NCBI GenBank assembly: GCA_033442325.1
Contig: JAWQFM010000028.1
Span: 833,295 to 897,294 of the forward strand
Length of the DNA stretch: 64,000 bases
Source of the DNA: Salpingoeca rosetta
Taxonomy: Eukaryota; Protista; Choanoflagellata
Direction: 5' to 3'
Position numbers and translations under genes: made by a program. Below, piece after piece: positions 1 through 64,000 of this stretch; the first letter of the stretch is position 1, and every line of letters begins with the position of its first letter. The notes under the pieces are model-generated. The model was not told the origin of the DNA. It ran no database searches and worked only from the letters and a program-made list of their open reading frames with translations.

Positions 1-1151
1 CAAGCAAATAACAGCAGCAGCAACAACAAGAGCAACAGCTCAGCCCTAACACGCCGCCACGACAGCACATAATAATACCTTGTGCATGTCGGCGGTCATG
101 ACGGGACACCAGCGCTCAACAGGTTTGCGGTCCAGCTGCATTGGCGCTTTCAACTCCGCCCGACCCAGCACAACTGGCGGAGTGCGTACAGAGCGTGTGT
201 GATGTGATGTGATGTGAGCCATACAGGAAGCACACAGCACAGACAAGTCGAAACGTGAGGGGATAAAACGGTGATGATGACGACGTGGGACGAGCAGGAG
301 CGCATGCATATGATCATAACGTGTGTGAGAAGGCAACCTCTGTTGTTGTTGTTGTTGACATGTGTGGCCATGCAGCCAAGCGGAACGCAGGCAATGAACA
401 CCGAAAACCAACACAACGCAGCCAGCGCCATCATCCCCGCCCACCTCGCTTGATGCTGTCTGCGACGTCAAAGCCGATCCACGCCATATCTGCCAGGTAC
501 TGCATGAGCTGGGGTTTGCCGCATCGCACGGGGAAGACTGCCGTCGTGTCCACGTATGTTTTGGAGGGCGGGTTCTGCTTTGCAGCTTGCAGCCGCTGCC
601 TGTTCTTGCCGCGTGTCTTGTTTGTCACCACCTTGGGACTGAGGACGCAGCAACGAAGCAGACGCACGGATGCAGACGCACACGTAAGAAAAGGTGCGTA
701 TGTGTGTGTGTGTGTGTATGTGTGTGGGTAAATAGTTCAGTGTGCCGTGCAAGGTGACCAAAGCAAGCATGAGAGGGGGCCTGGTGGGCGACGTACCTGA
801 ACGTTGTTGGGGCTTGTGGGTCGCCCCACCAAGCGAGGCTGACAGTGAAGCGGCGGGGCGGGTCACGCATGGCCCATGCGATCTGATCCACCGTGACAAC
901 AATTCGGGCTTGAACCGGGCCCTGTTGTGGATACCCAAAGGAGTTGTTGGTGAGGGTAGATGGACGGCAGGGGCAGAGAGGGAGAGAGAGAGCGTGTGTG
1001 TTGCGTTGCGTGTGTGTGTGTGTGTGTGTGTCACACAGAGACCACACAGAGAGCACACAGAGAGCACACAGAGAGCACACACACTCGCACACACTCGCAC
1101 ACGCACACCCCTTACCTTGACGGCTGGAGGCAAGGATGTCCCTTGTTGCAT
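1..1151 (-). CDS. C2CD3: C2CD3-like centriole/ciliogenesis protein, N-terminal C2 domain; gene runs off the left edge of the window
   Basis: Exons 1151-1116, 921-797, 638-445 and 173-79 have GT-AG boundaries and join in frame: MQQGTSLPPAVKGPVQARIVVTVDQIAW...VSLAWWGD...TTAVFPVRCGKPQLMQYLADM...VVLGRAEL. This matches the recalled C2CD3 N-terminus (TSLPP..V.G, V.WWG, Y.IRCGPKQF.SYL.DM, IGRVQI). Confidence 0.75.
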
Positions 1152-1400
1152 GCCAACTTTTCGATGTCGGTGTTGAGGTTGCTGTGGCTGATGCTGTGGC
1201 TGGGCTGAGCGCACAGGCAAGCGGGAACCCTTCTTCCCACCACCACCGCCACCACCACCGTCACCCGCACTCGTGGTCGTCTTCCTCATCGTTTGTCGCT
1301 GTTGTGTGTGGTTGTGAGAATAACGGCTGATGAATTTCACGTCTGCACGTTTCGCACACACAAATCACACACACACGCACGCACGCACGCTCACACGAGC

Positions 1401-2432
1401 ATGACAGCTGCGCCTGTGACGTGTGCGTTCCTGGCGAGGGCGGCGAGCTTGCTGCTGGCAGAGGGCGGTGGGGCAGAGATGGCACGGCACATGCTGGCGC
1501 CGCTCGGGCACATGGTGGAGGAGAGTGCGGAGAAGGACGAGGAGAGTGCTTCCAAAAGCAAGGCAGCCAAGAAGAACAAGAAGAAAGGCAAGAAGCATCA
1601 GCAGCAAAGCGGTGGGGGAGGTGGTGATGGTGGTGCAAAGGAGCACACGCGCACGGGTTGGCTCAGCGCATCAATACCAGCACCAACACCGTCACCAACA
1701 CCAGCACCAGCACGAGCACTCGTGTCAACTGTGGGAAGGGAAACCATGGCGAGTAGCAGAGGTGACAACTCAGATGCGGGCGCCTCGACCACGGCACAAT
1801 TATTTGCAGCGATGTCTGCGAAGGGGGACTGTGCGCTTCATGGCGACGCGAAGCAGCAGTTCTGCCAAAGATGTGGGTCCGTCTTTGCAGCGCACCCGCC
1901 CCGGTGTGTACGAGCACGCCGGCGCCACCAAGCCACGCCTGTCGTGAAGGTTGTGTGCTCGCAGTGCGGAATGCGGTGCTGGCAAGGCAGAGCGCCACGC
2001 ACAGCAAGGCGAATTCTGCGTCGCGGCAACAAGGCGGCCGCTGCGAGCGTCAAGCTTGCGGCGGCAAAAGGAACACACGCGCCTGCAACAACTGGCGCCA
2101 GTAATAATGGCCAGCTTCAAGCCGGCGCTGCAGCGCTGCAGCATGACCCGAGCGTGACGCACCCGTCCCCAGCTGACAAGCCCACACCAAGATCAGAACA
2201 GCGGCAACAACAACCGGTGTCAAGCAAGGCGGCCACGAAGAAAGACAGGAAGCGGCAGGAACGCAACAAGCAGAAGTTAGCTCTGAAGCAGTTGCTGGGA
2301 CAAGCCGTCGCCAAGGAACAGCAACAACAAGGCGGCAAGAACGGCAAAGGAAAGAACAAGAAAAAGAAGAAGAAGAAAGGTGGCGGTGGCGGTCAGGGCT
2401 TGACCCTGGCGGATGTGTTGCAGTCGTGCTGA
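1401..2432 (+). CDS. Rpr2/Rpp21/Snm1-family zinc-ribbon subunit of RNase P/MRP; intronless, Lys-rich
   Basis: ATG at 1401 within ORF 1293-2432. N-terminal helix FLARAASLL..MARHML, two CxxC pairs (FCQRC, VCSQC), and a basic C-terminus ending LKQLL...LADVLQSC. Confidence 0.65.
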   Translation: MTAAPVTCAFLARAASLLLAEGGGAEMARHMLAPLGHMVEESAEKDEESASKSKAAKKNKKKGKKHQQQSGGGGGDGGAKEHTRTGWLSASIPAPTPSPTPAPARALVSTVGRETMASSRGDNSDAGASTTAQLFAAMSAKGDCALHGDAKQQFCQRCGSVFAAHPPRCVRARRRHQATPVVKVVCSQCGMRCWQGRAPRTARRILRRGNKAAAASVKLAAAKGTHAPATTGASNNGQLQAGAAALQHDPSVTHPSPADKPTPRSEQRQQQPVSSKAATKKDRKRQERNKQKLALKQLLGQAVAKEQQQQGGKNGKGKNKKKKKKKGGGGGQGLTLADVLQSC

Positions 2433-2701
2433 GTGGAGCGCATGGCTGAAGGTGTGTTGGTGGTGGTGGTGGTGTTGGGGGTTTAGGAGAGGTTGGCAGT
2501 GGTGTGTGTGTGTGTGTGTGTGTTGCTGTGTGTGTGTGTGTGTTGCTGCGTGTGAGTTGTATTCAGAAGCCGGCTAGGCGGTTGCATTTATTGGTTTGAG
2601 GCCTTCATCGAAGAGGACTTCATCTTGCTTAAACAGACAGAATCACTGAGGTAGACACGAGCGGGGTGGTGTTGAAGACGAAAGACGACGGTCGACGAGG
2701 A

Positions 2702-2733
<32 letters not shown>

Positions 2734-2806
2734 CACTATTGACATAGTCATCATCACCATCATCACCATCATCATCATCATTCGTTCATCATCATCATCA
2801 TCATGG

Positions 2807-3733
2807 TCATGCTGCCCACGACTTGAACATGCCGCGTGGGTTTGCCGAGCGCTTGGTGCCGAGCGTGCTTGCCGAGCGCAGCTCCTTGATGCTGTCGTAC
2901 ATGTCGTCAATTCTCTCGCGGTTGACTTGGTCAAAGATGAGGCGACGGTCCCCCGCCAGCTTGAACGCCAGATCCACGCTCGTCTTCGCCCACTGCTTCT
3001 TGCGGTGCTGGAAGAGCGTGGAGAGCACCCTGACAATGGCGTCCAGCCGCTCACGCTTCTCGGCGTCTGTCGGCACATACTGGGTGATCTCCATGCCCAG
3101 GAGGATGTCGCTCTGCTTGGGGAAGGCCGTGTCCAGCTGCTCAATGGCCTCGTGCGCCACCTTGGCCGCCTGCGCAAACTGGTACGTGTCGTCTGTGTTG
3201 AGGCGGTGGCACGTCACGTGGTACAGCACCATCGTGCGCAGCTGGAACGTGTGCTTGTCAGAGAAAGCGTCCATGTTGCGGTGCGCGAGTGAGAAGATGT
3301 CGCGATACGCCGCCATGCTGGCCGGGTTGCCCTGGCGGCGGGACGCCAGCGCGTCCAGCTTCTGCAGCAGCGGAAAGAACTCCTCGCTCGTGTCCCTGCG
3401 CAGGTCTGTCTCCATGAGTTTGCACAGCACCGGCGCTGCCTTGGGGAACTTCCTGTCGTCCAACAGCAGCGTGTTGAGCTTCTTCAGCAGCACCTTTCTC
3501 TTCTCCGCCTCTGTCGCTTCCAGTTTCGCTGGCTCTGTCGTTGCTGGTTCTGCCTGCTTTTGTTTGGTCTCTGCTTCTGCATCGCTAGCGGTGCTGGTGT
3601 CGGGTGATGGCTCCAGCTTCTTATCCTCCGCCTTTGCCGGAGCATCAGACCCCGTCGGTGAGCTTGAAGACGCAGCATGCTTGTCCTCTGCCTCTTCTTC
3701 CAAGCGCGCACGCTTTGGCTCCAGTTCCGCCAT
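2807..3733 (-). CDS. Conserved hypothetical alpha-helical protein, intronless
   Basis: Clean ORF of about 308 aa from ATG 3733 (MAELEPKRARL, NLS-like) with GC3-rich coding bias. An acidic low-complexity N-terminus is followed by a globular helical region (KFPKA, LNTDDTYQF, KQWAKTSVD). Confidence 0.75.
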   Translation of the reverse strand: MAELEPKRARLEEEAEDKHAASSSSPTGSDAPAKAEDKKLEPSPDTSTASDAEAETKQKQAEPATTEPAKLEATEAEKRKVLLKKLNTLLLDDRKFPKAAPVLCKLMETDLRRDTSEEFFPLLQKLDALASRRQGNPASMAAYRDIFSLAHRNMDAFSDKHTFQLRTMVLYHVTCHRLNTDDTYQFAQAAKVAHEAIEQLDTAFPKQSDILLGMEITQYVPTDAEKRERLDAIVRVLSTLFQHRKKQWAKTSVDLAFKLAGDRRLIFDQVNRERIDDMYDSIKELRSASTLGTKRSANPRGMFKSWAA

Positions 3734-3953
3734 GGCGTTGTGGTTGTGTGACAATGTGATGTGCCGTCGTTTTAACTGTTCGAGTGAACTGAACAGAGAG
3801 ATGTGTCTGGCTGATGGTGGTGTGAACGACCGTCGTCTGTCGCGCTTGACTTTGCTTTGGCGTGGTGGCGATAACCGTTGCTGTGTGACTTGTGCTTAGG
3901 AACTGATTTCAGTGAACTTGAAGTGCCGACTGAATTCAGGGCCGCTTATGAAG

Positions 3954-5412
3954 ATGGCTGCGCCGCGACTGTTGAACGTGAATGTGGGAGTGCTGGGGCA
4001 TGTGGACTCTGGGAAGACCTCGCTTGGTCAGTGCCCCTGCGCGCGCATGTGTGTGTGTGTGCGTGCGTGTGTGTGTGTGTGTGTGTGTAGTTATGCTGCA
4101 GGCTCACCCTCTGTGTTTCGTTTACGTTCACACACGCACACACACGCACACACACACGCACACACGCACATACACCTAGCCAAGGCCATGAGCACGGTGT
4201 CGTCCACTGCCGCGTTTGACAAGCATCCACAGAGCAAGGAACGTGGTATCACCCTGGACCTCGGTAAGCCGCAACTGTCTTCGCAGCACACACATTCATG
4301 TGACAGCGTCTGCCGTGCTCACCCCTGCAATGGCTTGTCTTTGTCTGTGCGCTGCACATTGTAGGGTTTTCCTCCCTTCTCATTCCGACCCCGGACAACC
4401 TCAAAGGTAGCGTGGTTTGGAAGAACGTGCTTGCTTCTCGTTCCCCTTGCTCGCCTGTATGCCTCACGTAGTGGCACTCTCTTCCTCACACGCCGTGTTC
4501 TCTGGTGTCGACGCGGACATCTTCTGCCGTTGCAGAGTACACGAAGGAGGAGCAGGTGCAGCTGACGCTGGTGGACTGTCCCGGCCATGCGTCCCTCATC
4601 AAGACGATCATCGGTGGTGCCCAGATCATCGACGTCATGCTCCTCGTCATCGATGTCACCAAAGGCATCCAAACACAGACTGCAGAGTGCATCGTCATTG
4701 GCGAAATCACCTGCGAGCGCCTGGTGAGGCATGATTGTGTGTGTGTGCGTGTGTGCGTGTGGATGTGTGCGTGTGTGCGTTTGTGCGTGTGTATGCGTAT
4801 GTGTGTGTGCGTGTGTGTGTGTGTGTGTGCGTGTGTGCGTGTGGATGTGTGCGTGTGTGTGTGCGTACCCTTTTTGCATCCATCCGGTTGTCGCTGACAG
4901 CATGTGCGGGCCTGCTGTTTTCGTTCGCGTGCTCTGCAGGTGATTGCGCTGAACAAGATTGACCTGCTGCCACCAGACAAGCGTCAGGCCAAGGTAAACG
5001 CTGACGTTTGAGCTGATGGCGTACGTGCGTGCACGCTCATGAACACAACCACAGCTCACGTTCGTTACCGTGTCGCCGTGTCGCCCTGCGTCCCATTGCA
5101 GATTGACAAGATGATTCAGAAACTCAAGAAGACGTTCCAACACACCAAGTATGTGTGTGTGTGTGTCTGTGTCTGTCTGTTTGTGTGTATGTGTGCATGT
5201 GTGTGTGTGTGTATGTGTGCATGTGTGTGTGTGTGCATGTGTGTTTGCTGTGTGTTGCAGTTTGCATGCATGTCCATGCGCCTCCACACCTTCCCTGACC
5301 CCTCTTGGTGGTCCACAGGTTCACGGACCCGCCAATAGTGCCCGTCTCCGCCGCTGGCTGTACGTTCAGTCGAGGGTGTGTGTGTATATATATATCTATG
5401 TATATATGCGTG

Positions 5413-5479
<67 letters not shown>

Positions 5480-8356
5480 GTTTGTGTGTACGCGCGCCCA
5501 CGTTCCTTCTATCGACGCAGCATACACATGTGCATGCGTGCACAACCCCACCCCCCATTACCAACCGCCAACCCACCAATCAACGTTCCCTCCACCTCCC
5601 TGAACAGGCACTGGCGATGGCACCCCCACGGGCGTTGCGGCGCTGCTGTCGGCCATATCCGCTGCTGTGCAGCTCAAGTCCCGCAACGCCGCAGGCCCAC
5701 TCGTCTTTGCCGTCGACCACTGCTTCGGCATCAAGGGCCAGGTCCGTTATCTTGCTGTTGCTGTTGTTGTTGTTGTTGTTGTTGTGTGTGTATGTGTGTG
5801 TTTGTGTGTGTGTGTGTGCATGTACGTGTGTGTATGTACGTGTGTGTGTGTGTGTATGTGTGTGTGTGTGTTGTGTGTTGTGTTTTCTGTGCACGTGCGT
5901 GTACATGTGTGCTCTCAATTTCATCTGGTGTGTCCACTGCCCTCGTGTGTGCTCACGATGATGGTCGCATCGTCATCATTGTCATCACGATCAGGGCACG
6001 ATCATGACGGGCACGGTGCTGTCGGGCTCCGTTCATGTCGGCGACGAGGTCGAGCTGCCAGCATACAAGGTGCACAGACACACACACATCACACACATCA
6101 CACACACACACATGTACACACACACACACATACACACACACACACACATGTACACAGACGCACGCTGCTTCCTGCTCTTGGCACGTGGTGTAGGCGTGCT
6201 GCATGCTGCATTGCATTGTTGAGGTACACGGGCGAAGATCCCCCTCCCATCCACGCCTCATACCATCCACTATCACCATCACCACTCAACACAACCCACT
6301 CAACATCAATGCCACTGCGGCAATCAGGAAGTGCGGAAGGTCAAGTCAATGCAGATGTTCCGGAAACCCGTGGAGGCCGCGCAGCAGGGCGACAGGCTCG
6401 GTGCGTTGGTGCGTTGGTGCGTTGGTGCGTCAGCTGGTGGGATGGTGGTGGTGTAGGTGGAGACATTTACTCACATGTTCACGCATACACACACACACAC
6501 ACACACTCTCTCTCTCTTTCACACACATCTTCACGCACACACTTGCAGGCCTGTGCGTGACGCAATTTGACCCAAAGTTAATGGAGAGGGGCGTGGTCTG
6601 CTCGCCAGGCGCCATGCCGCCCATGAAACGTAAGATATTCAACACATGCGCATTCCTACCACCCCCTTTGCACTCACCCCTTTCCACCTCACGTCTTTAC
6701 ACATGCTCACGCGTGTGCACCGCTCGTCGTCCCCCCTTTCTCTCGTTACGCGTCCAGTGTTTCTTGCGTCAGTGCAGCGCATTTCGTTTTACCGGCAGGC
6801 GATTCGGTCCAGAGACAAATTCCACATCTCCATCGGCCACCAGACCGTCACCGCCTCCATCCTCGCCCTCTTCTCCCCGCTCGACACAACACGTGCGTGT
6901 GATGGTGTCTGTGTGTTTGAAGTTGTGGCAGCTGTGTGATGTCGTCGTCGTCGTCGTCGTCGTCGTGATGCTGCTCATCATCGTGCATGGCGTTCGCAAT
7001 CGCTTCGTTTACACGCGCATCTCCTTTCCTTCTCAACCATGCACTCCACCTCATTGCTCCTCACCCCCCTTCCTTTTCCTTCCCCTTCCTTTTCCTTCCT
7101 TCTTCACCCCCTTCCCCCCCCAAAAAACCCCTCAGGCCCAGTGTCCGGCATTGATGATGATGACGACGGCTTCGACTACGATCAGGAGTTTGAGTACAAC
7201 GACGAATGGGACACATCGACCAACCGCATGGTGCGATGGAGCAGCCCTGCACCTATTGTCATCGTGGTTGGTGGTGTTGGTGTCAATGACGAGGAAAAGG
7301 AGCTTTCCCCTATCCCCCATATCATCATGACGTCTCACGATCGCATAACCTGTTTTCTCCACGCATGCCTGCAGCTGTGTGTGCTTGAACTGCAGAGCGA
7401 GATTTGCGCGCGGCCAAACTCGCTGTTCATCGGCTCACGACTCGACACGGACATACACGCAAACACGGTCGGTGCTGCGCTGTGGGCAACGTCAAGGGGG
7501 TGAAGGGAGAGAGCATGAAGCGGGGTGGAGACAGGCAGAGGGCGAAGACATTGCAGTGGTCACTGTACTTCACGTCTCATTGGAGCAACCGTGCGCAACC
7601 ATGTGCAAACATGTGTTCACAATCACCCCCGCCCTCCCCAACACACCAAATACACATACACTGCAGTGCCGGCTGGCGTTCTCTGGGCGGGTGCGCCGCT
7701 CATGCACAGAACGCGAGAGAGATGAATTCCTCAAACACACGCGCGTGTGCAAACTCAAACACAGGCACGGCGTTGTCGACAGGTGTGACAGCAGTGGTGG
7801 TGGTGCTCGCGTGCCGGGTTGTACGAGTCGTTGCTGTGGACTGTGTGTCATGTCACGCGACAACATGTGCGCGTACACATCTGTGTTGCCCCTTGTAACC
7901 TGCCACCACCGCCGCCGCCACCACCACCTCACCATTCTCACCACCACCATCACCATCACGACCACCATTGGCAGGATGCAAGATGAGCGGACGCTGGTGT
8001 GCGACGGGTTCTTCAAGAAGGGCGCCACGATGGACGCGTTCCTTGGCCGCCGCGTACAGCTGAGCACAGGGGAGGAGGCAGATATCACGGGCGCTTTCGG
8101 CAAGAGCGGCAAGTTCAAGGTGGCGGTGGTTGGCGATGGGCTGAAGGACACGACGGTAGCGCGGCTGCAGGCTGCTGCTGACAGGAAGAAGGCGAGGAAG
8201 AAGGCTGCCAAGGGCAAGGCGCCAACAGCAACAGTTGCAACAACCCGTGCTGGTGGTGATGGTGGTGGTGATGGAGACGAGGATGAGGGCCCCATTGGGG
8301 TGACGCTGACGTTCAAACGGATGGTCTTTGACAAGGAAGCGTCCATGGTCCAATGA
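3954..8356 (+). CDS. EEFSEC: Selenocysteine-specific translation elongation factor (eEFSec/SelB), multi-exon
   Basis: Spliced motifs: NVNVGVLGHVDSGKTSLAKAMSTVSSTAAFDKHPQSKERGITLDLGFS, LVDCPGHASLIKTIIGGAQIID, LNKIDL, FAVDHCFGIKGQGTIMTGT, FHISIGHQT, IGSRLDTDIHANTCRLAFSG and GAFGKSGKFKV. Stop TGA at 8354-8356; an alternative in-frame ATG lies at 3948. Confidence 0.95.
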
Positions 8357-8638
8357 CACACGCGTGTGTTGTGTTGTGTTGTGTTGTGACGCGTTGTGTT
8401 GTGTGTTGTGTTGTGTTGTGTGTGTGCGCGCGCTATTGGCTGGGTTGTAGGGCTGCTGTGTTCATTGTTGTTGTCAATTAATACAAGGACAGAGATGGAG
8501 AGAGAAGCTGAACAACAGGGGTTGATGTACACACAGCAATGGCATGCGCACAGCGAGGGAGGCAGGGAGACAGAAAGCGGCCATGTGGATGAGACACAAG
8601 AACACCACACATCACAGACACACAGACACACAGACACA

Positions 8639-8677
<39 letters not shown>

Positions 8678-8678
8678 A

Positions 8679-8778
8679 NNNNNNNNNNNNNNNNNNNNNN
8701 NNNNNNNNNNNNNNNNNNNNNNNNNNNNNNNNNNNNNNNNNNNNNNNNNNNNNNNNNNNNNNNNNNNNNNNNNNNNNN
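8679..8778. other. Assembly gap of 100 N. Further gaps at 11718-11817, 43694-43793, 56698-56797, 60635-60734 and 62551-62650
   Basis: Runs of exactly 100 n, each abutting a (CA)n/(GT)n tract, consistent with placeholder gaps of unknown true size. Confidence 0.98.
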
Positions 8779-9092
8779 CGTTAGTGTATTGAGATCAGTA
8801 CCATGTACTATCGGTATAAAAGAGACATGGAGAAACAAATGATGACTGTGCACGTGTGTGTGTACCCTATGTGAAGTGTGGTTGTGCCCCAATCCCACCG
8901 CTTGCGCGGTGTGTCCGATAACGATGCTCACACCCTGGTGCAAGGTCGCCGGGGGGATAAAAGAGATATCCCTCACCCGATCTACTGTGGTGGTCAAAGT
9001 AGTCTTACATACAAATGGTCTGTGACTACATTCATAGGGGTGACGAGAAGATGTTGGCGCTAGTCTCCGGAGTGCGTGCGAGGGTGTTCATG

Positions 9093-9218
<126 letters not shown>

Positions 9219-9225
9219 AGAGCAC

Positions 9226-9383
9226 CTTCTGGGTATGTGTAGGTGCCTTTGCCGTGCATCTCGTTGTCCACCCATTCGCCCTTGAACTTGCTCCCATCCT
9301 TCCACTGTTGTGTTGTGTGTAGTGCAGAGCAGGGCGTGAGTGCAAACAATGGACAACGTCGACGACCACCACATACACCACAC

Positions 9384-9415
<32 letters not shown>

Positions 9416-9466
9416 TACCTCGTGGGCGTGCGCCCCTTGCCTGTGTAGCTCCCTGATCTTTGGCAT
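9226..9466 (-). CDS. MORN-repeat protein; only the first two exons are visible, the remainder probably lies in the gap
   Basis: Exon 9466-9419 (MPKIRELHRQGAHAHE, gtatgt donor) and exon 9304-9226 (WKDGSKFKGEWVDNEMHGKGTYTYPE), a canonical MORN motif Y/F.G.W..G.MHG.G.YT. Confidence 0.75.
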
Positions 9467-9515
9467 CGTTGGTGGGTGTGCTGCCTCAACTGGCTCAACT
9501 GCCTCAACTGCTGAT

Positions 9516-9528
9516 CTTGCTTGGCAAC
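9516..9528. promoter_or_regulatory. Putative RFX X-box in the divergent MORN/PPIL6 promoter
   Basis: CTTGCTTGGCAAC (reverse complement GTTGCCAAGCAAG) lies between two ciliary-type start codons (9466 and 9651). Confidence 0.5.
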
Positions 9529-9650
9529 GCGAATGCAAACACAGCACTTTTTCGCCTGCAAACCAACAAGCAACAGAGTGAACTTGGCTCACATCAACTC
9601 ACATCAACTCAGCTCACCACCCTTTCCTCGCTCACGTTTGAGGCAAGACG

Positions 9651-9777
9651 ATGCCGATCACCAAGGTTGAGGTGCTTGGACTGCGGAATGATCCGCTCTT
9701 CCACACAGCACGCCACGCAGCAAAGGTGATCAGTGGCGTGGTGAATGTTGGTGTGTGTGGTGTGTGTGCGTGTGTGC

Positions 9778-9824
<47 letters not shown>

Positions 9825-10353
9825 TGTGTGTGTGTGTGTGTGTGTGTGTGTGCATCCTGCGTCGTTGGCATCCTGCACCGTGTACATCCTGCGTCGTGTG
9901 CATCCTGCAACGTGTGCATCCCATGGGTACGTCTCCATCGTGATCCTCACCGCCTTCCACGCTTGGTTCTTGCTAAGTTCTTGGAGACGGAGCGCAAGCG
10001 CGACTTTGATGTCACATGCACGGATCTGAACGAACTGGACTGGCAAATGGCAAAGACAGAACACAAGCAGGTGCGTCGCACAGTGTTTCGCTGTATGAGT
10101 TGGTCATGAGTGGCCATGTGTGTGTGTGGATGAGGTGCATGTTGCTGTGGTGTGGCATCCTTCATATTCTTTGGTGCTGTGCGCCCCTCACGTGCCCATG
10201 CGTGCATGTGCAGTTGCAACCTCATGCCAGCACCTTTGAGGAGGATGTGCTGGTGAAGGTCGATGGCAAGGTGCTCGACTCTGTGGAGAGTCTTCTCCAC
10301 ACCGCACACAACGCTGGCTACGAATCCCCGTACGTGCAATGCAGCCCGTATGC

Positions 10354-10387
<34 letters not shown>

Positions 10388-11670
10388 GCGCGCGCGTGTG
10401 TGTGTGTACCTGCGTGTGTGTGTGTGTGTACATGCGTGTGTGTGTGTGTGTGTGCATGCGTGTGCGCGTGTGCCTGTCTGCCTGTGTGTGCACTTTCTCG
10501 ACAGCAGCGCCGTGCCTCTCACTGTATGTTTACACCGGCTCTTCACTTCCAACACTGCAACAGAGACGATGTTGACTTTGAGAAGGAGGCGCTTGACTTT
10601 GAGACGGCATATCGCGCCAACAGCGGCCATGACTTTGTCTACTTTGACCTCACACACGGCGACCAGGAGCTCGGCCGCATCGTCTTTGAGGTGCGTGTGC
10701 GTGTGGATGGATGGGGGGGGGGGGCGAACACGCAGACACACGCAGTATTGCTAGCCACCTTCATTGTCGTCGTCATTATCATCATCATCATATCTTGTTG
10801 TGCTCACACCTCGTGACTGCCACGCCACCCATCGTGCCTTCCGTCTGCATTGGTACCAGCTCTTCAGCAACAAGCTGCCGAAGACTTGCGAGAACTTCAA
10901 GGCCATTTGCGTCGGCGACCACAAGAGCAAGAACAAGACCTACGAAGGTGCCTTCGTGTATGCAAGTTGGCGTGTCACAAACAAACAGCCACGGTTTGCT
11001 CAGTGTCCTTTTACATCACAACACACACACATGGGTTCATCTTACCGTATCCATGTGTGTGCACGCGGTTGCTTGCAGGCAAGCCGCTGACCTACAAGGA
11101 CACGCTGCTGCACCGGATTCAGAAGTACGGCTGGGTGCAGGGCGGTGACATCTTCACAGGCGCAGGCGACCACGGTGTGTGTCGGATGTGTGTTGAAGTG
11201 CATGTATGTGTGTGCGTGTGCATGTATGTGTGTGTGTACGCGCGTGTGTGTGTGCGTGTGCATGTGTGTGTGTCTGTGTGCGTCACTGTAGCATTGGACC
11301 GTTTCACACAACCTCCTACTTTTCATCACACCACCACCTCACCATCTCCTCACCACCACCCACTACCTCAGGCGAGTCAATCTACGGGGAGACGTTTGCG
11401 GATGAGAGCTTCAGCGTGAACCACAGCAAGCGCGGCATCCTGGCGATGGCGAACAACGGCCTGCACACCAACTCCTCACAGTTCTTCATCGCATTCAGGG
11501 CCCTCGAGTGGATGAACACCAGATATGTCGCCTTTGGGTGAGTACGGCTGCCTTGCGTGGAGAGGGGGGGGGGGGTTAGGGGGTTGACAGTGAATCGTGA
11601 AGCGTGAATGTGAAGCGTGAATGTGAAGCGTGAACGTGAAGCGTGAGATCAACGTACCTCTCACACATCT

Positions 11671-11708
<38 letters not shown>

Positions 11709-11817
11709 CGCACACACNNNNNNNNNNNNNNNNNNNNNNNNNNNNNNNNNNNNNNNNNNNNNNNNNNNNNNNNNNNNNNNNNNNNNNNNNNNNNNNNNNN
11801 NNNNNNNNNNNNNNNNN

Positions 11818-11913
<96 letters not shown>

Positions 11914-12041
11914 AACTGCACTGCAGGCAAGTGTACCGTGGGAGCGCTGTGCTGGCAGCTGTGGAGGCGTGTGAGACGTTCAACCAGCGGCCCCTCAAAC
12001 CGCTCAAGATCACCGCCTGCGGCCTCTTCGACGAGCCATAG
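9651..12041 (+). CDS. PPIL6: PPIL6-like cyclophilin (radial-spoke type)
   Basis: PPIL6-type N-terminal extension ([19 protein letters not shown]), then [17 protein letters not shown]...[73 protein letters not shown] and ETFNQRP. Stop TAG at 12039-12041. Confidence 0.9.
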
Positions 12042-12308
12042 GCCAATAAACCATATTGGGCTAGAAATAGGACACCAGTGGAAGTGCGCGCACACAAAGC
12101 AAAGCAAAGCAAACGCACACACGAAGACACACAATCCCCCCACTGTCGTGCGTCCCCACCACACACCTCCATCGAAGCTTGCGACCGAGGAAGGCAATCG
12201 TACACGCGCGCGAACACACACACACACACATACACACACACACACATACACACACACGGCAGACAGCAGCAATACCGCTGCCACACAAAGACGAAGCAAC
12301 CAGCAAGG

Positions 12309-14729
<2,421 letters not shown>

Positions 14730-15175
14730 CAAAAAGGCGAAAACATCCTCGTGACACACACGCACGCAGGCACACGTGTTGTTGGCCTCGATGTTTGCGT
14801 ACGCTTGTTACACGCTGAGTCGATGTGTGTGAATGTGTGTGTGTCTGTGTCTGTGTGAATGTGTGAATGTGTGTGTGTGTGTGCTCTGGGCTTTGTTTGT
14901 TTGTATGACTTTGTGTACTTGGCAGTCATGCAACGCGTGAGAGACAAGGGACAAAACTATTCCAATGAACACGAGAACGAGCGAACACTATGCAAATCAA
15001 TCACTCACTACATTGCAAAACGAAAACAGACAAAGAAAGCAGAGGGCGGAACCAAACAAAACCCACACGCGTACACACACACACACACACATGCAAGAAG
15101 AGCGACATTTGAGCAAGCAACCAAAGCTGTGCAGTGCATGCTGCTCTGCCTGTTCCTCTGGATGGCGGCAGCAGC

Positions 15176-15723
15176 TCACGGGATGTGCTCTGGGTGGCGC
15201 GGGTACGGAATGACATCGCGAATGTTCTCCATGCCCGTCACAAGCATGATCTGGGGCGTTGGTGGGACACAACAAAGGGGGAGGGAGGGTGTGAGTTGTG
15301 TAAGTTTGAACAAAGTTGCTTGCATGCAAGAGCACCACCGTAAGCAAGCCGCCAAACGCAATTTCCCAACAACCCACACCACAACCCACAACCCACACCT
15401 CCACCACCACCACCTCCACCACCACCATCAACCAATCACCACGCGTGACCACGGATCACACTCGACGTACGAGGCGCTCAAAGCCGAGGCCGAAACCGGA
15501 GTGCGGCACGGTGCCGAAGCGGCGGAGGTCGAGGTACCACTCGTAGTCGCTCTCGTCGAGTCCGGCCTCCTGCAGACGGCGGCGCAGCACGTCAAGCCGC
15601 TCCTCGCGCTGACTCCCGCCAACGAGCTCTCCAATCTGATGCACGCGATGGAGTATGTGTGTGTGTATGTGTGTGTATGTGCGTGAGTATGTGTGTGAGT
15701 ATGTGTGTGTGTGTGTGAGTGAG

Positions 15724-15771
<48 letters not shown>

Positions 15772-15945
15772 TCCTTGGACACGGGGGGAATTAAAGGGTA
15801 GATCTATACGGCGAATCCGAATGCCCGGTTACAGCGGACTAGCGGGAAATCGCCGGCTCGGCTCTCCGTGGCTGCCCCGCCAAGTGAGAAGACCAACGAC
15901 GTAGATGTTGCGACCACATAGATAACATTACATATATTGCCTATT

Positions 15946-16009
<64 letters not shown>

Positions 16010-16481
16010 AACTATCTGAAATGACAAGGAAGCACCAACAACCACAACCACAGCAGCAACCCCTTCTGTCTCTGTCCTCGGGTGGAGCTGGCGTGTGTAC
16101 CTTGGGCACGAGAATGTCCATTGCTGCGACGGAATCAAACTCGTCGTGCGTCTCGCGCATGTAAAACGCCTGCAGAAGAACACACGCGGCGAAGCAAAAG
16201 GCACGTGAGAGAATGCACATGACGACAACGAACAACCAGTTGTCACCACCACCAACAGCAGGACGAGGCGTGAGCTTGCGCTGACCTTGATCTCCTTCGG
16301 GTAGTTGTAGAGGATGACGGGGCCCTTGTAGATGTGCTCGGTCAGGTACCGCTCGTGCTCCGTCGCAAGGTCAATTCGCTCACCTGCAGAGGCCGTGGTG
16401 TGACGGTGAGGCAGGGTGGGGAGGGAGGGAGGGAGTTGACAGGGTGATACTTACACACGCACACACACATGCACACACACA

Positions 16482-16515
<34 letters not shown>

Positions 16516-19178
16516 CACACACACAGCTGCTGCTGCCGTACCGACTGGGATCTCAAAGAGCGATTTCTTGCCGGCCTTCTCCTCGTCAGTCTTGGACTCA
16601 AATGCAGCCTGCAGCTCAAGCAGCTGCTTCACCGCATCTGCACAGTTGAGAGGAGACAAGACGTTTGCATGGATATGTGCAAACACATGCGTGTAAGAAA
16701 CGTGTCACAGGAGTTGTCACATCCTCTGCACTACCCAAGGTCGCGCTTGCATCACCTCTTCACTACCGACACACCACTGACTGACCCTTGTACTCGACGC
16801 GAGCAAACTGCTTGGCGGTGAGCTCCGTGACGCGATCAATGACGGTCTTGTCGACGAACTTGGCGAAAAAGTCGAGGTCCGCACGGCAGTTGTCCAGCAC
16901 ATACTGGCAACAGTATCGCACATAGTCCTCCGCACACTGGTGACAGGAGTGAGGGGAGGGGGGAGGGGCGCAGGGAAGGTGGTGGTGTGGGGATGGACGG
17001 CAAAACGGGGGACAGAGGCACGCAGGCGTGAGCGTGAATGTGTTTGTGGAAACAAGGAAACATGGAAGCATGTGCAAGTTGGAGCACAACAATAAACAAG
17101 CGATAAGAAGCAACACATCAACACGTACGTCCATGCAGCCTGTGAGGTCGCAGAAAGCAATCTCGGGCTCAATCATCCAAAACTCAGCAAGATGCCTGAA
17201 GGCACAGAACACAGGACAGGCAGGAAACATCAGCAACATATGGTGGTGATAGCGATGGTGGTGGTGTTAGAATGGAAGTTCTTCCAGCGCAAGCAATCTC
17301 ATTCTGGCAGTGCGAACCTGGTGGTGTTGGAGTTCTCTGCGCGGAAGGTGGGCCCAAACGTGTAGATGTTGCCCATCGAACACGCATACGACTCGCCCTG
17401 CAGCTGCCCAGAGACAGTCAGGTACGCAGCCCGCTTGAAAAAGTCCTGTTGTTGTTGTTGTTGTGGTGGTGGTGGTGTACAGTGATGAGCAGCTGTGAGG
17501 GAAGCACGCGAGTGTGCACAGGATGGAGAAGAAGGCATGCGCCACAGACACCGCAAACCTGAGCTCGAAAACGCAAACAAAGCGGCAGTCAAGCAGTGCT
17601 GCCGCACCTTTGTAAAGTCAAACTGCTTGTCCTCTGTGCGCGGGATGCCGTCGCGTGCGAGGACGCGCTCCTTGATGGCCGCGAGCGCCGCCCGCTTCTC
17701 CTGCAGCACTGCATCCGCCGCCTGGGCATGGAAAGTGGTGGTGATGAGAGGTGGAGATACGTGTTGGTGGGTTGAGATACGTGGCGGTAGGTGGTAGGTG
17801 GAGACAGGCGGGATGAGGGCGTAGTAAGCGACACAGGGAGCAGCACAGCGAGTCATGTTTAACGGCGTTGCAGTTGTTCGTGCCAGTAGCGGTGGAGAAT
17901 TGCGCATGTGGTACCTTGATGGTCTTCTTGTTGCGCTTTGCATCGCGCATCTCCTGCACGGCCGCCTCTTGCTCGGCCACGGCATCCTCTGGCAAGCCAG
18001 GCGGTTGGGGGGTGATGGTGAGTTGCAGGGAAGAGGGTGGTGTCATGTGTATTGCACAACAGTGCAGTAGAGAACACACACACACACACACATACACACA
18101 CACACACACAAAGTCGCAGACACACATAAACACACACTTACATACACGTGTACACACAGACTCGCATACACACGTGCACACACCTGCTGCCTTGACCTCC
18201 TCGTCGGATGGGAGCGGCGTCTCGAGGACCTTCTCGGCCTTGGAGAAGAGGGTGGTGACCTGGAACATCTCGCCAGCTCCCTCGCAGTCGCTCGCCGTGA
18301 TCAGCGGCGTGTGCAGGTACATGAACCCGTTGTCGCTGAAGAAGCGGTGCGTGGCCTGTGCCAGCGCGTTGCGCACGCGAGCCACAGCGGAAATGATGTT
18401 GGTGCGCGCGCGGAGGTGGCAGTGCTTGCGGAGAACCTCCAGCGGGATGCGCGCCTTGGCAATCGGGTAGCTGCCCTCAATCAGGCCAGAGTGCACAACC
18501 TCCTCAATGTCAAGCTCAAACTTCTGCTCCTTGCCCTCTGGAGCCTTTACAATCTGCACAAGAGCACAAAGAAAAGCACAGCGCCGTGAGACAGACAAGG
18601 GGAATGTAGTTCAAGCGTGTGGGCGCGAGGCGTATGAACACTGCCCATCCAACAAGGCTGCAAGGCTTCCGACGCCAAGCACGCTACCTTGCCGCGAAGC
18701 AGGACGGAAGCGCCGGTCTTGGTGAGGGGCTTGTACAGCTTGATGGCCTCCTCGTCGCTCTCGTCAACCTTGCGCTTGCACTGCAGGTTTCCAGGGCACG
18801 AGCCATCGTTCACTTCAAGGAAGAACAGCGTGCCCTTCTCAGCAGCGCGACCTTGAGAAAAGGATAACCAGCAGCAAGGGAAAGGATGGATGAAAGTGGT
18901 TGTGTGGGAGCGTGAGGGGAAGAGTGGTTACGTTGGAGCGTGAGGTCGAAAGGGGTGTGGAATGAACGGCCAGAACAGGCAACACAGACGCAGGCGCAAT
19001 CACACACCTACAACGCACCTTTCTTGACCCAGCCGCCGACGGTGATGGTCTGCCCAAGGAACGACTCCCACTTCTCTTGCACCTCGGAGGCGTACATGCG
19101 ACCGTCGATGCCGTACGCCTTCTTGGTCGACGTCACAGCCAGCCGCTGCACCTCTTGCTCAAGCTTCGCCTCAGACAT
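15176..19178 (-). CDS. asnS: Asparaginyl-tRNA synthetase, bacterial/plant type, with an internal WHEP-like helical insertion
   Basis: [118 protein letters not shown] and [10 protein letters not shown]. Confidence 0.95.
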
Positions 19179-19361
19179 GGTCGTGGGATGGTGTGTGCGT
19201 GATGGTGTGAGTGTGTGGAGGGGAGGATGAATGGTTATGCTGCGTGGTGTGGTGGTTTGGTTTGGTCGTGGCATGTGTTACACTGGCCCACAAATATGAC
19301 ACGGACCTATAAAAAGAAGAAACACCCAAAGTTTTGTGTGTGTGTTTGTGTGTGTCTGTGT

Positions 19362-19404
<43 letters not shown>

Positions 19405-19582
19405 TGAGTGTGTGTGTGTGTGTGAGTGAGTGTGTCTGTGTGTGTGTGTGTGTGTGTGTGTCGTTTGCTCTCTAAGGAAGTCTCTTTGTGACGATGATCC
19501 TGCCGTGTGACGTGGCTTGCGCATGTGTATGCCCAAAAGAACTCAACAATAGAACAAAACACAAAACAACTCCTCGTGTCAT

Positions 19583-22270
19583 TCAAGCAAATGATTCCTC
19601 GTCATCGTCATCAGCGGCAGCATCACCGTGTGCAGGTGCTGCCCGGGCACCGGTTTCAAAGGCATGGATCAGGCGAGCAGCGGCACCAACGGGCACGCCA
19701 GTCAGCGCTTCTTCCGTCAGGCGCCCCCTCTCCTTCATCGCGCGCAACACCTCAAAGCTGGTCACCCCCAAGGCCGCGAGCGCGCCACGCGCATCGGCAG
19801 AGAGGTGCAGCGACGAAAGCCACTCCTCAAATGAGACGATATCACGTTTAGCAGCGGCCACAGCCATGCGCACGTGCTTCGCCATCCTCGCCGCATCGGC
19901 TTCGCGGTCAACGTGGTGCTGGAGTGACATGACGCCGTCCATGTCAAACAGAGACAGCACCACTTCACGCACGCTCTTGTGCTGCTGTGGAGGCCGCAGG
20001 TGCAGCACTTGTGTGAAGTACTCGTCGAGCGCTGCCGCCGTCTCCGTGCTCACCACATCCGGCAACTTCATCGCCAGCCGCTTCATGTACTCGGGCGAGT
20101 CATACTCGCTCGCCGACGCCACACTCATTGCGTGGCTGCTGTCGTGCCAGGCGCTGCCAACGAAGAGCGGAACAATGCGGCGGAGGCGGATCTTGTCCTG
20201 GTGCTGGCGAGCTACCTGTTGTAGCTCCAGCATCGCCATCCACTCCAGCAGCACGTTGTCACAGACGTCAGTGTGGCCGAGCGAGCGCATCTGATAAATG
20301 GCGGCGACAGACACGACGGGACAGGCGATCACGCTGTGCTGAAGAGCTGTCATGCACGCGTGCTTGAAGTTGACGCCTGCCTCGAGGTTGTTGGCGTCCA
20401 CAAAGACCACCAAGCCATGGTGCTCCAACTTTGGGTGAAGGGTCAACACCAGGCCCCGGTTGCCGCGTTGCCTGTGCCGTTGTGATGTGGGGTGGTGGTG
20501 GTGGTGAATGTCGGGGTGAGAAGGGCAAGAGGGGTGAGTGAGGCAATGGAACCAGTTCGCATCACACACACACGCACATACACACACACTCCCTCTCACC
20601 TGTAGCTGATGAAGGCGTCGTACTTGTCCTGCAGCCCGAGGACTGGCAGCAAGGGGCGATACTTGGTGCTCAGATCACTCACCCTCACCAAGTCATCACC
20701 CACCCACATGTCCTGCTTGCTCTTGTGGTGGTGCAGCACGTCCTCAAAGAACAGCGATTTCTTCTTGTTGTATGGCAACAACAGGTTGGCCTTGAGGTCA
20801 GGATAACGCTGTGAGGCGGCGGTGGTGATGATGTCGTACAGCACGTGCAGCAGCGTGCGAGGTCGCTCGCTTGTGATCTTGATCTTGATGCCGCCAACTG
20901 CGGGCACAAGCTGCAGCTCCACTGTAGTCGTGTCGATGAAGAGGATGATGTGTGTGCGGCTCAGCTTCGGTTCCTGTGCTGCTGTTGACTGTACACCTTC
21001 CAGCACACGTGCCAACACAACTGTGAACAGTCCTTCTGGCAGGAACGATGCTTGCTGTGCATCCTCAACTCCCACGCTCGCGGTCTTCTTGAAGTCAGTC
21101 AGGCTGAACGTGATGTAGGCTGTTTTCTCCTCATACGCGTCGTAGGTGTGGGCATCTTTGGCTGCAGTGGTACTCAGTATCGCCGATGATGTCTCTTTTC
21201 CCTTCAGGGTCATGGGCAGGTTGGACGGCACCAAATACTGCTGCTGTTGCTGCTGCTGTTCTTGCTGTTGCTGTCCGGCCTGCATCGTCGCGGGTGAATA
21301 TTCCGCACACAACCCGTACTCCATCATGAGTTGGAGGAAGGGCTCAACCATGTCATCCCGCACATCCTTCCACAGCACACCCAGCAGACGGCGGTGCAAG
21401 ATACCGCGATCAACGAGATCGTCCCACACGCCAGGGCCGAGTGCCCTCGCCTCGCCATCACGCACATCGCGGTGCAGGTCAAAGTTGCGGATGACGCGCG
21501 TCATCGTGTCCACCGCCCACTGCGGACTCAGGATCACGAAATCCTCCATGCCTGGCACGTGGTCGTAGTACAGCACCATCGAGTACAGGTGCAGGAACTG
21601 CAGGCAGGCTCTCGTCTCGTCACGCGTGCGCAGCCCACAGGTGCGCGCAATCTGCACCACCTCGTCAAAGGTGAGCAGAGGTCGTTTCTCGTCGCGGGCG
21701 ATGGCGTTGAGCTTGTCGTAGAGGTGGAGGTATGGCACAGCCACCTCCTGGCTCACGTACTCCTGCGCCAGGGCTGTGGAGGAGATGGTCTGGCGCAGGT
21801 CCTGGATCATGGGATCACGGATGGACTTGGTGTTGTCAACGGGCCAGAACCACAGGCTGCGCTTGTCGTTGTGGATGACGCCAGGAAAGGCCGGGTTGTA
21901 ACGCAGATGACTGTGGATGTCACGGGAGAGCTGTGTGTGAAGCGTTCTGCTGCGCACTTTGTCGGCGTGCGTGCCGACGATGAGGACGGGTGCGCCTTTT
22001 GCATGGAGGTGGAGGGAGGAGAGCCAATGCTCCATAAACTCCCACGTCTCAGCTCGCTTGCTCTCATCTTGGTGCAGCAGGTCCTCCATCGAGAACACCA
22101 GCAGGTACACCGCGTACCTGTGGGGTGGGGGGGGGTTAGGGTTAGGTGAATGGAGGAGGGGTGGTGGAGAGTTGAAAGGGTATGGGGTGGGCCGCACGCA
22201 GCCAGCACACACACACACACACGCACACACGCACGCACGCACACACGCACGCACACACACACACACATGC

Positions 22271-22304
<34 letters not shown>

Positions 22305-25300
22305 CACACTCACTCTGTGAGGAAGAAAGGGTGGAAGATGTAGAAGGTGGACTGGCCGCCCAGGTCAAACACCTTGAACGTGACCTGCGCTTCGTCCAAT
22401 GCGCCGTCCAAATCCATCTCCCTGATGGCCTTTTCAACATCTCCTGGCGACGACGAGTACGCAGCAAAGTGCGGTGATGGGCTCGGTCGTGGCTTCGGGA
22501 CAGTGGACGGTTTCTTCGCGGTGCTGGTCGTCGATGGTGAAGAAGATGGGCTGGCGGAAGTGGTACGCTGCGTGCACTGCGACGGCGTGGGCTGCACTGG
22601 CGACTGCTTCGCTGTGTCGGTGGCACTCCCCTGATCTTGTTCCTCACCGCGCGGTGTGTGTTGGCACGTTGCTTCTTGCTGTTCTCGTTGTTGCTGTCTC
22701 ACGCGCTGCTGGTGCTCAGCCGCTGCCCTGTCTGCACGCTGTCTCATTTTCTTGGCCAACTTGGTCTTTCTCGCCAGCGCCGTGTCTCGCAGCGTACGCA
22801 GATACTCCGACAGCCTGCCATCCGTGGCCTATGAAAAGGTGTGTGTGTATGTGTAAGTATGTGTGTATGTGTGTATTTGTGTGTGTGTGTGTGTGCTGGT
22901 GGAATGCGGAGGTGCGCGGTGCAGGGGTGCATTCACTCTCGGTCACGCACGCGCGCGCACACACACACACAATGCGCACCTTCCAGCTGAAGACATCCTT
23001 GGTGTTGACAATGACTGCAGTGTCGTGGGCTGTAGCGCCTCGGGTCGAGTCTTGCGTCCGCTGGAACCTCTTCCCCATCAACGAGCGAAGCGTGGTTGTC
23101 TTGCCAGCCCGCCCCTCACCAACAAACATCAGTTTCGCGCGTGCCGCCATCCGCGTGCCGGAGCGCTCAGCGATATCGCTCATGATGGACGTCATCTCCG
23201 CATAGTGGCGGGGCTGAAAGGAGTAGAGAACAGGGGAGTTGGTATACATGACGCGATGCATTCAAAACCTTGTGGTCAGTTGTGACACTGCACACGCGCC
23301 CACGCACACACATACATTCACACGCGTGCATGCACACGCACGTGCACGCCCAAGCAACCTATCACACACGCATGACTCGCTGACCTGAGGATGCGAGAGA
23401 AGCGTTACAATGTCGCTGTTGCCACGCTGATGCGCAAAGTCCAACGCAGTTTTGCCAAAAAGCTAAAGAAGGAGAGGGATGATGAGTGGGAAAGTCTCAG
23501 CATTGCTTGACCAGACAGAAGGTACGGTGACATGCACCAACTCACCCATCCAGTCTTGACAGTGGGGTTGGCGCCCAGTTGGAGGAGAGTACGAACGACG
23601 CGAAGGCGGTTTTGGTGACATGCAATGTGAAGCGGTGTCCATCCCTGTTGAGTAGGTTAAGGGGGAGGGTGTGTGAGAGGACGCGAAGGTAGACCAGAGA
23701 CGTGAATGATGAAGGCTGTGAGATACGTACATCTTTGTCTGCCTTGTACACGTCTGCTCCCTGCTCAGCAAGATACCGCACAACAGCCTCGTGGCCATTC
23801 TGACACGCGATGTACAGCGGTGTTGTGCCCTGATGAACCATCCCATTCAATCCGTACAAATCAACACAACACAACACAACATGAACCACACGTACACGTG
23901 CACAACAAAGTGACAAGGGTGAGAACAACACACAACACAAAACACACACATGCACATTCAGCTGCAGTAATTATACCTGCTCGTGTGCAACAACACACAA
24001 CACAAACATACACACACACCACCTCAAACAAACACCACCACCACCACAAACAACAACACTCTCACACGCAGTACAGCCAACAGCATTCGTGCACACAGAG
24101 CAGTAACAACACAACCTTAAAACAAAACAGAAAAAACCGTACATTGTTGTTCGCCTGGTGCACGTCTGCTCGCTGCTCAACAAGATACCGCACAACAGCC
24201 TCGTGACCATTGAAGCTCGCTGTCCACAGCGGTGTTGTGCCCTGATGCACCATCCCATTCAATCCGTACAAATCAACACAACACAACACAACATGAACCA
24301 CACGGACACGTGCACAACAAAGTGACAAGGGTGAGAACAACACACAACAGAAAACACACACATGCACATTCAGCTGCAGTAATTATACCTGCTCGTGTGC
24401 AACAACACACAACACAAACATACACACACACCACCTCAAACAAACACCACCACCACCACAAACAACAACACTCTCACACGCAGTACAGCCAACAGCATTC
24501 GTGCACACAGAGCAGTAACAACACAACCTTAAAACAAAACAGAAAAAACCGTACATCGTTCATCGCCTGGTGCACGTCTGCTCGCTGCTCAACAAGATAC
24601 CGCACAACAGCCTCGTGACCATTGAAGCTCGCTGTCCACAGCGGTGTTCGGCCCTGATGCACCATCCCATTCAATCCGTACAAATCAACACAACACCACA
24701 TAACCACACAACACAGTGGTGAGCGTGAGAACAACACACAACACACAACACACATGCACATTCAGCTGCAGTAATCATGCCTGCTCATGTGCAATAATGC
24801 CACGCACACACATACATGCAACATGTCAAACATCAACACGACCACCACAAACAACAACAGCAACGCACGCTGCGCAGCCAACAGCACGCGTGCACACACA
24901 GCAGTAACAACACAACCTTAAAACACAACGAAAAATACGTACATCGTTCATCGCCTGGTGCACGTCTGCTCGCTGCTCAACAAGATACCGCACAACAGCC
25001 TCGTGGCCATTGAAGCTCGCAATGTACAGCGGTGTTGCGCCCTGATGCACCATCCCATTCAATCCGCACAAATCAACAACACACCACAACACCGCACAAC
25101 ACAGTGGTGAGCGTGAGAACAACACAAAACACACATGCACACATGCACATTCAGCTGCAGTAATCATGCCTGCTCATGTGCAATAACACACAACACAAAC
25201 ATACACACACATTCACTTCAAACAAACACCACCACCACCACCACACAAACAACAACAAAACTACAAACGCAGCACAGTCAACGGCATGCGTGCACACACA

Positions 25301-26072
25301 ACAATAGCAACACAATCTTAAAACAAAACAGAAATAAACGTACATCTTTGTCTGCCTTGTGCACGTCTGCTCCCTGCTCAGCAAGATACCGCACAACAGC
25401 CTCGTGGCCATTCTGACACGCGATGTACAGCGGTGTTGCGCCCTGATGCGCCATTCCATTCAATCCACACAAATCAACACAATACCACATGCACATACAA
25501 GCACATCACAGTGACAAGGGTGAGAACAACACACAACACACATGCACATTCAGCTGCAGTAATCATGCCAGCTTATATGTGCAGCAATGCCACGCACACA
25601 CATGCACGCAACATGTCAAACAAACACCACCACAACAACAACAGCAACACACGCAGCACAGCCAACAGCATGTGTGCACACACAACAATAACAACACAAT
25701 CTTGCCACGAAACAGGAAAAGACACCTCATTCGCTGCCCTATTGACGTCTGCTCCCTGCTCAACAAGATACCGCACAACTGCCTCATGTCCGAAAGCACT
25801 TGCCCAGTGCAGCCCAGATGCGCCCTGCAGAACCCCATGTCAATGGTCAGCGACAACCCATGAGTCTGTGTTACGCCAAGCTCACTTTTCTCCCAATCGC
25901 AAAACAAGTGCACGCCAAGTGCAAGCACAGGTGTTGACAGACTCACGAATTCTTCATCCAGCTCCTCGTTGACGTTCGGCTTTGCTCCACCTTTGGCCGG
26001 ATCACCTTCCAACAGCAGGCGCTTGACCTGGTCCAGGTCCCCTTGCTCGCAAGCGTCAATCAGCGCGCTCAT
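19583..26072 (-). CDS. ROCO protein: ankyrin repeats - Roc GTPase - COR - TIR - SAM-like domain, 13 exons
   Basis: Exons 26072-25947, 25824-25726, 25442-25344, 25041-24943, 24653-24555, 24241-24143, 23829-23731, 23644-23546, 23462-23385, 23213-22980, 22828-22314, 22117-20600 and 20471-19583 join in frame. Roc motifs: KLMFVGEGRAGKTT, FDLGGQSTFYIFHPFFL, GTHADK. COR motifs: LQFLHLYSMVLYY..VILSPQW, FLPEGLF. TIR: YDAFISYR...VFVD..LEAG...DNVLLEW. C-terminal SAM-like: FEEWLSSLHL..LGV..GVPVGAAARLI. Confidence 0.88.
23731..25824 (-). repeat. Tandem array of about 382-412 bp units, each a 99-nt ankyrin exon plus its intron
   Basis: Exon starts 25824, 25442, 25041, 24653, 24241 and 23829 are spaced 382, 401, 388, 412 and 412 bp apart. 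Intron motifs (cacattcagctgcagtaat, ccatcccattcaatccgtacaaatcaacac) recur, and the units at 23830-24241 and 24242-24653 have near-identical introns. Confidence 0.95.
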
Positions 26073-26646
26073 GGTTGCGACGACGCAGTGCGTTGTTTGA
26101 GCGCGTGTGTGTGTCCGTGTGTGTCTGTGTGTCTGTGTGTCTGTCTGTGTGTGTGTGTGTGATCGCGCTGATGCTGTTCCTCGCTTGTCTGCTATGCTTT
26201 GCTTGCCGTGCCTTCCTGTGGACTGTGCCTCTGTGGGTTTGATGTGTCCTTCTCAGCGCTTGTTGTCTGCGTGAGCTGCTGTGACTGTGTCCTTCTTCGC
26301 GTCCTCTGCTTCTCTGCTGTTGTCCTTCTCTGGCTGTTCGCTTGGCTTGATTTCCGTTGAATGATTTCCACCAAATTTCTCCTCTCTTGTTTCCCCCTTG
26401 CGCCTCGCCCTCCACAACCACACCAACAACAACGACAAAACTCTACCACACACAATTGACAGCAGCAGCCTGACCAACAACAACAGCACAACCGCTAAGG
26501 AGAAGAAAGAAGAAAGCAACTTGTCCTGCGTCGCCACCCCTTTGCTTGATTGCTGCTTGGTGTCCTTCCGTTCCCTTCGAAACTCGAAGACTGAGTGAGC
26601 GCACGCACGAGGTTTGGCTGCCCAAGCGCTCGCAGTTGTTGCCGCC

Positions 26647-32500
<5,854 letters not shown>

Positions 32501-32786
32501 TGGTAGTGGTAGCAGTCGCGATGCTGTTGCAATGGCATGTGAATATGTTGTGCGATTGCGTGTGTTGAGACGTGTGTTGGTGCTGGTGTTGTTGTTTCTC
32601 GCGAAACGATGTGCGTTCGTGTGCGTTTGAAGAGGCAGAGAGCCCCTGTTACATTGTGAACGGATTTCTGGCTGAAGAGCAAATTTGAGTTCATTAAACA
32701 ACCGCAAGCAACACACGGTGCCACAAAGGTGATTCGGGGGAAGCGCAGAAGGGTTGAGTTAACAGTAAACACGAAGCAGCAGTTAC

Positions 32787-32847
<61 letters not shown>

Positions 32848-32908
32848 CACATCACACACAGATCCCATCACAACACGAAGCAGCAGCAGCAGCACAGATT
32901 GGGCCCCT

Positions 32909-34183
32909 TCATTTGCTGTTGATGGGAACGTCGGCGCCAACGGCTGCGGATACAGAGGAGAAGCCATCGGCAGCGAGCAGTTGGGGCAGGTCACGTTTGA
33001 TGGCATGCACGACACCAGGGCCCTCAATCGCCATCGCCGTGTACAGCTGCACCAGGGACGCCCCGCTCCGGATCTTGGCATATGCGTCTGCAGCACACGA
33101 CACGCCACCGACGCCAATCAGGGGCACGCTGCCGCCCGTCTTCGCGTACACCTTGGCCAATACAGCCGTGCTGGCATCGCGCAGCGGCCGCCCGCTCAGC
33201 CCGCCGCCTTCCTCCCTGTGCTCCGATTGCAGCGAGGCTGGACGGGCGATGGTGGTGTTGGACACAATGATACCGTCAATGCCAATCTCTTTCACGACGG
33301 CGACAATGTCGTCAATGTCCTGGTCCGTGAGATCCGGCGCGATCTTGACCAGCAGCGGCGGCGGTGATGCGCCCGGCCGTGACGAGAAGTCGAGCGAGTC
33401 GCGTGTGCGCTTCACTTCGCCCAGCAGTCGAGACAGCGCAGCGCGGCCCTGCAGCGCCCGCAGGCCCGGTGTGTTGGGTGAGGACACGTTGACCACGACG
33501 TAGTCTGCGTAGGGCGCGAGCGCGCGCATGCCGGCGCAGTAGTCGAGGGCGGCGTTGTCCTGTGTTTTGTTCTTGCCCAGGTTCACGCCAACCACACCGC
33601 GGCGGGCGGGGTGGCTCCACGGCCACGCAAAGCCTGCTCCGGCTGTTGCTGCTGAGGATGGTGGCTGCGACGCGCCTGAGGTGCTGAACTGCACCCACCT
33701 CGCCCGCAGGCGCTGTTGGGCGGGCCCGATGCCGCAGCTGTTGAACCCGTACCGGTTGATCACTGCGCCGTCCTCCAGCAAGCGGAAGACGCGCGGGCGC
33801 GGGTTGCCCGGCTGAGGCAGCGGCGTGATGCTGCCGACCTCCACAAACCCAAATCCCATGTCCAGCAGCCCGTCGATGCCTTCTGCGTCCTTGTCAAAAC
33901 CTGCGGCAAGGCCCACCACGTTGTCAAAGTCCATGTTCCAGACGCGGGTCTTCAGGCTCGGGTGGTCCGGTTGCGTCTGCCGCGGTGTCAGCCGCCACGC
34001 TGCGGCCTTGACTGCCCACACGTGGGCGCGCTCGGGGTCCAGGTTGCGCAGTCCATACACGGACAGGAAATCGGCGACGCTGAACGCGGCGTCGTCGCCA
34101 AACATGCTCCGCTGAACAACAACAGCGTGCGCACACGCCGCTGCCACTGCTGCACCAGCCAACCGCCGCACAACCAAGCGCAT
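32909..34183 (-). CDS. DHODH: Dihydroorotate dehydrogenase, class 2 (quinone, mitochondrial type), intronless
   Basis: DPERAH, NVVGLAAGFDK, GFGFVEVGSITPLPQPGNPRPRVFRL, INRYGFNS, GVNLGKNK, VNVSSPNTPGLR, LVKIAPDL, SNTT, GGLSG and IGVGGV..GASLVQLYT. Targeting/TM-like N-terminus from ATG 34183. Confidence 0.96.
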   Translation of the reverse strand: MRLVVRRLAGAAVAAACAHAVVVQRSMFGDDAAFSVADFLSVYGLRNLDPERAHVWAVKAAAWRLTPRQTQPDHPSLKTRVWNMDFDNVVGLAAGFDKDAEGIDGLLDMGFGFVEVGSITPLPQPGNPRPRVFRLLEDGAVINRYGFNSCGIGPAQQRLRARWVQFSTSGASQPPSSAATAGAGFAWPWSHPARRGVVGVNLGKNKTQDNAALDYCAGMRALAPYADYVVVNVSSPNTPGLRALQGRAALSRLLGEVKRTRDSLDFSSRPGASPPPLLVKIAPDLTDQDIDDIVAVVKEIGIDGIIVSNTTIARPASLQSEHREEGGGLSGRPLRDASTAVLAKVYAKTGGSVPLIGVGGVSCAADAYAKIRSGASLVQLYTAMAIEGPGVVHAIKRDLPQLLAADGFSSVSAAVGADVPINSK

Positions 34184-34262
34184 CTTTGGCTTGCTCAAGT
34201 CGTGAAGATTTGTGAATGATTTCCCATACATTTCAGCACTCCGCCAACGACAACGAACAAAC

Positions 34263-37847
<3,585 letters not shown>

Positions 37848-37851
37848 ATGC

Positions 37852-37899
<48 letters not shown>

Positions 37900-38340
37900 G
37901 CTAACACAAGAGACCGTTCATTTTCCATTCCCACCTTCCCTTACTCTCGCCTGTTGCCTCACCGCGTTCCTGCTTGGTCTGACCGCGTGCGTTATCCCTT
38001 GCTCATGTGTGCCATCATGTGCTCACGTGCTATTCCGTTACACCATCGACACCTCCGCCTCCCAATAAGCGAAACCGCATTAAACACTCACTCTGCACAT
38101 GGTCACATGATACGTGTGTCCGCTTTCCGTTATTTAGTGAAGCTGATGGGAGTGGGATGGCCAGCTATGGACACACTAAGCCGCTGTGCGTGCAGTGGGG
38201 GTGGAGGATGGGCGGCAAACGCACTCACAATGAGGGCAAGTCGTAACAGAGGCGAGGGGAGGGAAGGCAAGCAAGGAGGTGGAAGTTGAAGCAACATGCA
38301 CAAGAGTACAGGGATGGATAAACAGCAATGCAACGACGCA

Positions 38341-39377
38341 TCAGCTGCCAGATGCCAATAGCGAGTCGACAAAGCGGACGTATTTCCTGCAGTGATGATT
38401 GATGAATGGAGGATAATGTAATGTTGAGCACAAGACACGTTGGTATAACAACAAACAGCAGCTGTACACATGCATGACGCCGGTGCGCGTGCACACACGC
38501 ACACGTACGAGCACACTCCCACACACGCACGCACACACACACACACACACTTACGCGGACGTGATGGGAGCGTCCTGTTTGAAGAAAGGGCTGCATGCCA
38601 TCCGTACATATTCGCTGTGCAGCTGTTGGAAAATCTGCTCACCACAGCAAGCGAACATGGAGTGAGACTGTGTGAGTGAGTGAGTGAGAGAGAGAGAGAT
38701 GGCGTGTCTATGTGGGGTGTTATGTGTTCTGCCTTTGTTCCTTTCTGCTCGAAGCAGGAGCAAGCGCGCTCACAAAGCAACACACTCACGCTTTGTACGT
38801 CTTGATCCGAGTGCGCCTGGCTCTGTGTGATGATGAAGAACTTGATCTTGGTGTTGACGAGGTATCCGTAGCATTTGCCGTCCTCCAGCGGATACAGTGC
38901 TCCCAAGTAGAACTTGAGAGCGTCGGGTGTCGACTTTTTCGCACTCAAGAGCGCTGCAAGGCAAGCGAGCAAAGGTTGTGGTGGATGGAAGAAAGAAACA
39001 GCAAACCCTGAATGAGCAATAAAACAAGGAGGAAGAGCATGCGATGCAGTCACAGTTCGCTGTCTCCCAACTGCAACGTGAACACATGCAAACACAAACA
39101 CATGCAAACACAAACACACACACACACACAAAAAAAAAAAAAAAGAGCAAGCACAAACACATGCAAGCACACACACAAATGAGCAAACACACACACACAC
39201 ACAAAAATGAGCAAGCACAAACACACACACACAGCTCCCCGCACCGTGGTCGTCCACGACATCCAGTGCAGCGTAGATGATGTGTTCGATGGGCTCGCAG
39301 GGTGGCTGTGCCTCTGATGTGCGCAGCAACAGCGGCTCATTCTGCCGCCCAACAATGGCAACACCCGAGATCTTCAT
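38341..39377 (-). CDS. TRAPPC2L: TRAPP complex subunit 2-like (sedlin family)
   Basis: MKISGVAIVGRQNEPLLLR..HIIYAALDVVD, YLGALYPLEDGKCYGYLVNTKIKFFI and IFQQLHSEYVRMACSPFF..PITS.KY..VDSL. Confidence 0.9.
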
Positions 39378-39598
39378 CGTGGGTCAACAACAACAGCCAA
39401 CAGACCACAGCAGACCACACACGAACAACCTGCCGCAACCGACCGCTGTCTCCGACAGGATAAATTGCCTAAACACACACGCATTCCTGTTGCGGTGTGT
39501 GCAACGACGACTACGAAGGACTTTTTTTGTGCGTGCTCTCCCAACACCCATGACCATCATCCCCAACAAACACCGCCAAACACCACACCAATAGCAAG

Positions 39599-40464
39599 AT
39601 GTCGTCGGCTGCGACGTTGACGTTTGATGCAGCCATCTCAAGAATAGGCACGGGATGGTTCCACTACAAGTTGGTGGCTCTATGCGGCTGGGCAAACGCC
39701 TCCGACGCCATCGAGATGCTCGGCGTGAGTTGACTTTGAGTGGCCTTGTGTGACGAGACATGCTGTCATCCATCACGCGGCGCTGCTGCTGCTCCCGCGC
39801 TCGTCCTGTTCAGCAGGTGTGCTGTGTTGCGTTGATACACGGCCTTGCTTCCTCACACAGCCTGTGGGTGCTCGCTTCTCAAATTGACAGATTTCCTTCA
39901 TCATCACAACCTTGGCCGAGTGCGACCTTGACCTGACAGAGGCTCGCAAGGTACCACCAGCAGCAACAACAACAGCAATATGGTCGTCTTTGCTTCTCTG
40001 CCTCCTTTGCTGTCGAACACTCGCGCACGCGAAGCATGTCGCTCATTCACACAAGCTTTCTCACACCCCATTCACCCATACGCAGGGCATGGTGACGGCT
40101 GGCCTGTTTATTGGCATGATGCTTGGGGGATGGCTGTGGGGCTCTTTGGCCGACAAGCTTGGCCGGTGCGTGGGCTGGTGTGGGCTTGAAAATGGAGAGA
40201 CCTTGTTACGCATGTACTTCTACTTCTATGTGTATGCTGTATGCCATGGAATGACACGCGCGTCTCTTGAAACGAACATTCGCTCATCCCGTACTTCACA
40301 TGTTGGCGCCTTGTGCGTGTCGCAGAAAATACACGCTGATCCTGGCGCTGCTGTTCAACTCGTTGTTCGGCTTCTCATCATCCCTGGCCACCAGCTACCA
40401 CTCCTTTCTCTTCTTCCGCATCATGAGCGGCCTCGGGTAATCCACAATGTGCAAGAAGCGTGGG

Positions 40465-40497
<33 letters not shown>

Positions 40498-41403
40498 GCT
40501 GGTATTGTTGTTGTTGTTGCTGGTATTGTTGTTGTTGTTGCTGGTATTGTTGTTGTTTGTTGCTGGTGGTGTGTTCTTTGCATTGCCCCCTGCTCCTCGT
40601 TCAGCATTGATGCTCCCAGCTGCTGCGACGGCAACCACAACATAACGACTGCCATCACCATCACCATCACCATCACCATCACCATCACCATCACCACCGC
40701 GACGACGACGACGATGCATCAGGGTTGGCGGGTCCATCCCAATTGTGTTCACATACACAACGGAGTTTCTGCCGACAAAGCAGCGCGGTCTGTATCTGAG
40801 CATCGTGGCTGCGTTTTGGATGGTGGGCACCATCTTGGTTGCCGGCATGGCCTGGGGCATCATCGGCGCGCACGTGCGTATTAGGAGATGAGCAGGGACA
40901 GGAGAGAGTGTGTGTGTGTCTGTGTGTCTCTGTGTCTCTGTGGCTGTGTGGCTGTGTGGCTGTGTGTGTGTGTGTGTGTGTGTGAACTCCTATGCTCCTG
41001 CCTGTCTTGTCTGCCTGTCACTCTACTTTATACCATGCTGCTCACTTCCCCCTCCCTCATCACCCCGTCGCTCACCCCGAGCACAGGAGTGCAGCCACGC
41101 CAACATGCCCAGCAGCATCCTCCTCCGCTGCGAAGAGTGGGACAACTCCGGCTGCGGCTACTTTGCCACCTCAACAGGCGGTACGGCGGCATGTCGATGT
41201 ACTTGTGTGTGTGTGTGTGTGTGTCTGTCTGTGTGTGTGTGTGTGGACGTGTGTGTGTGTGTGTGTGTGTCTGTGTCTGTGTGTGCCTGTCTGTCTGCTT
41301 GCGGTGTGGATGCTGGGATGATGATAAGAGTGGCATTCCCATTCTAAGACCCATAACCACGCACTCATACACACACACACTCACTCACTCACTCACTCAC
41401 TCA

Positions 41404-41443
<40 letters not shown>

Positions 41444-42257
41444 CACACACACCTCCACCAGGCCGGCTGCCTGCGTGGCGGCTGTTTGTCGGGCTGTGTT
41501 CGCTGCCGTCGCTGCTGGCTGCCGTCTCCATCGCCTTTCTCCCCGAGAGCCCGAAATGGCTCGCGACCGTCGGCCGTATCCGCCAGGCCGAACGCATTCT
41601 CGAACGCATCGCAAAGGTGGGGGGGGGGGGGTGGTGGTGTGTTGTGTTGTTTGCTTATTTGTCCGTTTGTTTGCACTGCGTGTGGTTGTGGTGTGGTGTG
41701 GTGTGCTGTGTTGTTTGCTTATTTGTCCGTTTGTTTGCACTGGTGGTGGTGGTGGTGGTGTGCTGGGTTGTTTGCTTATTCGTCCGTTTGTTTGCGCTGC
41801 GTTGTGCTTGCATGTTTAGTATTGTATTGTCCTCCTGTTGCACCTGTCTCCTCGCCACATCTCTCCATGTTCTCGCTCATCACCCCCCTTTATGTCTGTC
41901 ATCGCCATAAGGCCAACTCGTCCTCTCGCCGCGGGTATTCCGCTGTGCACGATGACGATGCAAAGTTCAGTCTCTCGAGCACCGACACACACGAGGCAAC
42001 ACCACCACAACACCACCAACCGCAACCATCATCATCATCACCATCACCATCGTCATCATCATCGCCAGCGTCGCCGCTCGCCCTGAGCATATCCGAGGAG
42101 CGCACACAGCGCCACACCATGCCATGGCCAATGCGCATCCTGTCGTGAGTCGATGGAGAGAGAGTGTGTGTGTGTTTGTGTGTACGTGCGTGTGTGCGTG
42201 CGTGTGTGTGCGTGTGTGTGTGTGTGCGTGTGTCTGCTTGCCTGCCTGCCTGTCTGT

Positions 42258-42307
<50 letters not shown>

Positions 42308-42735
42308 TCTCTCCCACTTACTTTTACCTCGAATTTCCCTCACCGAAACCAATACCACCGCCAATCAAACCACCCCCCCCCCCCTCCTCCTTCAGGTCTG
42401 TGCGGAATGTGTTTGAGAGCACGGCGCGGCTGTTCCGTGGCCCATCGCTGCGACCAACGCTCGTGCTGGGTGGCATCTGGTTCTTCCTGTCCATGGGGTT
42501 TTACGGCCTCACCCTCTGGCTGCCAAACTACTTCCAGCACGGCGCAATCGACGCGTCAACCTCCGTCTACAAGGTGCAGTGATGACGATGGTATGATGGT
42601 GGTGGTGATGGTGGTGATGTTGGCATGCGTTGGTTATCTTTGGCAGCGCGTGCTAACAATGAACCTGAGACTGATTGCTCTCCATCTTCAACTCTCCTCC
42701 CTCCACAACTCACACCCTCTCCCTTCACACACACA

Positions 42736-42778
<43 letters not shown>

Positions 42779-43449
42779 ACACATGCACACACACACACAC
42801 ACATACACACACACACACACATACACACACACACACACAATCGCAGGTGTCCTTCTGGGTTGCGCTTGCCAACATTCCCGGCAATGCGTTTGCGTTCTGG
42901 GGCGTGGACTGGCTCGGGCGCCGCAAGACGCTGCTCATATCCATGCTCGCGTCCGCAGCCAGCGTCTTCTCCATCCTCAAGATCCACTCGACCGCAGGTA
43001 CGCACGAGGGAGAGGGTGTGTGTCTCTGTGTGTGTCTGTGTGTCTGTGTGTGTGTGTGTGTGTGTGTCTGTGTGTGTGCATGTTTGTCCGTCTTCCCGTC
43101 ATCCCTCGCGTGCTATTGACGTCAGCATCACCACCTCATGTACGCTCCCCTCCCCACCTCCACTGCAGGCACGACTGCCTTCTCGTGTGTGTTCTCTGGC
43201 GTGTCCGTGGCCGGGTGGAACGCCCTCAACATCCTCTCTGCCGAGCTGTACACAACACGCCAGCGCGGCGCCGCCTTTGGTCTTCTCGCAGCGACCGGAC
43301 GCATCGGCGCCATTGTCGGCAATATGGCCTTTGGTGCCATGAGCGCAAGCTCCCCTACGCTGCCTCTCATGCTCACGGGCGCGGCGCTTGCGTTTGGCGC
43401 GTGCATGTCCCTGCTTGTTCCAGAGACGCGCAACATCAGCATCGAGTGA
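39599..43449 (+). CDS. MFS transporter of the SV2/SVOP family
   Basis: IGTGWFHYKLVALCGWANASDAIEM, GMMLGGWLWGSLADKLGRK, GVGGSIPIVFTYTTEFLP.KQRG.YLS..FWMVG, WRLFV..LPESPKWL, FYGLTLWLP, DWLGRR, GWNALNILSAELY and LLVPETR. Confidence 0.9.
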
Positions 43450-43618
43450 TGACTGTGCTGCACCTTGCTGCTTGACTTTCCGTTTGCTTGCTTTTTGTTG
43501 CTGGTGTTGGTGTTGTTATTCTGTGTGTATCTGGCTCATGTGCTCGTTTACTGGCAGAACCCCTTGTACTTTTGTTATTTCCATACAATAGGATCGGTTT
43601 TGTGTGCTTATGTGTGCT

Positions 43619-43693
<75 letters not shown>

Positions 43694-43793
43694 NNNNNNN
43701 NNNNNNNNNNNNNNNNNNNNNNNNNNNNNNNNNNNNNNNNNNNNNNNNNNNNNNNNNNNNNNNNNNNNNNNNNNNNNNNNNNNNNNNNNNNNN

Positions 43794-43850
<57 letters not shown>

Positions 43851-44052
43851 GTGTGTGTGCGTGTGTGTGTATGTCTGTCTGTCTGTCTGTTTGTCAGGTT
43901 GCCTGCCCACCTGTTTTGGTGTTTCCCTTTTCTCGCATCCCTTTTCCGCTTGCTTCCTTCCTCGCTCGCTAGGTCGTGCTGCTTCTGCTTCCTTACCTGT
44001 TTCTGACGAATGTAACTGCTGTCTGTGCTGATGACAACAAGGAGGGAGGCGC

Positions 44053-44087
<35 letters not shown>

Positions 44088-44089
44088 CA

Positions 44090-44159
<70 letters not shown>

Positions 44160-44192
44160 GTTGGGAGAATTGTAGTAAGATTTGAAGCAATT

Positions 44193-44206
44193 TTCCGCTT
44201 GGAAAC
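44193..44206. promoter_or_regulatory. Possible RFX X-box upstream of CFAP70
   Basis: TTCCGCTTGGAAAC (reverse complement GTTTCCAAGCGGAA), about 67 bp upstream of the ATG of a ciliary gene. Confidence 0.35.
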
Positions 44207-44272
44207 AACGACGCGAACACAGCAGCCAGCAGCACAACCGAAACACAAGACAAGCAAGCGAGCAAGGAGACG

Positions 44273-51423
<7,151 letters not shown>

Positions 51424-51797
51424 ACCCACACAACCATTATGCCTGTTGCGTCTGCCCAACTGTTGTTCTGTTGTTCTGTTGCTGTTGCTGTTGTACATAC
51501 GATTGCACCACCACCACCACCACCACCACCATCACGCCCCCGCCGCTGTGTCAGCTGCCACCTGCTGCAAGCAATGGATAAATGGCCACAACCTCCTCAT
51601 CCGTTCGCGCCCCCTGCAATTCGAATGGGCATTTATTGCTGACAATCCTTCGTGCGCATGACATATGTACAAGCGGCGCACAGACGTAGTAACAACCTGA
51701 AGACTGCACCTTCACCACGTTCACCATCATTACCACCACAATTATCATCAACATCATTACCACCAACCAACCGACCAGCCAACCACCACGCGTGCTG

Positions 51798-52251
51798 CTA
51801 TGCGTTTGAGAACGCCTTCTTGCTTGGCGGCTGGCGAGCGAGTGCAGCCTTGATCCATTCCTTCTTCTCAATGTCGCCAAACCCCCTCTGCACGAGGTAT
51901 GCCTTGACGCGCGGCGTGTACGACGGCAGCGCCTGCAGTGACTCCACCTCAAACGCCGCATCGTCGGACTTGGCCTGCTCCTGCGCCCGCTTGCTCTGGT
52001 GGTGGTGGTGGTGGTGGTGGTGGTGGTGGTGGTGGTGGGAAGAGAAGGGTGAGGTATGGTGTGTGCGTGCGTGTGCGCGCGCATGTCTGTGTGTCTGTGA
52101 ACGTGTCCACATGTGTGTGTCAACGTGTTCACGTACCCGCTTCGACTGGCGGTCCTCTGGCCGTCCACGGCGGCGTCGTCTGCTCTCCCGATCCTGAACA
52201 TCAGGTGGTGTCAGTGGTGAGACAACACGCAGTGCGTTTCTTCACTTACAC

Positions 52252-52297
<46 letters not shown>

Positions 52298-53983
52298 AGG
52301 CACACACGTAGGCACACACGTAGGCACACACGTATACACATGCGCAGGCACACACCACACAAGCAGAACAACAACGCTACGCTTCCCCCCCCCCAAGCCC
52401 TATCACTTGCACACCTCGTCTGTCTGCTTCTTGTGCAGCTCCCGCCTGGACATGGTGTACAGGGCAGGGCCCCACTCGTCAGCGTCGGCGACACGGAACA
52501 CCTCCTCCGCATCGGCGACGGGCGGTGCGAGCTCGGGCACCTGTGACTGCAGCAGCGCCTGCTTTGCCTGCAGCACTTTCTCGCGAATGGCCACGGCGAT
52601 GCTGTTGGTATACGTAGGGCCAAGACCCAGGTCGCGTGTCAGCGTCTCGGCAAAGTGCTCGGGGGAGTTGAGCGGGTTTGAGATGTCCCACTCAAACTGG
52701 TCCACAAGCTGCGTCGTGCCAACTTGCACCTGCACAGCCGATGATCGAACATGACGAACCAGCCAGCAAAGGCAGCGAGGGGAGGTGGGAGTTCCGTGTT
52801 GGGATAGCGTGAGAAAGAGCACGCAGGAGGACGTTGTGGAAGACAACCGGCTGACCGCTGCGCAGGTAAAAGGGCAAGGATGCATGGTGTGGACGGGGGC
52901 ATTGCATTTACCTCCAGTTTAATGATGATGTTGTCGGTCTCTGGCGTGTACTCCTTGAGAGCATGGTGAGCGTCAATCTGCGACTGTATTGCCGCCGCCA
53001 CCTGATGTGTAAACAGCGTGGGCACCTCCAGATCCTGGCACAGCTGCTGGGCAAACTTGTACACCTATGTGTGTGTGTATGTGTGTGTGTGTGTGCGAGG
53101 GACCGCTGTGGGCATCATCGTAACTGTCTGTGGAGCAGGCACAAACGCAACAAACGCCTTTCAAATCCCCACAGCAATCCCTCACACACACACACTCACG
53201 CACACACACACGCATGCACACAGAGCATAAACGCACGCTGATGGATTTGTCCTGGGTGTTCCACAGGAACTGATCTCTGAGCTTGTGGCCATTCAGGTCG
53301 AGGTTGAGGGTGATGGAGGCAAGGTGCTCGGGTTCCTCGTCGGAGGTGCTCGCAAGTCCACACGGAGACCTGCCAGTAAGGTAAGGCAAGCATCGCCTCA
53401 GCGTGTGAGCGCTGCAATGGATAATGGCGCCAAATTGCCAGTCGCATGCAAGCGATGCTGCACACGCGCCAACGCACATGACAAACCATCACAAACGCAA
53501 GTGAAGAAGGAAATTACACACACATACACACAAACACACGCACACACCACACACACACATGCAAACTTACGCGTAGTAGGGCGCAAAGAGGTTGCGTGGA
53601 CGGGCAGGCTTGAGTGGTTGCGTTGGCTGCTTCGGGATGGGAGGTGCGTGCGAGCTGCGGGTGAGAAGCACTTTCTCGTCTTTGAAGGTGGATGGCTTCT
53701 TGGCCACGGCTGGCAGCGGCTGCAAGTGCAGGCGCCGGTCGTCCTTCTCGAGGATGCACTCCACCTCCTCTGCCAGGAGCAGGGTCACGATGGGCGCGTG
53801 CGAGATGTTCCAGCGCTTGAGAGTCCCCCGCTCCGCAGTAGTAGCCTGTCGTCGGTACAAGGACGGGTACAGCTCAAACAGCTGCTCTGGGGACTGGTGG
53901 AAATACCGCGCCACTTCCACGGCCACCATGTACCGCGGCCCACCCTCGCACAGCTGGAACGAGCGTGGAGCATCGTCATCCAT
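51798..53983 (-). CDS. SMARCB1: SWI/SNF subunit SNF5/SMARCB1-like
   Basis: N-terminal winged-helix-like region (FQL..GPRYMV..EV..LYPSLYRR.AT..ER), Rpt1 (ITLNLDLNGHKLRDQFLWN..FAQQLCQDL) and Rpt2 (IIKLEVQVG..LVDQFEWDI..NSPEHFA..DLGL), plus EWGPAL. Confidence 0.9.
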
Positions 53984-54253
53984 GTTGCAAAGGCGTGCGT
54001 GAAAGGCGTCTCCAGTGCGGTGACGGCGCTCGCAGTGAGATGGAGATCAGGTGCGGGAGTGCCAAATGCGCTGTTGTTGTCCTTCATTGTCGTTGTTGTT
54101 GTTGCTTTTGCTTCCCGCCAAACCAGCAGCTGGGACGATTGGTGGGTATCTTTCGCGGTATTTCTTGTGCAAATTTTCCTGACACGTCTACACAGCAGCC
54201 AGAGACGAGAGCAACCAGCACCAACCAACCAACGACCACCAACCGCTGCAGCC

Positions 54254-54379
54254 ATGGTATGTATGCATGGTCTGTGTGGTGTATGGATGTGTGTGGATGT
54301 CTGTGTGGTGTATGGATGTCTGTGTGGATGGATGTGTGGATGTGTGGTGTATGGATGTGTGTGTGGATGTGTGTGTCTA

Positions 54380-54412
<33 letters not shown>

Positions 54413-55228
54413 GCCTGTACCTGTATGAAGTGTTATATCATCGCCTCTCACACCAACCTCCACCGCTCCCCTCACGTTTGCGACTGCAGCCCGTCAAGCC
54501 CTCAAGCGCCACGGATGTCAACCGCGGTGGTAGCGGCCCGACCCGCCGCGTGAACGCCGCAGCAGCCAGCCGAGCGTTAGTCTGGACCGCCATGTGTTCT
54601 TATTGCTGGTGCTGGTGCTACTGATGCTATTGCAGCTTAACGTTGCCTTTGTAACACGCCCTCCCCTTGTCGATTCCGACTCACACACCCCCTCCCCTTT
54701 CTCTCACTCGCTCGCTTTTTTCTTCCATCGCAATCCATAGCCGCGGCAAGGCCCCGAAGACTGAGGCCGTGCGCGCTCCCAGGCAAAATGCCGATGCCGC
54801 ACTCATCTACAAAGAGGGCGCCACAGGCGCACAAGTGTAAGTCACGAGAAAAGCGATGTGTCTGTGTGTGTGTGCATCTGTGTCTGTGCATCTGTTTCTG
54901 TGTCTGTGTGTGTGTGTGCGTGTGTGCGTGCATCTGTGTCTGTGTGTGCGTGGGTGCGTGTGTATGGGTGCATTCACGTGTGTGTCGTTCTGTTTCCATC
55001 TCCATCTGTACGCGTTCTCTGCACGATTTGCCTCCATTGCTATTTCTCCTTCTCCTTGTTTCCCTGTACATTCCTTCAACTAACAAATGCTCACACCTTC
55101 CCCTTCTGACCCATTCCCTTGGCGCTTCGTTGTGCTTGCGCAGTGATCCCTACACGGTGCTCATCTTCAGCGTTGCCTTCATCGCATCCGTCTTCCTCCT
55201 TCACATCTGGGCCAAGTTCTCCTCCTAA
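54254..55228 (+). CDS. SEC61B: Sec61 translocon beta subunit, 4 exons; the first exon carries only the ATG
   Basis: ATG|gtatgt at 54254, then exons at about 54490-54575, 54741-54836 and 55144-55228. C-terminal anchor VDPYTVLIFSVAFIASVFLLHIWAKF. Confidence 0.9.
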
Positions 55229-56157
55229 ATCACTGGCCCATCCACACCCACACCCTCTTCCTTCTTCCTTCTTCCCTCTTCCTTTGGCTCCTCCATCGAC
55301 ACCAACACACGTCTCCGTTGCCTCCACTTGAGACATGCCCGTGTCATGTCACTGCGATCTTCTGCGTGTGCCTGTGACGGGCTGCATCATGATCATCCGC
55401 GGCGGCGTGGGCGGTCATTTCGCTGTTCAAGACGCGCTGGAGACCCCTCAATCCAACCGCCTCCTCATACTCCTCCATCAGCTCTTCCACGATCCCTCCT
55501 TGTAAATCTGCCTGCCCCTACCTTGCATCTTCATGTTTTTTGTTGTTGTCCAGCATGTGTTCCGTGGTTGTGTTTCGCTGTTGTGCCTGCAAGCAAGCGT
55601 CTCGTTTTGTGCAGTGCAGTGCTATTCGTTCTTAGGCGCCAGTGTATTGTGGCTGTAATTGCTGGTCGTTGTTGTCGCCCTTTGTTGTTGTGTGTTTCAA
55701 GTGCGTCAGACTGGCTGGCTGCCGTTTTGCTTTTGTCTTCTTCTCCCCCCCCCCCTCTGCTCGCGTGCCCTTGAGCTGCCTGTCTGCCTGTGCACGCGTG
55801 ATGCCTGTGTTGTTTGTTGCTGTTGTTTTGTTCGCCGCTGCCGGCGAGACGCGTTATCTTGACACGAAACAATGCACACCGCCATTGGGTCGCTGTCAGC
55901 GGCTTTGCGTATGCGTGGGTGTGCGTGTGGGTGTTGGATTTGTTTGCAATAGGTGTTGTATCGGTTGTGTATTGGAGAGAATGGTGGTGGGGAGACAAGT
56001 GAACAAGCACAGAGTGAGGGAACAAACACGCTTCGTAAGGGTTGCTTGGACCAACAACAGGAACAGGTGACATGGATATGGGACGACAATGCAATCACAC
56101 GCTGGCAGCGGAAAGTGCTGCTGCTGTGACGTGTCTTGTGCGTCCACGTGTGTGTGC

Positions 56158-58426
<2,269 letters not shown>

Positions 58427-59083
58427 CTCTTCGTTGGTCTTCTTCACTTTCTTCTTCTTTGTTGTTGTTGGTGTTAATGGAAAATTGGTGGAAGCTGTTC
58501 TCTAGTTTTCGTTGGCCTGGAGCTTGGTAGAGGAGGGGCGCAAAAGACCAAACACAACACCAAAAGCCACACACGCAACCCACAAACACTCAGCACCCAC
58601 CACCCACTTGGCTTGCTTGGTCTTCTTGTTTGGTGGGCACTCGTTTGTTTGCCTCGCCAACAAGCAAGTGTTTCTCGTTCCTCCCTCCCCACACCCAACA
58701 CACAGCTGCCCTTGCTTGGCTCTTTCACTCTCTCGCTCGCTTTTGAAGGCTGTGCCTTGCTCCCCCTGTGCATCAGCCACACACGCACCGTCTCTTTCTT
58801 CCGTTCGTGCCCCATTTTGGCGTGGCGGTGCTGTACGGGCGTCTTTGTTTGGTTTTGCATTGGTGTGTGTTGTGGTTCACATCATCACGTCATCACCATC
58901 ATCGGCTGCTGCTGTGCCGTGCCACCTTGTTCAAGAGACCAACACCACGCGCGCCAGTGATCGCTGCCACCACCAACACCAACAGCAATAGCAGCCTGCA
59001 GAGCACCCATACGCGACCCCCCCCCCCCCCCACACACACACACGCACACGCATACACATTCACACACACACATAGCCGTCATC

Positions 59084-60529
59084 ATGTTCAAGCGGTTTTC
59101 CACGCGGCGGAAGACAAAGGCAAAGAAAGGCGAGGAGGCCGCCGCCAAGGAAGACTCCGTGTATGGCATGACCACAGGCTCAAGCAGCACGCTCCCACCA
59201 AACCTGAGTGGCGGCGAGATGCAGGCCATGCTCCGCCAACAGAGCAAGCGCGAAAAGAAAAAGGACAAGAAGAAGGACAAGGCCGCAAAGGCCCACACAG
59301 ACGGCAGCGCCAGCAGTGCCAGCAGCGCCAGCACGGGCCAGGGAGCCGCGTCGGCCAGCACAGCCAGCAACGGCACAAGCACAGAGGGTCCCCTCGAGGG
59401 CACCTCGCTGTTCAAGGTCAAGTACATGGGCGCGGTGCAGGTGACGGGCAGTGCCGGCGACCACGTCGTTGCTGCAGCCGTCATCAAGGTGCGGGATGAG
59501 AAGCGCGAGCCCATCAAAGCCTTCATCATCCTGCGTCAGGACTCGTTGGTGGTGGCCACGCGCAAGACTGGGGAGGTGCTGCAGAACCTCGACCTGGCGT
59601 GCATCAGCTACACCAGCGTCAACCCAGCCGACCCAAAGCAGTTTGCCTTCATCAGCCAAGCGCGCAGCGGGCGCCTCTACTGCCACGTTTTTCAGAACAA
59701 GGACAAAGGCAGCGACGCGCCCCACGCCATCAAGGCCGCCATTGCAGAGTACACCCAGACCGTGTCCCAGCTGCTGACGCTTCGGCGCGGTGCTGGCCCT
59801 GTGCTCGGCAACTCCGCGCCATCATCATCGTCGGCAGCGTCCTCGGGGTTTGCACACAGCACATCCATGCGCGTGTCATCTGGGGGGCCATCACGCCCAC
59901 CGCCATCAATGTCGCAATCGTTCCGCGCACCGCCGCCACAGCAACGACAGCAGCAGCAGCAGCAGCAGCGACAACCACAACCACCACCACCACAGCAGCA
60001 GCAACAGGGTGGCGGAGGCGACGGCGTATCACGCGGGCGGTCGTCGAGTATGAGTGGCATGAGCATGCGTGCGCGGTCGCGATCACGGTCCGGGTCGTTG
60101 TCGGCGCGCGTGCCGGCAGAGACGCTGCCGCCCGAGGGGAAGACGTTTGTGGCGGTGTATCTTGGGTACGAGATGGTGGCGCACCTGGCCGGGAAGATGG
60201 TGTGCATGACGGCGGTGAAGCGAAATAGCGACCGGTGGGCAACCATCAAGCAGCAGCGGCAGCACGCGGACGGCAAGAGCGTGTCCCTGCAGGTCACCAA
60301 CTATGCGATCCGTACCATCGACAAGCGCAGCGAGGAGCCCGTGTTTGCAGACTTTATCAAGCACGTGTCGTTCACGTGTGTTGCGCGCAAGACGCAGGCG
60401 TATGAGTTGTTCACGTACATTTCGCACGACGAGCGGCTCAAACGCACCATCTGCCATATCTACCGTGTCACCCCGAACATGGGCGACTCAATCTGCTCAG
60501 CCATCTCACAGGTACGGCAAGGGGGAGAC

Positions 60530-60587
<58 letters not shown>

Positions 60588-61878
60588 GTTGTGTGTGTTG
60601 TTGTGTGTGTTGTTGTGTGTGTGTGTGTGTGTGTNNNNNNNNNNNNNNNNNNNNNNNNNNNNNNNNNNNNNNNNNNNNNNNNNNNNNNNNNNNNNNNNNN
60701 NNNNNNNNNNNNNNNNNNNNNNNNNNNNNNNNNNAATGGAGTTGTTTTGTGTTGTGTCGTTGCTCTGGCGTTCACTTACCCACACCACACACACACACAC
60801 CAGGCGTTCAGCTATCTCGCTGCTGTTGAGAAGGAGCGTGGCAGCAATCCGTTTGCCGTGGCCGACCCGCGCCGCGAGCCCGTCAAGGGCCCCCTCTTCC
60901 ACCACCAGATCCACCGCGCCCATCTCACCGCCATCAAGCACATTGGCGGCGGGCAGTTTGGCGACGTGTTCCTGGCGCAGCAGCAGGTGAAGGACGGCAC
61001 GGGCGACAACGGAGGCAGCACCCTACTCAGGGCCGTCAAGATGCTCAAGAACGCAGCAAACGAGGCAGACAAGGAGGTGCGGTTTTGGGGGGGGGGGGTG
61101 TCTATCTGTGTGTGTGTCTGTGTGTATGTGTGTGTCTGTCTGTCTGTCTGTGTGTGTCTCTGTGTGTGTGTCTGTGTCTGTGTCTGAAGTTGTGCTTGCA
61201 CTGGGCATGCAATTATCGCATTACCGCTGCTTCTTCCTGCTCATCACCACATCCTCCAACCCCTCCCCCGCCCCCGCCTCATCTTCTTGTCCTCCTCCTA
61301 CACATCACCATCACCACCACCCCCAGGAGTTCCTGCACGAGTCGCGGACGATGCTCGAGGTTCAAGGCGGCGAGCACCTGGTGCAGTTCATTGGCGTGGC
61401 GCTGCAGCAGAAGCCGTGGCTGTGCGTGCTTGAGTTTATGAAGTACGGCGACCTCAAGACGGTCCTCCTCACCTGCAAGGAGAAGCACCTCGACCTCACC
61501 CTCTTTGAAATCGTCAGTGCAGGCAGAGGAGGAGGAGAAAGGGGTTGTGTGTGTCTGTGTGTGTGTGTGTGTATCTTTGTAAGTTTGCCTTTGTCTGTGT
61601 CGTTGTACGTTTGCCTTTGTCTATATGCGACTGCGTTCATCCTAACTCACACGACCAACCACTTCTCCTTCACGCCCCCCCCCCGGGCCAACTCGCCAGC
61701 TGCGGTGGTGCTTCCAGCTTGCTGACGGGATGGCGTTTATGGCGTCGAAGCGGCTGGTGCACATGGATCTTGCCGCGCGAAACTGCATGCTCACACACAA
61801 CAACCTCGTCAAAGTCGGCGACTTTGGCCTCGTACGTACACAAGCGTATGTGCGTGTGCGTGTGTGGGTGGTTGTGCG

Positions 61879-61911
<33 letters not shown>

Positions 61912-61915
61912 TTGT

Positions 61916-61947
<32 letters not shown>

Positions 61948-62255
61948 TTGTGTCTGTGTGTGTGTGTGTGTATCTGTGTGTCTGTTTATGGTCGCTTCAT
62001 GTCGCCCATCGCCCCATCTCAACCCCAACACACACACACACACACACACACATGCACACAACATGCACACATGACCGCCACCGCTGCCACCACAGACGCA
62101 GCGTCTTGATGAAGGGGAGGACCACTTTGTGCTGCGCAAACGGCTCAAACTTCCGCTGAAATGGATTGCAATTGAGGGCCTGGAGCAGAAAATCTTCTCA
62201 GAGTTCTCGGACTGCTGGTCCTTTGGCGTCCTCATGTGGGAAATCTTCAGGTGCG

Positions 62256-62287
<32 letters not shown>

Positions 62288-62478
62288 CCGTTTGTGTGTG
62301 TCTGTGTGTCTGTGTGTCTACCCTTCCTTTCGCCCCCAAAATCTCATCCCCCTTCCACTTTGCACCGCTGCAGCTACGGCGAGATTCCATATCCGGAGGT
62401 GGAGGTGAAGGAGATCTTCATGCGCGTGCGCGAGGGCCTTCGTCTCACACAGCCGCCAAAGTACAGCCACCGAGTTGG

Positions 62479-62550
<72 letters not shown>

Positions 62551-62885
62551 NNNNNNNNNNNNNNNNNNNNNNNNNNNNNNNNNNNNNNNNNNNNNNNNNN
62601 NNNNNNNNNNNNNNNNNNNNNNNNNNNNNNNNNNNNNNNNNNNNNNNNNNATGAGATAATCAGGTCGAGAGCCTATCTAGGAGGGAGATGAAGACCTCCC
62701 CACCCCTCAAAAAAACTCATTTTTTTTTCTCTTTGCACCAATGCCAATTAAGACGACACTTCCAAACCCGTAGTTTGACCTTATAGCTGATCATCATGTG
62801 CATGCGCGCAGCATCTTTTATTTCAACAGACTCAAGAAATACAGTCATAAAGGAGGTTTTTTGTCTTCCGTACGTGTGTGTGTGT

Positions 62886-62973
<88 letters not shown>

Positions 62974-63866
62974 CCACCACGGTTCACGTGCGCCCAATTC
63001 AGCCCCCTCACCCTCAACCTCACTTCCATCGATCCCAGCTGCCCCGACCGCATGTACTCGATCATGGCCAAGTGCTGGAAGCGTGACCGCCGCACCCGCT
63101 GGACGTTTGCTGCTCTGCGCCGCATGCTCGAGAGCGAACTCCGATATGTCAAGGACTCCACAAACAGAGACATTGGCGCCACCGTCCACGACCTCGTACG
63201 TGTGTGTGTGTGTGTGTGTGTGTCCGTGTGTGTCCGTGTGTGTCTGTCTGTGTCTGTCTGTCCGTGTGTGTGTGTGTCTGTCTGTCTGTCTGTGTCTGTG
63301 TGTCTTTCTGTCTGTCCATCTGTCTGTGTCTATGTCTCTCACTCTGTGTTTCCAACTCATGTTGTGCACTCATTCCCTCCCCCCAAAAAAAAAAATTGAT
63401 CTTCCTCCTTCGTTTCTTTCACTGCCTTATCGATTCTCACCCCACTCGCACCACCACCCCCCCCCCTCTCCGTCCCCGTCTCCGTCTCCGTCTGCGCGAG
63501 TGCAGAAGGGCGAGACCATTGATGACAACGTCGATCCAAACGTGAGTGACATGCACACCTTGCACCGCCACGTACATGCGCCCACGTCCAACCTCGTGTC
63601 GTGCTCTGTTCCCGTGTCACCGTTAACAATGAACAGCACACCTCATCACTACCATCACCATGACCAATAAATTGCACACATCCACCACCATTGCGTGTTC
63701 TCCAGGCCAACCCCGACACCACGCTGGTTCGCACGCGTTCCCAGAGCATGCACGCTGCCCGCCCCGCCGCAAGGCCCCCACCGTACGCCTCTTTGCCACT
63801 GCACCAGTTTGTTTTGTGCGTCTGTCCGTGCGTGTGTCTGTCTGTGGGTGTGTGTGCGTGTATGTC

Positions 63867-63906
<40 letters not shown>

Positions 63907-64000
63907 TTGTATCTGCCTGTGCGTGTATGCGTGTGTGTGCATGCCCTCACGCGTACACCTGGCTCATCATACTCATTTGCACACTGTCCTGCACTGTTGT
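59084..64000 (+). CDS. PTB-PTB-tyrosine kinase of the choanoflagellate HMTK type; continues past the right edge of the window
   Basis: Two PTB domains (FKVKYMG..ISYTS..FAFIS..YCHVF and FVAVYLG..VSFT..ICHIY). Kinase motifs [38 protein letters not shown] and [21 protein letters not shown]. The last visible exon (63706-63782) ends in a splice donor. Confidence 0.9.

What the first reader, a model, noticed from the sequence alone, without database searches (positions are those of the whole stretch)
23546..25824. Ankyrin sensor built from interchangeable 99-nt phase-0 cassette exons that are duplicating and recombining
Seen in sequence: seven consecutive exons are each exactly 99 nt (one 33-aa ankyrin repeat) and phase 0-0, so any one can be skipped, duplicated or swapped without a frameshift. 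Two types occur. Type A (exons at 25442 and 23829) reads TPLYIACQNG..LAEQGADV.KADKD. Type B (24653 and 24241) reads TPLWTASFNG..LVEQRADVHQA. The exon at 25041 is a chimera, with type-A GATPLYIA followed by type-B SFNG..QRADVHQAMND. The two nearly identical A exons are not adjacent, and two introns are near-identical 412-bp-period copies. Differences cluster after TPL and in the terminal hairpin, which are the ligand-binding positions of ankyrin repeats, while GHEAVVRYL is invariant. Inference: unequal crossover, gene conversion and/or exon skipping generate receptor diversity, analogous to the one-repeat-per-exon LRR-ROCO genes described in brown algae.
Basis: partly seen in the sequence, partly recalled or inferred. 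Interest (0 to 1): 0.82.

Follow-up and report, generated by a model that had tools for sequence, protein, structure and literature searches.

The report
Duplicating ankyrin-exon array in Roco-TIR gene
In a choanoflagellate (Salpingoeca rosetta) gene for an ankyrin-Roco GTPase-TIR protein, each ankyrin repeat lies in its own 99-base in-frame exon; these exon+intron units have recently been duplicated in tandem and recombined, as in candidate immune receptors of brown algae and fungi, but whether the exons are also skipped in the RNA could not be tested.

Summary
Observation confirmed. On the minus strand, seven consecutive AG/GT-bounded, phase 0-0, 99-nt exons each encode one ankyrin repeat. 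Six of them (E2-E7) and five homologous 283-313-nt introns form a 382-412-bp tandem array; the youngest units are 98% identical.

The array is the N-terminus of a clean 13-exon, 1,350-aa ANK-Roc-COR-TIR gene. The genome is Salpingoeca rosetta or very close, with about 39 Roco paralogues.

The units are mosaics:
- PHI p<0.0005, Rmin 5.
- Exon and intron partners are swapped within the array and with the 95% paralogue on contig C36.
- E3 and E7 are 97/99 identical, but their upstream introns differ by 21%.

Tandem duplication plus gene conversion is therefore well supported.

Three results temper the reading:
- Single-repeat 99-nt ANK exons are common in this genome (67 pattern hits, 5 for the control).
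- Conversion also covers non-ANK parts (a 925-bp identical tract).
- Variation on the hairpin and inner helix is weak evidence of selection.

The sensor role is inferred.

The scan noted similar cassettes on other pieces of this genome (s1-434411, s1-434441). I class it as a new variant of a known kind, alongside Ectocarpus LRR-ROCO exon shuffling and fungal NLR ANK repeats.

The parts
25947..26072 (-). Exon 1 (ATG at 26072; 42 aa; N-terminal capping ankyrin-like repeat), ends in phase 0
   Evidence: weak Pfam Ank hit (E 0.059)
25726..25824 (-). E2: 99-nt phase 0-0 ankyrin exon; first unit of the tandem array
   Evidence: its intron I2 is homologous to I3-I6
25344..25442 (-). E3: 99-nt ankyrin exon, type A
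   Evidence: (Pfam Ank 37.2 bits)
24943..25041 (-). E4: 99-nt ankyrin exon, mosaic of type A (5' end) and type B (3' end)
   Evidence: Its intron is 287/289 identical to one in the C36 paralogue, while the two exons differ at 9/99
24555..24653 (-). E5: 99-nt ankyrin exon, type B
   Evidence: (Pfam Ank 32.1 bits)
24143..24241 (-). E6: 99-nt ankyrin exon, type B; youngest duplicate of E5
   Evidence: 5/99 differences; NG86 counts 4.5 non-synonymous and 0.5 synonymous
23731..23829 (-). E7: 99-nt ankyrin exon, type A; 97/99 identical to E3; last unit of the array
23830..25725 (-). Stretch holding the five homologous GT-rich introns and exons E3-E6 between them. Introns: I2 25725-25443, I3 25343-25042, I4 24942-24654, I5 24554-24242, I6 24142-23830. 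Their modules are mosaic.
23546..23644 (-). E8: 99-nt ankyrin exon outside the tandem array. About 20 Roco paralogues have an equivalent 99-nt exon
   Evidence: (Pfam Ank 40.6 bits)
23385..23462 (-). Exon 9 (78 nt, 26 aa): C-terminal capping half-repeat of the ankyrin domain
22980..23213 (-). Exon 10: Roc GTPase P-loop (G1, GEGRAGKTT)
   Evidence: Pfam Roc 29.7 bits, cut-off 27
22314..22828 (-). Exon 11: low-complexity insert, then the Roc G3 motif (DLGGQ)
20600..22117 (-). Exon 12: rest of Roc, COR-A, COR-B-like, and the first TIR strand (YDAFISYR)
   Evidence: COR-A 69.8 bits (cut-off 35.3); COR-B 23.2 bits (cut-off 27)
19583..20471 (-). Exon 13: TIR domain, helical SAM-like tail and stop codon
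   Evidence: TIR_2 28.3 bits, cut-off 28. The SAM-like part is inferred only from five helices in a poor model
22496..23421 (-). 925-bp tract perfectly identical to the C36 paralogue, which differs by 5-10% elsewhere. Either ectopic gene conversion outside the ANK array, or an assembly chimera beside the C36 gap

Best explanation
Shown:
- The stretch is the N-terminal ankyrin domain of an intact 13-exon, 1,350-aa ANK-Roc-COR-TIR gene on the minus strand of Salpingoeca rosetta or a very close relative. The genome holds about 39 Roco paralogues.
- Every ankyrin repeat sits in its own symmetric phase 0-0 exon of 99 nt.
- E2-E7 and their introns arose by repeated tandem duplication of 382-412-bp exon+intron units. 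The mechanism is most likely unequal crossing-over. The latest duplication, U5/U6, is 98-99% identical.
- The units have since exchanged segments by gene conversion or unequal recombination. This happened inside the array and with the dispersed paralogue on contig C36, so each unit is now a mosaic of shared exon and intron modules.

Inferred:
- This germline birth, death and shuffling of repeats varies the length and the hairpin/inner-helix surface of a ligand-binding ankyrin solenoid.
- The solenoid gates the Roc-COR GTPase switch and a TIR output. That makes it an NLR-like receptor logic built on a Roco core.
- The symmetric exon structure makes every duplication, deletion or swap frame-neutral. 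That structure is a genome-wide feature that was co-opted, not a device special to this gene.
For: Gene model:
- Canonical splice sites and a single open frame over 13 exons.
- Pfam Ank, Roc and COR-A above cut-off, TIR_2 at the cut-off.
- An independent reader set the same gene bounds (s1-435945).

Organism and family: S. rosetta paralogues PTSG_08560 and PTSG_11392, and 52 ROC-COR matches, about 39 loci, in the window's own genome.

Tandem duplication:
- TRF finds a 412-bp period with 5.2 copies.
- Introns I2-I6 align along their whole length.
- I5 and I6 differ at 3/313 positions.

Recombination:
- 36 informative sites, 210 of 630 site pairs incompatible, PHI p<0.0005, Rmin 5. With the C36 units, Rmin is 13.
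- E4 and C36-b5 have introns that differ at 2/289 but exons that differ at 9/99 (p=1e-4).
- E5 and b5 have exons that differ at 2/99 but introns that differ at 44/289.
- E3 and E7 differ at 2/99 with no synonymous change, while their upstream introns differ at 60/283.

Same architecture elsewhere:
- The C8 paralogue has six single-repeat exons, and its own introns are 74-78% alike.
- The C4 and C26 paralogues show single-repeat hits upstream of ROC-COR.

Variable residues: 10 of 12 lie in the hairpin or inner helix (p=0.014).

Expression, weak and indirect: four RNA-like runs hold 0.23-0.28 of the sampled words. Exon-only words would make up 0.25-0.29 of the stretch.
Against: - No read-level check of the assembly or of splicing was possible.
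- The assembly is a gapped draft, and the paralogous C36 array breaks off in a 4,359-N gap. Copy number and some mosaic joints could therefore be assembly errors.
- Conversion is not specific to the ankyrin exons. A 925-bp identical tract covers exons 9-11.
- 99-nt ANK exons occur in unrelated genes.
- Excess exon divergence in young pairs can come from conversion rather than selection. pN is about equal to pS in E4/b5.
- No ligand, immune phenotype or TIR activity is known.
- The TIR fold could not be modelled (pLDDT about 40), and no PDB sequence match was found.
Confidence: 0.7

Rival explanations
1. Neutral by-product. The array is an ordinary unstable tandem repeat in a young, recombining gene family. 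Unequal crossover and gene conversion occur because the sequences are alike, with no selection for diversity and no receptor role. Variation on the hairpin and inner helix simply marks the least constrained positions.
For: - Conversion also covers non-ANK parts of the gene (925-bp identical tract).
- Symmetric 99-nt ANK exons and block duplications occur in non-Roco genes too, for example the 1,261-bp-period identical three-exon copies on C13.
- pN is about equal to pS in E4/b5. Enrichment at the DARPin-randomised positions is not significant (p=0.11).
Against: - In the youngest pair, the exon carries 5 changes, nearly all non-synonymous (NG86: 4.5 non-synonymous, 0.5 synonymous). The 313-nt intron carries 3 (p=0.02).
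- The frame and splice sites are intact in all units.
- The family is large (about 39 loci) and has an NLR-like domain logic with a TIR.
- The same pattern in Ectocarpus ROCO genes and fungal NLRs is associated with positive selection.
Confidence: 0.2
2. Transcript-level diversification. Because all seven exons are symmetric and share near-identical splice sites, the cell skips or selects among them. One gene then yields several receptor isoforms, as reported for the LRR exons of Ectocarpus ROCO genes.
For: - Phase 0-0 and equal exon length.
- Identical acceptor and donor contexts in E3-E7.
- A precedent in brown algae.
Against:
- No docking/selector-type complementarity between the unique and the repeated introns.
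- The RNA-like runs hold about the share of words expected if most exons are included: 0.23-0.28 observed, 0.25-0.29 expected, and 0.15-0.19 expected without E3-E7. This is a weak test.
Confidence: 0.08
3. Assembly artefact. The near-identical units, the mosaic joints and the tracts identical to C36 come from mis-joining reads of two paralogous arrays in a gapped draft assembly.
For: - The C36 array ends in a 4,359-N gap, and the partial exon at the gap edge has a 1-nt deletion.
- The 925-bp identical tract starts exactly at that gap edge.
- The window has six 100-N gaps.
- DNA runs hold only 0.71-0.82 of the sampled words.
Against: - The window's array lies in one contiguous 32-kb stretch without N.
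- U5 and U6 differ at 8 positions and have distinct flanks.
- All units keep an open frame and splice sites.
- Mosaicism is also seen among the older, well-diverged units.
- 16 DNA-like runs from several studies hold most of the stretch.
Confidence: 0.07

Closest known systems
Ectocarpus and brown-alga LRR-ROCO genes with one LRR per 72-nt exon (Zambounis et al. 2012, PMC3341825; Teng et al. 2024, PMC11378527)
   Same: - A Roc-COR core with an N-terminal solenoid repeat array.
- One repeat per equal-length symmetric exon.
- Exon duplication and shuffling.
- An expanded gene family proposed as immune receptors.
   Different: - The repeats here are ankyrin (99 nt, phase 0), not LRR (72 nt, phase 2 according to Teng 2024).
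- There is a C-terminal TIR output.
- The organism is a choanoflagellate, not a stramenopile.
- No intronic relic or inactivated exons were seen.
- Alternative splicing and positive selection are shown there and untested or inconclusive here.
Fungal NLRs with highly internally conserved ANK/TPR/WD repeats (Dyrka et al. 2014, PMC4986451; Paoletti et al. 2007 as cited there)
   Same: - Near-identical tandem ankyrin repeats.
- Repeat-number change and exchange of repeats within and between paralogues (concerted evolution).
- Variable sites on the inner helix and hairpin.
   Different: - In the fungal genes the repeats follow one another directly in the coding sequence, and recombination acts on that coding DNA. 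Here each repeat is a separate exon, and the intron is duplicated with it.
- The fungal core is NACHT/NB-ARC, not Roc-COR.
- Only some repeat pairs here reach the 85% criterion.
Animal ankyrin genes (ANK1-3), whose membrane-binding repeats are largely encoded by single 99-bp exons. This is my own recollection of Gallagher et al. 1997, not checked here; two paper searches found nothing
   Same: One 33-aa ankyrin repeat per symmetric 99-nt exon. The long C13 array in this genome looks like this kind.
   Different: The introns of the animal genes are old and unrelated to one another. There is no recent exon+intron tandem duplication, no mosaicism and no Roco-TIR context.
Dscam exon clusters and lamprey VLR cassettes
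   Same: Tandem arrays of interchangeable repeat-coding cassettes in a recognition molecule.
   Different: - Dscam uses mutually exclusive splicing guided by docking and selector RNA pairing. None was found here.
- VLR genes are assembled somatically from flanking cassettes. Nothing here suggests somatic change.

Membership tests
Roco proteins (Roc-COR tandem) | Roc GTPase domain with G1, G3 and G4 motifs | tested here: met
   Pfam Roc 29.7 bits, cut-off 27, on exon 10. GEGRAGKTT, DLGGQ and THAD motifs can be read in the model
Roco proteins (Roc-COR tandem) | COR domain directly after Roc | tested here: met
   COR-A 69.8 bits (cut-off 35.3). COR-B 23.2 bits, below its cut-off of 27
Ankyrin repeat | 33-residue repeat matching the Ank profile | tested here: met
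   Single exons score 32-41 bits against PF00023, cut-off 21.1
TIR domain | Match to a TIR profile | tested here: met
   TIR_2 28.3 bits, cut-off 28. All 10 paralogue exons hit TIR_2 or TIR. The match is marginal, and the first strand lies in the previous exon
TIR domain | TIR fold and catalytic glutamate | tested here: inconclusive
   AF2 models were poor (pLDDT 40-41). PDB sequence searches were blank. A Glu is invariant in the paralogue alignment (E76), but I did not align it to a known enzyme
Exon-shuffled repeat receptors (Ectocarpus type) | One repeat per exon, equal length, symmetric phase | tested here: met
   Seven 99-nt phase 0-0 exons
Exon-shuffled repeat receptors (Ectocarpus type) | Evidence of exon duplication and shuffling | tested here: met
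   Homologous introns, PHI p<0.0005, swapped exon/intron partners
Exon-shuffled repeat receptors (Ectocarpus type) | Positive selection on the binding face | tested here: inconclusive
   10 of 12 variable sites lie on the hairpin or inner helix (p=0.014). pN/pS is mixed and confounded by conversion
Exon-shuffled repeat receptors (Ectocarpus type) | Alternative splicing of repeat exons | not testable with these tools
Exon-shuffled repeat receptors (Ectocarpus type) | Relic or inactivated repeat exons in introns or on the opposite strand | tested here: not met
   The six-frame search finds only the annotated exons at this locus. The introns align to each other with no ANK-like coding stretch
Fungal-type NLR repeats with high internal conservation | Repeats at least 85% identical over at least 100 aa | tested here: inconclusive
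   E3/E7 31/33, E4/E5 and E5/E6 30/33, but E3/E5 23/33
Fungal-type NLR repeats with high internal conservation | NACHT or NB-ARC nucleotide-binding core | tested here: not met
   The core is Roc-COR. No NACHT or NB-ARC hit
Dscam-type mutually exclusive exon cluster | Docking site complementary to selector sequences before each variant exon | tested here: not met
   No 14-nt pairing, G-U allowed, between the unique introns I1, I7, I8 and the repeated introns I2-I6

The most novel reading that the evidence does not exclude
The symmetric, near-identical ankyrin exons are used combinatorially at the RNA level, by exon skipping or choice. A single Roco-TIR gene in a unicellular relative of animals would then express a repertoire of binding surfaces, on top of the germline shuffling shown here.
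Probability: 0.08. Interest if true: 0.9.

Novelty: new variant of a known kind. Interest (0 to 1): 0.55.

Why it matters
[quoted passage not shown] I found no paper on a family of about 39 ANK/LRR-Roc-COR-TIR genes in this organism. A family whose repeat domain grows and recombines exon by exon would be a third, independent case of a pattern already seen in brown-alga ROCO/NB-ARC genes and fungal NLRs. In that pattern a solenoid sensor on a nucleotide switch is diversified by cassette shuffling.

S. rosetta has CRISPR tools and known bacterial cues. It would therefore let one test directly whether such receptors sense microbes and signal through a TIR.

If the neutral reading holds instead, the locus is still a clean example of intron-assisted repeat expansion and ectopic gene conversion.

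Tried and rejected
So there is no check of splicing, exon skipping or assembly.
- Paralogue survey. The family survey rests on coordinates and matched strings only.
- TIR-SAM tail. AlphaFold2 gave useless models both from the single sequence and from a 10-paralogue alignment (pLDDT 40.5 and 41.2), so no fold search was run. PDB sequence and profile searches were blank. Pfam did not support a SAM domain.
- Dscam-like docking/selector pairing: none found.
- Another species. The Logan contig L043 starts at the Roc exon, so its ankyrin region is missing.
- Haplotig idea for C36: rejected. The similarity stops about 210 nt after the stop codon, before the neighbouring gene.
- Literature. Searches for single-exon ankyrin repeats and for choanoflagellate Roco genes found nothing relevant.
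- Full-length protein search. I did not run a word search with the spliced 1,350-aa protein. It has no reference, and I did not type it in.
Full report
**What is there**

The feature lies on the minus strand. I refer to them as E2-E8.

I extended this by hand into a 13-exon model:
- Every splice site is canonical.
- The model gives one open frame of 1,350 codons, from the ATG at 26072 to the stop at 19583.
- Exons 1-10 all start in phase 0.

Another first-stage note set the same gene bounds independently (s1-435945).

Pfam places the domains as follows:
- Ank on the single 99-nt exons (32-41 bits, cut-off 21.1).
- Roc on the P-loop exon (29.7 bits, cut-off 27).
- COR-A at 69.8 bits.
- COR-B at 23.2 bits, below its cut-off.
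- TIR_2 on the last exon (28.3 bits, cut-off 28).

So the protein is ANK(9)-Roc-COR-TIR with a helical tail.

**Organism and family**

The nearest named proteins are Salpingoeca rosetta PTSG_08560 and PTSG_11392. The window is C28:833295-897294 of a 55.4-Mb assembly.

The ROC-COR exon has 52 matches in that genome, which I count as about 39 loci. Most are 70-76% identical. One, on contig C36, is 95% identical.

C36 is a true dispersed paralogue. The similarity runs from about 310 nt upstream of the ATG to about 210 nt past the stop codon, and ends before the neighbouring gene.

**The array**

Tandem Repeats Finder reports a 412-bp period, 5.2 copies and 84% matches over 23726-25785. Introns I2-I6 (283-313 nt) align along their whole length. 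I1, I7 and I8 are unrelated to them. The array is therefore E2-E7 plus five introns, in units of 382-412 bp. E8 and the two capping exons lie outside it.

At the exon level:
- E3 and E7 (type A) are 97/99 identical.
- E5 and E6 (type B) are 94/99 identical.
- E4 is A-like at its 5' end and B-like at its 3' end.

I5 and I6 differ at 3 of 313 positions. The one exception is that GHEAVVRYL is invariant in E2-E7 but not in E8.

**Recombination**

Adjacent intron segments support incompatible groupings:
- In the middle of the intron, unit 2 groups with unit 4, against units 3, 5 and 6.
- In the 3' part, unit 2 groups with units 5 and 6, against units 3 and 4.

On 36 informative sites, 210 of 630 pairs fail the four-gamete test. 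The PHI statistic is lower than in all 2,000 site permutations. At least five recombination events are needed within the array, and 13 once four C36 units are added.

Exon and intron partners are swapped between loci:
- The intron after E4 differs from the intron of C36 unit b5 at 2 of 289 positions, while the two exons differ at 9 of 99 (p=1e-4).
- E5 and the b5 exon differ at 2 of 99, while their introns differ at 44 of 289.

E3 and E7 differ at two non-synonymous positions and at no synonymous position. Their upstream introns differ at 60 of 283 aligned bases. At that level of divergence I would expect about five synonymous differences. Short-tract conversion explains this better than purifying selection does.

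**What tempers the reading**

First, symmetric 99-nt ankyrin exons are a habit of this genome.
- A strict pattern (AG, GGN NNN ACN CCN CT, 99 nt in all, then GT) hits 67 times. The reversed control hits 5 times.
- The E8-equivalent exon sits 1.5-2 kb upstream of ROC-COR in about 20 paralogues.
- Unrelated genes have such exons too: C13:807243-816097, C27 and C33.
- The C8 Roco paralogue has six single-repeat exons, and its own introns are 74-78% alike. That is an older expansion of the same kind.

Second, exchange with C36 is not confined to the ankyrin exons.
- A 925-bp tract (23421-22496, covering exons 9-11) is perfectly identical between the two genes. Elsewhere they differ by 5-10%, and by 21% in one intron.
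- That tract begins at the edge of a 4,359-N gap that cuts the C36 array. An assembly chimera cannot be excluded there.

Third, the evidence on selection is weak.
- In E3-E7, 10 of 12 variable residues lie in the hairpin or inner helix (p=0.014).
- Only 4 of the 6 positions randomised in designed ankyrin proteins vary (p=0.11; the position list is my own knowledge of that design).
- These are the least constrained positions in any ankyrin repeat.
- In the youngest pair the exon changed more than the intron (5/99 against 3/313, p=0.02), and nearly all the exon changes are non-synonymous (NG86: 4.5 non-synonymous, 0.5 synonymous).
- In E4/b5, pN is about equal to pS, as expected from conversion.

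**Expression and splicing**

The only hint is indirect. Four RNA-like runs hold 0.23-0.28 of the sampled 31-mers. Exon-only words make up 0.25-0.29 of the stretch, or 0.15-0.19 if E3-E7 were left out. This fits a spliced mRNA that keeps most exons, but it is weak.

No docking/selector-type complementarity exists between the unique and the repeated introns.

**Comparison with known systems**

- Ectocarpus ROCO genes carry one LRR per 72-nt symmetric exon. They show exon shuffling and positive selection, and a later study reports alternative splicing of those exons.
- Fungal NLRs carry highly similar ANK, TPR or WD repeats under concerted evolution, with variable sites on the binding face.
- Richter et al. 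noted Ank-TIR combinations in choanoflagellates but did not describe this family.
- I found no paper on a choanoflagellate Roco-TIR family.

The locus meets the structural criteria of the Ectocarpus type. The selection criterion is inconclusive, splicing could not be tested, and no relic exons were seen. It fails the NACHT/NB-ARC criterion of NLRs.

**Verdict**

Tandem duplication and recombination of exon+intron cassettes are well supported, subject to confirmation of the assembly. Exon skipping and a sensor function remain inference. The scan has noted the same kind of cassette on other pieces of this genome (s1-434411, s1-434441). I rate it a new variant of a known kind, of moderate interest.

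Noticed in passing
window 22496-23421 against G000:C36 (L029): A 925-bp tract (end of exon 9, intron 9, exon 10, intron 10 and most of exon 11) is perfectly identical between two paralogues that differ by 5-10% elsewhere. It begins exactly at the edge of the C36 gap. It is either recent ectopic gene conversion or an assembly chimera.
   Followed up: partly
L029, G000:C36:445500-449859: The paralogous ankyrin array on C36 breaks off inside a fifth type-B exon, which carries a 1-nt deletion at the edge, and runs into 4,359 N. The gap could hold about ten further 400-bp units.
   Followed up: partly
G000:C13:807243-816097 (+), coordinates only: A non-Roco gene has at least 17-20 single-repeat 99-nt ankyrin exons spaced 220-570 bp apart. 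Three consecutive exons recur with identical printed sequence at a 1,261-bp period (812702/813963, 812960/814221, 813183/814444). This is a recent three-exon block duplication.
   Followed up: no
window, last ~36-45 nt of introns I2-I6 (e.g. 24654-24695), and the C36 units: The 3' end of every repeated intron (consensus ..TTGATTTGTRCGGATTGAATGGRATGGTGCATCAG) is far more conserved than the rest of the intron, in both loci. It may be a branch-site or splicing element, or the preferred end of conversion tracts.
   Followed up: no
window 24943-25041, 24555-24653, 24143-24241 (E4-E6): Type-B exons have Arg (CGA) where the ankyrin consensus and all C36 units have the conserved Gly of the 'GADV' turn. 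This is an unusual substitution that has spread through three adjacent units.
   Followed up: no
L030, G000:C8:1406183-1407997 (-): The C8 Roco paralogue has six single-repeat exons. One is 102 nt (34 aa) and still phase 0. Its introns c2-c4 are 74-78% alike, which marks an older expansion of the same kind.
   Followed up: yes
window 26105-26161 and many introns (e.g. 22206-22313, 22839-22895): CA/GT-type microsatellites lie directly upstream of the start codon and inside several introns of the gene. The array introns are strongly GT-rich on the coding strand (GC skew -0.37 over 24001-26000).
   Followed up: no
window ~16700-19175 (-) and ~26600-27170 (+): The neighbours look like an asparaginyl-tRNA synthetase gene downstream and a PDZ-domain gene upstream. 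Neither is part of the C28/C36 duplication.
   Followed up: partly
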